Assembly: GCA_019058295.1 (NCBI GenBank)
Contig: JAHPZI010000028.1
Coordinates: 128,001 to 192,000 of the forward strand
DNA length: 64,000 nucleotides
Direction of reading: 5' to 3'
Origin: Promethearchaeota archaeon
Lineage (GTDB): Archaea > Asgardarchaeota > Lokiarchaeia > Sigyniarchaeales > SOKP01
How positions within the stretch are numbered: the stretch's first letter is position 1; each line of letters opens with the position of its first letter. Below, one piece after another: positions 1 through 64,000 of the stretch. Under the pieces are notes generated by a model. It did not search any database and was not told where the DNA came from. It worked only from the letters and a program-made list of their open reading frames with translations. The translations under genes were made by a program, and so were the position numbers.

Positions 1-364
1 TTAATATTATTTTGTCCATAGTTAATCCATAGAAATTAAATGTAAAATATAGTCTATTGACCATCCAAAAGTAATAAAAATGCATGAGAAAAAGTGTTAT
101 AAGACCAGATATCACGAGTATCTTTCCCTCCTTTGTTAAACATAAAACACCATTAACTAATATTAATAAAGTAAACACCAATCCAATAATATCAAATATG
201 AATAAAACAAAGGTTCCGAATCCAGTCACTAATAATAAACCACCAATCCAATAGAAAATTAGTATAGGTGTTCCATAATATCCTGCAATCAACATTATAG
301 GGATAAATACTGAAATAAGTTCCGTTATCCCTGCTATTTTCCCCAATATTCCCATCTTTTTCAC
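1..364 (-). CDS. Multi-pass membrane protein, partial (runs off window edge); probable paralog of 49980..50462
   Basis: Not in ORF track. Manual translation from GTG 364/ATG 355 gives MGILGKIAGITELISVFIPIMLIAGYYGTPILIFYWIGGLLLV..., open to the window edge. Shares ISVFxP, YWxxG and DxxG with the 49980 protein. Confidence 0.75.
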   Translation of the reverse strand, partial: MKKMGILGKIAGITELISVFIPIMLIAGYYGTPILIFYWIGGLLLVTGFGTFVLFIFDIIGLVFTLLILVNGVLCLTKEGKILVISGLITLFLMHFYYFWMVNRLYFTFNFYGLTMDKIIL

Positions 365-392
365 TTTTATCGTTATAAATTCATTATTAGAT

Positions 393-1376
393 TCAAAATT
401 CTAATTTGGATTTTGCCTTTAAATTATTTAAATATAATTTTATAAGAAAATAAACTACAATACCTATCAGTAAGAAACTCACTAAGCTTATTAAGCTTAA
501 TACAATCATAATTCCAAAATTCGAAGGTAAATTAATAGTTTGAAGCGAAAATTCACATATAAGTTCTTTTTTCTTATTAAAGACTTGAAAATTCACCATA
601 AATCCTTGCTCATTATAATCTGCTTCAAATCTGAAATCTTCATTTGGAAGTGTATAGTGTCCAAAATCGAAATGTTCCTCTTCAATTTCCGCTTTTAAGG
701 TAAATTTATGGACTTTATAATCATCTCCAAAGACCATATTCTCCAAATAATCATCAGTCGGAGTTGGAAGCCAGAGAGGTATCCCAAAATCATAATAATG
801 GAATAAATAATAATAATCTAACAAATCGTCAGTATCGGTATAATACATACCATCTGAAATTTCAATATATTCATCAAAGAATGTGCTGTGCTTATCATTA
901 GTAATCGAAGGTGGTGTATAATCGTAAGGCATTAATAGTTCAATATCTTCACCCAAATATGTAGGATCCGTATATACGTAAGTAAATGCATCTTCTTCAT
1001 CTGCTCTACCCCATTCAGCATCCATTGTCCATTTCCATAATTTAAATTTTAGTTTAAATACATCTCTATAAAGATATTCGCTTTCTTCTTCTAAATCTTT
1101 GATATACCATCTCATTTTTGCCCCCTGTTCAATATTCTTCCAAAATCCATAGTCATTCCAATCAGGTGTATCCCTTTCAAAATCATCTTCAGGATCAAAA
1201 ATATCACTCATCTCACTTTCATCACATACACTACAAACCCAAATAACCTCACTATCTTCAATAGTATGAGTACTAGTGTAATTATACCCATGAACTATAA
1301 TTATATTTATATAAAATGTACAAATACAAATGCAAACAAAAAAGAATATCGCCAGAATATCTCTTGATCTCATCAA
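393..1376 (-). CDS. Hypothetical acidic extracellular protein with N-terminal signal and C-terminal TM anchor
   Basis: Hydrophobic N-terminus, D/E/Y/W-rich body, C-terminal TM helix followed by a basic tail. Confidence 0.75.
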   Translation of the reverse strand: MMRSRDILAIFFFVCICICTFYINIIIVHGYNYTSTHTIEDSEVIWVCSVCDESEMSDIFDPEDDFERDTPDWNDYGFWKNIEQGAKMRWYIKDLEEESEYLYRDVFKLKFKLWKWTMDAEWGRADEEDAFTYVYTDPTYLGEDIELLMPYDYTPPSITNDKHSTFFDEYIEISDGMYYTDTDDLLDYYYLFHYYDFGIPLWLPTPTDDYLENMVFGDDYKVHKFTLKAEIEEEHFDFGHYTLPNEDFRFEADYNEQGFMVNFQVFNKKKELICEFSLQTINLPSNFGIMIVLSLISLVSFLLIGIVVYFLIKLYLNNLKAKSKLEF

Positions 1377-1384
1377 ATTTCATC

Positions 1385-2509
1385 TCATTTTTTTTTTCCT
1401 AACACCTTCCATTTTTTAAGGATAATTATTGTAATTAATCCGGAAGTAATGATTAGAACGCCGTATAGAATTGATGGATCATAACTACTAATTGTTTTAC
1501 TTTTGTCTTTAAACTGCTCATTTTTTACACTATTTATTATAAGATTATTAATATATGTATTATTTTCACAAGGGGGACCCCCCCCATAATACCATATAGT
1601 ACCAAATCCCTCCTCATTATCAATTAATATATTGTCTTTAAATAGACTATTATGGGTCTCATATATACTAATTCCAGTATCAGTCTCAACTATAAAATTT
1701 GCTTCAATCGTTAAATTATTATTATTATCATAAAGTTCAATTCCACACCAAGCTTCACCAAATATTTGATTAAATGAAATTTCGGTATGTTGGACATATC
1801 CACATCCAATTCCTATAACACAACTAGATATTGTATTATCTGTTAAAAAAGAATTAATCGAATCATATATATCGATTCCAGTGGATGGGCCATTTATTAC
1901 ATTCCCATTAATATCAAGATTATCAGAATTATATCCTCTTATTCCTTTTAAACCCGAAGAAAAGTAAAAATATCCGTCAAGGATGAATTCAATAATATTA
2001 TCAGAAATATTATTGTTATCACTGTTCTGCAAATAAATCCCCACCGAGTCCCACGTCAAATAACTCGACTTAATATAACAATTTCTAATCTCACCATTTG
2101 AAACACTATCAAATCTTATCCCTGTTTGCTTTTGTAGAATTGTACAATTTTTAATTCTAAATGATTCAATAGAATTAGCTATACGTATACCAATTCCAAA
2201 ACTTCCTATCAATGTTATATTTTCAAGTATATAAACTCCATCAACTTTAACACACCAATCTTGTGCCTCTGCCCATGACCAATTACCATCTCCAGCTCCA
2301 CCCGAATCGTCAATGTATATAGAAGTTAATGTCCAAGACCCAGATGATTTTGGAGATATTAAATTATTATCCTCATCGTTTTTGTTAAGTAAATCATTCT
2401 GAACTATATCATTATCTTCTGATATAATTATATTGTTCAAAGAACTTATAATTAGTATGATAGAACTTAAGATTATTGCAAGCTTAATAAACTGCTTCTT
2501 AATTCTCAA
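1385..2509 (-). CDS. Cell-surface right-handed parallel beta-helix (NosD/CASH-like) protein with Loki-CTERM-like sorting tail
   Basis: Repeats of GIxLxxSxNNxIxxNxI; signal peptide; C-terminal ISSYD + TM + KK tail resembling the I[PS]GY[DN]-TM-basic Loki-CTERM pattern. Confidence 0.8.
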   Translation of the reverse strand: MRIKKQFIKLAIILSSIILIISSLNNIIISEDNDIVQNDLLNKNDEDNNLISPKSSGSWTLTSIYIDDSGGAGDGNWSWAEAQDWCVKVDGVYILENITLIGSFGIGIRIANSIESFRIKNCTILQKQTGIRFDSVSNGEIRNCYIKSSYLTWDSVGIYLQNSDNNNISDNIIEFILDGYFYFSSGLKGIRGYNSDNLDINGNVINGPSTGIDIYDSINSFLTDNTISSCVIGIGCGYVQHTEISFNQIFGEAWCGIELYDNNNNLTIEANFIVETDTGISIYETHNSLFKDNILIDNEEGFGTIWYYGGGPPCENNTYINNLIINSVKNEQFKDKSKTISSYDPSILYGVLIITSGLITIIILKKWKVLGKKK

Positions 2510-2623
2510 TGATTTTTACCTTTCTAATAAAATAATAATAATTTAAATTTCATAATATTTATATATTTACAAATTTGAAAAATAAATATATAAACTGATT
2601 AGAGTCTTAATTCAAAAAAACAA

Positions 2624-2839
2624 GTGATTATTATAACTAAAATTTCAACGTATATAGGAATTGTTTTGATTTTAATTGGAACTATGATAGCATTTTTGGG
2701 TATTACTCTTATATTTTTTAATTTATATCTTATAATAATTCCTGGTTTTCCCACGATTGTAACAGCTTATGCTGAACTGTCTATCGGATTCGCTATTATC
2801 GCTTTAGGTATAATTTTAATGATATTTATAAAGAAATAA
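2624..2839 (+). CDS. Small two-TM membrane protein
   Basis: 71 aa, two hydrophobic helices, basic C-terminus. Confidence 0.65.
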   Translation: MIIITKISTYIGIVLILIGTMIAFLGITLIFFNLYLIIIPGFPTIVTAYAELSIGFAIIALGIILMIFIKK

Positions 2840-2930
2840 ATGTCAAGGTTGCTTAAAGTGTGAAAGCAATCAAACCAATAAAATTCGATGGTTAGACATA
2901 GTTTTAAAATTATCTTTCTTCTCTTTAGCT

Positions 2931-3356
2931 CTAAACTACTGTTAATCCTATAATTAATAAAGAGATTATTATAAATATTATAAAACCAACAATCAGTCCA
3001 ATTATCAATAAATAAACCAAAATTTTAATGACAAACAATAGAGATACAATGTATTCTTGCTTGTAAAGTTTTGAAGCTAAAAATGAGCCTATAAATATAT
3101 GTATCAAGAAGGAAATTATGAAAGCAAGAAATATACCGTAAGCTATGAAATTGAAAATTGTATAGAATATTATATTTATACCTAACCAAAGGATATTTAG
3201 TATAATAGCTGGTTTGTAGGACTCATCCAGATTTTTCCTTGCGGCAATCCATTTTGTAATAAAAATTCCTATTATAAAGATTATTATTGAAGCGATTATT
3301 ATTATAATGGAGTCAAAAATAATATTCCCTGTAATAAATGCACCTTGCTCAATCAT
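2931..3356 (-). CDS. Hypothetical 4-TM membrane protein
   Basis: Four hydrophobic segments; start overlaps the afpA stop (ATGA, 3353-3356). Confidence 0.75.
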   Translation of the reverse strand: MIEQGAFITGNIIFDSIIIIIASIIIFIIGIFITKWIAARKNLDESYKPAIILNILWLGINIIFYTIFNFIAYGIFLAFIISFLIHIFIGSFLASKLYKQEYIVSLLFVIKILVYLLIIGLIVGFIIFIIISLLIIGLTVV

Positions 3357-3904
3357 TTTTCCAATTTTTGTAAAATAATACGTTTTATTTCTGAAAAATC
3401 TGAAATTACAATAATCCCTTCCATTTTTTTTAATTTATTGACGTTTTCAATTTCAATATCCCTGATCTTCAGAATTAAAGGGCTCCCATCTGGTCTGGAG
3501 GTTACGATTGGTTCCAAATGTTGATCTGATGGAAATAAATAGACTATTACACCACCCTTTATTGCTTGGGCAACACAATTCGTAATTAAGGTATCAGCAA
3601 TTCCATAGACAATTTTAGCTACGGAGTTAGCAGACACAGGGCAAACCAAGAAAAGTTCATACTTTCCTAGCTGTAGTGGTCCGGCAAGAAATGGATTATT
3701 CGGTGTCTTTTCAACTTTTACTTTCTTTACAACTTCATTCAAATACTCCCATTGTTTATACCACTTAACTACCACAGCTCCTTCTTTTGAGAGCATAACA
3801 GTTATATCAATTTGCTCCCTGAATTCATTCTGTAGAGCTTTCATTAAATCTATAGATTCTTTTATAAGATAACCAGTTCCACATATCCCCCAAATGAGTT
3901 TCAT
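3353..3904 (-). CDS. afpA: Archaeoflavoprotein AfpA (HFCD flavoprotein family)
   Basis: IWGICGTG, LSKEGAVVVKWYK, PFLAGPLQLGKY and PVSANSVAKIVYGIADTLITN match AfpA family motifs. Confidence 0.85.
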   Translation of the reverse strand: MKLIWGICGTGYLIKESIDLMKALQNEFREQIDITVMLSKEGAVVVKWYKQWEYLNEVVKKVKVEKTPNNPFLAGPLQLGKYELFLVCPVSANSVAKIVYGIADTLITNCVAQAIKGGVIVYLFPSDQHLEPIVTSRPDGSPLILKIRDIEIENVNKLKKMEGIIVISDFSEIKRIILQKLEK

Positions 3905-4040
3905 ATTGATCTTTCTCGATTATTTTTTGATTTGTTAAATATAATTATTATCTTTTTAAAAAAAACTATACTTATAATATCTTAGAAGAATTCATAATTA
4001 TTTTAACATTTAAAATCCTATTCAAAGTTAACTTTAAGAA

Positions 4041-5285
4041 TTGATTGAAATGACCGATTCAGCATATGTATATTTAGATTATAATGCGACAACTCCAATG
4101 GATCCAAGAGTTATTGAAGTAATTCAAAAACATTTTAAAGAAACTTATGGAAATGCCTCAAGTTTACATGCGGCTGGTCAAAGTGCCCGCCAAGTAATGG
4201 AGCAATCCAGAGAAACAATTGCTTCTTTAATTAATGCCGATAAGGACGATATATTTTTCACATCTTCAGGAACAGAAGCAGATAATCTCGCAATTAAAGG
4301 TGTTGCCTTCAAATGCAAAGATCGTGGTAATCATATTATCACCTCATCTATAGAGCATCATGCCGTTGAAAATACCTGTAAGGAGCTCGAGAAGGGTGGA
4401 TATAAGGTAACTTTTTTGCCTGTTGATAAATATGGCTTAATTGATCTAAACGAATTGGAAAATTCTATAACTGAAAAAACAATTTTAATAACTATTATGT
4501 TCGCCAATAATGAAATTGGCACTATAGAACCAATTAAAGAGATTGGCACAATCGCAAAAAAACATGATATAATTTTTCACACAGATGCCGTTCAAGCTGT
4601 AGGAAAAATTCCTATAGACGTAAATAAAATGAATATAGACATGTTATCTTCGAGTGCTCATAAACTTTATGGTCCTAAGGGTATTGGTATGCTCTATATC
4701 CGAAATAAAGGTAAAAGGGAAGGTTGGGGAAAATATATTGAACCACTTTTGCATGGAGGCGGACATGAAAGAAAAATGAGACCGAGTACTGAAGCAGTTC
4801 CCTTAATTGCTGGTTATGCAAAAGCGATTGAACTTTGCAAAGAAGATATGACAAAAGAAATGGAGCGACAAACAAAACTACGGGATAAAATTATTAAGAC
4901 CGTGACTGAAAATATAGAAGATTCTTATTTGAATGGACACCCAACTCAACGTCTTCCTAATAATGTAAATTTAGGATTTAAGTTTATTGAAGGGGAATCG
5001 ATTTTGCTTAGTTTAGATATGGAAGGTATAGCAGCTAGCACGGGATCGGCATGTTCTTCAAAGTCATTGGAGGCTTCTCATGTATTATTGGCAATTGGTC
5101 TAAAACCAGAAGAAGCGCATGGTTCATTAAGGATTTCATTTGGAAGATTTACAACTGAAGAGAATATTGATTATTTTCTTGAAAAATTACCCCCAATCAT
5201 TGAACGATTGAGGAAGATGTCTCCACTTAAAAAAGGAGTTAAATACATGTTTGATGAAAGCTCAGAATCAGGGCATCATCATTGA
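4041..5285 (+). CDS. iscS: Cysteine desulfurase IscS/NifS (start possibly ATG 4050)
   Basis: YLDYNATTP, HTDAVQ, SAHKLYGPKG (PLP lysine), STGSACSS (catalytic Cys). Confidence 0.95.
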   Translation: MIEMTDSAYVYLDYNATTPMDPRVIEVIQKHFKETYGNASSLHAAGQSARQVMEQSRETIASLINADKDDIFFTSSGTEADNLAIKGVAFKCKDRGNHIITSSIEHHAVENTCKELEKGGYKVTFLPVDKYGLIDLNELENSITEKTILITIMFANNEIGTIEPIKEIGTIAKKHDIIFHTDAVQAVGKIPIDVNKMNIDMLSSSAHKLYGPKGIGMLYIRNKGKREGWGKYIEPLLHGGGHERKMRPSTEAVPLIAGYAKAIELCKEDMTKEMERQTKLRDKIIKTVTENIEDSYLNGHPTQRLPNNVNLGFKFIEGESILLSLDMEGIAASTGSACSSKSLEASHVLLAIGLKPEEAHGSLRISFGRFTTEENIDYFLEKLPPIIERLRKMSPLKKGVKYMFDESSESGHHH

Positions 5286-5377
5286 TTGAATTACGAAAAA
5301 AGAAGTATAAAATATTTTTTTAATTCAATCTATCTTTATTATTCTTACTATAAACATTAAATTAGATAGTGGTGTAA

Positions 5378-6232
5378 ATGAAGGATTATAATAGTATTAA
5401 GGTAAAAGAAAGAGAAGATGGTATTTCAATCCTTACTTTCAATAGACCAGAGAGTTTGAATGCGATAAATTTTGAGTTAACACATGAAATGATAGATTAT
5501 CTAAATAGTCTCGAAAATAATCTTGCTATTCGTGTTTTAATTCTTACTGGAGAAGGACGCGGATTTTCATCTGGATTGGACTTGAAAGAAAGTCAAATTG
5601 CACTTAAACCAGCTAAAAAAATTCCTGAAGAATATTCCAGATATGAATATCTGTTTGCAAAAGATAAAATTAAAAGAAATATCGTTGCTCAGAAGATACT
5701 ATCTGAAGTCATGATTCTTCTTAGAAAAATACCTCAACCCGTAATCGCTGCTGTGAATGGTGTGGCATATGGAGGTGGTCTGGGTTTTGCACTTGCATCA
5801 GATATTAGAATAGCAGGAGAGAGCGCTAAATTTTGCAATGCATTTATTAATATTGGAGTGTCTGGAGCAGATATGGGAAGTTCATATTGGCTTCCTCGTC
5901 TTATTGGATTTTCAAGGGCTGCAGAATTTATGTATACAGGGAGAGCTATGGATGCCCAAGAAGCAGATAAAATTGGGCTGGTTTCACGAGTTGTAGCAGA
6001 TAATAAATTGCTCGAAGAGGCCATTGCTGTAGCCCAACAAATCATAGGTAAAAGTCCAATGGGAGTTCGATTCACTAAAGATGCGTTAAATGCGAATGTT
6101 GATGCACAATCACTTGAATCTGCGATTAAATTAGAAAATAGATCTCAGGTTATATGTCTAAACACAAAAGATCTCCTCGAAGGAGTATTTTCTGTTTTAG
6201 AGAAACGCAAACCTAATTACGATGAATGGTAA
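5378..6232 (+). CDS. Enoyl-CoA hydratase/isomerase (crotonase family)
   Basis: LTFNRPESLNA, FSSGLDL, PVIAAVNGVAYGGG, ASDIRIA. Confidence 0.92.
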   Translation: MKDYNSIKVKEREDGISILTFNRPESLNAINFELTHEMIDYLNSLENNLAIRVLILTGEGRGFSSGLDLKESQIALKPAKKIPEEYSRYEYLFAKDKIKRNIVAQKILSEVMILLRKIPQPVIAAVNGVAYGGGLGFALASDIRIAGESAKFCNAFINIGVSGADMGSSYWLPRLIGFSRAAEFMYTGRAMDAQEADKIGLVSRVVADNKLLEEAIAVAQQIIGKSPMGVRFTKDALNANVDAQSLESAIKLENRSQVICLNTKDLLEGVFSVLEKRKPNYDEW

Positions 6233-6347
6233 TTGGTAAATTAAATATGCAGATTATATCTTATAACATGATACTTTAAAAATTTATAAATCTTTTTTAC
6301 CTTTATTTAATAAGAAATTCGAAATTTACTTAGTTTGTTACGATCCA

Positions 6348-7289
6348 ATGCTCAATGAAGACGAGATTTTTAGGGAGAATTACAGAAAAATAAGATTAAT
6401 ATGCCCAAGATGTGGAAAAGAGAAGTTCTTGAAAATTCCCATGGAACTGACTAACCATAGTGAAAATATAACAACAATTTCAATTCCCTCTGATTTTGTA
6501 TGCGAACACAGCTTTCAGGCGTTTATAGATAAAAATTTTGCCGTAAGAGCATATCATAATGCCGATTTTGAAATTACTAAAATCGAATTCTATGAAACTG
6601 AATCTATAGATAAGGAAGGGATTGTATCCTATACATTATCCCAATTAATAAAAAATATTGTTGAGATTTTAAGAGAATCATTAATAGATAAAGAAATTTT
6701 AGGGAGTGCAATATTTAATTTAGAAGGAAAAGTAATGTATTCTTCATTACCTGATGAAATCTTTGTAATTATGGCAAGCCAACTAGAGCAAATGGAGAAA
6801 AAGCAACCAATTAATATAAAACAAACAATATTGTTGTTAGAAAATAACCAAAAAATATATTCAACAATAGTTCAACTTAAAGAGATCACTTTAAATCTTG
6901 TTTTGCTTATGTCTTCTGAGCTTAATTTAACTGAAGCGAATAGTTATTTAGAAAATTTAATCGTCAAAATTATCGATTTAGATCGTCCTAAAAAAAAAAT
7001 AGCTAAAATAGTTAAAAAAGATAAAAAATTAGAACAACCACCAAACCAATTTTGGATCTATTCTAAGGTGAACTATTCCTCTTCAAAAAATGGTGATAGG
7101 GTCTATATTGATTCTTTAGGCATTAGAGTCTTGAAATCAGTTATCGTTAACCTTGATGATATTAAAGATAATCCAGAATTTGAGGGAAAAATTTATTTTA
7201 CGCAAAAATACGTCAATTTAATGCAAGGATTAGCATTAACCCTTAAAGATGCGGCAAGTTTTTTGAATAAATTAAATAAAATGCCTTAA
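6348..7289 (+). CDS. Zn-finger (CxxC...CxH) plus roadblock/longin-like domain protein
   Basis: N-terminal CPRC...CEHSFQAFIDKNFAVR; central ILGSAIFNLEGKVMYSSLP resembles roadblock/LC7 strands (inference). Confidence 0.6.
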   Translation: MLNEDEIFRENYRKIRLICPRCGKEKFLKIPMELTNHSENITTISIPSDFVCEHSFQAFIDKNFAVRAYHNADFEITKIEFYETESIDKEGIVSYTLSQLIKNIVEILRESLIDKEILGSAIFNLEGKVMYSSLPDEIFVIMASQLEQMEKKQPINIKQTILLLENNQKIYSTIVQLKEITLNLVLLMSSELNLTEANSYLENLIVKIIDLDRPKKKIAKIVKKDKKLEQPPNQFWIYSKVNYSSSKNGDRVYIDSLGIRVLKSVIVNLDDIKDNPEFEGKIYFTQKYVNLMQGLALTLKDAASFLNKLNKMP

Positions 7290-7314
7290 TCACATAAATC
7301 GAGTTAATTTTTCT

Positions 7315-7950
7315 TTAGAAATTTTCTTTAGGATCCTCTTTTTGCTGGATTGCTAAGTTTCGGATATCCTTTAGTTCTTCTCTTTTTTTAGTTAATGAAA
7401 TTACCTCATCAAAATATTTATTTGCTTTATCGATATTTCCAATTCTACGATTTATTTCACCCAATAAATATAATAAGGGATAGAAATGGTCGCTTGGTAT
7501 TTGTCCTTTATCGAATGCGATTTCGTAATATTTTATAACTATTTCACCAAACCGCTTCTCTTCTTCAATACTCATTGACCACCAAAAAGGATTTAACCAA
7601 CTTTCTGCTAATTCATATTCATTTGATTCTACAATGCCAAACTTATTTAAGATTTCTAATGTCTGACATGCTCTTTCTAGTTTTTGCGGTAATGTATGTT
7701 CTTCTAACGGGCCTAATCCAAAAATTTCTTTCTTAACGTCCTCATTCTCAATTTTTATTTCAAATATTTGTCTTGGACCACAAAATCCACAAGGACATAA
7801 ATGAAAGAAATACTCAACTGGATTGAACCCCCAATAATTCGGTCGAAAGTCGGTACGTTTGTTAGCGAACCCACAACTAGCGATTTCATTACTTTTAAAT
7901 GATTTCCCGCACACTGAACAATTTAAAATAATTGGAGCAAAAGTTGTCAT
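7315..7950 (-). CDS. DUF2225-like Zn-binding/TPR-like protein
   Basis: CSVC...RTDFRP...NP...CPCG and C-terminal YLLGEINRRIG...A..YF. Confidence 0.8.
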   Translation of the reverse strand: MTTFAPIILNCSVCGKSFKSNEIASCGFANKRTDFRPNYWGFNPVEYFFHLCPCGFCGPRQIFEIKIENEDVKKEIFGLGPLEEHTLPQKLERACQTLEILNKFGIVESNEYELAESWLNPFWWSMSIEEEKRFGEIVIKYYEIAFDKGQIPSDHFYPLLYLLGEINRRIGNIDKANKYFDEVISLTKKREELKDIRNLAIQQKEDPKENF

Positions 7951-8221
7951 AAGTACAACAAGAAATTGTTGAATATTTAAATATTTGGGGGAAAAAGATG
8001 GGAAATCTTAATAAGATTACAATCTATTTCTTTTTTTTTCAAAAAACTAATTTTTTCAATTTTAAAATTCTAGGTAAATTAGATATTGATGATGAGATTT
8101 TTTGTAAGAACACTAACCTTGAATTCTAAATTTTTTTCATATAAAAGCAAAATTTTATAAATGCAAAAATGGCAATTTTTATTATCGAATTTAAATCAAG
8201 AAAAAATTTTGAGTAGAAAAA

Positions 8222-10048
8222 ATGAAATCGAATATGAAAGCAAAACTTATGTTGATATTTTTGTGCTCACTCATTTCACTCTCTTTTGTCTTTGGTAGTA
8301 ATATCGTTATTTATCCAGCTAAACTCAGCGAAAATCCAGTAAATACCAGCGAGCAGAATGTAGAAAAACCCCACTCTTCCACGAATGGGGCGTTCAAGAT
8401 ATATTACCCTGCCAACGGTACGGCATTAACAGACATTGACGATTTTGATTATCAGGGTAATACTATAATCAGTGATGGTGAAGGAGGTGCTATTATAGCA
8501 TACTGGAGTGTGGCTAATAATGATATTTATGCTCAAAAGATCACATCAAATGGAGATTTACCTTGGGGTTTGAACGGTGTAGTCATATGCAACGCATCTG
8601 GCATACAAGATTGGGTTACTCTCTGTACTGATGATGCGGGTGGCGCGATTATAGCATGGACAGATAATCGAGTGGGTACTGACATTTATGCGCAACATAT
8701 TAATTCAACAGGACATACACAATGGGGTGAATCTTGGTGGAGTCCAAACGATCGGAACGGCACGGTTATCTGCAATGCCACTGATGTTCAATTGAACCCT
8801 CAGATTTGCAAAGACGGGGCTAAGGGCGCAATTATAGCATGGGAAGATGAGAGAAATCCAACCAAGGAGATTTATGCGCAACGTGTGGATTCTAACGGAA
8901 TTACGCACTGGGGGGAATCTTGGTGGAGTCCAAACGATCGGAACGGGACGGTTATCTGCAACGCTACTATTTTCCGAGAGGAAATTCGGATTTGCAGCGA
9001 TGAGAGTAAAGGTGCGATTTTGACATGGTATGATAGAAGAACTGGTACTGATTGTATTTATGCGCAACGTGTGGATTCTGAAGGAAATACACAATGGGGG
9101 GAATCTTGGTGGGGTGGTCCTAACGATCGCAACGGTACGGTTATCTGCAACCATACTAGTTGGACAAATTTTCCTCAGATTTGTAAAGACGGGGCTAATG
9201 GCGCGATTATAGCATGGACAGATAATCGAGTGGGTACTGACATTTATGCGCAACGTGTGGATTCTGACGGAAAAACGCACTGGGGTGAATCTTGGTGGAG
9301 TGGTCCAAACGATCGGAACGGCACGGTTATCTGCGACGACACTGATAGCCAGGATTATGTATATCTTTGTGAAGACGGGGCAGGGGGTGCCCTTTTAACC
9401 TGGGAGGATGGTAGAGGAACTGATGATGTTTATGCCCAGCGAGTAGATTCTGATGGCAATACGCACTGGGGCGATGGAAAAGTATGGGTAGGGAAGCCAG
9501 ATCGTAACGGCACGCTTGTTTGCAACGCACTTGGCAACCAAGATATGCCTCAAATTTGTGCTGATGGGACAGGGGGGGCGATACTGGTGTGGAGTGATTA
9601 TAGGCACGGCTTTGATGATCATATTTATGTTCAACGAGTCAGTTCTGATGGCACGACGCACTGGGGTGATGGAAAAACGTGGGGAGGGAACCCAGATCGT
9701 AATGGCACCGCTATATTTAATGTGGCAGGAGTAGATGGATATACGGAGGATGAGGATCCCGAATTTTCTAATATCTGTAGTGATGATAACGGAGGCGCTA
9801 TCATCTTCTGGGGGGATGAGAGAAACGCTGGTTCTAATTTTGATCTATTTGCGCAACGAGTAAGAGGAGCAATTCTCCCTACAGGTGGCGGAGTACTTCC
9901 CGCTGGAGATGACGATGATGACGACGATGAGGATACGGGAATGGTGGTTGTAGTCGTAGTTATTATCATTATCGCGTGTGTTGGTGGAGTGGTTGTTGTC
10001 GTTATTGTATTAATTAAGAAGGGTGTAATAGGCACATCAAGAGGATAA
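8222..10048 (+). CDS. Membrane-anchored surface protein with ~8 tandem ~60-aa beta-rich repeats (likely beta-propeller)
   Basis: Signal peptide; repeats of ICxDGxxGAIIxWxDxR...DIYAQRVDSxGxTxWG; poly-Asp linker, TM helix and KK tail. Confidence 0.85.
   Translation: MKSNMKAKLMLIFLCSLISLSFVFGSNIVIYPAKLSENPVNTSEQNVEKPHSSTNGAFKIYYPANGTALTDIDDFDYQGNTIISDGEGGAIIAYWSVANNDIYAQKITSNGDLPWGLNGVVICNASGIQDWVTLCTDDAGGAIIAWTDNRVGTDIYAQHINSTGHTQWGESWWSPNDRNGTVICNATDVQLNPQICKDGAKGAIIAWEDERNPTKEIYAQRVDSNGITHWGESWWSPNDRNGTVICNATIFREEIRICSDESKGAILTWYDRRTGTDCIYAQRVDSEGNTQWGESWWGGPNDRNGTVICNHTSWTNFPQICKDGANGAIIAWTDNRVGTDIYAQRVDSDGKTHWGESWWSGPNDRNGTVICDDTDSQDYVYLCEDGAGGALLTWEDGRGTDDVYAQRVDSDGNTHWGDGKVWVGKPDRNGTLVCNALGNQDMPQICADGTGGAILVWSDYRHGFDDHIYVQRVSSDGTTHWGDGKTWGGNPDRNGTAIFNVAGVDGYTEDEDPEFSNICSDDNGGAIIFWGDERNAGSNFDLFAQRVRGAILPTGGGVLPAGDDDDDDDEDTGMVVVVVVIIIIACVGGVVVVVIVLIKKGVIGTSRG
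8641..9254 (+). repeat. Intragenic direct repeats, including an identical 56-bp copy (8641-8696 = 9199-9254)
   Basis: tggcgcgattatagcatggacagataatcgagtgggtactgacatttatgcgcaac occurs twice; GAATCTTGGTGG recurs four times (near 8730, 8915, 9100, 9290). Confidence 0.9.
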
Positions 10049-10062
10049 CCTCAAATTCAAGT

Positions 10063-10082
10063 CTTTTTTTTTTCTCTTTTTT
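10063..10082 (+). terminator. Oligo(T) archaeal terminator candidate
   Basis: T-tract about 15 bp after the 10048 stop. Confidence 0.5.
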
Positions 10083-10160
10083 GAAAGAAATAATTATTAT
10101 CATTCCTAAAATTGGTAATATCGTAAAAATTATTTTATTGGCGAGATTTTGTTTTAAATA

Positions 10161-12419
10161 ATGAGCAAAGAGGAATTTAAGTTTAATAATAAATCTATTT
10201 CAATTGAAGAAAAAAGTGAATTAAGATCTTCTTTTAGAATTAAATCATTTAAGAAGAAATTAGACTTCATGGAAAAAAGTAAAATTCCTCAAAAGGAAAT
10301 AAATGAAGTGTTAGATCATTTATTTAATAAAAATACATCTCTCTCAGATAAAACCAAAAATTCTGTTTCAAAAATCTTATACTCCTTTAAAGATCGCATA
10401 ATTATTGTTATAACTAAACACGGAAAGCAATTTATTTGGAATCGAGATAAATTTATTAAGCTGTATGGTTGGTTTTTCTTTGTTTCCGAGACGGAGGATA
10501 TGAGTAAAGCAAAACCAAAGAAGAAGAAAATTAAAAAAGAAGAAATAACAGTGAAAACAGAAGAATATGAATTTAAAGACCATAAAATTGTAATTAAACA
10601 AAAAGAGAATATGCGAGGATTATATAAGACTAAAGAATACTTCAAATATTTTAAGCTCATAAATTCAAAAAAAATCCCTCAAAAACCGTTTAATGAAGTT
10701 TTGAACCATTTCTTTTTACATAATGAGCAAATCCCTGAAAAAGAGAAATTTGCTATTAAAACAATCAATTATTATTTTAATGAGAAAGTAATCGTCATTA
10801 AATCTTTAATTGGGGATCAAATGTATGAGAATCTTGATGAACTTGTCAAACAATATGGTTGGTATTTTTACATTACGGGAGTTCCTGTAGGTGATAGTGA
10901 TGTTTCAATTGTCGTTGATAAAATTGAGAGAAGATTTACATCTGATTATTTTAAAGATATAAATCTTAGTGAGAATGATTCTGACAAAATTAGAATAACA
11001 CTTTACCCTTTAGTGTTAAAACCTAATCATAATTGTATTATTCTAGGATTGGGTAGATTTAACATACTACTAGATTGCGGAATTACTGAGCATTATTATA
11101 AATTTATTGAAGATTATCTTGAAAACTTACCTCAGTATATTCTCGAGGCCGAAGAAGATCAGATTATAAGTAATAATGAAGATAATGAAACAAAATTAGA
11201 TAATATTTCCTTCAGACCAAAGTTGGACGCAATCTTCATCTCTCATAGTCATTTTGATCATATTTCAGGGCTAAAGGAATTAATTAAATTATATCCGGAC
11301 GTTCCAATTTTATCTTCAAGAATTACTTTAGATCTTTACCTCCTCCGAGATTCTGAGTTCCTAAAACAAGAAAATCATGAGGTTATAGAGGATGAAGATT
11401 ATAGAAATGTAATAAAAAATGTAATTTACGTTGAAAATGGTGAAAAAATAGAATTTAAGAATAAAAATTGTTATCTTTCGTTTTTTCACGCTGGACATAT
11501 GCCAGGAGCTTTAATGCTGTTAGCAAAAATCAAAAATTATCGATTTTTATATACAGGCGATTATACATACTGGGATATTACTCCATTTGCTGGGACAAGA
11601 AGCTTTTTGAAACAAATTTCTCGTCCAATTGATTTTCTCCTTATTGATGCTGTCTGTGCAAATGAAGATTTAGGCGATCAATCTCAGCAATTTCATAGTT
11701 TAATTCTATTCATGGAGCAGAAAGCCGAATATGGTGATAGCTCTTTAATAGGAGCGGATCCTTCCAGTTTAGCAATATCTTTCCTTTTAACTTTTTGGAG
11801 ATATTTTAGAAAGCTCCAATTGAAAAAAGGATATCAAAAGAGGCCCAATATTTATGTAGATCAAATGGTCCGAAAAAATATTCAAGTTATAAATCATCGT
11901 TATGAATATATTTATGGTCCTATTTCGAGATTAATACGAGATAAAGCGAATCCATTTAATAGTATTAAAATCAGGTGGTTTGATCATGAAGATTTAGATT
12001 TTCTACGTAAAAGGAATAATATCATAATTTCTCATCCCCCAGATCTTTCATATGGAATAATTAGGAATATACTTAATATAATAGGAAGAAATCCTCATAA
12101 TTTAGTTTTTCTTTCCGGGGCAATTCATGAACAACCCGGATTAGATCTTATTGGAGGTGCCGAGGAAATTGAGTTTTCTGAAACCTGGAAAATGCCATTT
12201 AGAGCTTTATTTTTGAACAACTTTGCCCCCCAGTTGAAAATAAAACTTCATGGAGATAAACTACAGTTAACTGAAATGATAAAAAATCTTGAGCCCAAGG
12301 AAGTCTGTTTTTTTCACCAAAGTCCAAAGAAATTAATTGATGTAGCAGATTACGTAAAAGAATTGGGTGTAGAAAAAGTTAGTGTACCTCAAAAAAGAAA
12401 ATTATTAATATTAAATTGA
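10161..12419 (+). CDS. Beta-CASP metallo-beta-lactamase ribonuclease (aCPSF-like) with a duplicated N-terminal domain
   Basis: LLDCG, SHSHFDH, AGHMPG, YTGD, C-terminal LHGD and FFHQ motifs; two ~105-aa N-terminal repeats ending in YGWxF. Confidence 0.85.
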   Translation: MSKEEFKFNNKSISIEEKSELRSSFRIKSFKKKLDFMEKSKIPQKEINEVLDHLFNKNTSLSDKTKNSVSKILYSFKDRIIIVITKHGKQFIWNRDKFIKLYGWFFFVSETEDMSKAKPKKKKIKKEEITVKTEEYEFKDHKIVIKQKENMRGLYKTKEYFKYFKLINSKKIPQKPFNEVLNHFFLHNEQIPEKEKFAIKTINYYFNEKVIVIKSLIGDQMYENLDELVKQYGWYFYITGVPVGDSDVSIVVDKIERRFTSDYFKDINLSENDSDKIRITLYPLVLKPNHNCIILGLGRFNILLDCGITEHYYKFIEDYLENLPQYILEAEEDQIISNNEDNETKLDNISFRPKLDAIFISHSHFDHISGLKELIKLYPDVPILSSRITLDLYLLRDSEFLKQENHEVIEDEDYRNVIKNVIYVENGEKIEFKNKNCYLSFFHAGHMPGALMLLAKIKNYRFLYTGDYTYWDITPFAGTRSFLKQISRPIDFLLIDAVCANEDLGDQSQQFHSLILFMEQKAEYGDSSLIGADPSSLAISFLLTFWRYFRKLQLKKGYQKRPNIYVDQMVRKNIQVINHRYEYIYGPISRLIRDKANPFNSIKIRWFDHEDLDFLRKRNNIIISHPPDLSYGIIRNILNIIGRNPHNLVFLSGAIHEQPGLDLIGGAEEIEFSETWKMPFRALFLNNFAPQLKIKLHGDKLQLTEMIKNLEPKEVCFFHQSPKKLIDVADYVKELGVEKVSVPQKRKLLILN

Positions 12420-12533
12420 ATTTTTAATGCAACGATTGTAAAATCCAAAAATACTTTGAATCTTATTTAAATTAAAAAAAAAAAGAAAAAAATAAAAAGT
12501 TATACGTTTAATTAAAAAGAAAAAATATTTTTA

Positions 12534-15500
12534 TTATTCAATTACTTCCATAGGTTTTCCATGGTGCTCTGGGATCGACTGTGCGCCACATGATGAACCC
12601 ATCCAGCAAACCAATTGGTTACCTTCTTTATGCATCGGCTTACCACAATGCATTGGTAAGTCTTGTTCAGCACCACATTCTACACACTTTAATTTTCCCA
12701 CTGTTTTTTCAACCTCCTTTTTTGAATTAATTATTTCTTCATTTTTTTCAATTTCAATATAGTTCTCGGGATTTTTTTTAAATTCAGCAACGCATGATTG
12801 ATTGCAAAAATAATATTTTTTTCCGTTATATTCATGTTCAATCCATTCTTCTGGCTTCCCCTTCATGCCACATACAGGATCCGTAACGAGCTTCTCTTCC
12901 TCTATGCCCTTATGCATTAATTTTGGATCAATGTTGCCAAAGTCCTTATATTTTTCAGGATCTCGTTTAAATTCTACTTCACATGATGAGCTGCAGAAAT
13001 AATATCTCTCACCATTATATTTATACTCAATTGATTGGCTAGGTATTATTTCCATTCCACAGATAGGATCGATTACTTTTTTCTCCACTAGTAATTTTTC
13101 TTCTTGTAGTTGCTGTTCAGTTTTAGGTTCATATCTCTTTAATAATAATGCATTTGTTACAACAGAAACAGAACTTGAAGCCATGAAAATTGCTGCTAAA
13201 TAAGGAGGAAGAAAATATCCAGTAAAGGCAAATAATAATCCAGCTGCTAAAGGAATTCCAATAAGGTTATATATAAATGCCCAGAAAAGGTTAGTAATCA
13301 TCTTTTTATATGTTTTCTGAGATAAATTAATTGCCGCAACCACATTTCTTAAATCTCCTCGCATAAGAACGATATCAGCTGTTTCAATAGCTACATCTGT
13401 CCCAGATCCAATTGCAATTCCAACATCTGCCTGTGCCAATGCAGGGGCATCATTTATTCCATCTCCAACCATAGCAACTTGTATATTATCACCAGAATCT
13501 TGGAGTTTTTTGATGGTCAATGCTTTTTCATTAGGTAATACTTCAGCTAAGATATGATTTTCATCAAAGTTTAAATCCGTTCCAATACTCATCGCGGTTT
13601 GTTTATTATCACCAGTTAACATATATATATCCATTCCTTTCTCTCGTAATTTTTCAAGAGCATAAGGAGCTTGATCTTTTACTCTATCAGCTATACCGAT
13701 GATCCCTTTAATTTGATCATCTATACTAACTAACATTGTAGTATTCCCTTTTTCTTGGTTTTCAATGAATTTAGAATTATATTCAGTAAAATCTAAATTA
13801 TTTTCTAAAAACAATTTTTCATTACCAATTAAAACTCGTTTATTATCTATTTTTGTTATTAGCCCTTTTCCTGGTATTGCATCAAATTCACTGGGAGACA
13901 CTAATGCTAAGCCTTCTTGATTTGCCTCTTCAATAATAGCTTGCCCAAGAGGATGCTCAGAACCCATCTCAGCACTTCCAGCAAAATAAAGAATGTCTTT
14001 TTTTGTTAAACCATTTCCTGTTAAATCATTTTCAGAATAAATTATTGTAACTTTTGGTTTTCCAATAGTTAAAGTACCCGTCTTATCAAAAACAATTGTA
14101 TTAATATTGTTTACAGATTCTAAAGAGTCACCACCTTTCATGAGAATACCATTTTCGGCACCTTTCCCTGTTCCAACCATAATTGCTGTGGGGATTGCTA
14201 ACCCTAAAGCGCACGGACAAGAAATTACTACTATTGATGTAAAAACTAATAACGCAACTTCAAGACCTAAATTTGCTATAAAAAACCAATACAAAAATGC
14301 AAGAGTAGCTGTTATAATTACAATCGGTACAAAATAACTACTTACTTTATCAGCCAAACGTTGTCTTGAACCTTTTCGAGCTTGAGCATCTTTAACAAAA
14401 TCAATTATTTGAAAAAGGAGAGTATCTTTCCCAATTTTTTCAGTTCTCATTTTAATTAATCCAGTTTGATTTACAGTAGCTCCTATAACATCATCACCAA
14501 TTTCTTTTTTAATATACTTACTTTCACCTGTTATCATAGATTCATCAATTTTAGTCTTACCTTCAATTACTTTACCATCAACCGGTATTTTTTCACCAGG
14601 TCTAACAATTAATGTATCACCTATTTCTATCTCTTCAATAGGAATTTCAATTTCTTCACCATCTCTTAATAATGTTGCATTCTTTGGTTGTAACCCTATG
14701 AGTTTTTTTATAGCTTCAGATGCCTGGCCTTTTGTTTTATGTTCTAAATATTTCCCTACTAATATAAATGCAAAAATCATACTCATGGCATCATAAAACA
14801 CTTCACCAGAAATAAAAAATGTAGTCATAACTGAATAAAAATAAGCTGTCGCCGTTCCTAAAATAATCAACACATCCATATTTGTCGTCCGATTTCGCAA
14901 AGATTTATACGCGCCCTTTAGGAAAAAAGATCCTGATATTGCGAAGTTAAAAGTTGCTAGAATCGTTAGGATTAGATTTCGTGTAAAAGTAATAGGTACA
15001 ATAAAATTTATTGGAGTGATTACTGCTGCAAATACTAATGAAATTATAAGAAGGATCAAACGATTTTTCATTTCTTTTTTATGCTGTTCAATTTCTTTAT
15101 CAATGGCTCCCGCTACTTTTTCTATTTTATATCCGAAGCTTTTAACGAGTGAAAAAATTTCATTTTCACTTAATTTTAATTCGTTAAATTCAATGAAGAA
15201 TTTTCTTGCTTCAAAATTGCTCCTAACATGCTGTATACCATTAATTTGTTGAATTTTATTTTCTAACATATTAAACTCATTTTCTGTAAGTGTATCAATG
15301 ATTCCAATGTCCATCTTCGCAAGCGATGCTTTATATCCCAAATTTTTAATAGCACTATTGAAATTATTATAATTCACTATCTTAGGATTGTATTCAACAG
15401 TTGCTTCTTCATTTGCAAAATTTACAACAGAACTATTAACCCCCTCTAGTCCTTTTAGTTTAGTTTCTATTTTTAACGCACAGGAAGCACAAGTCATCCC

Positions 15501-15542
15501 ACCAAGTTTTATTTTAATTTTTTCTTTAGCTTGTTCTTCTAT
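12534..15542 (-). CDS. copA: Cu(I)-translocating P1B ATPase with N-terminal HMA, two C-terminal YHS domains and a Cys/His/Met tail; start extended to ATA 15542 (ORF track: ATG 15497)
   Basis: [29 protein letters not shown]...MxxSS; DPICGM/DPVCGM...YYFC. The upstream in-frame [15 protein letters not shown] completes the HMA domain. Confidence 0.95.
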
Positions 15543-15758
15543 TTTATTTCACCTCGGTTTATCATAAAAAAATATCTAATGAGATTATTATAAGTTTTGT
15601 TTATATTTTGTAAATATAGCCTCTCTAATTCTCCTTCAGAATCAAGAAATGTTCTCAGATAACTCACCATATAAAAATAATAATTTTTTCGAATAATGAT
15701 TGCAAATGTCGTTTTTTCTCTGTTACCATTATTTTAAATTCAAAGATATTTTTTATAG

Positions 15759-15798
15759 ATATTACCTTGAAGTATATATAGAAAAGTATATATTTAAA
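15759..15798 (-). promoter_or_regulatory. Promoter/operator copy 1 of the copper island
   Basis: ATATTACCTTGAAGTATATATAGAAAAGTATATATTTAAA; 35/40 identical to 16694-16733; TTTAAATA TATA-like box on the minus strand. Confidence 0.7.
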
Positions 15799-15994
15799 AA
15801 TTATCTTTATAATTAATAAAAATATAATGAATCTCACTTTTATCTTAAATTCTGATAAATTTTATTCTAAAATTCTATTTTGCCCCATCTTCTTTCTTAA
15901 AATATTAATGTTTCAGTAAAAATCGTATTTTTAATTTTTTATTAAGGTCTAGAAATAATAATTAAAAAAAATTGGTTTGTTTTTTAAAATTGGT

Positions 15995-16294
15995 TTAAAT
16001 TTCACTTCCACAATATGGGCATAATTTCAATGTTTTATCGTCTAATTCTTCACCACAATTAGGACAAAAATAAGGATTCTTTTCTTCCATCTCTTCAATC
16101 AAGCCAACTTTTGGGGATTCTTGATTGGATAATGCAAAATCTTTATTCTTACTTGTTCCTCGAAATAACAGGTAAATAAGAATAATTACAATTAAAAGAA
16201 AAATAAAAAAGCCCAAAATCATGTAAATCCATATATTTGGATCCCAACCCATCATTGATCCATCCATGTGATCATCCATATGGTCAAAAATCAT
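15995..16294 (-). CDS. Small membrane protein: His/Met-rich N-terminus, one TM, C-terminal Zn-ribbon
   Basis: MIFDHMDDHMDGSMMG; TM; CPNCG...CPYCG; SD AGGAG. Confidence 0.8.
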   Translation of the reverse strand: MIFDHMDDHMDGSMMGWDPNIWIYMILGFFIFLLIVIILIYLLFRGTSKNKDFALSNQESPKVGLIEEMEEKNPYFCPNCGEELDDKTLKLCPYCGSEI

Positions 16295-16328
16295 TTAATC
16301 AACTCCTTTTTATTTAAATTATTTTTCA

Positions 16329-16625
16329 TTATTTATTCTTATTTTCCACAGTTTTAACAGATGTACTCTCGCTGTAATTATGTCTTACCAATAAATAAAG
16401 TATTAAACCGATTACATTAAGAATAAAAGCAATTATTAACCACGTTTCAGAATTAGCGATTCCTCTTCTTATGGCATCTTTATGGACATAATAAGCAATT
16501 ATTATGCTTACAGTGAAATAAATTATCCACCATAATAACATAAAGATCCACCAAAATGGACCAAATATATAAATCCACCAATCCATCATATCATACCCAT
16601 CATGATGATTTTCATCAAAAATCAT
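16329..16625 (-). CDS. Small membrane protein: His/Met-rich N-terminus, PLDc_N-like TM hairpin
   Basis: MIFDENHHDGYDMM; YVHKDAIRRG...WLIIAFILNVIGLILYLLVR; SD AAGGTG. Confidence 0.8.
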   Translation of the reverse strand: MIFDENHHDGYDMMDWWIYIFGPFWWIFMLLWWIIYFTVSIIIAYYVHKDAIRRGIANSETWLIIAFILNVIGLILYLLVRHNYSESTSVKTVENKNK

Positions 16626-16693
16626 ATTAGCACCTTTTTTGACAATAGTTTTTTATTTGTATAATTTAGTTTTCTATTTTATTGATTTTATTT

Positions 16694-16733
16694 ATATTAC
16701 CTTGGGGTATATATGATAAAGTATATATTTAAA
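16694..16733 (-). promoter_or_regulatory. Promoter/operator copy 2 of the copper island
   Basis: ATATTACCTTGGGGTATATATGATAAAGTATATATTTAAA, in the divergent gap between the small-protein operon and the regulator. Confidence 0.7.
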
Positions 16734-16828
16734 TATAATTATTATTTTATATAAAATAAGAATAAATATAATCAACAGGGAAAGTCATTTTTTTTTACCT
16801 TAACTCATAAATTAAGGTGATTTGCTGA

Positions 16829-17272
16829 TTGTTAGAAAAGAATGAAATTAAAGTTCAAAATCTTACAAGGTTTTATACTTTAGCGTTGTTGAAATCAAAA
16901 AAGTCGGTTACTGGCTATTATGTTCTAAAACGACTTGAAGCAGATCTAGGAAAAACAGCCAGTCCTACATATGTTTATGACTTTTTAAAAAAGCTTAAAT
17001 CCGAAGGATTTATTAAAGATGTTCAGATTCCAAAGTCAAAGCGATCAGGTGGTTATCAACTTACTCCTTTAGGTTCGAAATTTGTCGATAGAATCTTTAC
17101 TCGATTTGATAACTTAATAGAAGTAGCAATCCAATCAAAATTAAAAATTTGTGCAAGTTGTGGTGTCAAGCTTTATGATAATTTTTACGTTGAAAAGATT
17201 GGAGGTAAAGAGTTGATTTTCTGTTGTGAACATTGTGCAATGGCTTATAAAAATTTTAATCACAATCATTGA
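16829..17272 (+). CDS. PadR-like winged-helix regulator with C-terminal TRASH-type metal-binding domain (probable copper sensor)
   Basis: TGYYVLKRL...SPTYVYDFLKKLKSEGFI...YQLTPLG; CASCG...FCCEHC; divergent from the cop genes. Confidence 0.8.
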   Translation: MLEKNEIKVQNLTRFYTLALLKSKKSVTGYYVLKRLEADLGKTASPTYVYDFLKKLKSEGFIKDVQIPKSKRSGGYQLTPLGSKFVDRIFTRFDNLIEVAIQSKLKICASCGVKLYDNFYVEKIGGKELIFCCEHCAMAYKNFNHNH

Positions 17273-17375
17273 AAAGAACTATGTGAAATAACAAACGTTT
17301 CCCTCAATTTCAGAAGATATGAGCTGAATTTCTTTACTCTTTTATCTAGAATGAAGTTTTAAAAAAATTATACAC

Positions 17376-17759
17376 TTATTTTTTTTTCTCACGGTATACT
17401 TTAATCGCTTCTTTTAATCCATCTGCAACCATAACACTACAATGAATTTTAGGTTCAGGTAATCCACCCAAGGCCTCAACGATTTCCAATTTAGTAATTT
17501 TTTCTGCATCTTCTAAAGTTTTCCCTTTTGCCATCTCGGTGGCAATGCTGGATGAGGCTATAGCTGCTGCGCATCCGAAGGTCTCAAATGAAATGTCATC
17601 AATAATTTCTTGTCCACTTTCTTTTTTTACCTTAATATATACGTGCATATAATCTCCGCATTCAGCACTTCCGGCCGTCCCTACAGCGTCAGCATCTTTC
17701 ATTTCTCTTTGATTTCTGGGATTCTTGAAGTGTTCTAGTACTATATCAGTATAAATTAT
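17376..17759 (-). CDS. iscU: Fe-S scaffold IscU/NifU, copy 2; start extended to ATA 17759 or ATT 17756 (ORF track: 17702)
   Basis: CGD, GCAAAIASSS, KIHCS. The upstream in-frame YTDIVLEHFKNPRN is the conserved IscU N-terminus. Confidence 0.9.
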   Translation of the reverse strand: MIYTDIVLEHFKNPRNQREMKDADAVGTAGSAECGDYMHVYIKVKKESGQEIIDDISFETFGCAAAIASSSIATEMAKGKTLEDAEKITKLEIVEALGGLPEPKIHCSVMVADGLKEAIKVYREKKK

Positions 17760-17843
17760 TAAACACCTCTCAATAAAATATTTATTTACAATTTTAAAAT
17801 AGGTTTCAAGGATTTAAAACTTAATGTTTAGGAAAAGGAGAAC

Positions 17844-18230
17844 TTATTTTTGTTTTTCACGATACTTTTCTATCGCTTTATGTAATCCATCCGCAGCTAA
17901 ATTGCTACAGTGCATTTTGATTGGTGGAAGACCATCTAAGGCATCAGCCACATCACTTCTAGTTATCTCTAATGCTTCGTCCAATGTTTTCCCTTTTGCC
18001 ATCTCAGTGACCATACTTGAAGTAGCTATAGCAGCCCCACAGCCGAAGGTTTGAAAAGAAATATCATCTATTTTATCTTCTTTTACCTTAATATAAATAT
18101 ACATAAGATCTCCACATACAGGATTGCCAACCTCACCGACGGCGTCAGCATCCTCCATTTCACCCATATTTCGGGGATTCTTAAAATGTTCCATTACTTT
18201 ATCAGAATAAATTATGACCACCTTAATCAA
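17844..18230 (-). CDS. iscU: Fe-S scaffold IscU/NifU, copy 1 (true start may be 18221, 18215 or 18212)
   Basis: YSDKVMEHFKNPRN, NPVCGD, GCGAAIATSS, LPPIKMHCS. Confidence 0.95.
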   Translation of the reverse strand: MIKVVIIYSDKVMEHFKNPRNMGEMEDADAVGEVGNPVCGDLMYIYIKVKEDKIDDISFQTFGCGAAIATSSMVTEMAKGKTLDEALEITRSDVADALDGLPPIKMHCSNLAADGLHKAIEKYREKQK

Positions 18231-18522
18231 AAGATAAATAATTATAGTTAAAAATTTAATGATTTTGGATAATAATAATTCATTTTATCAAAATTATTAA
18301 AAACCTAATGAAAAAGTTTATTCAAAAAAGTAGTTAGTGTTGTTTTTAATATTTTATAAATAATAAATTTAAAACAGCTCATTCATATTTTAGATAAATA
18401 ATTGATATAATAGAATATTTATGAATTCCAATGAAATTTTTTAAAAATAATAAAAAACTTTCTATTGTATGTATATTTTACATTATTTAACACATTCAAT
18501 TTACAAAATTGACTAATGATTT

Positions 18523-19536
18523 GTGAGGAAGCCCATGAAATATTTTCAAAACGTACTGAAATTAATTGGTAGAACCCCTTTAGTCCGCATCAATAAAATT
18601 AATCCGAATAAAAATGTTCTTATGTTGGCTAAATTAGAAAAATACAATCCAGCAGGTTCCGTGAAAGAAAGAATAGCTATAACTATGATAGAAGAAGCTG
18701 AAAAACAAGGAATTTTAACCAAAGATAAGATAATTATAGAACCAAGTTCTGGTAATACTGGAATTGGATTGGCATTGGTTTGTGCAGTAAAGGATTATCA
18801 ATTAGAGATCGTTATGCCTGAAACGATGTCGATTGAACGCCGTAAGATAATGACGGTTTATGGAGCAAAAATAACATTAACTCCAGGAGATAAGGGGATG
18901 GATGGTGCAGAGGATTACGTTGAAGAAATAGTATCGAAAAATCCAGATAAATATTTCTATCCACATCAGTTCTCAAATGAAAATAATCCCCTTGCACATT
19001 ATAGATATACGGCTGGAGAAATAATTAATGATACAGATGGGGAATTAGACGTATTTATTGCAGGTTTGGGTACATCTGGAACATTAATGGGTGTTTCTAA
19101 ACGATTAAAAGAGTATAATCCTAAAATAAAAGTTATAGCAGTTGAACCAGTTCCTAATGCTCCTATTCAAGGTTTAAAAAGCTTAAAAACTTCATATGTA
19201 CCAGCGATTTACGACGAATCAAGAATAGATGAGAAAATTTATGTTTCAATGGAAGATGCCGAACATTTATCTCGAATGTTAGCATTACAAGAGGGCATTT
19301 TTTGTGGTATCAGTTCGGGAGCAGCTATGCATGTCGCTCTTGAAACTGCTAAAAAAATGGATTCTGGAACTATAGTCGTTCTTTTACCAGATGGAGGTGA
19401 AAAATATATCTCTGATCCAATATTCACTCCGGAGAAATGTCTCGCCTGTCAATACCAGTGTAAAGTGACAACGCTATGGACCGAAGATTACATAAAATCT
19501 ATTTCTGAATGGTGGGAAAAAACAGAATCTAAATAA
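18523..19536 (+). CDS. cysK: Cysteine synthase (CysK/CysM family, PLP) with Cys-rich C-terminal extension; start possibly ATG 18535
   Basis: IGRTPLV, NPAGSVKER, EPSSGNTGI, GLGTSGT, GISSGA, PDGGEKY. Confidence 0.9.
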   Translation: MRKPMKYFQNVLKLIGRTPLVRINKINPNKNVLMLAKLEKYNPAGSVKERIAITMIEEAEKQGILTKDKIIIEPSSGNTGIGLALVCAVKDYQLEIVMPETMSIERRKIMTVYGAKITLTPGDKGMDGAEDYVEEIVSKNPDKYFYPHQFSNENNPLAHYRYTAGEIINDTDGELDVFIAGLGTSGTLMGVSKRLKEYNPKIKVIAVEPVPNAPIQGLKSLKTSYVPAIYDESRIDEKIYVSMEDAEHLSRMLALQEGIFCGISSGAAMHVALETAKKMDSGTIVVLLPDGGEKYISDPIFTPEKCLACQYQCKVTTLWTEDYIKSISEWWEKTESK

Positions 19537-19623
19537 CTCCTTTTATTATATTTTAATAGAAATAGAGAAATATTTTTAAAAATTTCTTCGAAAAGATTTA
19601 AATATATAGTAGATAAATTATAA

Positions 19624-19908
19624 ATGATGACAAAAGAAAAAGGCATTGACAAAGAAAGTCTATTAAGTTATATAAAAAAGGCAATTAAGTTATTATGTGA
19701 AAACAACTTATCTGAAGTGGTAATTTTATCATCTTACAAAATAAATTCTGTTCTAAAGGAGAATTTCGGCGTTAACATAAAAGTCGATAAAATTGGGAGA
19801 ATATTAAGCGGTATAGCTAAGCGAAATCAATTAAAAAGATTAAGTACCTCAATACCTAAATACAAATTACGAATATCTAATTTCTCCAGTTTGAAATTTA
19901 AGATTTGA
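19624..19908 (+). CDS. Small basic hypothetical protein, possibly winged-helix
   Basis: 94 aa, K-rich, helix pattern SSYKINSVL...KIGRILS; overlaps the convergent gene by 11 bp. Confidence 0.6.
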   Translation: MMTKEKGIDKESLLSYIKKAIKLLCENNLSEVVILSSYKINSVLKENFGVNIKVDKIGRILSGIAKRNQLKRLSTSIPKYKLRISNFSSLKFKI

Positions 19909-21229
19909 TTATTTTTTTTAATTTTTCAGTTGCTAAATTCATTTCTTTATAAGTTTCTTTAAGATTATTCAGTTCTGTGTTCAATTTTTCAATTTCATTT
20001 GTAATATTCTGCTCTAAAGATGATATATCCGTTGATATGATATTCTCTATTTTATTAGAGAAATTTTCTGTCTCGTTTGAGACTTCTGTGATGTTTTCTG
20101 AGGTCTTGTTCACTGATTCTTCCAACTTAAAGGTTAAACTGCTAGAATTGCTAATTTTATCTGAAAGGTCTTTTAAATTATTTTCTATGTGATTCATAAT
20201 ATTCTTAAAGTTTGTTTCTACGAGGTTATTTAAATCGTTCAAAATCTCGTCTTTAGATGAAGATAATTGGGTTATTAAATCTCTTTGGGCGTCAATCCGA
20301 ATATCTAAATACATAGATATATTTTCCTTAAAGTTTTCAGCAATTTCATCTAAATTTCTTTTAAACCAGTTTGCTACATTGGAAATTCCGTCAGAGATTT
20401 TACCTTTCATATTACTCGTTGAATTTTTCAGAAGCTCAGATCCGGTTAATGCCCCATCTCTAATATCTTTAGTCCAGGTACCTAATTGATGTTCAAATTG
20501 ATCCATAAATAAATCTGCAAATTTTGAAGTTCCTTCTTGAAATCCTGAAATTATTGGTCCTAGGGCGAGTATAGGTTCTTTTGACATAGGGATCTCTTGG
20601 AGATCATCAAGAGGAGATTCCGCCAATTCATTAATTTCTCTGATTAGGATTGGTGCTTTTTTCTGAGTATCTTCAACTAATTTTTGAACCCATTTAAAAT
20701 AGTCAAGAGTGCTTGGAAATTCCAACTCGTATTCAACTTTATGATATTCATTATTTTTATCGTCGGAAGAATCATTTAATCTATAAATTTCAAAACCTAA
20801 ATTCCCTTCTTTACCCATTAAAGTGTGATCGAAAACAACATAAAAACCATAGGGTTTTTGTTCATTCTGGAAAAAGGAATGGTGGGTTTTGATTGCTGAA
20901 TCAGAAAAAAATAGCCCCCATCCTGGGTGGGATGAGTACCAACCTACTATATTCATTTTTTTGCTAGCATATCTATTTTCAATTTCAGAAAAAGTATTAT
21001 AATCATCTGAATTAAAACCTATTGATATTTTTTTTCCATGAGTGATAGGTATGGCATTAATAAGATCAATATCTTTATCGTTTAATTTACCAATGCAAAT
21101 TCCCATCACCTCAACACTTTCGTCTAATGCTTCATTTCCAAATCTTAAAACATGCGTTATCATGTTTCTAAACGCCTCTTTTTTAATTTTTATCTTTCCT
21201 TCTCCTGAATTTTCTTTTTGTGTCGGCAT
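19898..21229 (-). CDS. Inactive MPN (MPN-) domain plus long coiled-coil/helical tail
   Basis: EVMGICIG...VGWYSSHPGWGLFFSDSA: first Zn-ligand His replaced by Ser, Asp replaced by Ala; heptad-rich C-terminus. Confidence 0.85.
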   Translation of the reverse strand: MPTQKENSGEGKIKIKKEAFRNMITHVLRFGNEALDESVEVMGICIGKLNDKDIDLINAIPITHGKKISIGFNSDDYNTFSEIENRYASKKMNIVGWYSSHPGWGLFFSDSAIKTHHSFFQNEQKPYGFYVVFDHTLMGKEGNLGFEIYRLNDSSDDKNNEYHKVEYELEFPSTLDYFKWVQKLVEDTQKKAPILIREINELAESPLDDLQEIPMSKEPILALGPIISGFQEGTSKFADLFMDQFEHQLGTWTKDIRDGALTGSELLKNSTSNMKGKISDGISNVANWFKRNLDEIAENFKENISMYLDIRIDAQRDLITQLSSSKDEILNDLNNLVETNFKNIMNHIENNLKDLSDKISNSSSLTFKLEESVNKTSENITEVSNETENFSNKIENIISTDISSLEQNITNEIEKLNTELNNLKETYKEMNLATEKLKKIIKS

Positions 21230-21234
21230 TTTAG

Positions 21235-22689
21235 TTATTCACCCCCTCCTTCTAGATTTTTAATTTTATTTAATAAATCCTCCTTCTGAGACTCCATTTC
21301 TTTTAATTTATCATTTAAAGATTTAAAAGTGGCTTCAATTTCAGATGATGATGAATCATAATTCGATAAAAATTCTTGTGTTTCATTACGGTAATCAGTA
21401 AATTTATTTAATATATTAGCTATTTTTTCTTTTAAATTGCTTTCAATTTTTCCACAAAATCCCCTTAATTTTTCTGAAGTTAACCTTTCTAAAGATTTAG
21501 TCTTTTCAGATATTTTTTCTAAAGATAATCTTTGTTGAGCTAAACTTTCTGAAGAGAGTTTATTTTTTTGATTAATTTCTGTCAATTTATTTGAATTTTC
21601 AGCGAAATTTTCACTAATTTTATTTAATAAACCATTGACGTTTTGTTCAAATAATTCATTTATCTGTGTAGGGAGTTCTTCTTTTAATTTTTCAATAAAA
21701 TTTTTTGCAATTTCATTGTTTTTATCAAAATTTTCAAACTGATCACCTATATAGGTCTCAAGATCATCTAGCTTATATTTTAATGAGAATTTAAAATTAT
21801 TCTGAAGCTTATCAATTCCTTTCCTTAAATCATCTTTTAAATCAACTAAATCATCTCTAATTTGAATATTATTTTCCATTATATTTTTTATAATCTCTTG
21901 GCTCCAAGAGTTTAAAAAATTTATTAGTGGTTCAATAGATAATTGTAAAAATTGCGAAATTCCATTATGTAAAGCTGAGAGAATATCTTCTAAATTTAAT
22001 TGGGGCTTAGCCGCTAATAATTCCCTTTTGCTTGGAAAGAAAATCTCGCCGAAAAGATCAGGGGTTTCGTTAATCTCCAAAATTGGGGGTTCTTTTGAGT
22101 GAATACAATTAATTAATTCCATTATTTTAAAGTAATAATCTATACTGTCAGGAGGTTCTACAATAGTTTCTACCTCATGATAATCTGATTTTTGACCCTT
22201 GGACGGATCATCAAGTCTAAAAGTTCTAAAACCTAAATCTCCCTGATTTTCTAAAAAAGTATGATCAAAAACTATGCCTATAGCGCTAGGATTTGGAGTT
22301 TGCCAACCCAGCTGATTTATTTTGTCTACTCCCGAGAAAAAAATGTTTAACCCAGGATGTGAATGGAACCAACCAACACTGAAAAGCCCCTTATCAGCGT
22401 ATTTTTCATCTATTAGAGCAAAAGACACATAATCTTCAGGAGCAAAAGCAACCTCAATCGAACCGCCATGCGAAATTGGCACAGCATCTTCAACAATTAT
22501 ATTTTTAATGCCCCTTTTATTTGGTTCACCTTCAAGGCGTCCAATAAGTATTCCCATTACTTCCTTGTATTGTCTCTGATCTCTTACTCTATTACCAAAT
22601 CGCAATATATGGACGAGCATTTTGTAATAGGCAAGTGGTTTGATAAGGACGGACCTATCGCTCTCTTGATGACGTTTACTCAAATTCAT
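21235..22689 (-). CDS. JAMM/MPN+ metalloprotease plus long coiled-coil/helical tail
   Basis: EVMGILIG...VGWFHSHPGLNIFFSGVD is an intact E-HxH-x7-S-x2-D motif. Confidence 0.9.
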   Translation of the reverse strand: MNLSKRHQESDRSVLIKPLAYYKMLVHILRFGNRVRDQRQYKEVMGILIGRLEGEPNKRGIKNIIVEDAVPISHGGSIEVAFAPEDYVSFALIDEKYADKGLFSVGWFHSHPGLNIFFSGVDKINQLGWQTPNPSAIGIVFDHTFLENQGDLGFRTFRLDDPSKGQKSDYHEVETIVEPPDSIDYYFKIMELINCIHSKEPPILEINETPDLFGEIFFPSKRELLAAKPQLNLEDILSALHNGISQFLQLSIEPLINFLNSWSQEIIKNIMENNIQIRDDLVDLKDDLRKGIDKLQNNFKFSLKYKLDDLETYIGDQFENFDKNNEIAKNFIEKLKEELPTQINELFEQNVNGLLNKISENFAENSNKLTEINQKNKLSSESLAQQRLSLEKISEKTKSLERLTSEKLRGFCGKIESNLKEKIANILNKFTDYRNETQEFLSNYDSSSSEIEATFKSLNDKLKEMESQKEDLLNKIKNLEGGGE

Positions 22690-22795
22690 TCACTTTTTTT
22701 TAAAATTTAGATTTGTTAATTCTTATTATTAATATAATTTAACGATTTTAAAATACTATTTATAGAATAAAAAAGAGTAAAATTTTTCCTAAATA

Positions 22796-23524
22796 TTAAT
22801 GCTTATGAGGTATTTCGCGACCGCAGTCTGGACAATATTTAGGAATCAAATTTTTACCGCAATAAGGGCAAAATTCTGATGATTTTTCACTAACTTCCTC
22901 TGTCGAAACTACAGCAGATGATTTTTCACTAACTTTTTCTGTCGAAACTTCAGCAGATGCAGGAGTTTCTTGAGGAGTACCTCCTGGAATTGAAGGTAAT
23001 TTTCTTTTTGTTTTTATAGTAGATGAAGCAGATGCCTGTTCTTCTTTTGCTCTTTCAGCAGCCACTCTTTCTTTAAATGCTTTTCGCTGTTCTTCTAACT
23101 TCTCCTCTTGAGTTTGTTCACCTTCTTGTTTCACCCAACCAGGACCCTTAAAAGCACCTTTGATCTCACTTTGAGGTACTTTTTCTAATTCAACTTTTTT
23201 CGTTTCAGCAACAGGTGCAACAGCTCTTTTTTCTTGTTTTTTACTAATTGCTTGTTTTATTAACGCTTGAGTTGTTTTCATAATTTGGTGTGGGTTTATA
23301 TTTGGTAGCGTAATAGTTCGTAGGACCCAGCCAACAATATAATTCTGATTTGGAAAGTCTCCATCTCCCATTTCAGCATCTTTATATACATAAGAATCGA
23401 TTACGTCCTTACCTTTAAGAAGGCGAGACGCCCAGCGTTTATTTATAAGTCCCAGTTGTAATCGATAAGAAGTACCTGAAATTCCCAACTGGGATGATAA
23501 GGGGATGAAACCTTGTTCTGTAAT
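22796..23524 (-). CDS. Hypothetical protein: globular N-domain, low-complexity linker, C-terminal Zn-ribbon; start extended to ATT 23524 (ORF track: TTG 23488)
   Basis: CPYCG...CPDCG; SD AAGGTGA 6 nt before in-frame ATT-ACA-GAA-CAA. Confidence 0.75.
   Translation of the reverse strand: MTEQGFIPLSSQLGISGTSYRLQLGLINKRWASRLLKGKDVIDSYVYKDAEMGDGDFPNQNYIVGWVLRTITLPNINPHQIMKTTQALIKQAISKKQEKRAVAPVAETKKVELEKVPQSEIKGAFKGPGWVKQEGEQTQEEKLEEQRKAFKERVAAERAKEEQASASSTIKTKRKLPSIPGGTPQETPASAEVSTEKVSEKSSAVVSTEEVSEKSSEFCPYCGKNLIPKYCPDCGREIPHKH
22878..22955. repeat. 39-bp in-frame tandem duplication
   Basis: gatgatttttcactaactt...gtcgaaact.cagca twice, encoding SAEVSTEKVSEKS / SAVVSTEEVSEKS. Confidence 0.9.
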
Positions 23525-23686
23525 GATATTTCACCTTATTATTATTGTAATATTTTGATTATGATTATTATAATAATTATAATTTTACTAATTTATAATT
23601 TTATATGCAAGAAAAAGCATAAATAGAAAAAGTTTTATTATGAATCAACAAGCTTAAAAATATAATAAAAAAACTCATAATAAAAA

Positions 23687-24643
23687 ATGACTGTAATTAT
23701 CCCAAAAAAAGCTTATTTAACTATCGTAGCAGCGTCTGTTAGATTTGCAAATCCTAAGATTCCCTTTGACGATTGGTTAGAAATATATGGTATTTTTACG
23801 GGAAAATCTTCCAAGAATGGTAAGGATTTAATAATTACTGAAGCATATAATATAACACACCAAGTAAAAAGGGAAGAGGATATAATAGACAAGGTATATT
23901 GGTCTGATGAAGATTATATCTCATTTAGTATGATTGATGACGATGCTTTTTCAAGAGGCGAATATACAGTAGGATGGTACCATTCTCATCCTGGTCACAG
24001 AGTAATGATGACTAGTTTAGATATTCGCACTACAGCAACTTATCAACAATATAATCCTCTTGCAGTTTCTCTTGTATTTAATCCACAACGATTAACCAGA
24101 CAAATTGAAGTTCCAGCAAGAAAAGGAGATCCCGAACTAAGATTGGATTGCGATCCCGGTTTTAAAATTTTTAGATTGGGCAATCCTGAAGATGTTGATT
24201 CAAATTACCATGAAGTATATGATTATAAGATTGATGGATTTGAAAGTGAAGAGCAATTAGTAGAATATGCTAAAAAGTTCGCTATAGAAATAACAGATTT
24301 ATTTCCTAAAGATAATGTTGTTGAATCATATAATAATTACGTCAATGATAAATTAAGACAATTAAACTCATTATTGATGGGAACTGAAGATTATTTGAAA
24401 TCATTAGCTCGAAAAGATGAAAAAAGTAGGATCCCTGAAGTGTTAGAAAATCAAAAAAAAGAGATTAATAAATTTGTAGCAGAAACATATGTTAAAATAG
24501 AAAATATGAAAGAATTCCTTGATTATCTCGAATATAAAGAAAAAGATGTTATCATTCCAAAAGTTAAGGACGTCTTATCCAATTGGGATGAAAATATAGC
24601 TAATTTAGATAAGAAATTAGATGAATTATCAAAAAAATTCTAA
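23687..24643 (+). CDS. JAMM/MPN protein with helical C-terminal tail (HSH-x7-T-x2-D variant)
   Basis: WLEIYGIFTG...VGWYHSHPGHRVMMTSLD; shares GFxxFRL...YHEV with the two MPN proteins on the other strand. Confidence 0.85.
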   Translation: MTVIIPKKAYLTIVAASVRFANPKIPFDDWLEIYGIFTGKSSKNGKDLIITEAYNITHQVKREEDIIDKVYWSDEDYISFSMIDDDAFSRGEYTVGWYHSHPGHRVMMTSLDIRTTATYQQYNPLAVSLVFNPQRLTRQIEVPARKGDPELRLDCDPGFKIFRLGNPEDVDSNYHEVYDYKIDGFESEEQLVEYAKKFAIEITDLFPKDNVVESYNNYVNDKLRQLNSLLMGTEDYLKSLARKDEKSRIPEVLENQKKEINKFVAETYVKIENMKEFLDYLEYKEKDVIIPKVKDVLSNWDENIANLDKKLDELSKKF

Positions 24644-24767
24644 ATTACTTAAAATCAGTTTTTTATTCTCAAAATCAGTAGTTTCTAACTTTAAAAAATC
24701 ATAATAATATTTTTAATAATTGGTTTGTACCAAAAATCTTTTAATTCCTTTTATTTTACTACTTACA

Positions 24768-26978
24768 ATGAAAAAGATTAATTTTCCCTTCACAGCGATA
24801 TTAGGACAAGATAAAATGAAGATGGGTTTAATTTTAAACGTTATAGACCCACAAATAGGAGGAGTTCTTTTAACAGGACATCAAGGGACGGGTAAGTCTA
24901 CGGCTGTAAGGTCTTTAGTAGAAGTTATGCCAAAAATAGAAGTTATCGAAGATTGCCAATTTTCTTGTGATCCAGCATCAAATATTGATGATCTTTGTGC
25001 TTCTTGCCGCCAGAAAAAAAAGGAAGATAAATTAAAAACTTATGTACGCAATATGAGAATCGTTAATCTTCCTCTTGGTGTAACAGAAGATATGGTATGT
25101 GGGAGTTTATCAATTGATAAAGTTCTTACAGAAGGAACTTCTGAACTTCATTCAGGCTTATTAGCTAAAGCTAATCGTGGTATTTTATATGTTGATGAAA
25201 TAAATCTTTTACAAGACCATATAGTTGACGTTCTGTTGGATGCCGCAGCGTCAGGGATCAATATAATAGAGCGCGAGGGAATATCAGTTTCTCATCCATC
25301 TCGATTTGTTTTAGTAGGTTCGATGAACCCTGAAGAAGGGGAATTAAGACCACAGATCGCAGATAGGTTAGGTTTAGAAGTTAAAATAAAGGCACCGAGA
25401 GATCCTACATTGCGGGCCGAAATTACGAAAAGAGTAATAGAATTTGACGATAATCCAAAGGATTTTATTGAGAAATATGAAGAAGAGCAAGAAAAATTAA
25501 GGCAAAAAATACTTAATGCGAGAAAGATCATTAGTACGGTTGAAATTCCAGCGCGTATTTACGAATTAGTATCGAAAATTGTTAATGATCTTGGAATTTT
25601 TTCACAAAGAGCAGATATTACATTCATTAGATGTGCTAGGGCGAACGCTGCTTTAAATGGTAGACAGAGGATTGAACAAGAGGATCTCAATGTTGCAATG
25701 GATTTAGTATTCGAACATCGAATAGCGTCATTACATTATGAAATGACACCTAATGAAATAAAAGCGAAAATTGCCGAAGTTTATGGAAAAATTGAAGAAG
25801 CTATTGAAGATCCAGAAGTATATAAATCAAATCCCGAGACTGAAGGACCTTTAAAGCACGATGATACTCCTCAAGAAGAATTTAAGCGACAATCTATTGA
25901 TCCTGATAAAGTGGATGTTGGGGAAACAAAAGAACAAAAATACCCTCCTCCTAAATATCCAGATAAGAAAAAGAGAAAAGCAAAACCAGCAGGAGGTTGG
26001 AAAGTTAAAGATATACCGTTTGAAGAAGCGGATGATTTTAATTTATCAGATGATGATTTTGATATAACATCATTTATTTATAGAATGGAAAAGAAAATGA
26101 CTTCTATTTTAGATAATATTCGCAGAGAACGTAGAGTTTCTGATTATGGAGGTCGGGGAATTGGTCGTAGAATTAAAATAGCATCGTCTCAAAAAGGAAG
26201 GTATGTATCATATCGGACTCCTAGAGGTCAGCGACCAAAAAGTATAGCTTTAGATGCGACAATTAGGAACTACTTAAAAAATATTGTGTACAATCAAACG
26301 GAAATTAGCTTTCCAATTCGATTTAATAAATATGATTTAATGGATAAAATCTATGAATATCGAGCACCATTAGCGCTATTTTTTGTTCTTGACAGTTCTG
26401 CGTCTATGTACTATGTTATTAAACAAATGACTGATGTTATTTTATCTTTACAAAAGGAAGGATATAGAAAAAGAGATAAAATTTGCCTTATAATCTTTAG
26501 AGGCAAAGAGGCAGTTGTCTTGCAGAAACCGACTGTCATTTTTAAATATGCTTTAAATAAATTAAAAAAAATAGAGGGAAAATCATATACACCAATGGCA
26601 GCTGCCTTAAGGAAAGTTATGGATTTAATAAAGGCAGAGAAAATGAAAAATAAAAATATTGTTCCTGTAATTTTTATTTGTTCAGACTGTGGTGCTAATA
26701 TTTCTGCGAAATATCCTGAGTTAATTGCTCAAATTGAAAGTGATTATGCTATAATTATTCAGGAATTAAAAGAATTGACCAAAAAGCTTTCAAAACAAAA
26801 AGTTCATATAGTTGTGTTAGAACCAAAAAAATCATACGCAACGCAGGCACTAGGTGTACATCCATATTCTGCTGATAAAATTAAGAAAAATTTCAAAAGG
26901 TATGGAGGAGCTGAGATATATAAATTTGATCGATATAATCCTTCATCGCTAATTTTAGAATTAAAAAAGATTCTTTAA
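24768..26978 (+). CDS. AAA+ ATPase-VWA fusion of the Mg/Co-chelatase ChlI/ChlD family (ORF track start 24720)
   Basis: FPFTAILGQ, GHQGTGKST, GLLAKANRGILYVDEINLL, NPEEGELRPQ; VWA MIDAS DSSAS...TP...SD. Confidence 0.9.
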   Translation: MKKINFPFTAILGQDKMKMGLILNVIDPQIGGVLLTGHQGTGKSTAVRSLVEVMPKIEVIEDCQFSCDPASNIDDLCASCRQKKKEDKLKTYVRNMRIVNLPLGVTEDMVCGSLSIDKVLTEGTSELHSGLLAKANRGILYVDEINLLQDHIVDVLLDAAASGINIIEREGISVSHPSRFVLVGSMNPEEGELRPQIADRLGLEVKIKAPRDPTLRAEITKRVIEFDDNPKDFIEKYEEEQEKLRQKILNARKIISTVEIPARIYELVSKIVNDLGIFSQRADITFIRCARANAALNGRQRIEQEDLNVAMDLVFEHRIASLHYEMTPNEIKAKIAEVYGKIEEAIEDPEVYKSNPETEGPLKHDDTPQEEFKRQSIDPDKVDVGETKEQKYPPPKYPDKKKRKAKPAGGWKVKDIPFEEADDFNLSDDDFDITSFIYRMEKKMTSILDNIRRERRVSDYGGRGIGRRIKIASSQKGRYVSYRTPRGQRPKSIALDATIRNYLKNIVYNQTEISFPIRFNKYDLMDKIYEYRAPLALFFVLDSSASMYYVIKQMTDVILSLQKEGYRKRDKICLIIFRGKEAVVLQKPTVIFKYALNKLKKIEGKSYTPMAAALRKVMDLIKAEKMKNKNIVPVIFICSDCGANISAKYPELIAQIESDYAIIIQELKELTKKLSKQKVHIVVLEPKKSYATQALGVHPYSADKIKKNFKRYGGAEIYKFDRYNPSSLILELKKIL

Positions 26979-27044
26979 TGATATATCTCGTTTCTAATAT
27001 TTATTCTTTTAATCCTAATTTTAAGGTAATTTATTTAATTTTTT

Positions 27045-27989
27045 TTATTGTTTTTTTGCAAACTCTAAAGCTTTTTCGGTAGCCTCATTTAATAATTTTA
27101 GATGTCTTTTTCCGAATGATATTAATATTTTTCTATAAAGTCCAGGAATGAATCCTCGTAAAAACTGCATTGCTCTTCCATAGCGTCTCTCAAAAATATA
27201 AAGTTTTTTCTTTTTAATCTTTTTAATAAAACGTTTTACAGCTCGCTCTACGGGAAATCCCCCAGCAAAACCATGAGATAATCCTTGCTTTTTAGTGAAT
27301 TCTTCCCAATAATGACTTTTCCCTATTTTAAGTGCTTCTTGCATATCATCAGCATTAATTCCTTCCAATTTTTCAGGGGATATTCCAAATCCAACTGAAT
27401 CAATTAAATTTGTTCTAATTGGAAAAGGACAAATCACAGACACGTCAATTCCTCTATGACTATATTCACTATAGAGTGATTCACAAAATCCTGCATTAGC
27501 AAATTTTGATGTATTATATGGATTTAAGCCACCAACGCCTAAACTTCCCGCAATTGAAGCAGTCACGATAATATGACCAAATTTTTGTTCTAAAAATTTA
27601 GATATAAACGCTTTTACTACATAATACATGCCAAATAAATTGACATTTATAGTTTTCTCCCATTGGGCTTGAGTTATATCCTCAAATGGCCCTCCAGTAG
27701 CAATACCTGCGTTAGAAAATAAAAAATATATCTCTCCTAATTCTTTAATTGAAATTTTAGCTAAATTTCTTACTTGGGAATTTTTTGTCACATCACAATT
27801 AACTGAGATTACCTTTATAGGAAATTCTTCTAATTCTTTTCTTAGTAATTCTAACTTTTCCATATTGATATCAGAGATTACAAGATTACATCCATATTTT
27901 GCTAAGTTTAAAGCAAATTCTCGTCCAATACCACTGGCAGCTCCTGTTATAACAGCACTTTTTCCTTTAAAAAACTTCTTGCTTTTCAT
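27045..27989 (-). CDS. Short-chain dehydrogenase/reductase
   Basis: TGAASGIG, SNAG, YNTSK. Confidence 0.92.
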   Translation of the reverse strand: MKSKKFFKGKSAVITGAASGIGREFALNLAKYGCNLVISDINMEKLELLRKELEEFPIKVISVNCDVTKNSQVRNLAKISIKELGEIYFLFSNAGIATGGPFEDITQAQWEKTINVNLFGMYYVVKAFISKFLEQKFGHIIVTASIAGSLGVGGLNPYNTSKFANAGFCESLYSEYSHRGIDVSVICPFPIRTNLIDSVGFGISPEKLEGINADDMQEALKIGKSHYWEEFTKKQGLSHGFAGGFPVERAVKRFIKKIKKKKLYIFERRYGRAMQFLRGFIPGLYRKILISFGKRHLKLLNEATEKALEFAKKQ

Positions 27990-28097
27990 TATTTTAATTC
28001 ACTTGCTATTTCTAACAATAAATTATAGAATTAAGGAGAATTTAATTAAATTAGCATAATAAATATTTCTTTAAATTCTCTATCTATTATTTTATTA

Positions 28098-29342
28098 ATG
28101 GCTAAAAATTCACGATCCGTATTAGTCGTAGGATTCAATACTCGCCCTCTCACTTATTCTTTAAATAAGGCAGGATATGAGGTATATGCAGTTGATTTTT
28201 TTGGCGATTTAGACTTATATCCAAATGTAAAAGATTGCCTAATCGTAATAAAAGAATTAGAAACTAATTATGATCTTTTAAGAAATAAGTATAGTATTTT
28301 TTTAGCTAATTTGACAATCGAGATATTACAAAAATATCCAAATATAGAATATTTAATAATAGGGAGTGGTCTAGATGATGCTTTTGAGGAAAGGGAGGTG
28401 ATTTTAAAGGAAATAAAAAAATATCAATATTCTATAAAAAATTTAAATAACTCTATAGAATCAATTAAAAAAGCCAGAAATATCGAAATTGTGTATAATA
28501 TTCTGTCATCAAAAGGATATAAAATCCCCCTTACCCTCCCGTATGAAAAACTCAAATCAAAAGAAAATGTGTTGAGATATCCGTTTATTGTAAAGAAAAA
28601 AACGGGAGCCGGAGGTATTAACGTTTATAAAATGGAAAATAAAAGCAGTTTATCCTCCTTTTTACATACACAAGAGGCGAAAGGTTTTAAAGCATCAGAG
28701 TGGCTAATTCAAGAATTCAAAGAAGGTATCCCGGTTAGTTGTACAACAATTTCAAATGGAGAAGAATGCGAAGTGATTTCTATCAATAGACAAATTATTG
28801 GTTTAAAATTTCTAAATCCTCCTAAAGAATTTATGTATTGTGGCAATATTGTTCCTGCTTATTTATTTAAAGAAGATGAGGAATTAATTTCTGAAATTTC
28901 AATAATTTTAACTAAAGAACTCGGATTAAAAGGGATTAATGGATTTGATTATGTGTTAAAAAATCATTATCCTTATCTAATGGAGATTAATCCAAGAATT
29001 CCCGGTTCAATTAATGTTTCGGGAGCTGTCCTTGATCTAAACTTATTGGATTTGTATATTAAAAGTTTTGATGGAAGTAAATGGGACTATATTAAAAAAA
29101 AACTTAATTTAACTCAATCTCAAGGATTTGCAACCAAATTAATTATGTTTGCTCCTAAAGAAATATATAGAGATAAAATACAACAAATAAATCAATTTGA
29201 AAACATACACGATAAAACTGAGCCAAAAATTATATCTAAAGGTGAACCTATATGTACAATATTATATAAAGATAAGAACTTTTCAAGATCTTTTTTTGGA
29301 GCCTTAAAAATTGCGGATGAAATAAAGAAAATCATTGGTTAA
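28098..29342 (+). CDS. ATP-grasp ligase (COG2232-like)
   Basis: VVGFNTRP...VDFFGDLD, GAGG loop, IQEFKEG, GINGFDY, EINPR. Confidence 0.85.
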   Translation: MAKNSRSVLVVGFNTRPLTYSLNKAGYEVYAVDFFGDLDLYPNVKDCLIVIKELETNYDLLRNKYSIFLANLTIEILQKYPNIEYLIIGSGLDDAFEEREVILKEIKKYQYSIKNLNNSIESIKKARNIEIVYNILSSKGYKIPLTLPYEKLKSKENVLRYPFIVKKKTGAGGINVYKMENKSSLSSFLHTQEAKGFKASEWLIQEFKEGIPVSCTTISNGEECEVISINRQIIGLKFLNPPKEFMYCGNIVPAYLFKEDEELISEISIILTKELGLKGINGFDYVLKNHYPYLMEINPRIPGSINVSGAVLDLNLLDLYIKSFDGSKWDYIKKKLNLTQSQGFATKLIMFAPKEIYRDKIQQINQFENIHDKTEPKIISKGEPICTILYKDKNFSRSFFGALKIADEIKKIIG

Positions 29343-29510
29343 TAGAGTAATTAAAAGGATATTCATAATAAAAAAATTATTAGACTAATTAAAATATACA
29401 AATAGGCTATTAAGATCTTTTTTCTCAATAGTAATACTAAAAATTAAATTTTAATAAGAATTGAATATATATAATTTAGAGAAAAAAAGTTATTTTCAAA
29501 AAACCTAATC

Positions 29511-30335
29511 ATGGAAGTAAATGGAGATAAAGAAAAACTCTTAAGAGATACAATAGAGGATATAAAAAAAACCATCGCTCTTAAAGAAGATCAATTAAGC
29601 ACTATTAATTCTACCTTGGTCCTTAAGGATGCGCAAATAAAGACGTTAGAAGACTCGTTAAAAGTTAAAGAAGAAAAAATTGCCGCTTTAGAAAAGACTG
29701 TAAAATTAAAAGAAGATGAATTAAAATCGACGGCAGGCTCAGCAGTTGATGAAGAAATACTAATAGAAAAAGACAAGAAAATTGAAGAACTTCAAAAAGA
29801 GATTGAAATATTAAACGATGAGTTAAATAAATCAGACGAAGTAATCGAGCAGTTAGAATTAGAAAAAGAAAAATTAGAGGAAAAGGAAAAAAATTCCAAA
29901 TCCTCAGATTCGAAAATTATTGACTTTACAAATATTTCTATTAGCGTATCTGAGATTATTGAAAAAATGCGCGAAATTTTACAAAAAGCAATGCATAACG
30001 TAACAATTGCCGTTCCTAATATAACAGATTTACAAGATTTACATCTTTATGAAGTTAGGTCGTCGGTTAATATGAAAATATCTTGTGAAATTAATCCTGG
30101 AATTGAGGAAAACGCTGATTTATTGGATGAATATGAAAGCCTCGACAATATCTCTCTGAGAAATTTTGAGGGAAGCGATAGATATATTATAATAAGAGAT
30201 GGTGAAGAGTTAATGATTGGAGTTATTGGAAAAAACGATAATAATCATCTAGTCTTTCACACAAGTGATCCTTCTCATATAAAACTCTTTAATTCTCTCG
30301 TAATGGAAGGTTGGCTGAGATCACGTAAGATTTAG
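29511..30335 (+). CDS. Coiled-coil protein with C-terminal PLD/TrmB-like alpha/beta domain
   Basis: ~120-aa heptad region, then ILQKAMHNVTIAVP...IIRDGEELMIG (fold assignment is inference). Confidence 0.6.
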   Translation: MEVNGDKEKLLRDTIEDIKKTIALKEDQLSTINSTLVLKDAQIKTLEDSLKVKEEKIAALEKTVKLKEDELKSTAGSAVDEEILIEKDKKIEELQKEIEILNDELNKSDEVIEQLELEKEKLEEKEKNSKSSDSKIIDFTNISISVSEIIEKMREILQKAMHNVTIAVPNITDLQDLHLYEVRSSVNMKISCEINPGIEENADLLDEYESLDNISLRNFEGSDRYIIIRDGEELMIGVIGKNDNNHLVFHTSDPSHIKLFNSLVMEGWLRSRKI

Positions 30336-30380
30336 CTTCCTACAAAAATATTTTAAATCTAATTTTGTATTAATTTATTT

Positions 30381-31100
30381 TCAAGTGAAAATTGGACAAT
30401 TAATCTTTTCACATCTGTCATTAATACCCGAAAATCTACACTTTATTGGTTCGTAATTTAAAACAATATCAAATTTCTCTTTTAAGAACTTTAATGTTTC
30501 AATAATAGATATTTTTACAGATCTTTTACAGCAATGTTCTAGATTATCTGCGATTTTAGCTAATACTTTTGATGTCATTTGATTTGCTAGTGTTCTTTCT
30601 TTATCTTTTGACGGAGTAGCTCCTGTAAATATACTAATAGCAATCCCAGCGCCCATACCAGCACCACATGTGCCATAAAAACCACACCACCCCCCAGGTA
30701 TTTTGGATGCTCTTTTAATTGCCTCTTTAATATCCATAAAGGTTATATCGTCCCCGTTGGGTTTTTTTACATCATTATTTTTTAAAGCTGTTAATATAAC
30801 TGCTGGGGTTAACACATGATGTTCAGGGCCATAAACTTTAAAATTATTATGCATCATAATCTTATCAGCTATTTCAAAAGGATTTTTTAAATCTGTATTT
30901 TCACAAAATCTTGTTATTATTTCGATTGGAACATTGGAATGGCATGAATCGCATATATAATGACCATTTGGGCAATAGATATTTACAACATCCCGTTTTA
31001 AACAGAATTCACATTGAAGTTCTTTTCGATCATCTAATTGAGTTGCGTAGACTAACTCATGACCACAAATTTCGCATTTATCCTTCTTTTTTTCTGACAT
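30381..31100 (-). CDS. DUF5714-like Cys-rich protein
   Basis: CxxC clusters, CPNGHYICDSCH, GPEHH, GGWCGFYGTCGA, CCKR. Confidence 0.8.
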   Translation of the reverse strand: MSEKKKDKCEICGHELVYATQLDDRKELQCEFCLKRDVVNIYCPNGHYICDSCHSNVPIEIITRFCENTDLKNPFEIADKIMMHNNFKVYGPEHHVLTPAVILTALKNNDVKKPNGDDITFMDIKEAIKRASKIPGGWCGFYGTCGAGMGAGIAISIFTGATPSKDKERTLANQMTSKVLAKIADNLEHCCKRSVKISIIETLKFLKEKFDIVLNYEPIKCRFSGINDRCEKINCPIFT

Positions 31101-31120
31101 TATTAAATTTACTCTTTTAA

Positions 31121-31975
31121 TTATATTATATCAATAAATGATCTTTTTCTTTGACTAAAAGATGCCAATTTATTGTATCCAATTTTTTTTAATGATTTTA
31201 GCATCTTTTTAAAATCATAAGCAAGTTCATTAGGATCATGTGCGTCAGATCCTAGTAAGATTGGGATGTCTAACTCACACATTTTTTTTAAGATCTCTTC
31301 ACTTGGATATTGTTCTTTAACATCTTTTCTAAATCCTCCTGTATTAATTTCAACAGTTAGATCTCTTTTTTTAATGAGATCAAGTGTTTTTGAAATCTCA
31401 ATCATGATTAAATCTTTTGAATTCTTACTGGGAAATTTATTAAACTTTTTGGGCAAATCAAAATGGCTTACTATATCAAAATCAAATTCCGTTGAATTTA
31501 GCATTTTTTGTATTGTCTGATAATATAGAAGAAAAACACGGTCGGCCCCCAAAGAATTATATTTTTCTAAAAATCTATTATCGTCCATTGCCCAAGGTCC
31601 ATTCTCTAAGAATAATATATGTACCGATCCCAAAATAAAATCCAAGCGAGATTTAATTTTATTCAAATGAGTATTTAATGTTTCTACTTGGTTTTCTATA
31701 TAATCTATTTCAAATCCTATTTTTAAATCGATTTTTTCTCTATATTTCTCTTTTAAATTTTCAATTGTAGAAATATAACTCTCAGTTTCGGTTAAAATCA
31801 TTGCATAATCCTCAATAGGAACTCCATCCATTCCTATTAGATAATCATATGGAAAATGATCGCTTATCCCCAGTAGATCTAAATCCAACTCAATACCTTT
31901 TTTAACATAATCCTCCAGAGATCCAATAGCGTGATGACACATTGAATTATGAGTATGCCAATCTTGTAGCTTCAT
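31121..31975 (-). CDS. Histidinol-phosphatase, PHP (HisJ/HisK) family
   Basis: DWHTH, ISDH, GFEIDY, GSVH, SHFDLPK, EINTGG, GSDAH. Confidence 0.88.
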   Translation of the reverse strand: MKLQDWHTHNSMCHHAIGSLEDYVKKGIELDLDLLGISDHFPYDYLIGMDGVPIEDYAMILTETESYISTIENLKEKYREKIDLKIGFEIDYIENQVETLNTHLNKIKSRLDFILGSVHILFLENGPWAMDDNRFLEKYNSLGADRVFLLYYQTIQKMLNSTEFDFDIVSHFDLPKKFNKFPSKNSKDLIMIEISKTLDLIKKRDLTVEINTGGFRKDVKEQYPSEEILKKMCELDIPILLGSDAHDPNELAYDFKKMLKSLKKIGYNKLASFSQRKRSFIDII

Positions 31976-32076
31976 TTTCCTATTATCATAATTTATTTTA
32001 GAGAAAATATGTTTAAATAGCAGTATTAAATAAATAAGTTAAAGTTTTTTATTATATTATATTAAGGAGTGATTAA

Positions 32077-32883
32077 ATGGAATTTGAAAATAAGCAATTT
32101 GATGGTCCATACGAAGTATCTGAAATCCAAATTGATCAAATGTTGAGAGGGATACTCTATTTTCCTCCCCAATCTTTTAAAAAACCTTATCCCTTAATAA
32201 TATACTTCCATGGTTTTCCTCAAGTATTCCCTTTAATAGAGTTCATTAAACGTTATAAATCTATGTTAGACATCGGATATTCATTATTAGTTTTTAATTT
32301 TAGAGGATACGGTTATAGTAAAGGCAAAATTTCAATTAGCTCACAAGTGTTAGATGGGCAGAAAATAATTGAGTTTGTCAATGCAATGGTAAAAAATGAG
32401 ATTTTTGACATAAATAATATAAATATTATTGCTCATGATTTTGGAGCTTATATTGCTTTGCTATTGTGTTCTAAAGTTAGAGTTGTAAATAAATTATTAT
32501 TAATTAACCCAATATTAGAACTTAAGAATAGAGTAAATAGTGAAGATTTTAAGAAAGCTCTACAATATCTCAATCGATTTCTCCCTAGAAGCATTCATGG
32601 TATAGAAAATATTGAAGAATTCATCCAAATGACTAAGAATGAATTATCTAAAGAAGAATTTCAAATTGAAAAATGCATTCCAAATTTAAAAAATAAACAA
32701 CTTAAAATTATCATTGGTGAAATAGATAAAATTACTCCTATAGTTGAAGCTAAGAAAATATTGAGAGGAGCAAATATAGCTCCAGATATATTCATAGTCA
32801 ATAAAATGGATCATGAATGCATTCAAGATGAGGATTTCAAAAAGATTAATGAAGAAGTTTCAAAATTTTTTAAAATTAATTAA
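32077..32883 (+). CDS. Alpha/beta hydrolase with Asp at the nucleophile elbow
   Basis: FHGFP, FNFRGYGYS, IAHDFG, GEIDKITP, MDH. Confidence 0.8.
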   Translation: MEFENKQFDGPYEVSEIQIDQMLRGILYFPPQSFKKPYPLIIYFHGFPQVFPLIEFIKRYKSMLDIGYSLLVFNFRGYGYSKGKISISSQVLDGQKIIEFVNAMVKNEIFDINNINIIAHDFGAYIALLLCSKVRVVNKLLLINPILELKNRVNSEDFKKALQYLNRFLPRSIHGIENIEEFIQMTKNELSKEEFQIEKCIPNLKNKQLKIIIGEIDKITPIVEAKKILRGANIAPDIFIVNKMDHECIQDEDFKKINEEVSKFFKIN

Positions 32884-32893
32884 GAGTTTTTAA

Positions 32894-33805
32894 TTAAATC
32901 CCTTCCATTCTTCTTTTTTCTTCCTCTATCCTCTCTTGTTTAAGCTCTTTTTTTTCTTTATGAGTCAAATGCTGGTCGTGTCTTTTAATATAGAGCTCTT
33001 CATATTTTTTTCTTAAATCTTCAACATCTTCAATATGTCCCAATACATCCTCTAAACCATCTTCAAAAAATCTATTTTTTTTGAATTTCTTTGCCGGAAC
33101 CCCAACATAAATCCATCCGTCTTCTAATTCTTGACCGACAATAGTAACTGAATTGGCTGCTAAAACACTATTCTTTCCTATATGAGTACCTGGCATAACA
33201 ACAGCATGGGCACCTATTCTAACATTATCTTCTATTATTGTTTTTTTTATTATTAAGAGATTTCCGACAATTACGGCAGATTGAACAATGGTTCCTTGCC
33301 CTACAACCACATTTTTTCCAAATTCTATAAATTCGCAATCTACCCAGCCCTCAAATAACGAGTTTGAAAATTTTGTTTTTACTCCAAACATTTTAAAAAC
33401 GATATTGTCTAAAAAAGGGAATGGAAATTTATGTGCTAGCCAAATAGGCCATTTCTTTATGGTATTTCGAAGACTCCAATAACGATAATCTCTATCTGAG
33501 GACTCTCTTAAAAAAACACCTTCCAAAGGTCTATGAATTGCATTGACTATTAAAAGCAATATCTTAGCAAATATTAATGATGTGAAAACGGCTGTAATAT
33601 ACATTAGAAAACAGAGTAACGGAAGAAAAATATAAAAATGAATTGGTCTTACTGGATCCCAGAGCCACCTCCAATAAAACCATAATTCTAAGAGTACGGG
33701 AATCATAGAGACCCACATAAGAAATATATAAAAAATTAAATATCTTTTTTTTACTAAAACTGTTGGAACAAACGGGCCCACCCTCATAGAAGTTGGAACA
33801 GACAT
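32894..33805 (-). CDS. 2TM + left-handed beta-helix (hexapeptide) protein, paralog 3
   Basis: Two TMs, HRPLEGVF, YRYW, FGVK, hexapeptide repeats, YVGVPAK. Confidence 0.85.
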   Translation of the reverse strand: MSVPTSMRVGPFVPTVLVKKRYLIFYIFLMWVSMIPVLLELWFYWRWLWDPVRPIHFYIFLPLLCFLMYITAVFTSLIFAKILLLIVNAIHRPLEGVFLRESSDRDYRYWSLRNTIKKWPIWLAHKFPFPFLDNIVFKMFGVKTKFSNSLFEGWVDCEFIEFGKNVVVGQGTIVQSAVIVGNLLIIKKTIIEDNVRIGAHAVVMPGTHIGKNSVLAANSVTIVGQELEDGWIYVGVPAKKFKKNRFFEDGLEDVLGHIEDVEDLRKKYEELYIKRHDQHLTHKEKKELKQERIEEEKRRMEGI

Positions 33806-33822
33806 TTTTTCAAACCCCTGAA

Positions 33823-34722
33823 TTATATATTAATTTTATCCTTTTTGTCTTCTTCAATATTAATTTCATGCTCAACGCTTATTGCCTGCTCATCATCAAC
33901 AATACTCTTTGTTATATGTTTCACTCCACCTAGCTTATTTGGTTTCAGTTTTATGCAAGGAATACCAAAGTAAATCCATTCTGGTTCTAAGAATTGACTA
34001 AAAACTGTAGCAGAAAGTGCGCCTAACAATGAATCCTTTCCTATAATAGTTCCTGGTGAGACACAAGCCATTCCTCCAACAACTGTATAATCGCTAAATA
34101 TTATTTCTTTGATAATAAGGTACTTTCCAACAACCATTGAACTCATGACTACAGCACCTTGTCCAACCAAAACTTTCCGTCCAAATTTTATGAACTCCAT
34201 ATCACACCAAGAATCTTGGAGATGACTCGAAAAATCCATTTTCACTCCAAACCATCGGAAAGCTAATGTATCAATCCACGGTAAAGGACAATTTCTCACA
34301 AACCACATCACTAATTTTTTTAATTCGGTTCTCATACACCAGAACTCAAAGTCTTGGTCCCCTTTCTGAGCTAAAAATATACCTTCTTTTGGTTTATGAA
34401 TAAGATTTATTAAAACTAAAAAAAGCTTACTAAAAAATATGCATCCCAAAATAAAAATAAACAACATAGAGAATATTGCGATTGGTAAGAATAAAATAGG
34501 AAAAAGATATACTGTCCAATCATCTGTTATCAGATATAAAAGCCTGAAATATTCATATAAATATATTCCAACTAATAACCCGCTAAACCAGAAAATTGGA
34601 ATATATATTATAAGAATTTTACTACTAACTCTACTAATTGCGCTACTAGTTTGGAAATCAAGCGCATATTCCTTCTTATCTGTATTTCCTTTATCTGATG
34701 TTTCAATTATCTTTTCAGTCAT
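33823..34722 (-). CDS. 2TM + left-handed beta-helix protein, paralog 2
   Basis: Two TMs, HKPKEGIF, FEFW, FGVK, hexapeptide repeats, YFGIP. Confidence 0.85.
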   Translation of the reverse strand: MTEKIIETSDKGNTDKKEYALDFQTSSAISRVSSKILIIYIPIFWFSGLLVGIYLYEYFRLLYLITDDWTVYLFPILFLPIAIFSMLFIFILGCIFFSKLFLVLINLIHKPKEGIFLAQKGDQDFEFWCMRTELKKLVMWFVRNCPLPWIDTLAFRWFGVKMDFSSHLQDSWCDMEFIKFGRKVLVGQGAVVMSSMVVGKYLIIKEIIFSDYTVVGGMACVSPGTIIGKDSLLGALSATVFSQFLEPEWIYFGIPCIKLKPNKLGGVKHITKSIVDDEQAISVEHEINIEEDKKDKINI

Positions 34723-34731
34723 TTGTTTATT

Positions 34732-35631
34732 TTATAAGTTTTCTTCTATATCATTGATTTCTTTTAAATTCTTATTTTTCTCTAAATCTTCTTCAGATAT
34801 TTTCAAATAATTCATTACTTTTTTCGTAAAAATTTTACGGGCTGGAATACCAAAATAATAATTATTACCCTTCGTAATCTGTTTTTTCGCAAAGGCACCA
34901 AGTGGTAATAAATAAGAGTTATCTTTTATTTCACAACCAGGTCCAGCTATATTAAATGCGGCACCTGTAACATTATTTCCAATCTTTATTTCATAATAAG
35001 GAATTCTTCCAAATATACCCTCGACTGCATGAGAACATATTGCTGAATTAACTCCTATATAACAGTTCTCCCCAACATCAATATATTTATCAGCAACAAT
35101 CTCTTCTTCGATTGTTGTACCTTTCCCAATTTTACATGATCCTACAAAATTAAAGAACCAATTTGCTAACCATGGAAAAAGACCTTTAGTAAATGCATTT
35201 TTTCCATATTTTATTATAAATGATCGGATATGGTAATAATTCAATGTATCACTAGGGACAGTCCGGAGAATAATCCCATCTCGTGTAGGACACCTCCATT
35301 CTGTAAATCTCCAGAACACTCGAGTTAATAATGCTACAAAAAATAGATGTAAAAGGTAGCAACCAATTGAAATTAACGGCATTAAAGTTAACGCTAATAG
35401 GGGTTTAAGGTCTGTAAAAAGAGAGAAAAAATCATTGATATCCAAAAAGAAAGGTTTAAAAACTAAAAAAAAATATAACATGAAAACAATTCCGGGAAGG
35501 AAGTAAGATCCTAAATAAATAATAGCAAAAAAAGTTAAATAGAAGTGATATTGTAGGTTAATCTCTTGTTCTTTTTCGCCTTTTTTTTCTTCAGTATTAT
35601 TAATCTTTGGCTCTTCTTTCATATTAGCCAT
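34732..35631 (-). CDS. 2TM + left-handed beta-helix protein, paralog 1 (retains His in CSHAVEG)
   Basis: Two TMs, PTRDGII, CKIGKGTTI, ICSHAVEG, YFGIPAR. Confidence 0.85.
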   Translation of the reverse strand: MANMKEEPKINNTEEKKGEKEQEINLQYHFYLTFFAIIYLGSYFLPGIVFMLYFFLVFKPFFLDINDFFSLFTDLKPLLALTLMPLISIGCYLLHLFFVALLTRVFWRFTEWRCPTRDGIILRTVPSDTLNYYHIRSFIIKYGKNAFTKGLFPWLANWFFNFVGSCKIGKGTTIEEEIVADKYIDVGENCYIGVNSAICSHAVEGIFGRIPYYEIKIGNNVTGAAFNIAGPGCEIKDNSYLLPLGAFAKKQITKGNNYYFGIPARKIFTKKVMNYLKISEEDLEKNKNLKEINDIEENL

Positions 35632-35751
35632 TTTATGTCCTTTTTATAAAGAATGCTAATTTATTATAGTTTTTAATATTTTAATAGATAGTTTTTCCAA
35701 GTATTAATTTTTGACGATTATTTCTATAATAATATTTATCTACTTATGATT

Positions 35752-35918
35752 TTATCTATTAGAATCCATATACCCTTTTATATATTTATAAATTTCTTCA
35801 GCAGGTTGAAATACTCCAAAATGCCCTTCGCATAAAATATCTGCTTTTACATCAAGCAGTTTTTGCATTGATTTTTGATAATCGCCTTTATTAGAACCAA
35901 AACTTTTCATAAATGGAC
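35752..35918 (-). pseudogene. Orphan 3' end of an MBL-hydrolase gene (duplicate of the last ~55 codons of 37445..38119)
   Basis: PFMKSFGSNKGDYQKSMQKLLDVKADILCEGHFGVFQPAEEIYKYI vs PFMKSFSSNLYDYQNSMQKILDLNADILCEGHFGIFQPAEQVKKYI: 35/46 identical by manual count. Similarity stops abruptly at 35918. Confidence 0.9.
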
Positions 35919-37620
35919 AATAGATAGGTTTTATTCTATAAAGAAAATAATATATTAAAGGAATTATTTTTATCAAATATTTTCATTTTTTGGCCCATAT
36001 ACTTTTCTTAATAAATTAAAGATCTCATATTTAGTATTAAGTTTTTTAATCGTATTCTTAACAAGTGGATCAGTTATAAATAAATTTTTAAAAAAAATTG
36101 TTGCATGTTTTTCAAAACCTTTTAACCCAAACTCCTTAGAATATATTGTATACAGAGAAACTCCATTTCTAAGAAGATCTTTGACTCTTTTATAACGATT
36201 CTCTTTTATTAAGAATGCCTCTGGTTTTAACTTAATATTCCATTTTGATAGATAATTATTTAAAGTTCCTTTAGCAATTGAAAATTTGAAAATTTTGAAA
36301 TGTAGTTTAATTAAATCCTCTATTCTCGTATTTGGATTTTGGAGAATAATATTTTTCAATTGAAGTTTTGTCCACATCATCTTACGTCTCTTTAATCCTG
36401 CCCATGAAGAAGATTTATATCTCAATCTTTTTCTCTCTAGACTATTTTCATAATTATCAAGTAATTTATTAAACAATTCACCGCCTAATGTGAGATAATA
36501 TCCAATTAATTTATTATTTGAAAAATGAAGTTTGGGAACTTTTTTTAATTCGAATTCATAAATAATATCTTTTAAAAATCTTTTACTTTTAATTGTTCCA
36601 ATTCTAGGTGCTCCCCCTGAATGAGTTCCATCTCCATCAAAAAATCCAAGCAAACAACTCATAGACAAATTAGTATTATTAAATCTCGGAAAGAGAATCA
36701 AATTTGACTTTTTTCCTATAGGGAATCCATGAGTATATAAATATTTTCCAAATAAATTACCAGAAATCCTAAACGAGAATGTATATGAATAATTTAAACT
36801 AAATTCATTAGGAGGTTTTCTTGTAAAATCAACATTTCTTGGAGAAAGCCCAATTGCTTGAATAAATCGTTTAATTAAAATTCCATCTTTAACTCCAATT
36901 TCTACTGACAATTCATACTTCCTACGGTGCATTCTAAGATGTCCTTCTGCTAATAGCCAACCATACCAATATGCCTTCTCTTTAATATCAATATTTTGAA
37001 AATAATTATCAATTAAATTAGGATTTTTTTGATTATATTGACCAGAATGGAAATTATGATATTTTACAAAATATGTATTTAATTTATCAAAATTTTTCTT
37101 TAATTTTAGTTTAAGCGCTCTTGTATAAGAATTTAAAGTTTGTGTAGAAAGAAAATAATCAGGATTTCTTTTCGATTTAAGTATTAAATCATTGATATAC
37201 CATTTACTTTTTTTCATTAAATAATTAGTTGATAAAAAATGATAATTTATTATTTTATTATCTAAGGAATTAATTACATTTTTAATATCCCAAAAGAATT
37301 CACGAATAGAATAAATAGGATTCACATCAGCAATATAATGTAGTTAAATTAGTCAAGTTTATTCAAGATATTCTCTCTTGAAAATAATTTAGAGATACTT
37401 AATTTATTAATTTGTTTTAATTATGTTATAATCATAAAATAATTTCAGCTTTTAGGTTGATTTAATTTTTTATGTTGCATTATATATTTCTTTACTTGCT
37501 CAGCAGGTTGAAAGATGCCAAAATGTCCTTCACACAGAATATCTGCGTTTAGATCTAGTATTTTTTGCATTGAATTCTGATAATCATATAAATTTGAACT
37601 AAAACTTTTCATAAAAGGAC
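35919..37620 (-). mobile_element. Putative homing element of ~1.7 kb: replacement 3' end of the host gene plus free-standing LAGLIDADG gene
   Basis: Bounded by the two diverged copies of the host 3' end, both beginning GTCC(T/A)TTTATGAAAAGTTTT on the minus strand. The boundary is inferred. Confidence 0.7.
35973..37325 (-). CDS. Free-standing double-motif LAGLIDADG endonuclease with N- and C-terminal extensions
   Basis: YFQNIDIKEKAYWYGWLLAEG (motif 1), GFPIGKKS, CLLGFFDGDG (motif 2), LERKR; highly basic; own GTG start and TGA stop. Confidence 0.88.
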   Translation of the reverse strand: MNPIYSIREFFWDIKNVINSLDNKIINYHFLSTNYLMKKSKWYINDLILKSKRNPDYFLSTQTLNSYTRALKLKLKKNFDKLNTYFVKYHNFHSGQYNQKNPNLIDNYFQNIDIKEKAYWYGWLLAEGHLRMHRRKYELSVEIGVKDGILIKRFIQAIGLSPRNVDFTRKPPNEFSLNYSYTFSFRISGNLFGKYLYTHGFPIGKKSNLILFPRFNNTNLSMSCLLGFFDGDGTHSGGAPRIGTIKSKRFLKDIIYEFELKKVPKLHFSNNKLIGYYLTLGGELFNKLLDNYENSLERKRLRYKSSSWAGLKRRKMMWTKLQLKNIILQNPNTRIEDLIKLHFKIFKFSIAKGTLNNYLSKWNIKLKPEAFLIKENRYKRVKDLLRNGVSLYTIYSKEFGLKGFEKHATIFFKNLFITDPLVKNTIKKLNTKYEIFNLLRKVYGPKNENI

Positions 37621-38119
37621 CGTGAAGATCTTGGGCAAAAAGAATTTTAGTATCCTCAATTTCTACCAACACAGAAATGGATCCAGGAGTGTGGCCGGGG
37701 GTATGAATACATTGAAATTCATAATCACCCAATTTTAAGATCTCAATATCTTTAGTAAATCTCTGGTGTAATTTTATTGGTTTATAATCAACACCATACC
37801 AAGATGCAGCAGTTTTACGATCATATCCTTTTTGTTCAATAGCATCAGCATCTAAATCGTGAGCGTAAAATTTCATATTCTCATTAAGTGAAACTTTTAA
37901 TTCATAGCAGATAGCAATATGATCTATATGGCAATGTGTTAGAATGCAATGTTTTATGTTTTTTGGACTTAATCCAAAACTATTGATATTTTTTACTATT
38001 AAATAAATATTCATCCCAGAATCAATTAAAACAAGACCATCATCACTATTTGTATCCACTAAATATACAGAACAACCAGAATCTCCTAAATGGTACACAT
38101 TTTTAAATATTTTTTTCAT
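37445..38119 (-). CDS. MBL-fold metallo-hydrolase (glyoxalase II-like)
   Basis: LIDSG, THCHIDH, HTPGHTPGS, FAQDLHG, CEGH. Confidence 0.92.
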   Translation of the reverse strand: MKKIFKNVYHLGDSGCSVYLVDTNSDDGLVLIDSGMNIYLIVKNINSFGLSPKNIKHCILTHCHIDHIAICYELKVSLNENMKFYAHDLDADAIEQKGYDRKTAASWYGVDYKPIKLHQRFTKDIEILKLGDYEFQCIHTPGHTPGSISVLVEIEDTKILFAQDLHGPFMKSFSSNLYDYQNSMQKILDLNADILCEGHFGIFQPAEQVKKYIMQHKKLNQPKS

Positions 38120-38129
38120 TTCGATTAAA

Positions 38130-39746
38130 TTAAAGGATTTTTTCTCTTAAAGTTTTTACATCTATATTTTTTAACTTTTTATAGAATCGGATGAAAATTA
38201 AATAAACTCCGAAAGACCAAATAATCCAAGAAAAAACCTGCCCCCTATCAAGATTTAAGAGATAATTGATAAAATTGTCAGCTTTACCTAAACCAAAAAA
38301 GTCCAAAACATCATGAAATGGGTATTGAACCTCTATTCTTCTATGATTATCATTCATCGCTACTACTTCATGGTCGTTTCTCCTCAAATTTTTAAAGATA
38401 TTATCAACTGATTTATCCTTAGGATTTTTCAATCGGAGTTTAATAAATGTGTCTAATTCATTGCTTTTATGTTCATCGGTACCGGCAATGCATGTTAAAT
38501 TGTTATCTAAGCAAAATTCTCTTATTTTTTTGTCTTTAGGATTTCCTCCATTTACGATTTCGAATCCATCTACACCCCAATCCATTAACTGTTCAAGAGT
38601 ATAAGGAACACCTCTTCCATTTTCTTTTTCATTTTTTTCCGCGTTATAGTGGTTTACAAAGATATAACCTCCTTCTCGTTTAACATGTTTTATAGTGTCT
38701 TCGGCGTTCATTGATTTGAACGGGCATGTTGGTGCATCTGATTCTTTAGGAACAACTGTATGATCAAGACCGAAAATGTTCATGTGTATATCATTGTCAT
38801 GATCAGTCCACTCTTCTGCAATAATAACGGTAAAATCTAAATCGTATTCTTTAACAAATTTTCTTGCTACCTTTGCACCTCTTTGATTATCATGATCCGA
38901 AAAGGCAGCTCCCGAAATCCCTTGTTCTATATACCACATTACTCTTTCTTCGGGTGTCAAATATCCATCAGAATATATTGTGTGCACATGAAAATCAAAA
39001 AGAAATTCATCATGATCGAGGTCAGTTTCGATCTCTTGAGTGGGCCACTTAAATGATACTAAAATCACGCTCAGTCCAAGCATTAAAAAGATAAACCCGG
39101 CACAATATGCCAAATGCTTTTTGAATTCGTTAGCGTTGTGATTTTTTTTTTCTTTTTTCTTGAATTTTTCTGAATAATTAAATTTATATTCAGGATTCCG
39201 GTATTTTGCCAGAATATATCCTCCTTTAAGAGCAACCAGAGTCAATCCAATAGGGACGAAAAGTTGTACTAAAAACATAAAATAAAGGTTAACAAAGTAG
39301 AACCCAATAAAAATATAAGCGAACAATAAAAACAACATACAACAGGCCACCCCTCCTCCAATTATAATACCTATAAATCTTAAAAAATCTCTGAGAGGAT
39401 AAATTAACAACTGTGCTTTTTCCGAAGGCTCAAACCCTCGCTTTTTTTTAACATAAAAGCGGTATATAACCTGTATAATGATATAAGATATTATAAATCC
39501 AGAAATCCAATTAAAATCGACTGAAAATACAAAAGTAATTCCTATAATTGGTTCAAAAAAATATCTTAAAAGCGGGATTTGAGAATCATATTTCGGGGAA
39601 ACATTCTTTCCATCAATCAAGTCATAAAAAGTAACTTTACGCTGAGCAAATATAGCTAATATTATCAGACAGATAATCCAAACTAAAAAAACCCTCTGAA
39701 CAAACTTTAAAAATTTAGATTTGTTTTGATAGTTTGTATTTTTCAT
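38130..39746 (-). CDS. Multi-pass membrane protein with PHP phosphoesterase domain
   Basis: N-terminal TMs; DFHVHTIYSDG, FSDHD, EEWT, VNH, GFEIVN, GTDEH; C-terminal TM. Confidence 0.85.
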   Translation of the reverse strand: MKNTNYQNKSKFLKFVQRVFLVWIICLIILAIFAQRKVTFYDLIDGKNVSPKYDSQIPLLRYFFEPIIGITFVFSVDFNWISGFIISYIIIQVIYRFYVKKKRGFEPSEKAQLLIYPLRDFLRFIGIIIGGGVACCMLFLLFAYIFIGFYFVNLYFMFLVQLFVPIGLTLVALKGGYILAKYRNPEYKFNYSEKFKKKEKKNHNANEFKKHLAYCAGFIFLMLGLSVILVSFKWPTQEIETDLDHDEFLFDFHVHTIYSDGYLTPEERVMWYIEQGISGAAFSDHDNQRGAKVARKFVKEYDLDFTVIIAEEWTDHDNDIHMNIFGLDHTVVPKESDAPTCPFKSMNAEDTIKHVKREGGYIFVNHYNAEKNEKENGRGVPYTLEQLMDWGVDGFEIVNGGNPKDKKIREFCLDNNLTCIAGTDEHKSNELDTFIKLRLKNPKDKSVDNIFKNLRRNDHEVVAMNDNHRRIEVQYPFHDVLDFFGLGKADNFINYLLNLDRGQVFSWIIWSFGVYLIFIRFYKKLKNIDVKTLREKIL

Positions 39747-39772
39747 AATTATGCGTATTGATTAAAAAAAAT

Positions 39773-41221
39773 TCATTTCCTTTTAAAAAATAAAAGTAGT
39801 GAATAAAAACCTTCAAGTAAAATCTTGAAATCTAATATTGTTTGAATTTTAGATAATTTTTTTAAGAAAAATTGAAACCTTAAATAAAATTTTTTATACA
39901 TTAAATTGTATAATTTTTTAATATCTTTCTCAGATAGATTTTCTAATCTCATAATTTGATTAGAAAAATCGTAATCATCCCAATTATATGTTAAAATCAA
40001 ATTTTTTTCTTTTGCCCATTTATACATTTCTGTTCCAGGATAAGGGGTTGTAATATTAACAATCAAAATATCAGGTTTTAACTTATTCACAAAAACAATA
40101 TTTCTAATAATACTTTCTTTGGTATCCCCTGGATTACCTACCATAAATGCAAGCCGATTATCAATACCAGCTTGTTTTGTCCAATTAACTGCATTAATTA
40201 CCTCTTTTATATTTATTTTCTTATTTATATTATTCAATACTTTTTTGTCGATGGTTTCAATTCCATACATAATTTGATGACAACCTGCATATTTCATCCA
40301 TTTTAGCATTTTAGGTTTTACGTAATCAACTCGTGAAAAACAGCACCATGAAATTTTAATTTTATTATTTATAATCAATTTACAGAAGTCTATTACATTT
40401 TTTCTTAAAGATGTAAAATTATCATCATAAAATTGAAATTCTCTTATACCATAATTATCAATAAGATATTTAACTTCTTTAAAAATAGTCTTAGCAGATT
40501 TATTTACTAATATATTTCCAAGAGTTTTGGAACAAAATGTACATTTTCCTGGACACCCTCTTGAAGTAAGCATACTCATTGCTGGCAATTGTTTATAACT
40601 CCCCTTGGCTGGTTTATATTTATGAATTGGTAATAGATCATAAGCAGGCATTGGCAAACTATCTAAATTTTTTATTCTCTCTCTTGTTTTATTATAAATA
40701 ATTTTGTAATCCTTGTTTGAGTAATTTTTATAAACAATTCCATTAATATTTTCAACCTCTTCACCTCTTACAAGTTCCTCCAATGTAATCTCACCTTCTC
40801 CAATGACTACTATATCAATATATTCTTTATTAATTACTTCTTCTGGCATGAATGTTGCGTGTACCCCTCCAAAAACTATTATGGCATTTGGAAAGTATTC
40901 TTTACAAATTTCAGCAATTTTAAATGCCTTTTTTATTTCAACAGTCATGGCAGTAAAACCAATATATTTTATTAAACTATATTTTGAAACATATTCCTTT
41001 TTAAAATATTTCCGAAAGGTTTGAACTGAAGGAGATTCTATTAAACAATCGAGGATTCTTACACTATGACCTTTCAATCGTAAATAACCTGCTATATCAG
41101 CAAGACCTAAATGTGGAAAATTAGACTCAACTCCCCACCAGATATTTTTGCTTTTTCTATAAAATCTAGGTGGAGCAATTAACAAACAATCTAATACATA
41201 TTTATTATCTGCTATTTTCAT
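39773..41221 (-). CDS. B12-binding radical SAM enzyme (class B type)
   Basis: PHLGLADIAG, GGVHAT, GEGE, TSRGCPGKCTFC, FYDDNF, GIET, PYPGT. Confidence 0.92.
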   Translation of the reverse strand: MKIADNKYVLDCLLIAPPRFYRKSKNIWWGVESNFPHLGLADIAGYLRLKGHSVRILDCLIESPSVQTFRKYFKKEYVSKYSLIKYIGFTAMTVEIKKAFKIAEICKEYFPNAIIVFGGVHATFMPEEVINKEYIDIVVIGEGEITLEELVRGEEVENINGIVYKNYSNKDYKIIYNKTRERIKNLDSLPMPAYDLLPIHKYKPAKGSYKQLPAMSMLTSRGCPGKCTFCSKTLGNILVNKSAKTIFKEVKYLIDNYGIREFQFYDDNFTSLRKNVIDFCKLIINNKIKISWCCFSRVDYVKPKMLKWMKYAGCHQIMYGIETIDKKVLNNINKKINIKEVINAVNWTKQAGIDNRLAFMVGNPGDTKESIIRNIVFVNKLKPDILIVNITTPYPGTEMYKWAKEKNLILTYNWDDYDFSNQIMRLENLSEKDIKKLYNLMYKKFYLRFQFFLKKLSKIQTILDFKILLEGFYSLLLFFKRK

Positions 41222-41283
41222 TATGAGTGTTATTTAATATTTTTTAATAATTTTTCTTTTTATTTCGATTAAATCCATTTAAT

Positions 41284-42114
41284 TTATATTTTACTTTTAT
41301 AAAATTTATTATAGAGTAGGATAATTGCTACAAACGCAACCCCCGTTGAAAAAAGAACATCAGATGCAAAATGTTCCCCTACTACAATTCTAGATATCCC
41401 AATAAACAACCCCCAGCTAATAATAAGAATTGTAATAATTATTCTAATAGGATCTGAGACTTTACGATCCTTGACAACTATTAATAAAGGTAATAGCATC
41501 CATCCCATCGCAGTATGCCCCGAAGGAAATGAAGCATTATCCTGTAACCAACTAATTGGCCCTGGTGGTAAAAACCAAGGTGTATAATTTGAATAATCTG
41601 ACGATAAATCATTATATCGCACTCTCCCACATAATATTTTACCAATTTGGACAAAGATTAATGGATTTATTATAGAAAGTAAAATTATTACAATAGCTAT
41701 CTTTTTGAATTCTCTCCAATCTCTATTATAGGTAAATACTAAAAATAATAAAACTCCAAGAGTAATTCCCCCTCCAAAAGCCATAAACCAAATACTACCA
41801 AAAATTATCGCCAAAATTAATATAACAGCTCCAATTATTAAGAAAACATAAGCCGCAATTTTCTGCTTTTTTAATTCATCCTGATAACTACCAACTAATA
41901 TTGAGATTGCTACTGCTATAATACCATAGCCTGGCGCCTCTCCATAGTCTTTTCCGATATTAGCCCATAAACATTCTCTATTTACTAAAGCCTTCGATAT
42001 TTCTAAATCAGTAAATCCAAATATTATTGCTAAAATAATCCAAATGATTATAACAACAATTAATAATTTTGTAATGTTTGAATCCCAATCAATTTTCAAT
42101 GTCATAAGTATCAT
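41284..42114 (-). CDS. PAP2-family membrane phosphatase
   Basis: KILCGRVR, SFPSGH, SRIVVGEHFASDV. Confidence 0.9.
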   Translation of the reverse strand: MILMTLKIDWDSNITKLLIVVIIIWIILAIIFGFTDLEISKALVNRECLWANIGKDYGEAPGYGIIAVAISILVGSYQDELKKQKIAAYVFLIIGAVILILAIIFGSIWFMAFGGGITLGVLLFLVFTYNRDWREFKKIAIVIILLSIINPLIFVQIGKILCGRVRYNDLSSDYSNYTPWFLPPGPISWLQDNASFPSGHTAMGWMLLPLLIVVKDRKVSDPIRIIITILIISWGLFIGISRIVVGEHFASDVLFSTGVAFVAIILLYNKFYKSKI

Positions 42115-42259
42115 ATGTTTTCAATTTTTAAACTAATTTCCATAGAATTGATATTAATATCTAAGCGATTTTTTTATTATCAAATATATAAAGAAAATAG
42201 TTTTTATAACAATAAAAATTACCTATATTACTTATTTCTTATTCAAAAAGCTGATTTGA

Positions 42260-43342
42260 ATGACGGAAAATAACGCACAAGCAGAAAAAGGAAAGGAAAC
42301 AGTTGAGAAAAAACCAATTAAAACAAAAAGCTATTTCAAAAACCTTTTTGACTTTTCTCAATATGATGTAAAGACTATTATCTATATGATTATATTTATG
42401 TTTTTAGTAGTATTTTCTTTGTATTTGCTTTATTATATATATTTTGTTGATGAAACATTTCTCTTTAGACTAGTGGTAGAATGGTTTGTAAATCCAATCA
42501 TTTTATTGGGGATAATTGGAATTCTTTTATTTCTTTTAATTATGGCAATACAAGGTTTAATTGTTCCTATTCCCTCAGAGATCGTTTTGTTAGCCGTTGG
42601 AATGATTTGGGGCTGGTTTTGGGGGGGATTATTAGGAGTTGCTGGGTCTATGTTAGCAGGAATATTATGTTTTTATGTTAGTAAAAAAGGGGGGAGACCA
42701 TTGGCAGAAAAATTCATTGGAAAAAGCGCTCTCGAGATGGCAGATGATTTAATAGAAAAGCATGGTATGGTAGCAATAATTCTTGCAAGGAGCTTGCCAT
42801 TTGTTAGTTTTGATGCTATTTCATACACAGCTGGGTTAGTTGATATGGATATTAAGAAATATTCTATTGGAACTTTAATTGGAACAATTCCAAGAGCTTT
42901 TTTTTACTCATATTTAGGTTCCATTTTAATTAAGCATGAACCAGGACAAACAATTAATTTAAAAGATATTCCATTAAAAAAAATAGAAGGCTTATCTCAA
43001 ACTTTTAATATGATATTATTGGTTATTTTAGTAGTTTTAGTGATTGTGTTTGGTCTATATTATATAACGGGAAAAATATGGGAAAAAAAGAGATTAAGTG
43101 GCAAATATTTAATAAAAACAAAACAAAAAATGAATGAAAATCAAAATATAAATGTTAAGTTTATTAGAAAAGCAATTCTTATGGATGAGGAATTATTTAA
43201 CAAAAAGATAATCGAATGGTCTGAGAAGTTTGATTTTGAAATCGATGAAGGGGTATTAATTATAAATAAACAAACGCTTCCTGATTTTTACAAGGTTTTA
43301 GATGAGCAATTTGCAGAGATGAATAAATTAAGAGAACTATAA
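42260..43342 (+). CDS. DedA/VTT (TVP38/TMEM64) membrane protein with extra C-terminal soluble domain
   Basis: PIPSEIV, GGRP, ARSLPFVSFDAISYTAG, GTIP. Confidence 0.88.
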   Translation: MTENNAQAEKGKETVEKKPIKTKSYFKNLFDFSQYDVKTIIYMIIFMFLVVFSLYLLYYIYFVDETFLFRLVVEWFVNPIILLGIIGILLFLLIMAIQGLIVPIPSEIVLLAVGMIWGWFWGGLLGVAGSMLAGILCFYVSKKGGRPLAEKFIGKSALEMADDLIEKHGMVAIILARSLPFVSFDAISYTAGLVDMDIKKYSIGTLIGTIPRAFFYSYLGSILIKHEPGQTINLKDIPLKKIEGLSQTFNMILLVILVVLVIVFGLYYITGKIWEKKRLSGKYLIKTKQKMNENQNINVKFIRKAILMDEELFNKKIIEWSEKFDFEIDEGVLIINKQTLPDFYKVLDEQFAEMNKLREL

Positions 43343-43464
43343 CTACAACTACAAATCTGAATTTGAAATAAAGGATAAATAGATTCATTGCATAAAATAT
43401 ATATTTAAATTACCTATAATAATTAAAGAGAAATTGTTTCAATTCTAATATATATTAAATTAAA

Positions 43465-44556
43465 ATGCAATCCATAATTATTGTTCATTGGAGTAAAAGT
43501 ACTGGTCCAGAACCAATAATACAATATCCCCCCGAAAGTAAGAAATTCCCCTCAAAAGAGTTATTCCTTAAAATATGGGCTTTACATGAATTAGATAAAG
43601 AATCCAGTATAATTGAATTTATCCCTGAAGGAGAACACGAACAATATATTTCTATTATTCAAAATTTTGAAGGAGAAATTTACTTTTTGGTTCTAGTTTA
43701 TAATCAAGAAGACATACTTGGAAAAGACATCAAGGATAATTCAGATATATTAGCAATCGTCAGTAAAAATCTAATTGAATTAGTAAATACAGATAAAATT
43801 ACCCGAGCGATCTCAGAAGCATTTTATACAATTAGAGATTATTCCAAGCTTGAAAAAGAAGAGAATTTGTTGAACTTTTTTAAAAATAAAATCAAATATA
43901 CAATTTTACAAATCTTGAGAAATGGTATAATTTCAAAAAATGAATTAAACAATATTTTAAGAAAGGAATATGGATTTTCAACAATCAACATTGATTTACT
44001 CTTAATATCATTTATTCGGGAAAATCTAATTGTAAAACAAAGTGTTCCAGGAAGTGATGATTGTTATCTTTTAATAAAGGATCTTGCGTGTACGAGAATA
44101 CCTCCTGTAGATTTTTCATCTAAACCTCAAATTGAAGATGAAATCACAGAAGATTATCAAGAAAAATTGATTAAATTTTATTCTAATTACAATTGTGCTT
44201 CTGCAATAGAAAATAAAACTATAATTAATTTTTTAATGAATAAAGATAATTATCGTTTGCTAAGAAAATTAAGAGAAAAAAGCTTATCGGTTAGTGATTG
44301 CATAGATCTTTTAAATAATAAAGAAGATCTATTTAACGAACTCTTAGAAAATAAATTTATTTATGAAGCAAAAGGAAAAGTTCTTCTTTTTTCAGATATT
44401 CGTTTTATAAAGTTTACACCCTTTTATATTATCGAAAACATTTCAAAGCGATATAAAAATAGGCAGATCTCTTTTAATGAATATATAACCCATTTGAAAC
44501 TCTTAACTGAACAATATAACAAGGAACAATCCTTAATTGATTACGAAATAATATGA
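43465..44556 (+). CDS. Longin/uDENN-like (Npr2/DENN-type) N-domain plus winged-helix-like repeats
   Basis: IIIVHWSKSTGPEPIIQYP resembles the hydrophobic-x4-GP-x5-P start of uDENN/Npr2 longins (inference). Confidence 0.55.
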   Translation: MQSIIIVHWSKSTGPEPIIQYPPESKKFPSKELFLKIWALHELDKESSIIEFIPEGEHEQYISIIQNFEGEIYFLVLVYNQEDILGKDIKDNSDILAIVSKNLIELVNTDKITRAISEAFYTIRDYSKLEKEENLLNFFKNKIKYTILQILRNGIISKNELNNILRKEYGFSTINIDLLLISFIRENLIVKQSVPGSDDCYLLIKDLACTRIPPVDFSSKPQIEDEITEDYQEKLIKFYSNYNCASAIENKTIINFLMNKDNYRLLRKLREKSLSVSDCIDLLNNKEDLFNELLENKFIYEAKGKVLLFSDIRFIKFTPFYIIENISKRYKNRQISFNEYITHLKLLTEQYNKEQSLIDYEII

Positions 44557-44574
44557 ATAAAAAGTAAAACTTTT

Positions 44575-45453
44575 TTATCGAGTTAGAAGAAACTCTATAA
44601 ATTTTTTAATCTTTTTAACATTATTAAATGTTTTTGGTGCTTTTTCCTCTAGATAATCCCCAAATTTTTCCCAATTCTCTTTTTTATCTGTCGGAGCTTC
44701 GGATATTATCTTTTTAACAGCATTAATATCGCTTGACATAATTAATTGGTCATTTACTCTGTTAGCATCGTCAGTTAGAAGGAATAGATAATAATCGTTC
44801 AACTCCCAAGGATTCATAACACTATCAGGTTTATTCCCATCTCCAGCTTTTCTTCCACGTAAGAGTTTTGTGTCAACCATTGTCGGTAAGATTTGGTTAA
44901 ATGTTATGTTTTCTCTTTTATATTCTGCAGCTAAGGTTCTCTGTAATCCCACAGTAGCATATTTACTCGCTGTATAAGCAGCAAATTTAACAATTCCTTG
45001 TGGGTAAGCCTCACTTCCAGTTATTATAAACCGAGCTTTATTTTTTTTATCGTCCTTCTTCAAATAAGGATAAGCCGCTTTAAAAGTATTAAACACACCA
45101 AGTATGTTTATTTTAAGTATGTTATCGAATGTATTAGAGTCAAAATCATGTGTATCTCCCATTCTAGATACTCCAGCATTTGCGATAACTCCATTTAATA
45201 AACCTAATTCGTCATAAAAATGTTTGAATGCTAATTCTACTTCATTATAATTAGTGATATCTGCTGTTTTTATTATGACCTTAATTCCAGTACCTAAATT
45301 TTCGATTTCTTTTTTAGTAGTATTTAATTCATCAAGTGTTCTTGAAGTTAAACCCACTTTTGCTCCTTCTTTTGCGCATGCTATGGCAACTGCTTTTCCT
45401 ATTCCCCTCCCAGAACCAGTAATAATAATAGATTTTCCATCTAAAATTCCCAT
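44575..45453 (-). CDS. Short-chain dehydrogenase/reductase
   Basis: TGSGRGIG, ANAG, YTASK. Confidence 0.92.
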   Translation of the reverse strand: MGILDGKSIIITGSGRGIGKAVAIACAKEGAKVGLTSRTLDELNTTKKEIENLGTGIKVIIKTADITNYNEVELAFKHFYDELGLLNGVIANAGVSRMGDTHDFDSNTFDNILKINILGVFNTFKAAYPYLKKDDKKNKARFIITGSEAYPQGIVKFAAYTASKYATVGLQRTLAAEYKRENITFNQILPTMVDTKLLRGRKAGDGNKPDSVMNPWELNDYYLFLLTDDANRVNDQLIMSSDINAVKKIISEAPTDKKENWEKFGDYLEEKAPKTFNNVKKIKKFIEFLLTR

Positions 45454-45636
45454 ATTGATTTTTCACTCTAAATTTATATTTTTTATTCATATCTTTTTAA
45501 TTAATATTAATGAAAATTACGCTAAATATTATTTTTTCTAACAAAATAGCAAATATATATTATATTTGAAAACTAATAATTTTTTTACAATGAATTATGA
45601 TTTTCATATAGGAAGAGAATAAAATTTTGTATAAAT

Positions 45637-46185
45637 ATGGAAGATAAAGCAGAATCTGATGAAGATTGGAATTACCAATTCTTAGAAGAGTTGGTAGAGG
45701 ATGTGGAAGAAAATCAGAATATAAGGCAGTGTATTGAATGTGGAAAATGCATTGGCGAGTGCCCTGCTTCAAAAATCTCAGATTTTAATATAAGAAGAAT
45801 TATCCGAAAAGTCCTTCGAGGCGATAAGAGTGTCTTAAAAGATTCTGATATATGGTATTGTTTTTTATGCGAAAGATGTAAAAGAGTCTGCCCAAAAAAA
45901 GGAGTAAATATTCCATTACTCATTCTTAATTTGAGAAACGAATCGTTTAAAAAAGGATATGGGCCACGATATAATGATCTAACCAAATATGTTGAAATGG
46001 CAGAGAAATTTCTTACAAACGGAACTGTATTGGAAGACCCGTTAGATGGCTCATTATCCCCCGAGAGAATAGAGGAATTAAACGAAATCTGTAATTTCGC
46101 AAGAATAAAATATGTTTTTAAGGCAAGTGAAGCCAGTAAGGCACATAAAAAAAAAAACCTAAATAAAAAAAGAGTTAAAAAATAA
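45637..46185 (+). CDS. hdrC: Heterodisulfide reductase subunit C-like
   Basis: CIECGKCIGECP and IWYCFLCERCKRVCP; directly upstream of an HdrB-like gene. Confidence 0.88.
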   Translation: MEDKAESDEDWNYQFLEELVEDVEENQNIRQCIECGKCIGECPASKISDFNIRRIIRKVLRGDKSVLKDSDIWYCFLCERCKRVCPKKGVNIPLLILNLRNESFKKGYGPRYNDLTKYVEMAEKFLTNGTVLEDPLDGSLSPERIEELNEICNFARIKYVFKASEASKAHKKKNLNKKRVKK

Positions 46186-46206
46186 GAGATATCAAGTCTT
46201 TTTAAA

Positions 46207-47214
46207 ATGGAAATTAATAATTTGGCTATAGATTTAGAGGAAATTGAAAAGAGGTATGAAAATCCTTTAGATTTTTTTAGGGGAAAAAAACTTTGCTTGT
46301 TTAAGGCTTGTTTAGAAAAGTATTTTCCGGGGGTACGATTTGGAATTCAGGATTTCTTAGAAGAATTAGGTATGGAAGTTATCATCTGTCAAAATCAATC
46401 GTGTTGTTCAGGGACTTTTTTTCAAAGAAATTTGATCACAAGAGCCCAATTTGCAGCCATTAACGAGAGGAATATTAATGAAATTAATCATCAAGCCGAT
46501 ATTCTTTTAGTAAGTTGTAATGGTTGTTATAACTCTCTGTTAAGAGGAAGAGACTTTCTAAAAGATAATACTGTGAGAAAAAAAACACAAGATATTTTAA
46601 ATGATGTAAAGGAAAAAATGGGCGGTGAAAAATATCTTGGGCAATACGATATTTTAGAAAATCCAAAATTAAGAATAATCCATGATTTAGATTTCTTTTA
46701 TTTAATTAGAGATGAGCTTGTTAATACTCTGAAGTTTGGTTTAAAAGGAATTAAAATAGCTGTCCATTATGGGTGTCATTATTTAAATTTGGACAGAGAT
46801 AAAGACATAAACACTTATTTGAAAGATAAAACTAAATTAGAGGAACTCATCCGACTTTTTGGAGGTGTCCCTATCGATTACCAAGAAAGAGAATCATGCT
46901 GCGGATGGGGTGCCAGTCAAATAGTGATTCATCCTGATGATGCTTTAAAAGTTACTTATAAAAAATTGAAAAGCGCTGAGAATGTAAATGCTTGTTTTAT
47001 TTTAATGCCATGTCCCACATGTTTATATACATTAAGTAAGCCTGAATTTCGGGAAAGAATGCATAAAATATTTAACGATGAAGTAGAAATACCAACAATT
47101 CATTTAAACGAATTAATAGCCATTTTAAGGGGTTGCGAGGAAGAACGATGTATAACACTTAGGAGAAAATCTCCTCGTTTTAATCAAATATATGCTACAA
47201 TTACTCAAGAGTAA
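46207..47214 (+). CDS. hdrB: Heterodisulfide reductase subunit B-like (two CCG domains)
   Basis: SCCSG...CNGC; HYGCH...CCGWG...CPTC. Confidence 0.88.
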   Translation: MEINNLAIDLEEIEKRYENPLDFFRGKKLCLFKACLEKYFPGVRFGIQDFLEELGMEVIICQNQSCCSGTFFQRNLITRAQFAAINERNINEINHQADILLVSCNGCYNSLLRGRDFLKDNTVRKKTQDILNDVKEKMGGEKYLGQYDILENPKLRIIHDLDFFYLIRDELVNTLKFGLKGIKIAVHYGCHYLNLDRDKDINTYLKDKTKLEELIRLFGGVPIDYQERESCCGWGASQIVIHPDDALKVTYKKLKSAENVNACFILMPCPTCLYTLSKPEFRERMHKIFNDEVEIPTIHLNELIAILRGCEEERCITLRRKSPRFNQIYATITQE

Positions 47215-47260
47215 GTTTTTTATTTGCATTTAGAATTTTAATAAAAAAAATAGATAATTT

Positions 47261-47656
47261 TTAATCTTCTTTAATAGCAAAGCGGGGACAACTGTCCACA
47301 CAAAGCAAACACGCGATACATCTTTCTTCAGTGTATTCTAATCGATCCTCACTATTCATATATAGAGCATCAGTCGGGCACATCGCTACACATGCCCCAC
47401 AGTCTATACAGTTTTCGAAATCTATTTTGACCCTTCCTTTTTTATTTATAATTGCATTGTTTTCTTCAAGAGCCTCAGTAATTATTTCTATTTTATCATC
47501 TGGTACGTCTAATAATAAAGTTACACCACTTGAAATGATGGAAAATTTTAGGATATTAAAGCTTATATCGTGTTTTAATATATCATTTATAATTTTGGAG
47601 TAATCATTTATTTCTTTTATTAGTTCCAGTGGCAGAGTCACATTTATTACAGTCAT
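47261..47656 (-). CDS. NIL-domain ferredoxin (MA1822/MJ0099-like partner in homocysteine synthesis)
   Basis: NIL motif, two CxxCxxCxxxCP motifs; 3 bp after the DUF39 gene. Confidence 0.88.
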   Translation of the reverse strand: MTVINVTLPLELIKEINDYSKIINDILKHDISFNILKFSIISSGVTLLLDVPDDKIEIITEALEENNAIINKKGRVKIDFENCIDCGACVAMCPTDALYMNSEDRLEYTEERCIACLLCVDSCPRFAIKED

Positions 47657-47659
47657 TTT

Positions 47660-49132
47660 TTACATCAGCTCCTCCGAGGTTATAATTCCAACAACTTTTT
47701 TATTATCGTCAATAACCGGCAAAGCTGAAATATTATTATTTCTCATTCTTCTAGCTGCAACATCTATAGGATCGTTATCAGAAGCTGTAACTACTCGCTT
47801 TGTGATTATTTCTTTTAAATCACTCTTGTTTTGTGCCAATGCTTTAGTAATATCAAAACTAGTAACTATTCCTTGCAAAATTTTTGCTCGATTAGTTATT
47901 ACTATGTGATTCATATTATTCTCAATAATTTTTTCGGCAACAATTTTAATATCACAATCATCATAACAAATTATTGCTTTCTTTTTTAAATCCTTTACAA
48001 ACTTTAATTCTGAAATTTGTTTTAATGGTTTAAAAATAGTTTCTGTAGATAATGTTTCAGCAGGAGAGTTTAATAAAAATTCTCCATTTTTTATCCATTT
48101 TTTAAGAGTTTCAGCAATTTTTCTTGCGTAGAAGATTGATGATAAAGAAGAACATTTTATAAATTTTCCATTGAGTTCGACAAATCCACTTTTTAATTCT
48201 TTATAGCTTACTTGTCGTAGTTTTGGTCTATCTCTTCTTGGGACTCCATAATCAACAACGTCTGTTAAAATTTCATTGTCGCTAATGGCGGTCTTTTTCG
48301 CTAATCCCTCATTTAAAATTGGAATTGGAATCCCCACTCCAACAAACATAGTTGTACCATATTTTGTATAGGTAGCGCCTCTTAAATATTCTGAAGTCAT
48401 TTGTTTTAAATCTCCTTTAAGAAATAATGTTCCAAATCTATTTTTAGGACTATGTTGTGTACCCTCTCCAAGGACATATCCAACCCCTCCACCTAAAAAT
48501 ATTCTTGTACCAATTCCTATTGTCTCGTAATCTGGATCATTACTTAAAGGACTTAAAGCTCCAGCTCCCGCAAAATGAGCATTTCCAAAACGTGGCAATA
48601 ATTTACCCATATAAGTATATAAGGTTCTATCGGAACTGTTTACCGCACAAACATATCGTTGGTAAGCATTTCTCGGATTACATAAAATTGCTTGGTTTAT
48701 ATCATCGATTGTAACCTCTGTATCAACTTCTGCGAGAGGATAACAATCAGTAGTATATGAGTTTCCTCGAAGTCTAATTGGTTTGCCTCCAACGAGATCT
48801 TCGATTAAATGACCACCACCATATTCAAAGGGTCTGACATCAGCCATTCTAGTACAGCCTATATAACAGTCTGCAGCAGCATTTCCATGATATGCATGGA
48901 CATCATTTAACCAGAGATGCTCATACTTTATTGGAGGATCTGCGTGTCCAAAATTTAGAAAAGCACCACTTGAACACATTGGCCCAAAAGTCCCAGTTGT
49001 GACTATATCTACTTCTTCAGCAGCAACTGTAATCCCTTTTTCTTCAACAATTTTTATCATTTCTTCGGCTGTAACTACCACAACATTGCCATTTTTAATT
49101 TTTTCATTAATTTCAGCATAAGTCTTTGTCAA
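47660..49132 (-). CDS. DUF39-CBS L-aspartate-semialdehyde sulfurtransferase (MA1821/MJ0100-like)
   Basis: KTYAEINEKIK, VVTAEEM, TTGTFGPMCSSGAF, YGGGH, NPRNAYQ, C-terminal CBS pair. Confidence 0.92.
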   Translation of the reverse strand: MTKTYAEINEKIKNGNVVVVTAEEMIKIVEEKGITVAAEEVDIVTTGTFGPMCSSGAFLNFGHADPPIKYEHLWLNDVHAYHGNAAADCYIGCTRMADVRPFEYGGGHLIEDLVGGKPIRLRGNSYTTDCYPLAEVDTEVTIDDINQAILCNPRNAYQRYVCAVNSSDRTLYTYMGKLLPRFGNAHFAGAGALSPLSNDPDYETIGIGTRIFLGGGVGYVLGEGTQHSPKNRFGTLFLKGDLKQMTSEYLRGATYTKYGTTMFVGVGIPIPILNEGLAKKTAISDNEILTDVVDYGVPRRDRPKLRQVSYKELKSGFVELNGKFIKCSSLSSIFYARKIAETLKKWIKNGEFLLNSPAETLSTETIFKPLKQISELKFVKDLKKKAIICYDDCDIKIVAEKIIENNMNHIVITNRAKILQGIVTSFDITKALAQNKSDLKEIITKRVVTASDNDPIDVAARRMRNNNISALPVIDDNKKVVGIITSEELM

Positions 49133-49246
49133 ATTATCACCAATTAGTAGAATTAATTTTAATTAATATTTATAAGCATATATTGTTTATAAATAATTAA
49201 GTACTGAAATATATTGTATATGGATAAATTATAATTTAGATGGATA

Positions 49247-49807
49247 ATGCCAATTCTGCCAGAACTAAAGAGATTAAAAGATTTAAGAAAAGATTTACAT
49301 ATAAGCCAAAAATATATTGAGAAGAATCTAAATATACCTCAAGCAACTATATCCAGAATTGAAAATGGCATCGGTAATCCTTCATATATTACGGTAAAAA
49401 ATATCTTTAATTTCCTGGAAAATGAAAAGTTGAGAAGGGAAAAGTCCGACAAAAAAGTAAAAGACATAATGACTGACAAAATAATATGGGTTGAACCAAA
49501 AACAACAGTTAAAGATACAGTTGAGTTAATGACAAGACATAACGTGTCCCAAATACCTATTTTAGAAGACAATAAAAATATTGGAAGCATAACTGCAAAA
49601 AAAATTCAAAAAGAAATTATAGATAATCCAATATTAATTAATGCTGAAATCACAATAATTATGGAATTACCCTTTCCGGAAATCGAACTAAGCTGGGATA
49701 TTAAAGCAATTTCAAACTTACTGATTATTTATCCAGCGGTATTGGTAAAAAAAAATAATAATTATGTTGGAATAATTACAGATGCCGACTTATTGAAAAT
49801 ATCTTAA
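49247..49807 (+). CDS. HTH-CBS transcriptional regulator (COG3620-like)
   Basis: LRKDLHISQ...QATISRIENG...PSY followed by a CBS pair; divergent from the DUF39 gene. Confidence 0.88.
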   Translation: MPILPELKRLKDLRKDLHISQKYIEKNLNIPQATISRIENGIGNPSYITVKNIFNFLENEKLRREKSDKKVKDIMTDKIIWVEPKTTVKDTVELMTRHNVSQIPILEDNKNIGSITAKKIQKEIIDNPILINAEITIIMELPFPEIELSWDIKAISNLLIIYPAVLVKKNNNYVGIITDADLLKIS

Positions 49808-49979
49808 AAAATTTGATTGTTAAACCTCTTTTTTTGCCTTTCTTTTTTTAAAATCGTCTGGATTTCCTCCTGCCTCTAAATATCCAGCATATATCTATAG
49901 TTTTAATAAGCCTAACCTTTGAAAAAAAAAGTATTAATAAAAAAAAATTTAAATTTTAAAAATTTCCTTCTACATTTAT

Positions 49980-50462
49980 TTAACTTGAAAGAGCTCCTCC
50001 AATTAAGGCTAAAAGCCCACCAAGAATACAGAGATAGAATCCAACGAATGGTACCAAATATCCTGCTGACGCTGCAGCGGTCACCCAAGATGGAACCATA
50101 AAACCCCCATAAACGCCACCAATATAAATTCCCATGCCAAGTATCCCAAAAAGTCCACCAATAAGAGCCGCCTTTGAGTCGCTACCCGACAAAACAAAAG
50201 CAAGAATCGCACCCACAATGATTACTGCCATGCAAATCCCTCCGAGCATATCCAAATCGAAGTTTGACGATGTCATAGAAGCGGTTTGACCTCCATATGA
50301 AGCTGAAGCTACCGCATATGCAAAACCAAACATCCAATAGTACACTGATGCACTAAAACTTACACCATATCCCGAACCAGATATATTGAAAAATAACACT
50401 GGTAAAAACACGGAAATAATCATTAGGGCTCCACCTACTATACATAATGCCTTTTTTGCCAT
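49980..50462 (-). CDS. Gly/Ala-rich 4-TM membrane protein
   Basis: Four hydrophobic helices, with a long loop carrying YYWMFG after TM1. Confidence 0.8.
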   Translation of the reverse strand: MAKKALCIVGGALMIISVFLPVLFFNISGSGYGVSFSASVYYWMFGFAYAVASASYGGQTASMTSSNFDLDMLGGICMAVIIVGAILAFVLSGSDSKAALIGGLFGILGMGIYIGGVYGGFMVPSWVTAAASAGYLVPFVGFYLCILGGLLALIGGALSS

Positions 50463-50667
50463 ATTATTTCACATTTACATTTTTAATTGATTTTTGATGT
50501 ATAAATATTGAAATTTAAATAGGATTTCAATAATAAATACTGACTTTTTTATTATTTAAACTTTATACATTATTTTTGCCTTATTAAAAGAAAAAACTAG
50601 TGCTTAATTATAATTAGGTTCATTCAAATCTAAAAATCTTTATTACAAAATAGAAATTTAAATAGGT

Positions 50668-51597
50668 GTGTCTAAAGAGAAAACAGATAATACTTCTGAT
50701 TCAACTAGTAGGATAATTGCAATTATTTTTTTAATACTTACTACAATACTTTGGGGCACTACTTTTATTATTACGAAAACTATGATTCAAGAAATACCCA
50801 TATTTATATATCTTGGCTTGAGGTTTCTTATTGCTCTCATTGGTTTTGCTCCCTTTTTTTATCGCTTGAAGGAAATAAATAAAAATATTGTTATTTATGG
50901 AAGTGTTGCTGGATTATTATATTTTCTGGCAATAGTTTTTCAAACGTATGGACTTCAAACAACATCAGCTGGAAAGGCAGGTTTTATTACTGGTTTAGCC
51001 TCTGTTATGGTACCATTTATCGTATGGATATTGTATAACAAACCATTAGATAAGAAAATATGGTTTGCAGTCGTTTTGTCAATAATTGGTATGGCATTTT
51101 TAATGTTGGAAGGAGAAAGTGGAATTATAATTGGTGATATTCTTGTTCTAATCTGTGCTTTTTTTTGCGCTCTTTTCATCATAATGAATGATAAATATGT
51201 AAGAATTGTTGATGTATATTTATATTCAATAGTCCAGTTGATTGTTATCACAATGCTCTGCTTTTCATTTTCCTTTCTAATAAATGAGGATTATGATTTA
51301 GCATCAGCAAATATTGGTTTTTGGCTAATTATGATTTATATGGGGCTCATCGTTACAACACTTACTTTCTTTTTTCAAAATTGGAGCCAAAAATATATAG
51401 AACCTAGCAAAACAGCTATTATTTTTACACTTGAACCTGTGTTCGCAGTGTTATTTGCAAGCTGGATTATAGGAAGCGAAGTTTTATCTTGGTTAGGATG
51501 GCTTGGATGTGGTTTGATTTTTATAGCAATTCTAATAACTGTTATAAAATCAGGAGAGAGATTTGAAATTTCTGAGGGAACAGATGAACCTATATAA
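50668..51597 (+). CDS. EamA/DMT family transporter
   Basis: LWGTTF, LRF, TSAGKAGFI, AIIFTLEPVFA; ten TMs. Confidence 0.92.
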   Translation: MSKEKTDNTSDSTSRIIAIIFLILTTILWGTTFIITKTMIQEIPIFIYLGLRFLIALIGFAPFFYRLKEINKNIVIYGSVAGLLYFLAIVFQTYGLQTTSAGKAGFITGLASVMVPFIVWILYNKPLDKKIWFAVVLSIIGMAFLMLEGESGIIIGDILVLICAFFCALFIIMNDKYVRIVDVYLYSIVQLIVITMLCFSFSFLINEDYDLASANIGFWLIMIYMGLIVTTLTFFFQNWSQKYIEPSKTAIIFTLEPVFAVLFASWIIGSEVLSWLGWLGCGLIFIAILITVIKSGERFEISEGTDEPI

Positions 51598-51770
51598 TAA
51601 TTATTGAATATTTAGAAAAAATAAGTATTTTCGCTCTTCATACTTATAACACACGAAATAATAAGCTTAAAATAATCACATTTAAATACTTGAAGAACTA
51701 TACCTATATTAAAGAATATTAATAATATTAATACGATTATTTGTATGTAAAAAAAAACTGTGATTTTATT

Positions 51771-51899
51771 ATGTGTTATTATGGTAATTATTGTAGAAAG
51801 GAAGATTTATTGAAAAGTAAGGTATCAGAATCATCAGAATTAGAATTAGAAGAAATTAAGTTAGAAGAAATAATCCCTGAATTTGAAAAAGCTAATTAA
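51771..51899 (+). CDS. Candidate 42-aa small protein (below ORF-track cutoff)
   Basis: MCYYGNYCRKEDLLKSKVSESSELELEEIKLEEIIPEFEKAN; purine-rich GAA-biased codons; T-tract after the stop. Confidence 0.55.
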   Translation: MCYYGNYCRKEDLLKSKVSESSELELEEIKLEEIIPEFEKAN

Positions 51900-52063
51900 G
51901 GAAAATTCTAATAATTTCTTTTTTTTTTAATCATCTCAGTTCTATTTATCGATTTTAGCAAGTTATTTAAGGAATTTTATAAAATAAGTCATTATTTATA
52001 AACCTAAGAAATAAAATTTACATAAAACATAAAAATTTATAAAAATAAAAAAAGTGTGAACGA

Positions 52064-52261
52064 ATGCCAGGAAAAGAAATTGGAATTGTTGGTGTAATTT
52101 TAGGTCTGATTATGAACATAATTTCAATAATTATTATAGTTTTAACCAATGAAGGCGGAATAAGTCCTATTTATATCGTTGTTCTAATTACCCTTATCTT
52201 AAATATTATCCTAATAATCGGTTTTGTCATACTGATACTCGCTGCGACAAGGGGTACATAG
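52064..52261 (+). CDS. Small two-TM membrane protein
   Basis: Two Ile-rich helices; T-tract downstream. Confidence 0.65.
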   Translation: MPGKEIGIVGVILGLIMNIISIIIIVLTNEGGISPIYIVVLITLILNIILIIGFVILILAATRGT

Positions 52262-52460
52262 AAGTAAAAAATTCAAATTAAGCTAAAAATCTAATTTTTT
52301 TTTTATTAAATCGATTTTATTTATCTAAATTACAAACTTTAGCTAATTACTTAAATTTATATGTTTCTTTTTTTTTAATATTAGTAAGATATATTTTTTA
52401 CTAAATAGATATATATTTTAGTAAATAAATCGTATCTAAGTAAGAAGATAAAACAGGAAA

Positions 52461-52661
52461 TTGAAACAAAATCAACTCGGGAAGAAAGAGATGACAGAAC
52501 AAAAATTAAAAACAAAGTCAAAAGGCTATATCTGTGAAAAGTGCGGTAATATTATGTTCCCGAGAGTGCTTGCTGTTAAAAAATCTAAGAACTTTAATTT
52601 TATAAAAATAATTCAATGTAATGTATGTCGTCATTATGTTGAATTAAAAAAAAAACCATAG
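52461..52661 (+). CDS. Small Zn-ribbon protein (start possibly ATG 52491)
   Basis: CEKCG...CNVC. Confidence 0.7.
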   Translation: MKQNQLGKKEMTEQKLKTKSKGYICEKCGNIMFPRVLAVKKSKNFNFIKIIQCNVCRHYVELKKKP

Positions 52662-52843
52662 ACTTAACGATATCGATAAGCCAAGCTTTTTATATTTACA
52701 CTTTTCTTAAGATTTAATTAGAACTTTCAATCCAAATAGAATAAGTGAATTACATAAAAGGGATTTTTACAAAAACATTAAATATTAATCTATAGATTTT
52801 TTATTTAATCAGATAATTCTTAAAAAAAAATAAAATCAGATCA

Positions 52844-54616
52844 ATGGCTAAAAAGGATTCGAAATCTAAAATGGAAACATCTCCCGTAGAAATTTTGAAG
52901 AAAGAACATGAAAGCTTAATTAAAGCGAAATCTGAAGCTCTAAGCATGCGATTAGAGGAGTTATCTAAAAATAAGAGAATTGAAATAGATGAAATTAAAA
53001 GCCAAATTAGTGCACACGAAAAAGAAATAACTAAGATCGAAGAAAAATTCGCAAAGGAAGAAGCTTCAGTAGAAAAAGACGTTGATGATGAATTTGCTCC
53101 TCAAATAAAGAAAATTACATCAGAATTAGAGATTAAACAGAAGAAATTAGATGAGGCAATTAAAAAGGAAGAAGAACTAACCGTAAAAAAGAAAGCCTTA
53201 ATTGATACTATTAAAAATTTAAAAAAAACCCAAAAATTAGCAATATCTTTAGCAGAAAAATCTAAAGTTCTAAGTACGCAATTAAAAAGCCTTCCAGAAA
53301 AAGAAGAATCCTTGGAGGAAAAAACTACTTCGAAGTTAGGAATTGATAATGAATTTGACACCCAAATAAAGGATATTGACGCTAAATTAAGCGCTGAAGA
53401 GCAGAATTTAGAAGCTATTATCAAAGATATTGACGATTGGACCGTAAAAAAAAATGAATTAAAGGATATAGTAAAAAATTTGAAGAGAGAGAATGGGATC
53501 TTAGAAAAAGCGAGATCTAAAATTCTAAATCCTCGATTAGATGAATTATCTAAAAATAAGAAAAATGAAATAAACGAAATTAGGAAAAATATTAGTGCGA
53601 ACGAGAAAGAAATAACAAAGGTCGAACAAAATTTTGCAAAGAAAGAAGCTTCTTTAGCAAAAGAAGTTGATAATGAATTTGATCCTCAAATAGCTAAAGC
53701 TTTATCAAAATTACAGAAGAAATTAGAAGAAACAATCAAAAAGGTTGATGTAACGCCCGTAAAAAAGGAAGAATTAGTAAGAAAACCAAAAATCGAAGTA
53801 AAACCTAAAAAGGAGATCGCTCCTGAAGAACTTAGAATATGCCCCGCATGTGGGCGAGATACTAAAATTTCTCATAAATTCTGTAAATTTTGCGGTATAA
53901 GCTTTAATCGTATTGATGCTGTTATGACAAAATTATCTGACGCAGAAAAGAAAGAATTAGAGTCAGTTCTTAAAAAAGAGAAAAAGGAGAGAATATGTCC
54001 CGCATGTGGGCGAAAAATTAAACTAGGTATGAAATTCTGTAAATTTTGCGGCGTAGAAATTAGTCGTATTGAAGCAATATTGACAAAAGCAACTAAATCA
54101 GAGGCTAAAGAATTAGGAGCAGTACCTAAAAAGGATTTGAAACCTAAAAAAGTAGTCGCTCCCAAAAAGCAAAAAGCAGGTGTAATAGCAGCCGCTGATA
54201 CGGTAGGGCTATCCGAAACAGAAAAGAAAGAATTGGAAAGAACAGAATCTGAGATGGATATAAAAAAGAAAGAAGTTAAATGTATTGTACATAGAGGGCC
54301 TATCGTTGGAAGTATATATCTCTGTCCAAACTGCATGACCTATTATTGCGTAAAATGCGCTAAAGCATTGAAAGAAAAAGGTGAAGCCTGTTGGTCTTGT
54401 GGAGAAAAGATTGAAATTGCCGTATCTGAATCAGAAATTAAACAAAGAATTAAAGATTATGAGACCAGATTAGATTCTCTTAAAATAACTGTAAAAAATC
54501 TTGATGAAAGTTTCTTCACCGGTGCCATTGGTAAAGAAGAATATATAAAAATGAAAGATTCTCTGACAGAAAAAATAGGGGTTCTATTAAGAGAAATTAA
54601 TAATTATAAAAGTTAG
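52844..54616 (+). CDS. Repeated coiled-coil, two Zn-ribbons, RING/PHD-like 8-ligand finger and SHOCT-like tail
   Basis: Internal repeat RLxELSKNK...EFxPQI; two copies of RICPACGR...FCKFCG; CIVH-x10-CPNC-x4-CVKC-x10-CWSC; GAIGKEEYIKMK. Confidence 0.8.
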   Translation: MAKKDSKSKMETSPVEILKKEHESLIKAKSEALSMRLEELSKNKRIEIDEIKSQISAHEKEITKIEEKFAKEEASVEKDVDDEFAPQIKKITSELEIKQKKLDEAIKKEEELTVKKKALIDTIKNLKKTQKLAISLAEKSKVLSTQLKSLPEKEESLEEKTTSKLGIDNEFDTQIKDIDAKLSAEEQNLEAIIKDIDDWTVKKNELKDIVKNLKRENGILEKARSKILNPRLDELSKNKKNEINEIRKNISANEKEITKVEQNFAKKEASLAKEVDNEFDPQIAKALSKLQKKLEETIKKVDVTPVKKEELVRKPKIEVKPKKEIAPEELRICPACGRDTKISHKFCKFCGISFNRIDAVMTKLSDAEKKELESVLKKEKKERICPACGRKIKLGMKFCKFCGVEISRIEAILTKATKSEAKELGAVPKKDLKPKKVVAPKKQKAGVIAAADTVGLSETEKKELERTESEMDIKKKEVKCIVHRGPIVGSIYLCPNCMTYYCVKCAKALKEKGEACWSCGEKIEIAVSESEIKQRIKDYETRLDSLKITVKNLDESFFTGAIGKEEYIKMKDSLTEKIGVLLREINNYKS

Positions 54617-54809
54617 TTATTCCTTCATCTAAATTTTTAAAATTAACTATATAAATAATTTAAATTTGACTCAATTCAAGGCAAATTAGAATTATATTTT
54701 AAAACACTAAAATAAATCCATTAATAAATTATATAATATATTAATATACTGAAAATCAAATATAATATATCGAATTTTAATATTAAAAATAAAAAGGAAT
54801 AAATGTATT

Positions 54810-55067
54810 ATGAGAATCTCTGTGGAAGATAGTCGGACAGGCAAGCTGATTAAGCTCGATGTAAAAGAACATCATCAGATTGAACGAATTGTAGACATTA
54901 TCGTCAAACATATGGGGATTATTAGCACAGAACAACGCTCATATACTTTAGTTTTGAACGATCAGGAATTGCCTACAACCATAACAATAGAAGATGCTAT
55001 ACACAAATATGGCTTAAAGGAAAATGACAAATTAGCCTTATGGGCTAGAGTAGTTGGGGGCTTTTAA
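54810..55067 (+). CDS. Ubiquitin-like modifier precursor (C-terminal GG-F)
   Basis: Beta-grasp pattern MRISV...GKLIKLDV...YGLKENDKLAL, ending ARVVGGF; adjacent to E2, E1 and JAMM genes. Confidence 0.9.
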   Translation: MRISVEDSRTGKLIKLDVKEHHQIERIVDIIVKHMGIISTEQRSYTLVLNDQELPTTITIEDAIHKYGLKENDKLALWARVVGGF

Positions 55068-55627
55068 TCGTCGATTATAACAATATCGTCATCTGCCTCT
55101 TCTGCTTCTGCTTTTTCAAAATCATACTTTTCTTTAAGATCTGCCATCGTATTATGTTTGAAAAATTCAGTAGCCTCTAAACAAATAGGATAATTTAAAG
55201 GATCATCTGGATTTGGATTTTCTACGAGTAGTTTTAGTGCTTTTACAGTGGTATCCATATCAGATAAGAGAGACCATTTCTTTAAGACATTAAGGCAAAT
55301 GTATCCCGTTCCAGTTTCTCCAGAACCTAATTCGACCGGATGGATATTTGGGTGGAATATAGGGGAATACCAAGCAAAATCTATGCCTCCTGGATAGGGG
55401 AAGTTTCGATTAAGCTTCAGCATAATTTTATGATTCTTTTGAGGGATTAATTCCAAGCTTTGCGATCCCTCCTTTAAAACAAAGCCTAACGATTTTATAT
55501 TTACAATTAATTCAACTGAGTTTTCCTTGCGAATTATACTATTATCCTCAAGAACGTTTAAACGTTTTAAAGACTCCAATTCATTTTCGATACGGTCTTT
55601 CCAAATTTCAAGTGGAAGCTCTGGCAT
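55064..55627 (-). CDS. Ubiquitin-conjugating enzyme E2 (UBC fold)
   Basis: RIENEL, FPYP, PIFHPNI...GYICLNVL, W, NPNPDDPLN; acidic tail. Confidence 0.93.
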   Translation of the reverse strand: MPELPLEIWKDRIENELESLKRLNVLEDNSIIRKENSVELIVNIKSLGFVLKEGSQSLELIPQKNHKIMLKLNRNFPYPGGIDFAWYSPIFHPNIHPVELGSGETGTGYICLNVLKKWSLLSDMDTTVKALKLLVENPNPDDPLNYPICLEATEFFKHNTMADLKEKYDFEKAEAEEADDDIVIIDD

Positions 55628-55706
55628 TTCTAAACCCGTTTATTTAATTATAAATTTTATATACCAATACTAATATTTATAACTTTGTTCATAACCATAT
55701 AAGAAT

Positions 55707-56588
55707 TTATTTTTTATTAAAACTGCAGATCCAACACTTAGGATCTTTTCTTTTTTCTATTATATCAAATTTATTTGTGAGCCCATTGTAATTTAGTTGT
55801 TTATTTATAAGAGGTTCTCCTATATTTGGATGCCATTTTCCATGTTCTTTGAAATAATCTATTCCTAAGACAAATTTTAATACCTGTTGTGTTTGAATTC
55901 CACCAATTATAGCGGTAGTAGTAATTATTGTTGCCATTTTTCCCATTGACTCACCATTTTCGGATTTTATTTCTTGTCCAGTACAGGAAAACTTTTTCCA
56001 CATCAAATTTAAATCAGCACTAGTTATTCCACATTGTAAACAAGCTGCATTTTCAACTCCTGAATATACAGCTTGTACAGAACCAAAAAACTCATCGATA
56101 CCACTGTCAATAAAAGGAATACCATAATAATAGGCATAATTATTTGCTTGAAGTCGGGCTTCGATATTATCGAGACATGAACAGACAACATCAGACTGTT
56201 TATAAAGATTTTTATCAATATCATTTAAATCCTGCTTTAATGCAACAATTTCTACCTCTGAATTTAAATTTTCGCAGGCTTCTTTAACAACATCAACTTT
56301 ATATTTATTTTCAATTGTACATTCCATGTTAAATAATACACACCGATTAAGATTTGATTTTTCAATAATATCATAATCGATTAAAATAATTTTTCTAATC
56401 CCAGTAAGTACTAGATTTTTAATTAATTCATTTCCAGTGGCACCAGCACCCACAACCATAATCGTTGCATTCGATATTTTATTTTGATCCCATCCAGGGA
56501 TTCGTTTTTGACGATCGTAAATATCCTCATCTATCGAATCTAATCCTAATACTTTATAATCTTTATTAATATCTTTTTTTCTAGTCAT
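55707..56588 (-). CDS. Ubiquitin-activating enzyme E1 (ThiF/Uba family)
   Basis: YDRQ, VVGAGATGNE, DYDIIEKSNLNR, CLDNIEAR, CLQC...CWIC Zn site, putative catalytic Cys in FSCTG. Confidence 0.93.
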   Translation of the reverse strand: MTRKKDINKDYKVLGLDSIDEDIYDRQKRIPGWDQNKISNATIMVVGAGATGNELIKNLVLTGIRKIILIDYDIIEKSNLNRCVLFNMECTIENKYKVDVVKEACENLNSEVEIVALKQDLNDIDKNLYKQSDVVCSCLDNIEARLQANNYAYYYGIPFIDSGIDEFFGSVQAVYSGVENAACLQCGITSADLNLMWKKFSCTGQEIKSENGESMGKMATIITTTAIIGGIQTQQVLKFVLGIDYFKEHGKWHPNIGEPLINKQLNYNGLTNKFDIIEKRKDPKCWICSFNKK

Positions 56589-56612
56589 TTTTGTTATGAG
56601 CCAATAAATTAT

Positions 56613-57104
56613 TCATTTTGGGGAAATAATAGCAAAACTTATTGGTTTGTATCCATTTTCAGAATTATTATCAAGACTAAAAAATTTATAATATTTTTTT
56701 ACGGGATCCACGACTAGAGCTACTTGATACGACTCAGGAAAGAAAAATCTCTGAGTTTCCACATCTGTCGAACTCAAGAAACAGCCAAAATCGGGATGTG
56801 AGTGCCACCACCCAACTATTCTTAAGTCTTCATTATTTCTTTTACTTTTTAACTTCTGAAATTTTTTTTCGTATTTACCCGCAGTTCCTTCTATTTGTGT
56901 CGTTGAATATTTATGGCTATGGACAGCACCATTAATAAAAAGTTGATTTTCAATGACAACATAAATTATATCATTCCATTTTAAAATGTTCCCAATTAAG
57001 TAGCCAAAAATTTCTAATTCGTTTTTTGTACATAATTTTTTAATGTTATTTAAAACAGCTTCTTCCATATATACAGGGAATACAAAATTTTCGTCAATTG
57101 TCAT
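56613..57104 (-). CDS. Rpn11-like JAMM isopeptidase
   Basis: LEIFGYLIG...VGWWHSHPDFGCFLSSTD, ALVVDP. Confidence 0.93.
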   Translation of the reverse strand: MTIDENFVFPVYMEEAVLNNIKKLCTKNELEIFGYLIGNILKWNDIIYVVIENQLFINGAVHSHKYSTTQIEGTAGKYEKKFQKLKSKRNNEDLRIVGWWHSHPDFGCFLSSTDVETQRFFFPESYQVALVVDPVKKYYKFFSLDNNSENGYKPISFAIISPK

Positions 57105-58036
57105 TTTTCATTTTGCCTTGCTTTTAATTTCTCTAAGACTGAAATCTTTAACATTTCAGTAAATATCGAATAGATTTTTTCTTTTGAGTCTTCTTTAATC
57201 GCTGAGAATCCATATGTTTTTATCTCAAAGGCTTTTTCAATTTTATCAGGTTCAAACGCAGAATCCTTTAAATCTTGAAAATTTGCTATAATATAAAAAT
57301 CGGCTTTCTTAACTAATGGTCTCAATCGGTTAAAAAGACTCCTAGTTCTACCCAAGTTACTAGCTGCTGAATTAGATACAATACAAATAATTTCGACGGT
57401 GTCTAATAATTTCCTATAAAGTTTTGATTTATTTACCAATTCTTCTAAATCTATTTCTCTTAATTTAAATTGTTTTAAATCTTCTACACCTGATACTGCT
57501 ATAAGCTTCTCAATTATTTCATTTAAATCCTCATCCAATTCAAGGACTGTCTGACCGGGGAATAAATCCATTATTGTAGACTTCCCTACGCCAATCTCAC
57601 CAATTAATAATATTTTCGGAGGTATAAATATATGTTCTTCGATGAAGTCATCAAAATTGTTGAAAGTTGAAACATTTCCGTCAAAATTTTTTAATAATTT
57701 ACTGTATCTTTTTAAAAATTCAGATTTCATTAGTTCTACTTTAGGTCTAGCCTCTTCTTCTAAGTCGTCTATATCGGTAACAACAATAAACATACAACCA
57801 AATTCATCATCATAAGAATATATAAAATTGAAGTTTCTAAAGTTTAGAGCCTTAATTTCGCCCCCTTTTATTTCTTGTGCAAAACTGCTAATTGCTGTAA
57901 GAAAACCACTAATTAAATCGTCATCAGCTTCTAAATCACTGGAGCTCTTTCCAAAAAAATTTTTAGAATAACACAAAATGCCTCCTGCCGCGATAATAAG
58001 AACCCTAGAGATCATTTTTATATCCTTTTTTTCCAC
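57101..58036 (-). CDS. Longin-like domain fused to a Ras-superfamily small GTPase domain with degenerate G3/G4 (start GTG 58036 or downstream ATG, MISRV)
   Basis: IIAAGGILCYSKNF...DDDLISGFLTAISSFAQEI (longin-like); GEIGVGKST, IDLEE, ANFQD, FSAI. Confidence 0.8.
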   Translation of the reverse strand: MEKKDIKMISRVLIIAAGGILCYSKNFFGKSSSDLEADDDLISGFLTAISSFAQEIKGGEIKALNFRNFNFIYSYDDEFGCMFIVVTDIDDLEEEARPKVELMKSEFLKRYSKLLKNFDGNVSTFNNFDDFIEEHIFIPPKILLIGEIGVGKSTIMDLFPGQTVLELDEDLNEIIEKLIAVSGVEDLKQFKLREIDLEELVNKSKLYRKLLDTVEIICIVSNSAASNLGRTRSLFNRLRPLVKKADFYIIANFQDLKDSAFEPDKIEKAFEIKTYGFSAIKEDSKEKIYSIFTEMLKISVLEKLKARQNEK

Positions 58037-58339
58037 TTGATAATTGAATTCAATTGAATAGATTTAAAATGATAAATTTTTACTAATTTTAATCATTCAG
58101 AGATTCACGTATAATTTAATTATTTATATGTTTTTTATATTTTTTAATTTATGTTGTTTTAGATTAATTATTCCTCTTATAAAATTGAAAAAAGAATTGA
58201 CTCAGATTATCGTTTAAAAAATATTTAAATTTCCTTGCTTTTCATATCAAAAATTTATATCCAGATCACGAAAATAAATATATTATAACAAATTAAAATT
58301 AATATTAAAATAAATATAGAACTAAGAAGGCTAACCACA

Positions 58340-58465
58340 TTGGGAGAGAAAGAAGAAAAGCACCCAACTATAGTAGAAACTGAAGAGAAAGAAATACCGG
58401 AAAAAAGACCACCTAATGATAAAATTCTCTATTTCAATATAGCAGATAACAAAGATAAAAATTAG
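58340..58465 (+). CDS. Candidate 41-aa small protein
   Basis: TTG-started MGEKEEKHPTIVETEEKEIPEKRPPNDKILYFNIADNKDKN; purine-rich, preceded by AGAAGG. Confidence 0.4.
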   Translation: MGEKEEKHPTIVETEEKEIPEKRPPNDKILYFNIADNKDKN

Positions 58466-58554
58466 GTAAATACCAATCGATATTTGTTTTATTTATTAAC
58501 TCATTTTAACAATTTGAATAATTAAGTTAATTTTAATTTATTTAAAAGAAAGAA

Positions 58555-58674
58555 AGAAGGGCCAACGAAATCCACACAATTTTGCAAAAATTAGGGAGAA
58601 AATTAAACTCTAAACAGAGTTTAATAGAGGGCGAAATCCAATGTTGTGCGTGAATTTTGCTAAATTTCCCTTCT
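58555..58674. other. Structured intergenic element (candidate ncRNA or regulatory hairpin)
   Basis: Perfect hairpin ATTAAACTC-taaaca-GAGTTTAAT (58602-58625), terminal complementarity AGAAGGG/CCCTTCT, CGAAATCCA twice. Confidence 0.4.
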
Positions 58675-58899
58675 ATACATATTTATCATTTGGTTGATTA
58701 ATAAATATAGGTTTATTGACAGTTTTATGTTCTAATAGAACATACATATTTTAACTTAAATTATTCAGATTGAAAACTGTATTTTATGAAATATTAACTT
58801 ACTTTAAAGTTAATTTATAAAAAATATAAATGATTTAAGTAAGAAATTGTTAATTTTTAAAGTAAAACCTCTTGCTATTTTTTTAATCGCATTAATCGT

Positions 58900-59703
58900 T
58901 TAAAGAAGTTCTAAAATCTTAATTTTCATTCCGTCCTGAGCAGCAATGATGTTCTTTATCTTGGTGTATTTTTTTAGTTTTTCAACTTGGCTTGGGACAT
59001 GATTTTTTTTAGAGCGTGGTCCATCCATATAGGACCCAAAATGAGTTATTATTAAGCTGTCAAGCGGGGGATTTATTTTATTTAAATAAGGAATAACTTC
59101 ATCTGTGCATAAATGCCGTTTGCATGTAATTGAGTCTGGTCTTAAAAGATTTAAAATTAAAATATTAACACCATTAAATTGTTCTGAAAAACCATCGAAA
59201 ACCATGGTATCACTGGAGAAAGCAAGTGAGTAATTCTTCAGATTAAATCTAATCCCGAATCCTTCTACTTTTGGACTATGAATTACCTTAGTAGCAACAA
59301 TATCTACTCCCTTATAGTTAAAAGTATCACCCGGTGTAAAAATTACAGTTTTTTCGAGCATATTTAAATGATAATCCGAAATGAATCGCATGGTGTCTTC
59401 CGTTGTAAATAAAATCCCCTTTTTAAAGTAATTGTAATTTCTATCATGAAGAATTTCATGGGAAGATTCAATAATAGCACTTAAATCGTTAAAATGATCA
59501 ATATGAACATGGGTAGCAAAAAATAAATCAGTTTTAGTTGGATCTTCTTTATATTGATTTATTCGAACTAAAGCTCCTGGTCCTGGATCTATGTGGGCTT
59601 GTGTACCATTAAATTTATAGAGATATCCTCCCGTAGCTCTATGTTGGGTTCTGATATGATGCCTTCCTCCTCCAGATCCGAGTATAATTAATTCATCTTC
59701 CAT
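58900..59703 (-). CDS. MBL-fold hydrolase (PhnP/RNase Z-like)
   Basis: ILGSGGG, IDPGPG, THVHIDH, VIH, SSDT, RHL, THF. Confidence 0.88.
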   Translation of the reverse strand: MEDELIILGSGGGRHHIRTQHRATGGYLYKFNGTQAHIDPGPGALVRINQYKEDPTKTDLFFATHVHIDHFNDLSAIIESSHEILHDRNYNYFKKGILFTTEDTMRFISDYHLNMLEKTVIFTPGDTFNYKGVDIVATKVIHSPKVEGFGIRFNLKNYSLAFSSDTMVFDGFSEQFNGVNILILNLLRPDSITCKRHLCTDEVIPYLNKINPPLDSLIITHFGSYMDGPRSKKNHVPSQVEKLKKYTKIKNIIAAQDGMKIKILELL

Positions 59704-59781
59704 TTTTCTATGACCAGAATTCAGTTTTTATTATATATCCTTAATGAATAGTAACTTAATAAATGATAAGTTCATATCAAT

Positions 59782-62040
59782 TTAGCTGGAAGATTTTAAT
59801 TCTAAAAGTAAATTTTCATCAATTTCTTTTATTAATGGTTTTAATCTACTGCTTAGAATTTTTTGAATTCTATTTTTTAACAAATGTTTTTTATTTTCTT
59901 TTTGAATTTCGTCAATTGTGGATTTAGCAATACTCTGCCCCATTTTACCTAGCTCTACTAACTTACAGTGAATTCGATTTTGACTGTTAAATTTTTTAAT
60001 AGGACTTTCTAGTGGAATTTTAAATATGTGCCTAGAGCTTTTCTTGATTTGAATTTGTTCAGTCATAATCTTAGAATTCAGAATTGCCACGAGATAATAA
60101 GCCTCATCAATATTCTCAGTGGCGTAAAAGCTTAAATCTCCAGTAATTAAAAAATTTCCCTGAATTACTGCTGAATTTAGAATTGAGCCGGAATTATTAT
60201 ATACCACTTTAATTTTTGATAATTGTCTTTTATTTATCAGTTTTGACCATCGATTTAGGTTATCCATCAAAGAATTATGATATGTAGTATCTTTCTTTAA
60301 TCTTAAATAGATTTTGTTAATTTTATCATAGAATTTTTTCGCATTTGGCATTAAATTATTGTAATTAAATTGCAAATCTATTTTAGAAAGAGGTAAAAAA
60401 GCATTATAATAATCATAGACATGAAATTTGACCAATTCTGTACTCTTAATTATTTTGAAAAGATACTCTTTCTCAATAATTTCATTTTTATACTCTATTT
60501 CATTCCAAGGAGCTTTTGCTCTTTTGAAAATTCTATCATCTGGATTAATATTGACTAAAGTATCGTTAATTTGATTACCCTTGATAAAAATTAAGTTTCT
60601 TGGATTTAAATCTGCTCCTTTATGAAATAAATTTTTATAATCACTTTCTATAGAAGGGAATAATTCCTTTTTTTGTTTTTTAAGAATTAGTTTTTTAGTA
60701 TAAACTTTATTACCTTTATTTTCAATTGAATAAGGAACTAGAGTCTTAATTTCTTTCAGTTTCAATTCTACCTTAGTAAAGTAATTTATATTACTATTGT
60801 CATTATTTAACGTGAAATGATAAGCTGGTAGTTCTAAATTTAAATTTGGTTGAGGAATTTCGGATTTTTGAGCATAAATGCATATAAAATCAATGTTAAA
60901 TATTTTTTCAATCTTTATATCAAAAGTCCAGAATTTAACATTCTTAAAACCTTTAAAATTGCGAAACCGAGATGCATGGGAGCCAGTTATTACCCCTTTG
61001 GTTATTACAAAAAATATTTTGGCATTTTTCTTCATAAAAACTTTTGATTGATAAAAGAAAAGTGCTGCAATCTCAATGTTTAGTATGTTTTTTGGTCTCG
61101 GTTTAATTTCAAGTTGTTCTGCTAACTTTTTTATTTTTTCTTGATACTGAGAAGATTCTATATCTCTAAAAGTATACCATGGTGGATTTCCTATAATAAG
61201 ATCAAACCTATTATTCTCAATAATTTGAAATAATGAATCTGCTACATATAAATTGATGTGTGAGTTTTCATGAGTAGCAAAATCTTTCAGAACAATTATA
61301 AAATTAATTTTAGTAATAAAAATTGAAATTGGATTAATATCAAAACCATAAACATTATTAATAGCTAAAATTTTTTCTTTTTCGCTTTTATTTGCTGAAA
61401 TTATTTTACTTAATATAACAATCAAGAAATTTCCTGACCCACAACACGGATCAAGAACCGATTCTCCAAATTTATAAGCTTCATTTACCATCTTTTCTAC
61501 TAAGAATGGAGGAGTATAATATTCTCCTGATTTATGTCTAAGTAATGGAGAAATTATTTCTTGAATCAAATAATCAAATCTATGTTCAAGTTTAATATCT
61601 AAATTAAAGATATGTTCAGCTAGATTACAAATTAATTCGTTATATGAACTAAAATCTTTATTTTCATATATTTTACATAATGGATGAAAATATTCAAAAT
61701 TAAACAAATTGAGAGTTTTAAATTTCTCTTTTATGAATTTTTGGCAGTTTTCAAAAAATTTAGCATTTATATTATGATAATTAATAGATTTGTTTCTATT
61801 TATAATATATTTAAAGATAAAAATATGGCTAACGAAATATAGCAGAGAAAATGTAATATATAATTCAATATTTACGCTTTTTGGACCGTATATTGATTGA
61901 AAATCGGTATACCAGCTTTTATAATGGTTATTATTATGAATCTTTTTTTCAATTATAAATTTCTTTAAGTTTTCAATTTCTTCATTTAAAGTATCTAATT
62001 TAAGTTTATTATCTTTAAAATATTCTAATATTCTAAACAA
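59782..62040 (-). CDS. N6-adenine DNA methyltransferase with long C-terminal target-recognition region (type IIG/Eco57I-like M-S part)
   Basis: GEYYTPP, VLDPCCGSGNFL, GFDINP, FDLIIGNPPW, AILNS. Confidence 0.88.
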   Translation of the reverse strand: MFRILEYFKDNKLKLDTLNEEIENLKKFIIEKKIHNNNHYKSWYTDFQSIYGPKSVNIELYITFSLLYFVSHIFIFKYIINRNKSINYHNINAKFFENCQKFIKEKFKTLNLFNFEYFHPLCKIYENKDFSSYNELICNLAEHIFNLDIKLEHRFDYLIQEIISPLLRHKSGEYYTPPFLVEKMVNEAYKFGESVLDPCCGSGNFLIVILSKIISANKSEKEKILAINNVYGFDINPISIFITKINFIIVLKDFATHENSHINLYVADSLFQIIENNRFDLIIGNPPWYTFRDIESSQYQEKIKKLAEQLEIKPRPKNILNIEIAALFFYQSKVFMKKNAKIFFVITKGVITGSHASRFRNFKGFKNVKFWTFDIKIEKIFNIDFICIYAQKSEIPQPNLNLELPAYHFTLNNDNSNINYFTKVELKLKEIKTLVPYSIENKGNKVYTKKLILKKQKKELFPSIESDYKNLFHKGADLNPRNLIFIKGNQINDTLVNINPDDRIFKRAKAPWNEIEYKNEIIEKEYLFKIIKSTELVKFHVYDYYNAFLPLSKIDLQFNYNNLMPNAKKFYDKINKIYLRLKKDTTYHNSLMDNLNRWSKLINKRQLSKIKVVYNNSGSILNSAVIQGNFLITGDLSFYATENIDEAYYLVAILNSKIMTEQIQIKKSSRHIFKIPLESPIKKFNSQNRIHCKLVELGKMGQSIAKSTIDEIQKENKKHLLKNRIQKILSSRLKPLIKEIDENLLLELKSSS

Positions 62041-62197
62041 ATACTATTACTCCATTTTCTTTTTAAACTTATTAATCTATTTATCATTACCATTAAATAA
62101 AATTAATATTATTATTAAACCAGAATTAAATTAAAATTAATTAACATTATCTATTAAATTATTTAATAATAATAATAAAAAAGGAGTTATTTTTATT

Positions 62198-62803
62198 TTG
62201 ACCACAAGTGAAATTAACCTTTCCAAAGAACTCGAAAATGGAAAGGAATTTTCATGTAAGGCTTGTGGAGCTTGTTGTCGAGGATTGCTTGAAGGAGAGG
62301 TGTATCTCTATAAAGATGATATTGTTAGGCTGGTAAAACATCTAAAATTAAAAGGGGAATTAGGATTAAAAGAATTTGCCAGAAAATATGTAAATATCAT
62401 TGGTCAAACATTTTATTGGAAAGAACCCGGAGCAAAAAGAGGTCGGAATTACAAATTTAAAACTCTAGCTTTTAAATTTACAGGAGATGACGAACATTGC
62501 TTTTTTTTAGATGATAATAATTTATGTACTGTTCACAAAGCTAGACCATTCCAATGTCGTTGTTTCCCTTGGTGGCGAATGATGGTAAATTCGTCTTCTG
62601 GTTGGAAAAATTTAATAGATTATTCAAAAAAATGTCCAGGGTTACGTGATTCTCTTTCAAACAAAGGAAAGTTTTATTCCCGCGATGAAATCTTAAAATG
62701 GGCGAAAAGGGAGTATGAGATTGAAAAAAAGTATTTCTTGGAAATGAAAAAGAATAATTTTGATATTTATAGAGTTTATGAATTTCTTCCGAAAAATGAA
62801 TAG
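62198..62803 (+). CDS. YkgJ-family CxxCxxCC protein
   Basis: FSCKACGACC, CFFL...CTVHKARPFQCRCFPWW, CPG. Confidence 0.9.
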   Translation: MTTSEINLSKELENGKEFSCKACGACCRGLLEGEVYLYKDDIVRLVKHLKLKGELGLKEFARKYVNIIGQTFYWKEPGAKRGRNYKFKTLAFKFTGDDEHCFFLDDNNLCTVHKARPFQCRCFPWWRMMVNSSSGWKNLIDYSKKCPGLRDSLSNKGKFYSRDEILKWAKREYEIEKKYFLEMKKNNFDIYRVYEFLPKNE

Positions 62804-62872
62804 AAAATTTAATATTGACTTATATTTTTGATTATTATAGAAAGAAAAGGAACTAAAATTTTTAAAACTTAA

Positions 62873-64000
62873 ATGATTGGACTTTTTTTATGTGATTGCG
62901 GAAAAAATATTAGTGGTGTTATTGATAACGATAGATTAAAAGAACATTTTGAGAAATATCCCGATGTATATGTTTTAGGCAATCAATACTTATGTTCAGA
63001 AACAGGATTAAGCGAAATTAAGGAAGCAATAAAAGATTATAAAATTGATCGTGTTGTCATTGCTGCTTGTTCTTTTAAATTACATGGACAACTATTTCGC
63101 AAGACAATTGAGGAAGCAAATATTAATAGATTTCTTATTGCATTTGCTAATATTAGAGAGCAGAATTCATGGGTTCATCCTGATGAACCAGAAAAAGCAA
63201 CTCAAAAAGCAATTGATCAAATTAATATGGCTATAGAACAAGTCAAACTCTTAAAACCGTTAAAAGTTCAATATTCTACTGTTACTCCAGCCACATTAAT
63301 TATTGGTGGAGGTATAGCAGGGATTAAAGCAGCGATGGTAATTGCGGATGCTGGATATAAAGTTTATTTAGTAGAAAGAGATCTTACAATTGGAGGCCAT
63401 ATGGCTTTATTTGATAAGACTTTTCCTACATTAGATTGTTCGATTTGTATTTTGGGACCATTAATGAGTGAGGTTAAAGACCATCCAAATATTGAATTAG
63501 TAACATATTCTGAAGTTGAGAAGGTTGAGGGCTATGTTGGGAATTTTGATGTAGCTATAAAAAAACACCCTCGCTTTATTGTAGAAGAAAATTGTGTTGG
63601 ATGTTTTGATATATGTCGAGAAGTTTGTCCCATTGATGTTGAGGATACCTTCTTTCCGAGAAAAGCAATAGATGTTCCTTATCCTCAAGCAATCCCGCTT
63701 TTCCCTAATATAATGGAAGATTATTGCATCGGATGTAAAGCATGCCAACAAGCATGTGGAGATAGAGACGCAATTGATTTCGATCAAAAACCAGAGACTA
63801 TTAATATAAAAGTAGGAACGATAATTGTCGCAACAGGTTTTAAAACATTTGATCCTTCTTTGCTCTCAGAATTAAATTATCAGAAATATCCCGATGTAAT
63901 AACCTCAATGCAAATGGAACGATTATTAAATAATGATGGTCCAACTAAAGGAAAAATTGTGAGACCATCAAACGGTAAGCCTCCGAAAAAAGTTTCTTTT
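62873..64000 (+). CDS. hdrA: Heterodisulfide reductase subunit A, partial (runs off window edge)
   Basis: Not in ORF track. Manual translation: MIGLFLCDCGKNI...AACS...NIREQNSWVH...IIGGGIAG...DKTFPTLDCSIC...ferredoxin motifs...VATGF...GPTKGK, with no stop before the edge. Confidence 0.95.
   Translation, partial: MIGLFLCDCGKNISGVIDNDRLKEHFEKYPDVYVLGNQYLCSETGLSEIKEAIKDYKIDRVVIAACSFKLHGQLFRKTIEEANINRFLIAFANIREQNSWVHPDEPEKATQKAIDQINMAIEQVKLLKPLKVQYSTVTPATLIIGGGIAGIKAAMVIADAGYKVYLVERDLTIGGHMALFDKTFPTLDCSICILGPLMSEVKDHPNIELVTYSEVEKVEGYVGNFDVAIKKHPRFIVEENCVGCFDICREVCPIDVEDTFFPRKAIDVPYPQAIPLFPNIMEDYCIGCKACQQACGDRDAIDFDQKPETINIKVGTIIVATGFKTFDPSLLSELNYQKYPDVITSMQMERLLNNDGPTKGKIVRPSNGKPPKKVSF

Follow-up and report, generated by a model that had tools for sequence, protein, structure and literature searches.

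The question raised by this locus is whether ATA and ATT codons that follow strong Shine-Dalgarno (SD) motifs are genuine start codons and, if so, how they are read. The window, that is, the whole 64,000-nucleotide stretch of DNA that was analysed, from an uncultured Loki-type archaeon (Promethearchaeota), contains four such sites. All four had been reported in the initial annotation, and all are present in the sequence as claimed when it is read on the minus strand. Each consists of a GGTG-type SD, a spacing of 6-7, and an in-frame ATA or ATT, and in three of the four genes ATG, GTG, and TTG are absent ahead of an essential N-terminal element. Spacing is defined here as the number of nucleotides from the last G of GGTG to the start codon, while ATH denotes ATA/ATT/ATC and NTG denotes ATG/GTG/TTG. 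Judged from sequence comparison, the sites are very probably real SD-anchored starts, likely read by the ordinary initiator tRNA (Met-tRNAi).

The copA coding sequence (12534-15542, minus strand, as are all features of the four genes) comprises 1002 codons from ATA and encodes a P1B-type Cu ATPase that has one HMA domain at the N-terminus and two YHS/TRASH domains at the C-terminus. Its start codon, ATA (15540-15542), has a spacing of 7 and lies six nucleotides past the SD GAGGTGA (15549-15555), which matches the 16S rRNA 3' end ...GGAUCACCUCCU known from two relatives. A TGA embedded in the SD (15551-15549) is in frame, two codons before the start. The first NTG is ATG 15497, which corresponds to residue 16 and is located within the GMTCASC motif (G-M-T-C-A-S-C). 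The HMA match covers residues 12-71 (profile positions 3-62 of 62, Pfam), and a start at this ATG would cost the first HMA strand, as had been proposed. At the codon aligned to this ATA, the orthologs of six genomes carry ATG and that of one genome carries GTG.

The coding sequence of iscU copy 2 (17376-17756) is 126 codons plus stop. It has an SD, GAGGTG (17764-17769), followed by ATA, ATT, and then TAT ACT GAT... (YTDIVLEHFKNPRN). The start is assigned to ATT (17754-17756, spacing 7) on the basis of the NifU_N match and the orthologs; the preceding ATA (17757-17759, spacing 4) is the less likely start. From the TAA stop at 17816 to ATG 17702 there is no in-frame NTG, in agreement with the initial annotation. 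The NifU_N match covers residues 2-126 (profile positions 2-125 of 127, Pfam), and the orthologs carry ATG, ATT, ATA, or ATC immediately 5' of Y-S/T-D-K-V.

The coding sequence of iscU copy 1 (17844-18212) is 122 codons plus stop. The SD AAGGTGGT (18217-18224) is kept in related strains (runs X2, X3, and X4). The start is ATT (18210-18212, spacing 6), assigned from the orthologs and from a NifU_N match to residues 2-122 (Pfam); it is preceded by ATA 18215 and followed by YSDKVMEHF. The alternatives noted earlier for this gene were located upstream of the ATT: TTG 18230, without an SD, and GTG 18221, within the SD itself. Judged from the source genome alone, a TTG or GTG start is possible. The orthologs L006, L010, and L009 have ATT at the aligned codon with GGTG 7 nucleotides upstream, and they contain no in-frame NTG.

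Gene 22796 (22796-23524) encodes a conserved lineage-specific protein of 242 amino acids. Its SD, AAGGTGA (23531-23537), contains an in-frame TGA (23533-23531), so that here, as in copA, the stop described earlier as lying just upstream sits inside the SD, two codons before the start. The start is ATT (23522-23524, spacing 7), placed by ortholog alignment; ATC 23527 directly precedes it, and the first NTG is TTG 23488. The product has a C-terminal zinc ribbon, with DZR and Zn_Ribbon matches under the Pfam cut-off, and no family assignment was obtained from Pfam. At the aligned start the orthologs have ATT, ATA, TTG, ATG, or GTG; in most of them a TGA stands in frame two codons earlier, and the residues T-E-Q/K-G-F-x-P-L are conserved after the start. 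In all 12 of 12 named public MAG records, AGGTGA accompanies ATT/ATA and AGTGA accompanies TTG/GTG.

A loose scan of the whole window found no strong ATH site besides these four. ATT 28050 was rejected as a start because ATG 28098 yields a normal N-terminus. An ORF without NTG (45714-46346) was rejected as a low-complexity and probably spurious antisense frame. ATA 27992 and ATT 37316 are ambiguous candidates. A search for sequencing runs containing the stretch matched no RNA run.

The genome-wide count used 2620 long ORFs of the source MAG (G000, 3.2 Mb, 79% complete) and scored ATA and ATT codons that follow a 6-mer SD at spacing 5-9 and lack a nearby NTG. Out of frame such codons occur 12 times in 7676, but in frame 57 times in 5195 (odds ratio 7.1, p=9.5e-13). 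The same test applied to five AT-rich control codons gave 34 of 14663 (odds ratio 4.8, p=2.6e-13). Among internal codons 60-100, enrichment behind an SD is absent. The spacing of ATA/ATT peaks at 7-8, as for ATG, and the share at 7-8 is 55% for ATH versus 35% for ATG (p=0.01), so ATH spacing is the narrower. An in-frame GGTGA opens 52 long ORFs, of which 14 have ATA at spacing 7, 10 have ATT, and 7 have ATG; ATA+ATT account for 24/52 at this position versus 26/208 at the pooled neighbours (p=4e-7). A usable upstream NTG is absent in 35 of 54 candidate ORFs, and in 31 of those 35 the next NTG is at least 10 codons downstream. Weaker SD definitions (5-mer) give an enrichment of only 1.3-1.6 fold; the 5-mer statistic is too noisy, and the decisive tests are the 6-mer SD and the in-frame GGTGA. 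The 57 candidates include some internal matches due to chance; an ATH site in DnaK was rejected as one of these. A lower bound of about 45-60 SD-led ATH genes (about 2%) in the source genome is defensible.

The same enrichment is present in a second species of the genus (8/1106 in frame versus 3/1913). In 400-kb samples from other families it is slight or absent, and a closed genome of a sister family shows none in such a sample. Each sample has only about 7 expected hits, and the negatives in G016, G024, and G026 are therefore weak. The GC-rich G027 shows a marginal ATH signal in a 400-kb sample. The initial annotation had called such starts routine in this lineage; this stands for the genus and not for the order, and ATH starts are thinner in the family than in the genus. 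In the genus they serve at least about 2% of genes, including the essential uS10 and TFB. AT mutation pressure alone is insufficient as an explanation because the sister family, with equal GC, is unenriched in its 400-kb sample.

Protein domains place the starts independently of codon counts. Pfam models begin at profile position 1-3, a few residues after the ATH codon, and the next NTG falls well within the domain, which bears out the earlier claim that gene callers truncate these N-termini. In uS10, which has 101 codons, the match to profile positions 1-98 begins at residue 5, and the next NTG comes at codon 65. In TFB, the zinc ribbon occupies residues 13-45 with the next NTG at +55, and the flavodoxin match covers profile positions 1-159 from residue 5 with the next NTG at +82. 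HisA, AOR, RagA-like, Ras, Usp, OYE, NifU_N, and HMA domains follow the same pattern.

Ortholog alignments for all four genes contain the N-terminal extensions. ATG, GTG, TTG, ATA, ATT, and ATC replace one another at a single aligned start in iscU, copA, and gene 22796, and a TGA frequently stands in frame two codons before it. ATH is paired with the full GGTGA in these orthologs, and NTG with weaker SDs. At ortholog-defined starts the median SD score is 15 for ATH (n=19) versus 10 for ATG (n=18) (Mann-Whitney p=2e-4, a significance that is overstated because the genomes are related).

These alignments and domain matches weigh against the possibility that the genes begin at the first downstream ATG, GTG, or TTG and that the upstream stretch is a coding-like untranslated leader. 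Canonical codons do exist downstream in every case, and iscU copy 1 has a TTG and a GTG upstream of its ATT as well. However, the stretch from ATH to NTG is conserved as amino acids, with synonymous changes among orthologs, and it completes the Pfam domains from their first profile positions. The downstream NTGs have no SD. Besides the loss already described for CopA, truncation would remove 17 conserved residues from IscU2, 60 of 98 positions from uS10, and the zinc ribbon from TFB, and a downstream start is thus very improbable. Even less credence is given to an artefact of ORF definition, in which the TGA of GGTGA opens the frame, so that codon 3 would automatically have an SD at spacing 7. 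Of the 54 candidate ORFs, 18 are indeed opened by GGTGA in this way, but the other 36 do not depend on it. The bias would also affect any codon, yet the excess over flanking positions is that of ATA+ATT, with AAA found only 5 times, and neither the ortholog alignments nor the Pfam matches depend on the statistic. That ATG is the true codon, hidden by errors of sequencing or assembly, by mixed strains, or by RNA editing, can be practically dismissed. ATA is one base away from ATG, but a contig assembled independently from the source run (depth 17) agrees letter for letter over 15300-23700, and ATG does not appear in the contigs. Related strains from two studies retain the ATA of copA and the ATA-ATT of iscU copy 1, and other species have ATT, ATA, or ATC at the same codons. 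To our knowledge, U-to-G editing has not been described, and RNA editing therefore cannot account for ATT.

The remaining alternative concerns the decoder. A dedicated second initiator tRNA, or one modified at C34 (UAU-type, or like the mitochondrial f5C), could read AUA and AUU. In mitochondria, AUA/AUU starts are read via f5C34. No 16S rRNA, aIF1, or initiator tRNA gene was found in the source MAG, which is 79% complete, and the evidence on all three is taken from relatives. The lack of an initiator gene is compatible with a special tRNA, as is the preponderance of ATA+ATT (57) over ATC (2) in G000, although the scarcity of ATC may simply reflect the 31% GC content. Against it, two genomes of the genus and six further genomes encode an initiator tRNA that combines A1:U72 and a GGG/CCC anticodon stem with a CAU anticodon; the canonical CAU arm is thus found in 8 of 8 genes, with the qualification that DNA hides base modifications. 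The tRNA-Met(CAU) in the tRNA array of the source genome (contig C22) was rejected as the initiator, having A1:U72 but no GGG/CCC stem. Sequences matching GGGCTTATAACCC, a candidate UAU-anticodon initiator, occur in five genomes; the sole locus retrieved (L225) lacks a T-arm and does not encode a tRNA. A special initiator is accordingly improbable, if less so than the other alternatives. Reassignment of AUA to Met cannot explain the ATT starts; ATA is abundant within genes (about 2500 occurrences among the first 40 codons of long ORFs), and the tRNA array includes tRNA-Ile(UAU).

Given the canonical CAU initiator tRNA in the genus, SD-anchored mismatch initiation by Met-tRNAi is likely. A strong duplex between GGTG(A) and the 16S tail ...GAUCACCUCC would anchor the 30S subunit and place the AUA or AUU, 7 +/- 1 nucleotides downstream, in the P site. 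Met-tRNAi (CAU) would then accept the codon despite the third-position mismatch, and the protein would start with Met. The weak codon is offset by an SD both stronger and more exactly spaced than ATG needs, and aIF1 proofreading would be tuned to permit such starts. We infer the decoder, the first residue, and the aIF1 tuning from the features described above.

The aIF1 gene itself has a conserved non-canonical start (ATT, ATA, ATC, or CTG) in seven of the sampled Asgard families. In the family to which the source belongs, almost every genome sampled has ATT or ATC; ATA is found in four further families and in a single genus of a fifth, and one more family uses CTG. This suggests a feedback like that of infC, in which the ATT/ATC start of aIF1 seen in relatives would act negatively and set the level of non-AUG initiation that is tolerated. 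A role for weak ATH starts in translational control, raised as a possibility in the initial annotation, is plausible, and the conserved non-canonical aIF1 start of relatives lends it indirect support.

Similar starts are known from other systems. AUU/AUA-type starts behind an SD are found in E. coli infC (IF3) and pcnB, and NCBI table 11 lists ATT, ATC, and ATA as initiators. Initiation at degenerate triplets has also been studied (PMC5499595). The bacterial cases share an SD-led mRNA, a near-cognate AUH codon, a normal initiator tRNA, and a discriminating proofreading factor, and the parallel with infC extends to the weak codon borne by the aIF1 gene in relatives. They differ in being regulatory exceptions limited to a handful of genes per genome, whereas at least about 2% of genes are concerned here, a ribosomal protein and TFB among them, and in relying on IF3, whereas the machinery here is archaeal/eukaryotic (aIF1, aIF1A, and aIF2). 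Vertebrate mitochondria also use AUA/AUU as regular starts for essential proteins in an AT-rich genome, but with AUA reassigned to Met, a modified C34, and no SD; here AUA is an abundant sense codon and initiation is SD-dependent. In eukaryotes, near-cognate initiation has been reviewed (PMC5666671), and autoregulation of eIF1 through a poor start context is described by Ivanov et al. 2010, as cited in PMC6237735. The homologous factors eIF1 and aIF1 both guard against non-AUG starts, and each is translated from an mRNA whose own start is weak, an arrangement that would give negative feedback. Eukaryotes differ in using scanning and Kozak context in place of an SD, in that the weak element is the AUG context and not a non-AUG codon, and in that AUA and AUU are among their poorest near-cognates.

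In the literature searched, no systematic report of such starts was found, and only one published mention came to light, a "rare ATT start codon" suggested for the tubulin AtubA of a Kariarchaeaceae Asgard MAG (PMC13394414). As here, the deposited protein was N-terminally truncated and the ATT is plausibly spaced behind a ribosome-binding site; the ATT restores the first beta-strand. It differs as a one-off in one gene, without genome-wide or comparative analysis (PMC13394414).

A broader reading, offered tentatively and rather doubtful as it stands, is a homeostat of initiation stringency in Asgard archaea. Scarce aIF1 would allow more non-AUG starts, including its own (AUU/AUA/AUC, or CUG in one family). 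A relaxed set-point in the genus would then have let AT-biased mutation turn dozens of ATG codons into ATA/ATT, each buffered by a full GGTGA. If true, eIF1 autoregulation would have a prokaryotic forerunner or a convergent twin in this system, and Asgard protein catalogues, eukaryotic signature proteins included, would be systematically truncated at the N-terminus. The lineage offers a natural system for the trade-off between SD anchoring and aIF1 proofreading and for the question of whether eIF1-type autoregulation predates eukaryotes, and it displays the compensation of weak start codons by SD strength under AT mutation pressure. Prodigal-type callers accept only ATG, GTG, and TTG, and CopA, both IscU copies, uS10, TFB, flavodoxin, small GTPases, and other proteins are therefore deposited in truncated or shifted form. 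Asgard proteins are heavily mined for eukaryote-like features and expressed for structural work, and AtubA has already required manual correction to its ATT (PMC13394414).

All four ATA/ATT start sites that the initial annotation had proposed behind Shine-Dalgarno (SD) motifs are present on the minus strand when it is read directly. Spacing is defined here as the number of nucleotides from the last G of GGTG to the start codon. The copA SD, GAGGTGA (15555-15549, TGA in frame), precedes ATA 15542 at spacing 7, and the first canonical ATG, at 15497, lies inside the GMTCASC motif. In iscU copy 2, GAGGTG (17769-17764) precedes ATT 17756 at spacing 7 (ATA 17759 at spacing 4), and no canonical codon (ATG, GTG, or TTG; NTG) occurs from the stop at 17816 to the first ATG at 17702. 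The iscU copy 1 SD, AAGGTGGT (18224-18217), precedes ATT 18212 at spacing 6 (ATA 18215); its upstream canonical codons are TTG 18230, which lacks an SD, and GTG 18221, which falls within the SD. Gene 22796, encoding a conserved lineage-specific 242-aa protein, has AAGGTGA (23537-23531, TGA in frame), ATT 23524 at spacing 7, and a first canonical TTG at 23488. These motifs are true SD sequences, since the 16S rRNA tail reads ...GGAUCACCUCCU in two relatives, one from the same family and the other from the same order.

The window covers positions 128001-192000 of contig C28 in a metagenome-assembled genome (MAG; G000) of 3.2 Mb in 30 contigs, with 30.7% GC and 79% completeness, and the named public relatives of one window gene are Promethearchaeota (Loki-type) MAGs. 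No ATG start is seen among related strains or in an independently assembled contig from the probable source run, which is identical across 15300-23700 at depth 17. The copA ATA and the iscU copy 1 SD-ATA-ATT are kept in related strains from the same study and from a second study. No RNA sequencing run covering this stretch was found.

Orthologs of each window gene were sought in 30 relatives (same genus, family, and order), and the codon matching the proposed start in the alignment was read. Start position and downstream sequence are shared, and ATA, ATT, or ATC (ATH) interchanges with NTG at the aligned codon, which agrees with the initial annotation. The IscU start, just before Y-S/T-D/E-K-V, is ATG at seven loci, ATT at seven, and ATA, ATC, and ATA-TTA at one each. 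Gene 22796 has ATT (G000, the window MAG, and G007), ATA (G001, G004, G009), TTG (G002, G006, G012, G017), ATG (G010, G011, G015, G016), or GTG (G013). The in-frame TGA two codons before the start recurs in most of its orthologs, and downstream T-E-Q/K-G-F-x-P-L is conserved. The copA start is ATA in G000, ATG in six genomes, and GTG in one.

Among 12 gene 22796 records from named public MAGs, ATT/ATA always occurs with AGGTGA and TTG/GTG always with AGTGA. When starts in the three protein families were set by protein alignment rather than by SD, the median SD score was 15 for ATH (n=19) versus 10 for ATG (n=18) (Mann-Whitney p=2e-4, a significance overstated by the relatedness of the genomes; the copA set includes two or three ambiguous rows). 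A weak codon with a strong SD is the pattern that real initiation sites under selection would be expected to show.

Pfam profiles indicate that the ATH-led extensions are real protein. In both IscU copies, NifU_N profile position 2 falls at residue 2, and the canonical call would remove 17 conserved residues from copy 2. HMA profile positions 3-62 match CopA residues 12-71, with the first ATG at residue 16. Profiles begin at residue 5 in uS10 (1-98; next NTG at codon 65 of 101) and flavodoxin (1-159; next NTG +82), at residue 2 in HisA (1-227; +16), and at residue 6 in an old-yellow-enzyme family protein (2-338; +110). The TFB zinc ribbon spans residues 13-45 (next NTG +55). The picture is the same for a RagA-like GTPase, a Ras-like GTPase, Usp, and AOR.

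Genome-wide use was measured in G000 across its 2620 non-overlapping stop-to-stop ORFs with a length of 100 codons or more. Each codon in the first 40 positions was scanned for a 6-mer of GGAGGTGATC at aligned spacing 5-9, leaving out codons with an NTG at -7 to +9 nucleotides. In frame, an SD precedes ATG in 77/3438 cases, TTG in 32/1513, GTG in 5/710, ATA in 29/2556, ATT in 28/2639, ATC in 2/944, and AAA in 8/5158. ATA and ATT together are enriched in frame over out of frame (12/7676; odds ratio 7.1, p=9.5e-13) and over five AT-rich control codons (34/14663; odds ratio 4.8, p=2.6e-13), and no enrichment is seen at codons 60-100. Like ATG, ATA/ATT most often lies at spacing 7-8, and its spacing distribution is tighter than that of ATG (55% vs 35% at 7-8, p=0.01).

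Such enrichment could arise as an artefact if the TGA within GGTGA itself opened the reading frame. This was checked directly in the 52 ORFs whose frame an in-frame GGTGA opens, and the codon bias at spacing 7 makes it very unlikely: there ATA occurs 14 times, ATT 10, ATG 7, and AAA 5, with ATA+ATT in 26/208 flanking positions (p=4e-7). Some of the 57 statistical candidates are plainly internal matches due to chance (for example, in DnaK). No usable upstream NTG exists in 35 of the 54 distinct candidate ORFs, and 31 of these 35 have no NTG until 10 or more codons downstream. A graded SD score gives an SD-led excess of approximately 45-60 genes for ATA/ATT, compared with approximately 240 for ATG, 58 for TTG, and 19 for GTG, and the ATH share grows with SD strength. 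Because of this excess, we hold that approximately 2% of G000 genes start with ATA/ATT as a lower bound; weak-SD starts escape the count. CTG (3/201) and ACG (3/246) behind 6-mer SDs lie slightly above background in G000, and ACG follows an in-frame GGTGA at spacing 7 in two cases. These near-cognate codons may be used rarely.

The proposal that such initiation is routine in the lineage holds for the genus, with enrichment in G000 and in G001, a second species (800 kb; in frame 8/1106 vs out of frame 3/1913, control codons 0.2%). It does not appear to extend to a sister family, where G026 (closed 4.36-Mb genome, 31% GC) is at background (1/499). Since its GC content is equal, AT pressure alone is insufficient to account for ATH starts. 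The signal is weak in G016 of the same family (3/683) and is 2/503 in G024; these two and G026 are 400-kb samples of low power. ATH-start use is strongest in the window's genus, with scattered single-gene cases across the family.

The initiator tRNA is canonical (A1:U72, G29-31:C39-41, CAU anticodon) in two genomes of the same genus (G005, G007), three of the same family (G011, G013, G015), and G019, G024, and G026. As it is canonical, the simplest model would be that Met-tRNAi, anchored by the SD, accepts a third-position mismatch. The archaeal proofreading factor aIF1, an eIF1 homologue, is reported to oppose such acceptance in Sulfolobus, and in Pyrococcus it makes that step dynamic (PMC6237735). 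Which residue comes first, what part aIF1 plays, and any tRNA modification are points that we infer.

In this genus, the initiator tRNA gene (L231, G007:C174; L232, G005:C236) is interrupted by two non-canonically placed introns, one following the anticodon arm and the other in the T-loop, and is therefore missed by ARAGORN. The one UAU-anticodon look-alike fetched is not a tRNA. Outside the window, 27 tRNA genes that lack introns form a dense array at G000:C22:30303-33335, arranged as two divergent blocks and including tRNA-Ile(UAU), Ile(GAU), and non-initiator Met(CAU); some encode CCA. Scattered tRNAs elsewhere in G000 mostly have introns. The array may belong to a mobile element or a virus, or be foreign DNA. 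What looks like a tRNA-Sec (UCA) gene lies near 102640 of G000:C30, likewise outside the window, with the anticodon arm GGGCTTCAAACCC and, after it, a T-arm-like GGGGTTCGATTCCCC.

The aIF1 gene itself was not found in the incomplete G000 MAG (79%), and its description comes from relatives. Throughout the window's family it reads AAAGGTTGTGA, two to three codons, ATT or ATC, then AAA GAC..., and the zinc knuckle CPxCSFPKELC is not preceded by any NTG; in one genus the start could be either GTG or ATA. Four further families, together with a single genus in a fifth, use ATA, one more family uses CTG, and the remaining families sampled use a canonical start (ATG, TTG, or GTG). The non-canonical start is kept even where a genus has ATG for iscU, copA, and gene 22796, which points to function rather than drift. 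This weak start parallels the AUU start of bacterial infC and the poor-context AUG of eukaryotic eIF1. In the Asgard family with CTG (L278, G088; L281, G099), aIF1 has no in-frame NTG or ATH before the zinc knuckle, except an abutting ATA, and a CTG lies 7 nucleotides behind GGAAGGTG, which suggests a CUG start.

Near-cognate SD-led initiation is already known. A literature search found no systematic description of ATA/ATT starts; the only match was a single Asgard tubulin for which a "rare ATT start codon" had been suggested (PMC13394414). What appears new is the scale, the use in essential genes of an archaeon with eukaryote-type factors, and the link to aIF1.

The copper/iron-sulfur locus also contains an 82-nucleotide direct repeat (15751-15832 and 16686-16767; 77% identity) with the core ATTACCTTGRRGTATATAT..AAAGTATATATTTAAA. 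Two small membrane proteins, paralogs with His/Met/Asp-rich N-termini (15995-16294 and 16329-16625), each have one copy upstream, and the repeat is probably a shared promoter/operator of the cluster. A PadR-type winged-helix regulator (16829-17272, plus strand), the probable metal sensor of the locus, has a C-terminal TRASH-like Cys motif and a TTG start with a 7-nucleotide SD, AGGTGAT. The CopA C-terminus carries two YHS/TRASH domains. In a related strain from run X2, 15542 is joined to 17845 through 209 other nucleotides, so this strain lacks a 2.3-kb cassette containing both small membrane proteins along with the regulator and iscU copy 2. In run X4, iscU copy 1 is preceded by a duplicated SD region, the result of a 20-nucleotide insertion.

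Follow-up and report, generated by a model that had tools for sequence, protein, structure and literature searches.

A tandem pair of stalked JAMM paralogues in Lokiarchaeia, a candidate archaeal heterodimer whose second member has repeatedly lost its catalytic site

The described systems closest to the locus analyzed here are the BRCC36-KIAA0157/ABRO1 and BRCC36-Abraxas pairs, in which an MPN+ enzyme is combined with an MPN− paralogue and helices follow both MPN domains (PMC4579573). The contact between the BRCC36 and KIAA0157 heads is centred on helix 1, and the chemistry is that of the JAMM family, in which two histidines and one aspartate hold the zinc and a glutamate delivers the water (PMC4579573). 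The same fold and the same pairing of an active with an inactive member are found in Rpn11-Rpn8, CSN5-CSN6 and eIF3h-eIF3f. Since the dead partners of the eukaryotic complexes are ancient and fixed, their origin cannot be watched. In archaea, CsRpn11 of Caldiarchaeum subterraneum is a short protein that is active alone, is encoded beside a Ub-E1-E2-E3 operon and forms a dimer in the crystal through helices 1 and 4; a heterodimer of an enzyme and its inactive homologue was stated in 2018 as not known in archaea (PMC6043591). Our literature search, whose scope took in few of the subscription journals, found no later description of an Asgard MPN+/MPN− case.

Here we analyzed the window, a stretch of 64,000 nucleotides (contig JAHPZI010000028.1, positions 128,001 to 192,000) from a Promethearchaeota archaeon of the Lokiarchaeia, whose genome is 3.2 Mb in size and 79% complete. 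Two neighboring genes, A and B, encode proteins that both match Pfam JAB above the cut-off (E 1.6e-10 and E 2.2e-15, respectively) and align with each other at 27% identity over 461 columns (E 4e-53), showing that they are full-length paralogues; the tails alone match each other with an HHalign probability of 99% over more than 120 columns without a gap. An earlier note on this sequence had described two paralogous genes 5 bp apart, one with an intact and one with a degenerate JAMM motif, and its coordinates, strand and gap turned out to be exact (Table 1). The motif of A is complete. The window copy of B retains E40, H101 and S109, but the first histidine and the aspartate, two of the three zinc ligands, are lost, so this copy should be inactive.

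Table 1 Features in and around the A/B locus (positions in the window).
Feature	Position	Strand	Description
Gene A	21235..22689	-	484 aa; MPN+/JAMM domain at about residues 12-198; linker of low confidence; long helical tail
A zinc-binding motif	22324..22365	-	H109-x-H111-x7-S119-x2-D122; catalytic E43 at 22561-22563
A helical tail	21250..21990	-	residues 234-480; hendecad period, heptad in the last 60 residues; ~37 nm if extended
Gene B	19898..21229	-	443 aa; MPN domain whose JAMM site is degenerate; LQEIP motif specific to B; long helical tail
B degenerate motif	20894..20935	-	S99 replaces His (20933-20935); A112 replaces Asp (20894-20896)
B helical tail	19904..20551	-	residues 227-442; hendecad period; extended length ~32 nm; in register with the tail of A
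Shine-Dalgarno-like GGGGGTGA	21239..21246	-	within the final codons of A, 9 nt 5' of the B ATG
Gene U	22796..23524	-	upstream of A; uncharacterised N-terminal domain, charged linker, zinc ribbon
Gene C	23687..24643	+	318 aa; divergent third JAMM, H-x-H-x7-T-x2-D; separate paralogue clade
Small convergent ORF	19624..19908	+	94 aa; overlaps the B 3' end; conserved in 60/68 loci

The AF2 models of A and B each consist of an MPN head, a low-confidence linker (pLDDT below 50) and one long helix, with an overall pLDDT of 77 for A and 75 for B and a pTM of 0.43-0.44, which is low globally. The shared linker pointed out in the earlier note is real, but it consists largely of helix 4 and the last strands, which come after the MPN core, together with a loop of low confidence. 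The note had also described a heptad-rich helix of more than 200 residues. Long helices are indeed predicted, about 215-230 residues each as single helices, but across 66 orthologues hydrophobic residues recur with a period of 3.60-3.70 and the autocorrelation peaks at 11, which marks a hendecad or a straight helix, and heptad tails were rejected on this ground. The power at period 3.5 is minor except in residues 420-480 of A, which are heptad. The E-G peripheral stalk of A/V-type ATPases is a heterodimeric, right-handed coiled-coil stalk built on hendecads; its likeness to the A/B tails is one of geometry only, with no homology shown. The in-register tails would suit A:A and B:B pairs equally well as A:B. 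When the tail was used to query the ESM Atlas, only the family's own cluster was returned, and NCBIfam holds no family for A, B or gene U. No fused A-B protein or other long form (777-2215 aa) turned up when searched for, which is weak as evidence; an apparent frame of 923 aa in one genome (G308) was rejected since start codons split it into separate ORFs.

The catalytic site of A (E43, H109, H111, S119, D122) is intact in all 65 scoreable genomes and in 113 of 114 database homologues, and from its family membership A would be a zinc isopeptidase of the JAMM/MPN+ family. The site of B is intact in 24 of 67 genomes (20 canonical, 4 with Thr replacing Ser) and in 57 of 118 database homologues, and in the other 43 genomes it is broken through 16 different residue combinations. 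The changes include Glu to Gln (12 genomes, all of which keep every zinc ligand) and second His to Arg (8 genomes); the first His is replaced by Ser, Leu, Ile, Val or Cys, and the Asp by Ala, Gly, Glu, Thr, His or Asn. At the far end, B of the genome G165 (family f2) has lost all five site residues but is still 422 aa long and overlapping with A; degeneration is also seen in a second tandem of G307. Five database B proteins have lost the Asp alone, which suggests that the ligands in the lineage of the window may have been lost stepwise.

Three outgroup tandems of family f2 (in G307, G308 and G313) carry an intact B, so the intact state is ancestral in B. By parsimony, six state changes are needed on the B tree and also on the A tree, 4-5 of them forced by strong branches; for the A tree at least 5-6 changes count as forced. 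Losses were also counted on the A tree, into which the columns of B do not enter; with no regain assumed, this gave 8-11 independent losses, depending on two open forks. The counts come from quickly searched trees in which some forks are open and some branches long, and the genomes, being related, are not independent. A single ancient inactivation of B was rejected, both by this pattern of losses and by the intact outgroup copies.

B has nevertheless been kept under purifying selection. In 18 genome pairs that involve an inactive B and are not independent of each other, dN/dS (NG86) was 0.08-0.27 for the MPN region of B and 0.11-0.55 for its tail, compared with 0-0.15 for the MPN region of A, and the frame of B is open over its full length at every locus unless the end of a contig cuts it. 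Therefore, the loss of the catalytic site is not decay. The mean identity in the MPN region is 46% for B versus 64% for A, and the two proteins conserve different parts of it. Among 18 representatives of inactive lineages, B is best conserved in helix 1 (0.68) and helix 4 (0.64), above the JAMM segment (0.57) and Ins-1 (0.54), whereas in A the JAMM segment (0.84) and Ins-1 (0.83) far exceed helix 4 (0.59). Helix 1 is central to the BRCC36-KIAA0157 interface and helices 1 and 4 make the CsRpn11 crystal dimer, and their retention fits a structural role for B. Because B is under selection and its losses are repeated and different, its MPN− state is of recent and recurrent origin, unlike the fixed state of Rpn8, CSN6 or Abraxas; and because one third of the B copies look fully active, the role of B cannot depend on its being dead.

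The two genes are also tightly associated on the chromosome. Gene order is A then B in all 65 loci that have both genes, and the gap between them is −19 to +17 bp in 63 of these; another locus has 57 bp between the genes, and five genes (6 kb) stand between A and B in G144. The near-zero spacing and the fixed order span families f1, f2 and f31. Shine-Dalgarno-like words were found 5' of B in 50 of 67 genomes (a raw count, taken without a shuffle control), and we infer that A and B are translationally coupled. In a single query against incomplete genomes, the tail of A was present in 125 of 134 genomes of the window's family, in the one f31 genome and in 4 of 14 f2 genomes, and was absent from all 11 genomes of the other orders of the class; two complete f2 genomes, of 4.4 Mb and 6.0 Mb, gave no match to it.

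Complex prediction with full-length A and B and their alignments gave a score of 0.57, while the best of three controls gave 0.00. The runs share at least 53% of their contacts, with a partner pLDDT of at least 67. Of 80 solved complexes, 58 reached the mark for this score, as did 2 of 110 mismatched pairs; those that reached it at 0.60 or below were seven of the 80 solved complexes and both mismatched pairs. Because solved MPN dimers exist, the score of A and B may also reflect the predictor having memorised them. The prediction thus lends weak support to a physical A:B heterodimer. The earlier note had proposed an archaeal pair of an enzyme and a pseudoenzyme; synteny, coupling, selection on B and the weak complex score speak for the pair, but the MPN− state of B is not a fixed property of it.

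Taken as a whole, the reading that we consider the probable one is an active/active A:B heterodimer in which B has repeatedly turned into a pseudoenzyme, convergent with the eukaryotic pairs. The gene for a stalked JAMM protease would have been duplicated in tandem within the order of the window's archaeon, giving rise to A and B, both catalytically intact after the duplication as the outgroup copies indicate. The two proteins would be translated together and, most likely, would pair into an A:B heterodimer, their MPN heads presumably in contact via helices 1 and 4 and their homologous hendecad tails lying side by side and in register to form a stalk of perhaps ~35 nm. A probably strips a ubiquitin-like tag from conjugates, as its family membership suggests, and B would be required as a structural, possibly activating or Ubl-binding partner rather than as an enzyme. 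Because B would be needed as a partner and not as an enzyme, its catalytic residues can drift, which would account for the 8-11 independent losses, while purifying selection holds its fold, its interface helices and its tail as the site erodes. The working mode would resemble that of BRCC36-ABRO1 or Rpn11-Rpn8 but would have evolved separately.

With the BRCC36 pairs, the A/B pair would share a head contact centred on helix 1 and a partner possibly required for activity, but the bundle of the BRCC36 pairs has two short helices per chain whereas A and B have one hendecad helix of ~220 aa each, and Abraxas and ABRO1 are fixed pseudoenzymes whereas B is intact in a third of the genomes. The tails of A and B gave no match at E 0.01 to RPN11_C, CSN5_C, BRCC36_C or MitMem_reg, whereas real Rpn11 and CSN5 sequences, used as a control, matched their own tail families. 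Genes for BRCC45 or MERIT40 were not seen linked to A/B, and the short bundles of the lid, CSN and BRISC differ from hendecad stalks of 32-37 nm. No PCI gene lies at the A/B locus; PCI-like repeats occur in three large unlinked proteins (792-1480 aa) elsewhere in the 79% complete genome. The head itself has an MPN fold like that of Rpn11 and CSN5, with a Foldseek match to Rpn11 at E 3.5e-12, both profiles hit the MPN+ proteins CsRpn11, Rpn11, CSN5 and BRCC36, and the best PDB sequence match of A is CsRpn11 (E 1.6e-8), whose JAMM site is intact as in A; CsRpn11 differs in being short, active alone and linked to a ubiquitin operon.

An MPN-domain tree was built from 108 rows by a quick search, with Rpn11 and CSN5 as its eukaryotic rows and with the B of G165 and other long rows removed. 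A and B pair as sisters in it (SH-aLRT 95), one short paralogue included, within a clade of 56 rows made up of Promethearchaeia only (SH-aLRT 99) and separate from Rpn11 and CSN5, which join short JAMMs from other Asgard groups (SH-aLRT 96). When A was forced to group with Rpn11 and CSN5, the log-likelihood was 26.6 lower and p-AU was 0.132 (169 columns), so that this clade was not rejected. The earlier note had left it open whether the pair is related to or convergent with the eukaryotic cores. Convergence is favored, though not proven by the tree, since A and B are homologous over their full length, descend from an intact ancestor and have a narrow range. The pair is probably uninformative about where the eukaryotic complexes came from.

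We regard it as very improbable, then, that A/B is orthologous to, or represents the ancestral state of, Rpn11/Rpn8, CSN5/CSN6 or BRCC36/Abraxas. Such a relation could appeal to the nearest solved relatives being CsRpn11, Rpn11, CSN5 and BRCC36, and to the AU result just given, which comes from a tree free of eukaryotic MPN− rows. However, A and B are each other's relatives across head, linker and tail, B was ancestrally intact, and the best 60 PDB matches contain no Rpn8, CSN6 or Abraxas for either profile and no eIF3f for that of B; the tails lack the eukaryotic tail families, the tail of A was found only in the window's order, and the other Asgard classes sampled carry JAMMs of other clades. 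That B is a redundant duplicate in decay is hardly credible any more, being already largely refuted by the selection data. The earlier note had taken ligand loss that is not conserved among orthologues as the sign of simple decay, and the loss does vary in exactly this way, with B also evolving faster than A in the MPN region; yet dN/dS lies far below 1, the frames are full-length wherever the contig allows, and even the fully degenerate B of G165 has kept its length and its overlap with A.

It is more difficult to dismiss, although we think it unlikely, that B acts apart from A, as a non-catalytic Ubl-binding or scaffolding protein that forms a homodimer or has another partner, the operon reflecting shared regulation after the duplication. 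Neither the selection on B nor the repeated catalytic loss needs a contact with A, the tails could pair with themselves, the genes are separated in G144, and the Glu-to-Gln form of B with its zinc ligands kept resembles a substrate trap. Against this stand the order and spacing maintained across three families, the congruent trees of A and B with site loss not seen in A orthologues, and the weakly positive complex score. Less probable still is that the stalks are the main function, the hendecad helices forming a filament, a lipid-binding belt or a bundle of higher order on which a few active heads are displayed, half of the heads being redundant. The tail period of 3.6-3.7 would suit such an assembly, searches with the tail profiles hit apolipoproteins A-IV and A-I and MCP coiled coils at E 1e-6 to 3e-8, and Pfam Apolipoprotein is matched below its cut-off, but amphipathic helices in general give matches of this type, the tails carry an acidic net charge (−11 and −12) and lack a hydrophobic anchor, and they are less conserved (mean identity 29-34%) than the heads (46-64%).

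The heterodimer with a recurrently inactivated B therefore remains our preferred reading. A stronger form of it, which is conceivable but which we would not yet bet on, is that A and B make up an obligate deubiquitinase heterodimer of archaea, A being inactive without B, and that living genomes span all stages of the transition, from an intact site through a Glu-to-Gln trap to the loss of one, two or all ligands, the transition having been made eight times or more. If this is true, heterodimerisation would predictably lead to the MPN+/MPN− asymmetry seen in the proteasome lid, CSN and BRISC, and natural variants could be used to reconstruct in vitro how this asymmetry arose. Because the family holds intact, half-broken and fully broken forms of B beside an intact enzyme, the origin and purpose of a pseudo-DUB partner become directly testable, and A/B offers a natural series for studying how pseudoenzymes arise, in a complex that is itself predicted.

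The genome of the window contains six JAB/MPN genes including A, B and C. The fourth (56613-57104) lies beside the Ubl, E2 and E1 genes of the window, the fifth belongs to a second Ubl-E1-E2 operon on another contig (C12), and the sixth is on a further one (C21). Unlike CsRpn11 with its ubiquitin operon, A/B is linked to neither of the two Ubl operons, each of which has its own JAMM. The earlier note had suggested the Ubl encoded at 54810 as a substrate, but this Ubl adjoins its own E2, E1 and JAMM, so it is not an obvious substrate of A, and the link between A/B and this Ubl was rejected.

The neighbors of A and B are also conserved. Gene U gave no match in the ESM Atlas; its zinc ribbon matches Pfam DZR below the cut-off. 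It probably starts with ATT at 23524, as judged from the alignment of orthologues and a Shine-Dalgarno sequence. It lies upstream in 61 of 68 loci and is possibly a third member of the A-B operon. An AAA+/vWA gene follows C in 42 of the 68 loci.

Gene C, the divergent third JAMM gene near the pair (gene A, with an intact JAMM motif, and the adjoining gene B, an MPN paralogue with a degenerate site), is uninterrupted in the window (23687-24643, + strand), and in 8 related genomes its JAMM motif is interrupted by an insert of 30-32 nt (L043, L046, L048, L049, L051, L052, L054 and L059). The insert adopts a bulge-helix-bulge fold, and its excision at the canonical cut sites yielded an open frame and the orthologous motif in all eight, making it a candidate tRNA-type mRNA intron. 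At 42 of the 68 loci compared, gene C is followed by the gene for a ChlI/ChlD-type AAA+/vWA fusion, and the fusion protein of the window scored below every NCBIfam cut-off.

Genome G240 has an MPN gene with a fully degenerate site at a distance of 2.8 kb from an intact C-type JAMM; the degenerate gene groups in the same clade as the latter on a very long branch, and the two are possibly another independent MPN+/MPN- pair. In genome G307, two further genes, both strongly diverged and MPN-like at the N-terminus (203 and 246 aa), stand in tandem directly upstream of an intact A-B pair, and the same genome carries a second A-B tandem (L220) in which B is degenerate. Further JAMM paralogues of 470-590 aa (L105, L108, L110-L113 and L117; L107, L109 and L155), some of which have TPR-like tails or carry the MPN domain at the C-terminal end, are a JAMM expansion specific to the class Promethearchaeia. 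We also found PCI-like winged-helix matches (L213-L217; contigs C25, C21 and C9 of the window's own genome; proteins of 792, 1480 and 989 aa), which are repeated within the 792-aa and 1480-aa proteins.

Features discussed here, with their positions
Feature	Position	Strand	Remark
ChlI/ChlD-type AAA+/vWA fusion	24720-26978	+	downstream of gene C
795-aa protein	L039:8615-11002		neighbour cluster
Ubl with E2, E1, short JAMM and GTPase-like operon	54810-58036
Degenerate MPN gene and intact C-type JAMM	L212:502-1398 and L212:4181-5113		G240, family f3
Two diverged MPN-like genes and intact A-B pair	L219:1447-5671		G307
Gene U	22796-23524	-	probable start ATT

The Ubl of the window ends in GG plus one residue at its C-terminus and is convergent with the operon of E2, E1, short JAMM and GTPase-like genes; a second Ubl-E1-E2-JAMM operon is present on contig C12 of the same genome. 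The 795-aa protein, which had no match in Pfam or NCBIfam, clusters with neighbours in 56 of the 68 loci and in the window does not adjoin the pair.

Gene U, the conserved zinc-ribbon gene upstream of A, probably starts at an ATT codon preceded by an AAGGTGA SD; at the equivalent position the orthologue in G144 carries ATG. A short tandem repeat lies within gene U, ahead of the zinc ribbon.

Follow-up and report, generated by a model that had tools for sequence, protein, structure and literature searches.

A predicted LAGLIDADG endonuclease gene that probably travels with a replacement end of its target gene in a Promethearchaeota chromosome

In a 64,000-nucleotide stretch of a Promethearchaeota contig (JAHPZI010000028.1, positions 128,001 to 192,000; hereafter the window), an intact gene for an MBL-fold hydrolase is followed by a free-standing LAGLIDADG gene and then by a second copy of the MBL gene's own 3′ end. 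Which of the two gene ends is native, and what brought the other one in together with an endonuclease gene? Homing endonucleases are thought, as far as we are aware, to persist in essential or conserved genes only inside self-splicing introns or inteins, and we know the alternative strategy, in which a spare gene end is supplied, so far only as published for fungal mitochondria. A previous sequence-only reading had interpreted the locus as a homing element that replaces the 3′ end of its target and has neither intron nor intein. Empty alleles, trees and a survey of homologous loci support that interpretation, and the MBL insert is very probably a gene-end-replacing homing cassette, in which a predicted LAGLIDADG gene travels with the last ~57 codons of its target.

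The MBL gene, the LAGLIDADG gene, a short gap and a second MBL tail were all found where they had been described (Table 1), except that the gap, given before as ~55 bp, measures 54 bp. Homology between the two tails was confirmed to start sharply, at the G of GTCC (37620 in the gene and 35918 in the orphan). The MBL ORF ends at its own stop codon (37445-37447), and the last metal-ligand motif, CEGHFG, is kept in the in-gene replacement tail. A repeat search returned a direct repeat of 141 nt with 80% identity and a spacing of 1702 nt, which corresponds to the two MBL tails and is the only long direct repeat of the insert. BLASTP aligned the in-gene tail and the orphan with 36 of 59 residues identical (E=6e-25). 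The earlier estimate of ~76% protein identity (35/46) holds for the core PFMKSF..KYI and not for all 54 comparable codons, over which identity is 67% in protein and 74% in nucleotides. Nine codons differ synonymously only, dS is ~1.05 and dN/dS is 0.20. The orphan is free of stops, as had been noted, and free of frameshifts as well.

Table 1. Features of the occupied MBL locus, in positions of the window.
Feature	Positions	Strand	Remarks
Intact MBL-fold gene	37445-38119	(-)	224 aa; Pfam Lactamase_B E=9.5e-16
Native 5′ part of the MBL-fold hydrolase gene	37621..38119	(-)	codons 1-166, to ..QDLH and the first base of Gly; basis: identity to orthologs, 5′-part tree, Pfam
Foreign replacement 3′ end of the MBL gene	37445..37620	(-)	last 57 codons and stop, in frame with the gene
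AT-rich spacer, 119 bp, from MBL stop to endonuclease start	37326..37444	(-)	part of the insert; missing from empty alleles
Free-standing double-motif LAGLIDADG gene, 450 aa (predicted)	35973..37325	(-)	motifs, profile, fold; ORF missing from empty alleles
3′ terminus of the insert, 54 bp	35919..35972	(-)	no counterpart in empty alleles; sharp non-homologous junction with the orphan
Orphan, the displaced native 3′ end of the MBL gene	35752..35918	(-)	55 codons and stop, intact, detached; runs on into the native downstream flank
Whole insert, 1,702 bp (replacement gene end, spacer, endonuclease gene and terminus)	35919..37620	(-)	37621 joins 35918 directly in G007 and G005

Two genomes of the same genus (G007 and G005) carry an uninterrupted MBL gene in the same neighbourhood, with collinear flanks and no endonuclease gene, so that the insert is polymorphic for presence and absence; their empty site spans TTTGGACAAGACCTTCACGGTCCATTTATG. 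The MBL 5′ part of the window is 94.8% and 95.4% identical in nucleotides to the G007 and G005 orthologs, respectively. It had been predicted that empty alleles would resemble the orphan and not the in-gene end, and this is what we found: the orphan is 95.7% and 91.4% identical to the tails of G007 and G005, with which it also has the ending ...KGYMDSNR in common, whereas the in-gene tail is 75.3% and 70.4% identical to them. These identities indicate that the orphan is the native end and that the 1,702-bp insert brought a foreign end together with the endonuclease gene. Comparison of substitution rates showed a dS of 1.0-1.4 for the in-gene tail, with a dN/dS of 0.12-0.20, against a dS of 0.16-0.20 for the 5′ part. 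The in-gene tail has therefore had a long history as coding sequence elsewhere.

Separate trees of the two parts of the gene, which had been proposed for this locus, gave the expected pattern. The MBL 5′ part groups with G007 and G005, and in the tail tree the orphan clusters with the same two genomes (91/97; 97/90*), while the in-gene tail falls outside their group on a branch ~10 times longer. An AU test (p=0.46) did not reject a tree constrained to unite the in-gene tail with G007, G005 and the orphan; with 165 columns and a constraint that permits a long sister branch the test is uninformative, so that the argument for a foreign tail rests on the identities and dS. Six of the eight window-specific changes fall in the last 130 nt of the MBL 5′ part; since the changes of G007 and G005 cluster likewise, an upstream co-conversion tract is not resolvable.

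The 450-aa ORF contains two motifs, ..YGWLLAEG.. and ..LLGFFDGDG.., and the LAGLIDADG acidic residues of both are conserved in 13 of 13 aligned homologs. Its LAGLIDADG core (about residues 115-300) is flanked by a helical N-terminal and an HTH-like C-terminal extension. By Pfam alone the earlier LAGLIDADG assignment would fail, because PF14528 scores the protein at 13.6 bits, below the cut-off of 22.5 bits (its homologs reach 24.7-34.7 bits); by profile and fold it stands. The family profile matches I-Tsp061I (2dch, E=2e-5), and the AF2 model (pLDDT 85.4) has, over residues 115-291, the order of strands and helices expected of the pseudo-dimeric alpha-beta-beta-alpha-beta-beta-alpha fold. When the PDB was searched with Foldseek, ~40 of the ~40 matches listed were of LAGLIDADG fold, with probability 1.00, and comprised homing endonucleases, maturases, endonuclease-bearing inteins and two WhiA chains. 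The protein is a predicted two-motif LAGLIDADG homing endonuclease and belongs to a Promethearchaeota-specific subfamily.

LAGLIDADG homing endonucleases cut a target of 14-40 bp site-specifically and leave 4-nt 3′ overhangs. In the mechanism that we propose, the enzyme, presumably expressed, would break both strands of an unoccupied MBL allele at the highly conserved coding site ..FGQD(I/L)HG|PF... The broken 5′ side would invade an occupied donor allele and copy from it the gene end, the spacer and the endonuclease gene. This copy would then be joined to the distal end of the recipient, either by a non-homologous route when a distant lineage is invaded for the first time or, in later homing, by annealing to the orphan of the donor. 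The outcome would be a hybrid MBL gene that is complete, with a native 5′ part, a foreign 3′ part and every metal ligand, followed by the endonuclease gene and, stranded downstream, by the recipient's own 3′ end. Because the cassette would supply the rest of the gene, neither intron nor intein would be required. The predicted target site is almost invariant among 28 empty alleles. An occupied allele should presumably be immune to further cutting, and the earlier reading supposed that the incoming end alters the cut site, but comparison of occupied and empty MBL alleles revealed no clear difference at the junction that would explain immunity: the in-gene junction differs from the empty site of G007 in two of 29 bases, and the only change recurring in both occupied MBL alleles lies in the Gly codon of FGQD, 15-17 nt upstream. 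We count this near-identity against the cassette reading, in which the host would have to avoid self-cutting.

The second occupied MBL allele was found in a JGI metagenome contig from another genus (L095), with the insert at the same position after HG. The endonuclease that it encodes is 51% identical to the 450-aa protein. Its flanks are 94-97% identical to those of G033, whose MBL allele is empty; the L095 orphan is 92% identical in nucleotides to the G033 tail, compared with 72% for the L095 in-gene tail. The L095 allele is independently occupied, with the same site used again in another genus.

The survey of homologous LAGLIDADG genes that had been suggested showed that duplicated gene ends flank the endonuclease in 15 of 70 evaluable loci in Promethearchaeota, this second MBL allele included. 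A search for the endonuclease family gave ~170 matches. At least nine host genes are concerned, among them MBL, SNF2, DUF1848, PGM, radical SAM, P-type ATPase, an AMP-binding-like gene and a TFS-like gene. The endonuclease lineages group by target gene and are target-specific: in the endonuclease tree each target group forms one starred clade, with 9 changes for 10 groups, a result that none of 200 shuffles equalled. SNF2 loci of two genera have the same layout, and between these genera the endonuclease is 77% identical and the host gene 61%. Empty SNF2 alleles from the same genus align with the orphan over its full length (81-88%) and with the in-gene tail only over the first 41-57 residues (78% and 64%).

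It is unlikely, in our judgement, that the locus arose by ordinary horizontal transfer with homologous or illegitimate recombination and that its LAGLIDADG protein was carried along passively or has been domesticated for DNA binding in the manner of WhiA or a maturase. The cassette reading has to suppose that the protein cuts, WhiA and maturases are among its fold matches, its C-terminal extension is HTH-like, and an in-gene junction nearly the same as the empty site would be harmless if the protein did not cut. A passive role is nonetheless hard to reconcile with the conserved catalytic acidic residues, with the occupation of the same MBL site in two genera by diverged homologs, with endonuclease clades that are strictly target-specific, and with an SNF2 element better conserved than its host gene. 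Moreover, some homologs have internal stops, and in G007 one endonuclease gene has shrunk to its last 65 codons. Such pseudogenised and truncated copies are typical of selfish nucleases and not of a host regulator, and they fit the life cycle of a homing endonuclease.

The genome was binned from a metagenome (79% complete, 30 contigs), and an assembler might have built a chimera of two strains' MBL alleles via an unrelated endonuclease contig. We regard this as very improbable, since the tails are only 74-80% identical, too distant for assembler confusion, and the same architecture was assembled independently in the contig of another genus. In addition, a gene end lies 125 bp upstream of a 92%-identical endonuclease on a separate Logan contig, and comparable arrangements recur at 15 loci in other genomes. 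A third origin, already named in the sequence-only reading, is barely credible: two similar tails in tandem, 1.7 kb apart, might suggest an original pair of tandem MBL paralogs and a deletion, upon endonuclease insertion, that removed the 5′ part of the downstream one, but near relatives (G007, G005, G002 and G006) have one MBL match each and a single copy at the locus, the orphan has the vertical signal that the in-gene tail lacks, and it begins exactly at the start of the in-gene homology.

Other types of element were also considered. An intein is ruled out by the MBL stop 119 bp before the endonuclease gene and by the absence of any Hint/intein domain in the Pfam search. A group I, group II or BHB intron is incompatible with an MBL gene that is complete without the orphan and with an orphan that repeats coding sequence already present and does not continue it; no Rfam match was obtained at E<=1 in 35300-38500, a search that bears on group I and group II introns, since BHB introns have no Rfam model. 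A transposon or IS element was rejected, as the inverted repeats are only AT-rich and of low identity and no transposase domain exceeded any threshold. A DNA search with the whole insert against 135 family genomes found neither a donor nor a copy of the element, and returned only the conserved part of the MBL tail (<=83%) and weak endonuclease matches. The tails nearest to the in-gene tail are 77-83% identical to it. IMG/VR gave no sign of a virus as carrier, with only distant LAGLIDADG relatives (<=36% identity over part of the core).

The closest published kind of element is the fungal mitochondrial mORF, with Allomyces atp6 as an example. mORFs with a foreign gene C-terminus are described for Allomyces macrogynus atp6, Rhizopus atp9 and Mortierella cox2 (as recounted in PMC3630166) and for atp6, atp9, cox2 and nad3 of Glomus sp. 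(PMC3630166). They and the MBL cassette have in common the arrangement of host core, foreign C-terminus, LAGLIDADG ORF (in fungi also GIY-YIG) and native C-terminus. In both, the native copy is like that of close relatives (91% nt for Glomus atp6), the two copies are strongly divergent (63.5% for Glomus atp6, 74% at the MBL locus), the donor is not pinned down, and neither intron nor intein is involved (PMC3630166). Unlike the mORFs, the MBL cassette lies in an archaeal chromosome and in a non-organellar, non-respiratory host gene, and its predicted endonuclease belongs to the Promethearchaeota-specific subfamily, with N- and C-terminal helical extensions. Its ORF is set apart by a stop and the 119-bp spacer, whereas that of Glomus atp6 is in phase (PMC3630166).

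The free-standing homing endonucleases of T-even phages, the Seg and Mob enzymes such as MobE, are known for 'intronless homing' (PMC2790892). Like the MBL cassette, they have a free-standing endonuclease gene beside or inside a conserved gene, and the mobility proposed for the cassette is like theirs, by a double-strand break and gene conversion that carries flanking DNA along. POR-adjacent relatives of the window's endonuclease (L096, L098 and L100), at which no duplicated gene end was found, look exactly like this phage system. Unlike the MBL cassette, the phage elements are usually intergenic and without a duplicated gene end, and they are GIY-YIG or HNH enzymes in phage genomes, whereas the MBL cassette has a LAGLIDADG gene in a cellular chromosome. 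A mobA-gene 60 cassette is reportedly another instance of intronless homing in T-even phages (attributed to Bonocora et al., 2011). Archaeal LAGLIDADG enzymes of rRNA introns and inteins (I-Tsp061I, 2dch; I-DmoI; PI-PfuI) are of the same fold and two-motif monomer design and are among the fold matches of the 450-aa protein, with I-Tsp061I as the best match of the profile. They rely on splicing, of RNA or of protein, for a working host gene, whereas here the MBL ORF itself ends in a stop. In 'fractured genes', split inteins occur together with a free-standing endonuclease gene that separates the two halves of the gene (PMC2677866). Here too a free-standing endonuclease lies within the territory of a conserved gene that functions without an intron, but the split gene is rejoined by trans protein splicing, whereas the MBL gene is undivided and has a surplus native end behind it.

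A literature search found no report of a gene-end-replacing cassette in archaea, although its coverage was incomplete and absence is not proven. The design appears common in Promethearchaeota. On a broader view, for which we hold the balance to be even, these archaea may harbour LAGLIDADG 'home-and-rescue' cassettes that form a radiating family, are target-specific, need no splicing and routinely overwrite the ends of ordinary chromosomal genes with those of other lineages, the stranded orphan then serving as a second homology arm for further homing. If so, homing endonucleases would regularly give rise to mosaic genes and gene fragments in the archaea that are most closely related to eukaryotes. 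The repeated occurrence of the design in Asgard archaeal chromosomes already indicates that the strategy is a general one. The cassettes would be natural examples of a cleave-and-rescue type of drive. They would also account for some of the orphan gene fragments and phylogenetically discordant gene ends in Asgard MAGs, which can mislead annotation and single-gene trees. Finally, they would offer new predicted long-site nucleases whose targets are readable from empty and occupied alleles.

The family is not uniform in polarity or layout. At the PGM loci (L131 and L134), empty alleles of the same genus carry the in-gene type of tail and not the orphan type. Polarity there is opposite or the event is older, and the equation of orphan with native end is therefore not universal across loci; the PGM loci call for either an earlier event with subsequent loss or an orphan that was carried over. 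A 5′-end version of the cassette was observed at DUF1848 (L002), where the orphan 5′ end is 88% identical to a same-genus homolog. A simple 5′-end swap is ruled out at this locus, because the whole downstream gene is of a 40%-identical type. The endonuclease gene may be sense or antisense to its host gene within the family, and two further loci (L146 and L148) have flanking repeats of 13-14 aa.

As claimed in the sequence-only reading, the MBL gene, a long ORF and a copy of the MBL gene tail follow one another at this locus (see table). The tail read within the MBL gene (37445-37620, in-gene tail) and the downstream copy (orphan) gave a gapless alignment that begins at the G of GTCC (37620 and 35918), in line with the sharp start of homology that had been described. 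A repeat search at the locus returned a direct repeat of 141 nt with 80% identity and a spacing of 1702 nt, and BLASTP of the two tail copies gave 36/59 identical residues (E=6e-25). Over 54 codons, the tails shared 67% protein and 74% nucleotide identity, with a dS of about 1.05 and a dN/dS of 0.20. Coordinates, repeat, BLASTP and codon comparison thus showed that the locus had been described accurately. A gene for a PHP-domain membrane protein is located upstream of the cassette locus. Directly 3' of the orphan lie two adjacent genes for paralogous membrane proteins, both with a weak hexapeptide-repeat match, whose synteny is kept in the same-genus genomes G007 and G005. The orphan frame is open for 74 codons (35752-35976, minus strand) from a TTG start that overlaps the endonuclease stop codon, and a small peptide may be produced from it via translational coupling.

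Features of the MBL locus and of the DUF1848 locus L002
Feature	Position	Strand	Remarks
MBL-fold gene, intact, 224 aa	38119-37445	minus	Pfam Lactamase_B, E=9.5e-16
AT-rich spacer, 119 bp	between MBL gene and 450-aa ORF	minus	
450-aa ORF	37325-35973	minus	
Gap, 54 bp	between 450-aa ORF and orphan	minus	
Orphan, second copy of last 55 MBL codons	35918-35752	minus	own stop at end
Membrane protein gene, 299 aa	34732-35631	minus	
Membrane protein gene, 299 aa	33823-34722	minus	
L002, orphan	828-1031	plus	window's own genome (G000), contig C10
L002, endonuclease gene	1195-2469	plus	same contig
L002, DUF1848 gene	2565-3455	plus	same contig

To establish which tail is native, we compared the locus with its orthologs. 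The nearest genomes carry one MBL copy each, and an endonuclease was found at none of 28 MBL ortholog loci. On both flanks, G007 and G005 are collinear with the window, and their sequence joins 37621 directly to 35918. The 5' part of the MBL gene was 94.8% and 95.4% identical in nucleotides to G007 and G005, respectively. As predicted, the tails of these empty alleles matched the orphan (95.7% and 91.4%) rather than the in-gene tail (75.3% and 70.4%), and the last residues of the orphan are the same as in both orthologs. Separate trees of the two gene parts agreed with this prediction: the 5' part of the window gene grouped with G007/G005, and so did the orphan in the tail tree (91/97; 97/90*), where the in-gene tail took no resolved position and its path length to G007 was about 0.72, vs 0.06 for the orphan. 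Against native tails, the in-gene tail had a dS of 1.0-1.4 (0.16-0.20 for the 5' part) and a dN/dS of 0.12-0.20, values that point to a long evolution as coding sequence in another lineage. Because the in-gene tail retains the last metal-ligand motif, CEGHFG, the hybrid MBL gene looks functional. These comparisons indicate that the 1,702-bp insert (37620-35919) brought in the endonuclease gene together with a foreign gene end and displaced the native end. A DNA search of 135 genomes of the window's family found no donor of the insert, and among viral sequences (IMG/VR) only distant relatives of the endonuclease occurred.

The 450-aa ORF scored 13.6 bits against Pfam LAGLIDADG_3 (cut-off 22.5), so that Pfam by itself is insufficient for the assignment. 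However, two motifs with retained acidic residues (consensus KAYWLGWLFAEG and LAFLLGxFDGDG) were conserved in an alignment of 13 homologs, and the profile built from it matched the archaeal intron endonuclease I-Tsp061I (2dch, E=2e-5). The roughly 40 Foldseek matches listed for the AlphaFold model (pLDDT 85.4) were all LAGLIDADG-fold proteins, including bI3 maturase, I-AniI, I-Tsp061I, I-SceI, I-DmoI and PI-PfuI, as well as endonuclease-bearing inteins and two WhiA chains. The core spans residues ∼115-300, flanked by helical extensions (residues 1-110 and 320-450), the C-terminal one HTH-like. Motifs, profile and predicted fold identify the ORF as a free-standing two-motif LAGLIDADG enzyme, as initially proposed.

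Within 35300-38500 there was no match to any Rfam family, which rules out an intron of a kind that Rfam recognises. An intein is ruled out since the MBL ORF ends with its own stop before the endonuclease gene and a Hint domain is absent. The endonuclease gene thus stands outside both, and the repeat search found no transposon-like termini at the insert.

The closest database homolog, 92% identical, is encoded on a Logan contig of 1.8 kb, where a gene end lies 125 bp upstream. The next, a 51%-identical endonuclease, lies on a 54-kb JGI contig (locus L095) that repeats the layout of the cassette locus: an MBL gene (220 aa) is followed by the endonuclease gene and by an orphan tail whose start falls on the same codon position and carries a frameshift. 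The flanks of L095 share 94.5% and 97.2% identity with G033, a genome of another genus whose allele is empty; the L095 orphan was 92% identical in nucleotides to the G033 tail and the L095 in-gene tail 72%. The target ..TTtGGaCAAGAtaTtCAtGG|tCCatTt.. was almost invariant across 28 empty alleles. In both occupied alleles, the Gly codon of FGQD is altered (GCC in one, CCT in the other), and the in-gene junction of the window differs from the empty site of G007 at 2/29 bases. Taken together, the feature is real, and sequence comparison supports the initial reading as a homing cassette that replaces the end of the MBL gene. The LAGLIDADG enzyme would cut empty MBL alleles in the HG|PF region, which is conserved; the 5' side of the cut would invade an occupied donor, from which the tail, the spacer and the endonuclease gene would be copied. 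On its far side, the cut would be joined non-homologously, giving the sharp junction 35919/35918, or could instead anneal to the orphan of the donor. In later rounds of homing, the orphan might act as a homology arm.

The closest published kind is the fungal mitochondrial mobile endonuclease ORF, which inserts a foreign C-terminus while the native one remains downstream, as in Allomyces atp6, Glomus atp6/atp9/cox2/nad3, Rhizopus atp9 and Mortierella cox2; its logic is like that of the MBL cassette, and so are the numbers (PMC3630166). Free-standing endonucleases of T-even phages share intron-less homing with the cassette but lack the duplicated gene end (PMC2790892). The literature searched, partial in coverage, held no archaeal description of such cassettes. 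A known design is now placed in a new host domain, where it is seemingly common.

Family members were present in 82/400 genomes of the phylum and in 75/134 of the window's family, often as multiple copies, of which some contain internal stops. We examined 71 loci, picked by best score and not randomly; kin among them are non-independent. The proposed survey for duplicated gene ends beside LAGLIDADG homologs was productive: two gene-end copies flanked the endonuclease gene, which may be sense or antisense to its host gene, in 15 of the 70 evaluable loci. The hosts were MBL (this window), DUF1848 at its 5' end (own genome, contig C10), SNF2 helicase, a radical-SAM enzyme and an AMP-binding-like gene (two genera each), PGM/PMM (two genomes), a P-type ATPase, a TFS-like zinc ribbon and an unnamed small tail (three genomes). 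The SNF2 duplication begins at helicase motif VI. Between the two genera, the SNF2 endonucleases were 77% identical, the host genes 61% and the next genes 51%. Compared with same-genus empty alleles, the SNF2 orphan matched over its full length (88% and 81%) and the in-gene tail over the first 41-57 residues only (78% and 64%). In a tree of 31 endonucleases each target group formed a single starred clade, with 9 changes across 10 groups; 0/200 shuffles gave this value.

Two groups of loci departed from this scheme. The PGM/PMM loci of G033 (L131) and G026 (L134), with an antisense endonuclease gene between host gene and orphan tail, have a polarity opposite to the MBL and SNF2 loci: empty alleles from the same genus (G016, G185) are of the in-gene tail type (about 90% aa identity), and it is the orphan that diverges (65-78%). 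An older insertion later lost through recombination between the two tails fits these data, as does an old orphan carried over during homing between close relatives. A recent first invasion does not. At L002, a second family member of the window's genome is preceded by a 5' DUF1848 fragment and followed by a complete DUF1848 gene. The fragment shares 88% identity with the N-terminus of a same-genus homolog; the complete gene is of a divergent type and shares 40% identity with that homolog but 70-81% with genes in G003, G024 and G012. In the G007 counterpart (L072), the endonuclease gene is cut down to its last 65 codons.

Relatives adjacent to POR-gamma (L096, L097, L098, L099, L100) had no detectable duplication of a gene end. 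The endonucleases of this clade, 38-40% identical, are encoded convergently just 3' of the pyruvate:ferredoxin oxidoreductase gamma gene; the set comprises five metagenome/MAG contigs with DNA plus one JGI contig, assigned by gene order alone and outside the tree, and looks like phage-style intronless homing. At L042, L045, L050, L052 and L055, the endonuclease domain takes up the C-terminal third of frames of 684 to >955 aa whose N-terminal parts contained no Pfam domain and no intein blocks; these frames may be in-frame host-gene fusions, comparable to the in-phase Glomus atp6. In G063, from another family of the phylum, highly similar repeats of 13-14 aa (in translation, for example, ..CRGSSAWLERR..) flank the endonuclease genes of L146 and L148 and may be duplicated ends of RNA genes, not of protein genes. 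Finally, at L051 (G015) the upstream TFS/RpoM-like zinc-ribbon gene is interrupted by an in-frame stop immediately ahead of the last CxxC, and ∼17 terminal zinc-ribbon codons are duplicated beyond the endonuclease gene; this locus may be a decayed case of the gene-end-duplicating design.

Follow-up and report, generated by a model that had tools for sequence, protein, structure and literature searches.

A longin-GTPase with degenerate switch motifs is inherited with a ubiquitin-like conjugation cassette in Lokiarchaeia

GTPases termed 'Rag/Arf-like' and fused to a longin or roadblock domain were described earlier from Asgard archaea (Liu et al., 10.1101/2020.10.19.343400; Tran et al. 2024, PMC10933270), and in the cultured Lokiarchaeon MK-D1 the genes of small GTPases generally lie outside the operons of their regulators (Tran et al. 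2024, PMC10933270). Many 'eukaryotic signature' proteins of Asgard archaea have no known partners because they are rarely found in operons. With respect to ubiquitylation, the operon of Caldiarchaeum subterraneum comprises, as its abstracts describe it, ubiquitin, E1, E2, a small RING protein and Rpn11 (PMC5654768, PMC6043591), and these abstracts name no GTPase. Ubiquitin-ESCRT clusters are known from Asgard archaea as well, and the word 'GTPase' was not found in the full text that describes them (PMC9192718). In the literature covered, which is incomplete, the longin-GTPase fusions and the Asgard ubiquitin clusters were described separately, and a description of their linkage was not found.

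The locus described here lies in a 64,000-nucleotide stretch of DNA from a member of the Lokiarchaeia, the whole of which is called the window. Like the archaeal ubiquitin operons it holds, at one locus, a GG-extended ubiquitin-like protein (Ubl), a ThiF-type E1, a UQ_con E2 and a JAMM/Rpn11-like protease, the combination that characterizes a eukaryote-like ubiquitin operon, together with a RING-like protein; what sets it apart is the constant presence of two further members, a degenerate GTPase and a micro-ORF. In the gene tables of six loci other than that of the window, no Pfam family of the ESCRT type was present. The GTPase shares its two folds, in one chain, with the known Asgard longin-GTPase fusions. 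However, the canonical fusions carry the motifs PT, WDxxGQ and NKQD and do not lie beside ubiquitin genes, whereas the clade studied here has lost the switch residues and heads the Ubl operon. The features of the locus are as follows (coordinates are those of the window).

58340..58465, plus strand: micro-ORF of 41 aa with a TTG start, divergent from the GTPase gene, with the motif HPTI...(K/R)PPN(D/E)KI
57101..58015, minus strand: gene for the longin + degenerate Arf-like GTPase, 304 aa and stop
57635..58015, minus strand: longin domain, residues 1-127 (AF2 pLDDT 84; structure matches)
57104..57625, minus strand: small-GTPase-fold domain, residues 131-304 (Foldseek and profile)
57575..57601, minus strand: G1 P-loop GEIGVGKST, residues 139-147, intact
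57515..57541, minus strand: acidic segment ELDEDLNEI in place of the switch-I/G2 threonine region
57440..57451, minus strand: G3, DLEE instead of DxxG(Q), residues 189-192, without Gly and without Gln
57272..57283, minus strand: G4, NFQD instead of NKQD, residues 245-248
57197..57205, minus strand: G5, SAI (S in 20/24 and A in 22/24 clade members)
57101..57104, minus strand: ATGA stop/start overlap of the GTPase and JAMM genes, not conserved in relatives
56613..57104, minus strand: JAMM/MPN+ metalloprotease, 163 aa (Pfam JAB, E 1e-12), with intact E...HSH...S..D
55707..56588, minus strand: ThiF-type E1, 293 aa (Pfam ThiF, E 1.5e-49)
55064..55627, minus strand: UQ_con E2, 187 aa (Pfam UQ_con, E 2e-9)
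54810..55067, plus strand: Ubl, 85 aa, ending GG-F, convergent with the E2 gene
52844..54616, plus strand: coiled-coil/zinc-ribbon protein, 590 aa, candidate E3, with a C-terminal 8-Cys/His finger

A longin domain fused to a degenerate Arf-like G domain

An earlier, sequence-only reading of the window had assigned the fusion to positions 56613-58036. The GTPase open reading frame in that span is real, but the span covers two genes, JAMM and GTPase, and not one. The GTPase frame (57101-58036, minus strand) opens in its longest version with a GTG at 58036. In the alignment of homologues every one of them starts at residue 8 of this version, and an AGGA is found some 9-13 nt ahead of the ATG at 58015, which makes this ATG the likelier start; the protein is thus most likely the 304-aa product of 57101-58015. 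At its other end the gene indeed overlaps with the JAMM gene, as had been read from the sequence: its TGA is the reverse complement of 57101-57103 and the JAMM ATG that of 57102-57104. The translational coupling that had been deduced from this overlap was not supported as stated, being particular to this genome; in relatives the two genes are separated by gaps of 20-70 nt, and in a relative at 91% identity (L004) by 30 nt. The sequencing runs listed are DNA runs of sediment metagenomes, with no RNA run among them.

The model of the N-terminal 127 residues has the longin topology of two strands, a helix, three strands and two helices (DSSP order E-E-H-E-E-E-H-H), with a five-stranded sheet and without an N-terminal helix. 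Its VIA Z scores were 13.8 for CPLANE, 13.7 for the VAMP7 longin, 13.3 for TRAPP and 11.7 for SRX, and the Sec22 longin was also matched, within the longin range (Z 13.2-13.8); roadblock proteins scored lower (Z 9-11.7, with MglB at 11.7). Foldseek likewise returned TRAPP, AP sigma and Mon1-Ccz1 for this domain. For the C-terminal domain (full-length 304-aa model: pLDDT 85, pTM 0.81) it returned Arf, Arl, Rab, Rho and MglA at a target TM of 0.6-0.69, and a family profile that included the canonical relatives found Arf1 among PDB sequences with an E-value of 3.6e-22, so the domain has the Ras-superfamily G-domain fold, in its Arf-like branch. No Pfam or NCBIfam model scored above its curated cut-off (TIGR00231 reached 19 bits against 42.5 and Roc 13.6 bits against 27). 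Membership of the Rag/Gtr family was ruled out: the longin domain comes first here, in Rag proteins the G domain precedes the roadblock, and the profile was nearest to Arf. The proposed longin + small-GTPase architecture is thereby borne out, by longin Z scores of 13-14 and by the Arf-like fold and profile matches.

The sequence-only reading had also noted an intact P-loop next to degenerate G3 and G4 motifs, and this combination turned out to be common to a whole clade. In a quick tree, 47 degenerate and 13 canonical longin-GTPases were split by a single branch (SH-aLRT 100). Canonical members at 26-33% identity can be aligned with the protein over its whole length. Within the clade, G139, G144 and K145 of the P-loop are invariant (24/24 members), as are N245, Q247 and D248 of G4, with F (20 members), M (3) or Y (1) at position 246; among the deeper members P0123-P0125 the position of the G4 lysine is K or W, with K kept in P0124 and P0125 only. 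The Gly and Gln of G3 occur in 0 of 47 sequences, and the switch-I (G2) threonine is missing throughout. Where the canonical relatives have their conserved PT the clade has the acidic segment, with D161 invariant and E166 present in 22/24 members. The degeneracy is hence fixed across the clade and no local accident, and the invariance of D161 in the replacement segment indicates a changed constraint rather than decay. The G3 aspartate is N, T or E in 8/24 members, so that some paralogues may bind Mg2+-nucleotide less well or no longer at all. A second DLEE is present within the longin domain and is irrelevant to G3.

Pseudo-GTPases are G-domain proteins without one or more of the G motifs, such as CENP-M and AAGAB. 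The protein falls in this class in its operational sense: it has the G-domain fold, at least one switch or catalytic G motif is gone, and it is under purifying selection, with 57-66% identity across genera, comparable to JAMM and E2.

Linkage and co-inheritance with the Ubl cassette

Of the 74 JAMM loci in the order, about 63 have a clade GTPase directly upstream of JAMM and in the same orientation, a count obtained by comparing the coordinates of GTPase and JAMM matches by hand and spot-checked on individual loci. Family f4 and the P0124 group, whose identity is 39-43%, are included, and a linkage to JAMM-E1 that recurs in dozens of genomes, with identities as low as 39%, is far beyond chance. 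The GTPase takes several forms: one copy, 2-3 copies in tandem, a CN-hydrolase fusion of about 880 aa, or a GTPase-TPR-like form. At the eight loci with forms of about 880 aa, the end of the long ORF abuts the JAMM gene. Within 5 kb of the 13 canonical relatives no JAMM, E1, E2 or Ubl gene was found. The direct genetic link to JAMM, E1, E2 and Ubl proposed from the window alone thus recurs when synteny is compared across genomes of the order; it is real and conserved, and the ATGA overlap is not.

Across 15 orthologues the JAMM residues E31, H101, H103, S111 and D114 do not vary, and E1 identity is 64-77% across family f1 and 49% in f4. The E2 has an acidic-hydrophobic (SIM-like) C-terminal tail in 19 of the 20 orthologues examined; in three-copy arrays the distal GTPase paralogue, examined at two loci (L009, L065), carries such a tail as well, a hint of a shared docking site. 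The Ubl gene is convergent with the E2 gene at 12 of the 13 sampled loci that have a full-length Ubl match. Ubl identity at these 13 loci is 79-89% in 10 and 61-74% in three. The finger of the 590-aa protein (residues ~456-524) was found by tblastn near the Ubl gene in L049, L053, L054, L056, L057, L061 and L062; it terminates a multi-pass membrane protein in L065 and L067 and follows a single predicted membrane segment in L066. A weak Prok-RING_1 match was obtained for the finger in L067, and no Pfam RING match for the 590-aa protein of the window. Finally, the micro-ORF lies upstream of the cassette at more than 30 loci, its motif is encoded by 23 DNA versions that differ at third codon positions, and it occurs in 68 of the 154 genomes of the order, nearly all of them cassette holders; it belongs to the cassette.

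Of the 154 genomes, 72 have JAMM and 73 have E2, and the two sets largely coincide. Both are missing from families f2 and f3 and from 4 of the 9 genomes of the window's genus (one of them 98% complete), and genomes without them gave only weak matches to the GTPase query (E ~1e-17 to 1e-24). The longin-GTPase is inherited with the deubiquitinase, E1, E2 and modifier in about 70 genomes, which makes it very likely that it is a functional component of the tagging apparatus. Given its patchiness even inside a genus (5/9 genomes with the cassette), the function of the cassette is dispensable, and five JAMM loci without a longin-GTPase (G218, G227, which has a 60-aa remnant, G233, G237 and G248) indicate that the enzymes can exist without it in cis. 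That the adjacency is a historical accident without shared function, as retention of JAMM-E1-E2 at those five loci might suggest, is very improbable given that gene order and strand are the same at ~63 loci, even where identity falls to 39%, that the genes are gained and lost together and that the sole clade match of G234, a genome without a JAMM or E2 match, has an in-frame stop.

Possible roles of the longin-GTPase

The reading that we prefer, and to which we give about an even chance, is that the longin-GTPase is a dedicated accessory pseudo-GTPase, acting as adaptor or regulatory subunit of the Lokiarchaeal Ubl cassette. The degenerate clade would descend from canonical Asgard longin + Arf-like GTPases, and at its base both the switch-I Thr and the DxxGQ of switch II, the elements that sense and hydrolyse the gamma-phosphate, would have been lost. 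Since G1, most of G4 and G5 are retained (the P-loop, the guanine-specifying N and D of G4 and the SA of G5), nucleotide binding seems likely from the sequence, and the protein may still bind guanine nucleotide without classical switch cycling. The longin domain probably mediates dimerisation or docking. In a cassette that runs from the micro-ORF through one to three longin-GTPase genes, JAMM, E1 and E2, converging on the Ubl and the RING-like protein, such a subunit would position or gate JAMM, E1 and E2. It would probably do so at the RING-like protein, whose counterparts in relatives are embedded in the membrane; the polytopic RING-like neighbour in L065 and L067 fits a longin/Arf-type partner. 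Predicted complexes of GTPase and JAMM scored 0.11 and 0.01, where the mark is 0.32; this counts neither for nor against binding.

A more specific proposal, which we put forward only tentatively and think unlikely as it stands, is that the longin-GTPase, loaded with nucleotide, is a regulatory subunit that physically links membrane signalling of the Arf/longin type to a membrane-bound machine of RING, E2, E1 and JAMM, of which the micro-ORF product would be a further subunit or a substrate.

The conserved neighbourhood by itself fits an adaptor, a regulator or a substrate alike. The longin-GTPase could be the principal substrate of the cassette, with Ubl conjugated to it and removed by JAMM to control a signalling or membrane function. 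It shares operon and inheritance with the enzymes, its variable copy number and its fusions (CN-hydrolase, TPR-like) are what one expects of targets or effectors, and extra Ubl genes are convergent to GTPase-TPR-like genes in G218, as is a Ubl gene to an 874-aa fusion in L067. On the other hand, substrates encoded in the operon are unusual for E1/E2 systems, C-terminal self-conjugation of the CBASS type aside, and the longin-GTPase has no C-terminal Gly-Gly. We regard the substrate role as credible but unlikely; CBASS-like conjugation through the protein's own C-terminus was ruled out, since the terminal Gly-Gly is missing.

The invariant residues of the G domain could also belong to a working switch that times conjugation versus deconjugation by a non-canonical mechanism, e.g. 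dimerisation-activated hydrolysis, in which catalytic residues would come in trans or from the acidic insert. Strict conservation of the P-loop, of the N and D of G4 and of G5, as well as D161 in the new acidic segment, would be in line with this, and tandem paralogues could form Rag-like heterodimers. In classical TRAFAC GTPases, however, the DxxG glycine is required for contact with the gamma-phosphate, and both this glycine and the switch-I Thr are missing throughout the clade, so that a working switch appears quite improbable.

Similarly doubtful is the view that the whole cassette serves as an accessory module in stress responses or antiviral defence, comparable to Bil and CBASS-Cap2-Cap3, in which the degenerate GTPase, also in its nitrilase-fused version, would be the sensor or effector. 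The patchy distribution described above, the variation of the flanks between loci and the existence of a fused CN-hydrolase form are in line with this view; in the window's genus, a gene of 752 aa with an NPPW motif of the methyltransferase type is located upstream of the cassette, and JAMM and E1 give domain-level matches to CBASS JAB and E1-E2 models (E 4e-8 and 3e-15). Nevertheless, PADLOC returned nothing for the GTPase, E2 and Ubl, some of the flanks are housekeeping genes (SepCysE, ribosomal S8e, isocitrate dehydrogenase), and in the tree sequences of one genus or family mostly cluster together. Moreover, identities across genera of 79-89% for the Ubl at most sampled loci and of 60-77% for the enzymes argue against fast evolution.

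Relation to known GTPase and ubiquitin systems

In this cassette two eukaryote-like systems, longin/Arf-type GTPases and Ubl conjugation, are joined in a fixed order. One GTPase subfamily thereby gains a testable set of partners, made up of six to seven small soluble proteins and a RING-like protein. The cassette also presents a G domain turned into a probably non-switching module under strong selection. If the GTPase does gate or target Ubl conjugation, ubiquitylation linked to a GTPase would be known from a prokaryote for the first time, and if nucleotide-loaded coupling to the membrane holds, the protein would be a prokaryotic precedent for the GTPase-controlled ubiquitylation of TRIM23 and the GATOR2-GATOR1-Rag axis.

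In TRIM23/ARD1 (a RING E3 that carries an Arf domain at its C-terminus) and in GATOR2-GATOR1-Rag, an Arf or Rag G domain or longin proteins are likewise coupled to RING ubiquitin machinery, but these systems are eukaryotic and of other architectures, with no sign of common descent, so that the likeness is one of analogy. The same applies to the pairing of Rag, Arf and Rab GTPases with longin domains, the domain order of the Rag GTPases being the reverse of the longin-first order seen here. The pseudo-GTPases CENP-M and AAGAB resemble the present protein in having the G-domain fold minus catalytic or switch motifs, used as a scaffold, and the pseudo-GTPase domain of AAGAB binds the longin-fold AP sigma subunit; unlike them, our protein has retained G1, G5 and the greater part of G4, and it has no detectable sequence relationship to either. 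PDB 9ddt was among the Foldseek matches of the longin domain. The SRX of SRalpha with SRbeta and MglB with MglA also combine a longin or roadblock domain with an Arf- or Ras-like G domain. There, the two are separate chains with a functional switch, whereas here one chain holds both domains and lacks the switch residues.

Operon layout and architecture of the longin-GTPase protein

Four closely packed genes (GTPase, JAMM, E1 and E2) were found by ORF calling on the minus strand of the window, and the cassette to which they belong consists of the following features:

58340-58465 (+): micro-ORF, 41 aa, divergent from the GTPase gene (conserved motif)
57101-58036 (-): longin-GTPase ORF, longest form, 311 aa (ORF calling)
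57101-57104 (-): ATGA shared by the GTPase stop and the JAMM start (sequence reading)
56613-57104 (-): JAMM/MPN+ protease, 163 aa (Pfam JAB, E 1e-12)
55707-56588 (-): ThiF-type E1, 293 aa (Pfam ThiF, E 1.5e-49)
55064-55627 (-): UQ_con E2, 187 aa (Pfam UQ_con, E 2e-9)
54810-55067 (+): Ubl, 85 aa, C-terminus GG-F, convergent with the E2 gene (ORF calling)
52844-54616 (+): coiled-coil protein, 590 aa, with an eight-Cys/His finger at 54281-54400

All homologues of the GTPase begin at residue 8 of the 311-aa ORF and AGGA stands before the ATG at that residue; we therefore take the gene as 57101-58015 (304 aa), the numbering used below. The gap between JAMM and E1 is 24 nt and that between E1 and E2 is 79 nt, at a site where ~2.6 kb is inserted in a congeneric relative with 91% identity (locus L064, G168:C181, 1813-4468).

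An AlphaFold2 model of the 304-aa protein, built with 22 homologues as input, was confident (pLDDT 85, pTM 0.81). In the predicted structure residues 1-127 (pLDDT 84 when modelled separately) show the topology two strands, helix, three strands, two helices, and in structure comparison they matched the longin domains of CPLANE (Z 13.8), VAMP7 (13.7), TRAPP (13.3), Sec22 (13.2) and SRX (11.7), with roadblock proteins ranking below these. Residues 131-304 adopt a small-GTPase fold with structural matches to Arf, Arl, Rab, Rho and MglA, and a family profile that included canonical relatives (longin-GTPases with full motifs) matched Arf1 at E 3.6e-22. Curated family models (Pfam, NCBIfam) gave sub-threshold matches only. 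The longin-GTPase fusion proposed by the sequence-only reading is thus borne out; its G domain is Arf-like rather than Rag-like, and the domain order is the reverse of that in Rag proteins.

A clade with degenerate switch motifs

Motif reading agreed with what had been noted from the sequence alone: the G1 P-loop is intact (GEIGVGKST, residues 139-147), the G3 position reads DLEE (residues 189-192) and G4 reads NFQD (residues 245-248). The switch-I Thr is absent, with an acidic segment, ELDEDLNEI, in its place. Among 24 clade members no variation occurs at G139, G144, K145, N245, Q247 and D248, nor at D161 within the new acidic segment; eight of the 24 have N, T or E in place of the G3 Asp, and the Gly and Gln of DxxGQ are missing from all. 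Relatives at 26-33% identity keep the full canonical set (PT, WDxxGQ, NKQD), and in a quick maximum-likelihood tree one branch (SH-aLRT 100) parts 47 degenerate from 13 canonical sequences. Two deeper members, P0124 and P0125, have already lost G3 and retain NKQD, so that, as far as these sequences tell, G3 loss seems to have come first.

Four forms of the clade gene were seen: one copy on its own, as in the window; tandem arrays of two or three paralogues; an ~880-aa fusion, comprising longin, GTPase, TPR-like region and CN-hydrolase (nitrilase superfamily), with the ORF running up to the JAMM start; and a GTPase-TPR-like protein that lacks the longin domain. The fusion (L052:6668-9307, L062:11154-13766, P0121 and L067:10001-12625) either replaces the 300-aa gene upstream of JAMM or accompanies it; at L067 it is convergent with a Ubl gene and has no JAMM, E1 or E2 alongside.

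Gene order and co-inheritance of the cassette

A search of 400 genomes from the phylum gave strong GTPase matches (E below ~1e-60) only in two families, both belonging to the window's order. The gene order GTPase-JAMM-E1 is repeated in the fetched loci down to 39-43% identity; in family f1 E2 comes next, and the convergent Ubl is found in most sampled loci (79-89% identity in 10 of the 13 with a full-length match). When coordinates of GTPase and JAMM matches were compared by hand and checked against fetched loci, a clade gene lay directly upstream of JAMM on the same strand at ~63 of 74 JAMM places; six were contig ends, and five had no such gene (genomes G218, G227, with a 60-aa remnant, G233, G237 and G248). 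No JAMM, E1, E2 or Ubl gene lies within 5 kb of any of 13 canonical relatives, and the window's genome has a single clade member, the cassette gene. The genetic link to ubiquitin genes, for which the earlier reading had called for a synteny comparison, is hence conserved; the ATGA overlap that it had also pointed out is present in the window but not conserved, a 91%-identical relative having a 30-nt gap.

Orthologues of JAMM (72) and E2 (73) were found in largely the same genomes among the 154 of the order. Within the window's genus they are carried by five of nine genomes, and the other four (one 98% complete) have only weak GTPase matches (E ~1e-17 to 1e-24). Families f2 and f3, three single-contig genomes among them, have no JAMM, no E2 and no strong GTPase match. 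Genome G234 (99% complete) has no JAMM or E2 match and holds a clade match of 52% identity with an in-frame TAA (C165:16064-16954), possibly a decaying remnant after cassette loss. Gain and loss are joint, and by this shared distribution together with the broken copy the cassette is dispensable, a unit retained or lost as a whole.

The micro-ORF, with the motif HPTI...(K/R)PPN(D/E)KI, occupies the equivalent position in >30 loci and was found in 68 of the 154 genomes, nearly all cassette holders; where the GTPase gene is missing it is directly divergent from JAMM. Its 23 DNA versions differ mainly at third codon positions and use all four Pro codons, so by this codon pattern it is coding. No Pfam family was found for it.

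Two genes lie upstream of the cassette in the same orientation. One (58900-59703, -; 267 aa), MBL-type by reading of its sequence, is present in both sampled genus relatives (L049, L064); the other (59782-62040, -; 752 aa) contains an NPPW motif of the adenine-methyltransferase type and was matched in L049 only. Neither was found adjoining the cassette outside the genus. Canonical Arf/Ras-type small GTPase genes (175-195 aa) lie 0.1-6 kb upstream in three unrelated contigs (L001:4453-4980, L065:3309-3857, L067:9311-9898), and none was found near the cassette in the window.

Possible role and relation to described systems

The GTPase protein would still bind guanine nucleotide, because G1, the N and D of G4 and G5 are conserved, and classical gamma-phosphate sensing and hydrolysis would be out of reach for it, since it lacks both the switch-I Thr and the Gly of DxxG. 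Within the Ubl machinery its role would be that of an adaptor or a regulatory subunit, possibly one acting at the RING-like protein, which sits in the membrane in relatives. In relatives the proteins adjoining the Ubl gene end in the same finger as the 590-aa protein: in L065 (14685-15725) and L067 (12984-14018) it ends a multi-pass membrane protein, and in L066 (13685-14119) one predicted membrane segment precedes it. The finger protein is a candidate membrane E3. A gene for a small 2-TM protein lies between the finger and Ubl genes in L065 and L066. The E2 has an acidic-hydrophobic, SIM-like tail (window 55064-55114) in 19 of the 20 orthologues read, one of family f4 included. In the three-copy loci the distal (third) GTPase paralogue, read at two of them (L009:2736-3683, L065:8744-9691), ends in the same tail, a hint of a common docking site. 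Alternatively, the protein may be a non-canonical switch or a substrate of the cassette, and the cassette as a whole may be a defence module.

In the literature searched, the coverage of which was incomplete, we found no account of a degenerate GTPase clade with a fixed place at the head of a ubiquitin operon, and this is what appears new here. Already described are longin-GTPase fusions of Asgard archaea (10.1101/2020.10.19.343400; PMC10933270) as well as archaeal and Asgard ubiquitin operons (PMC5654768, PMC6043591, PMC9192718). In the cultured Lokiarchaeon, GTPase genes are generally not in operons with regulators (PMC10933270).
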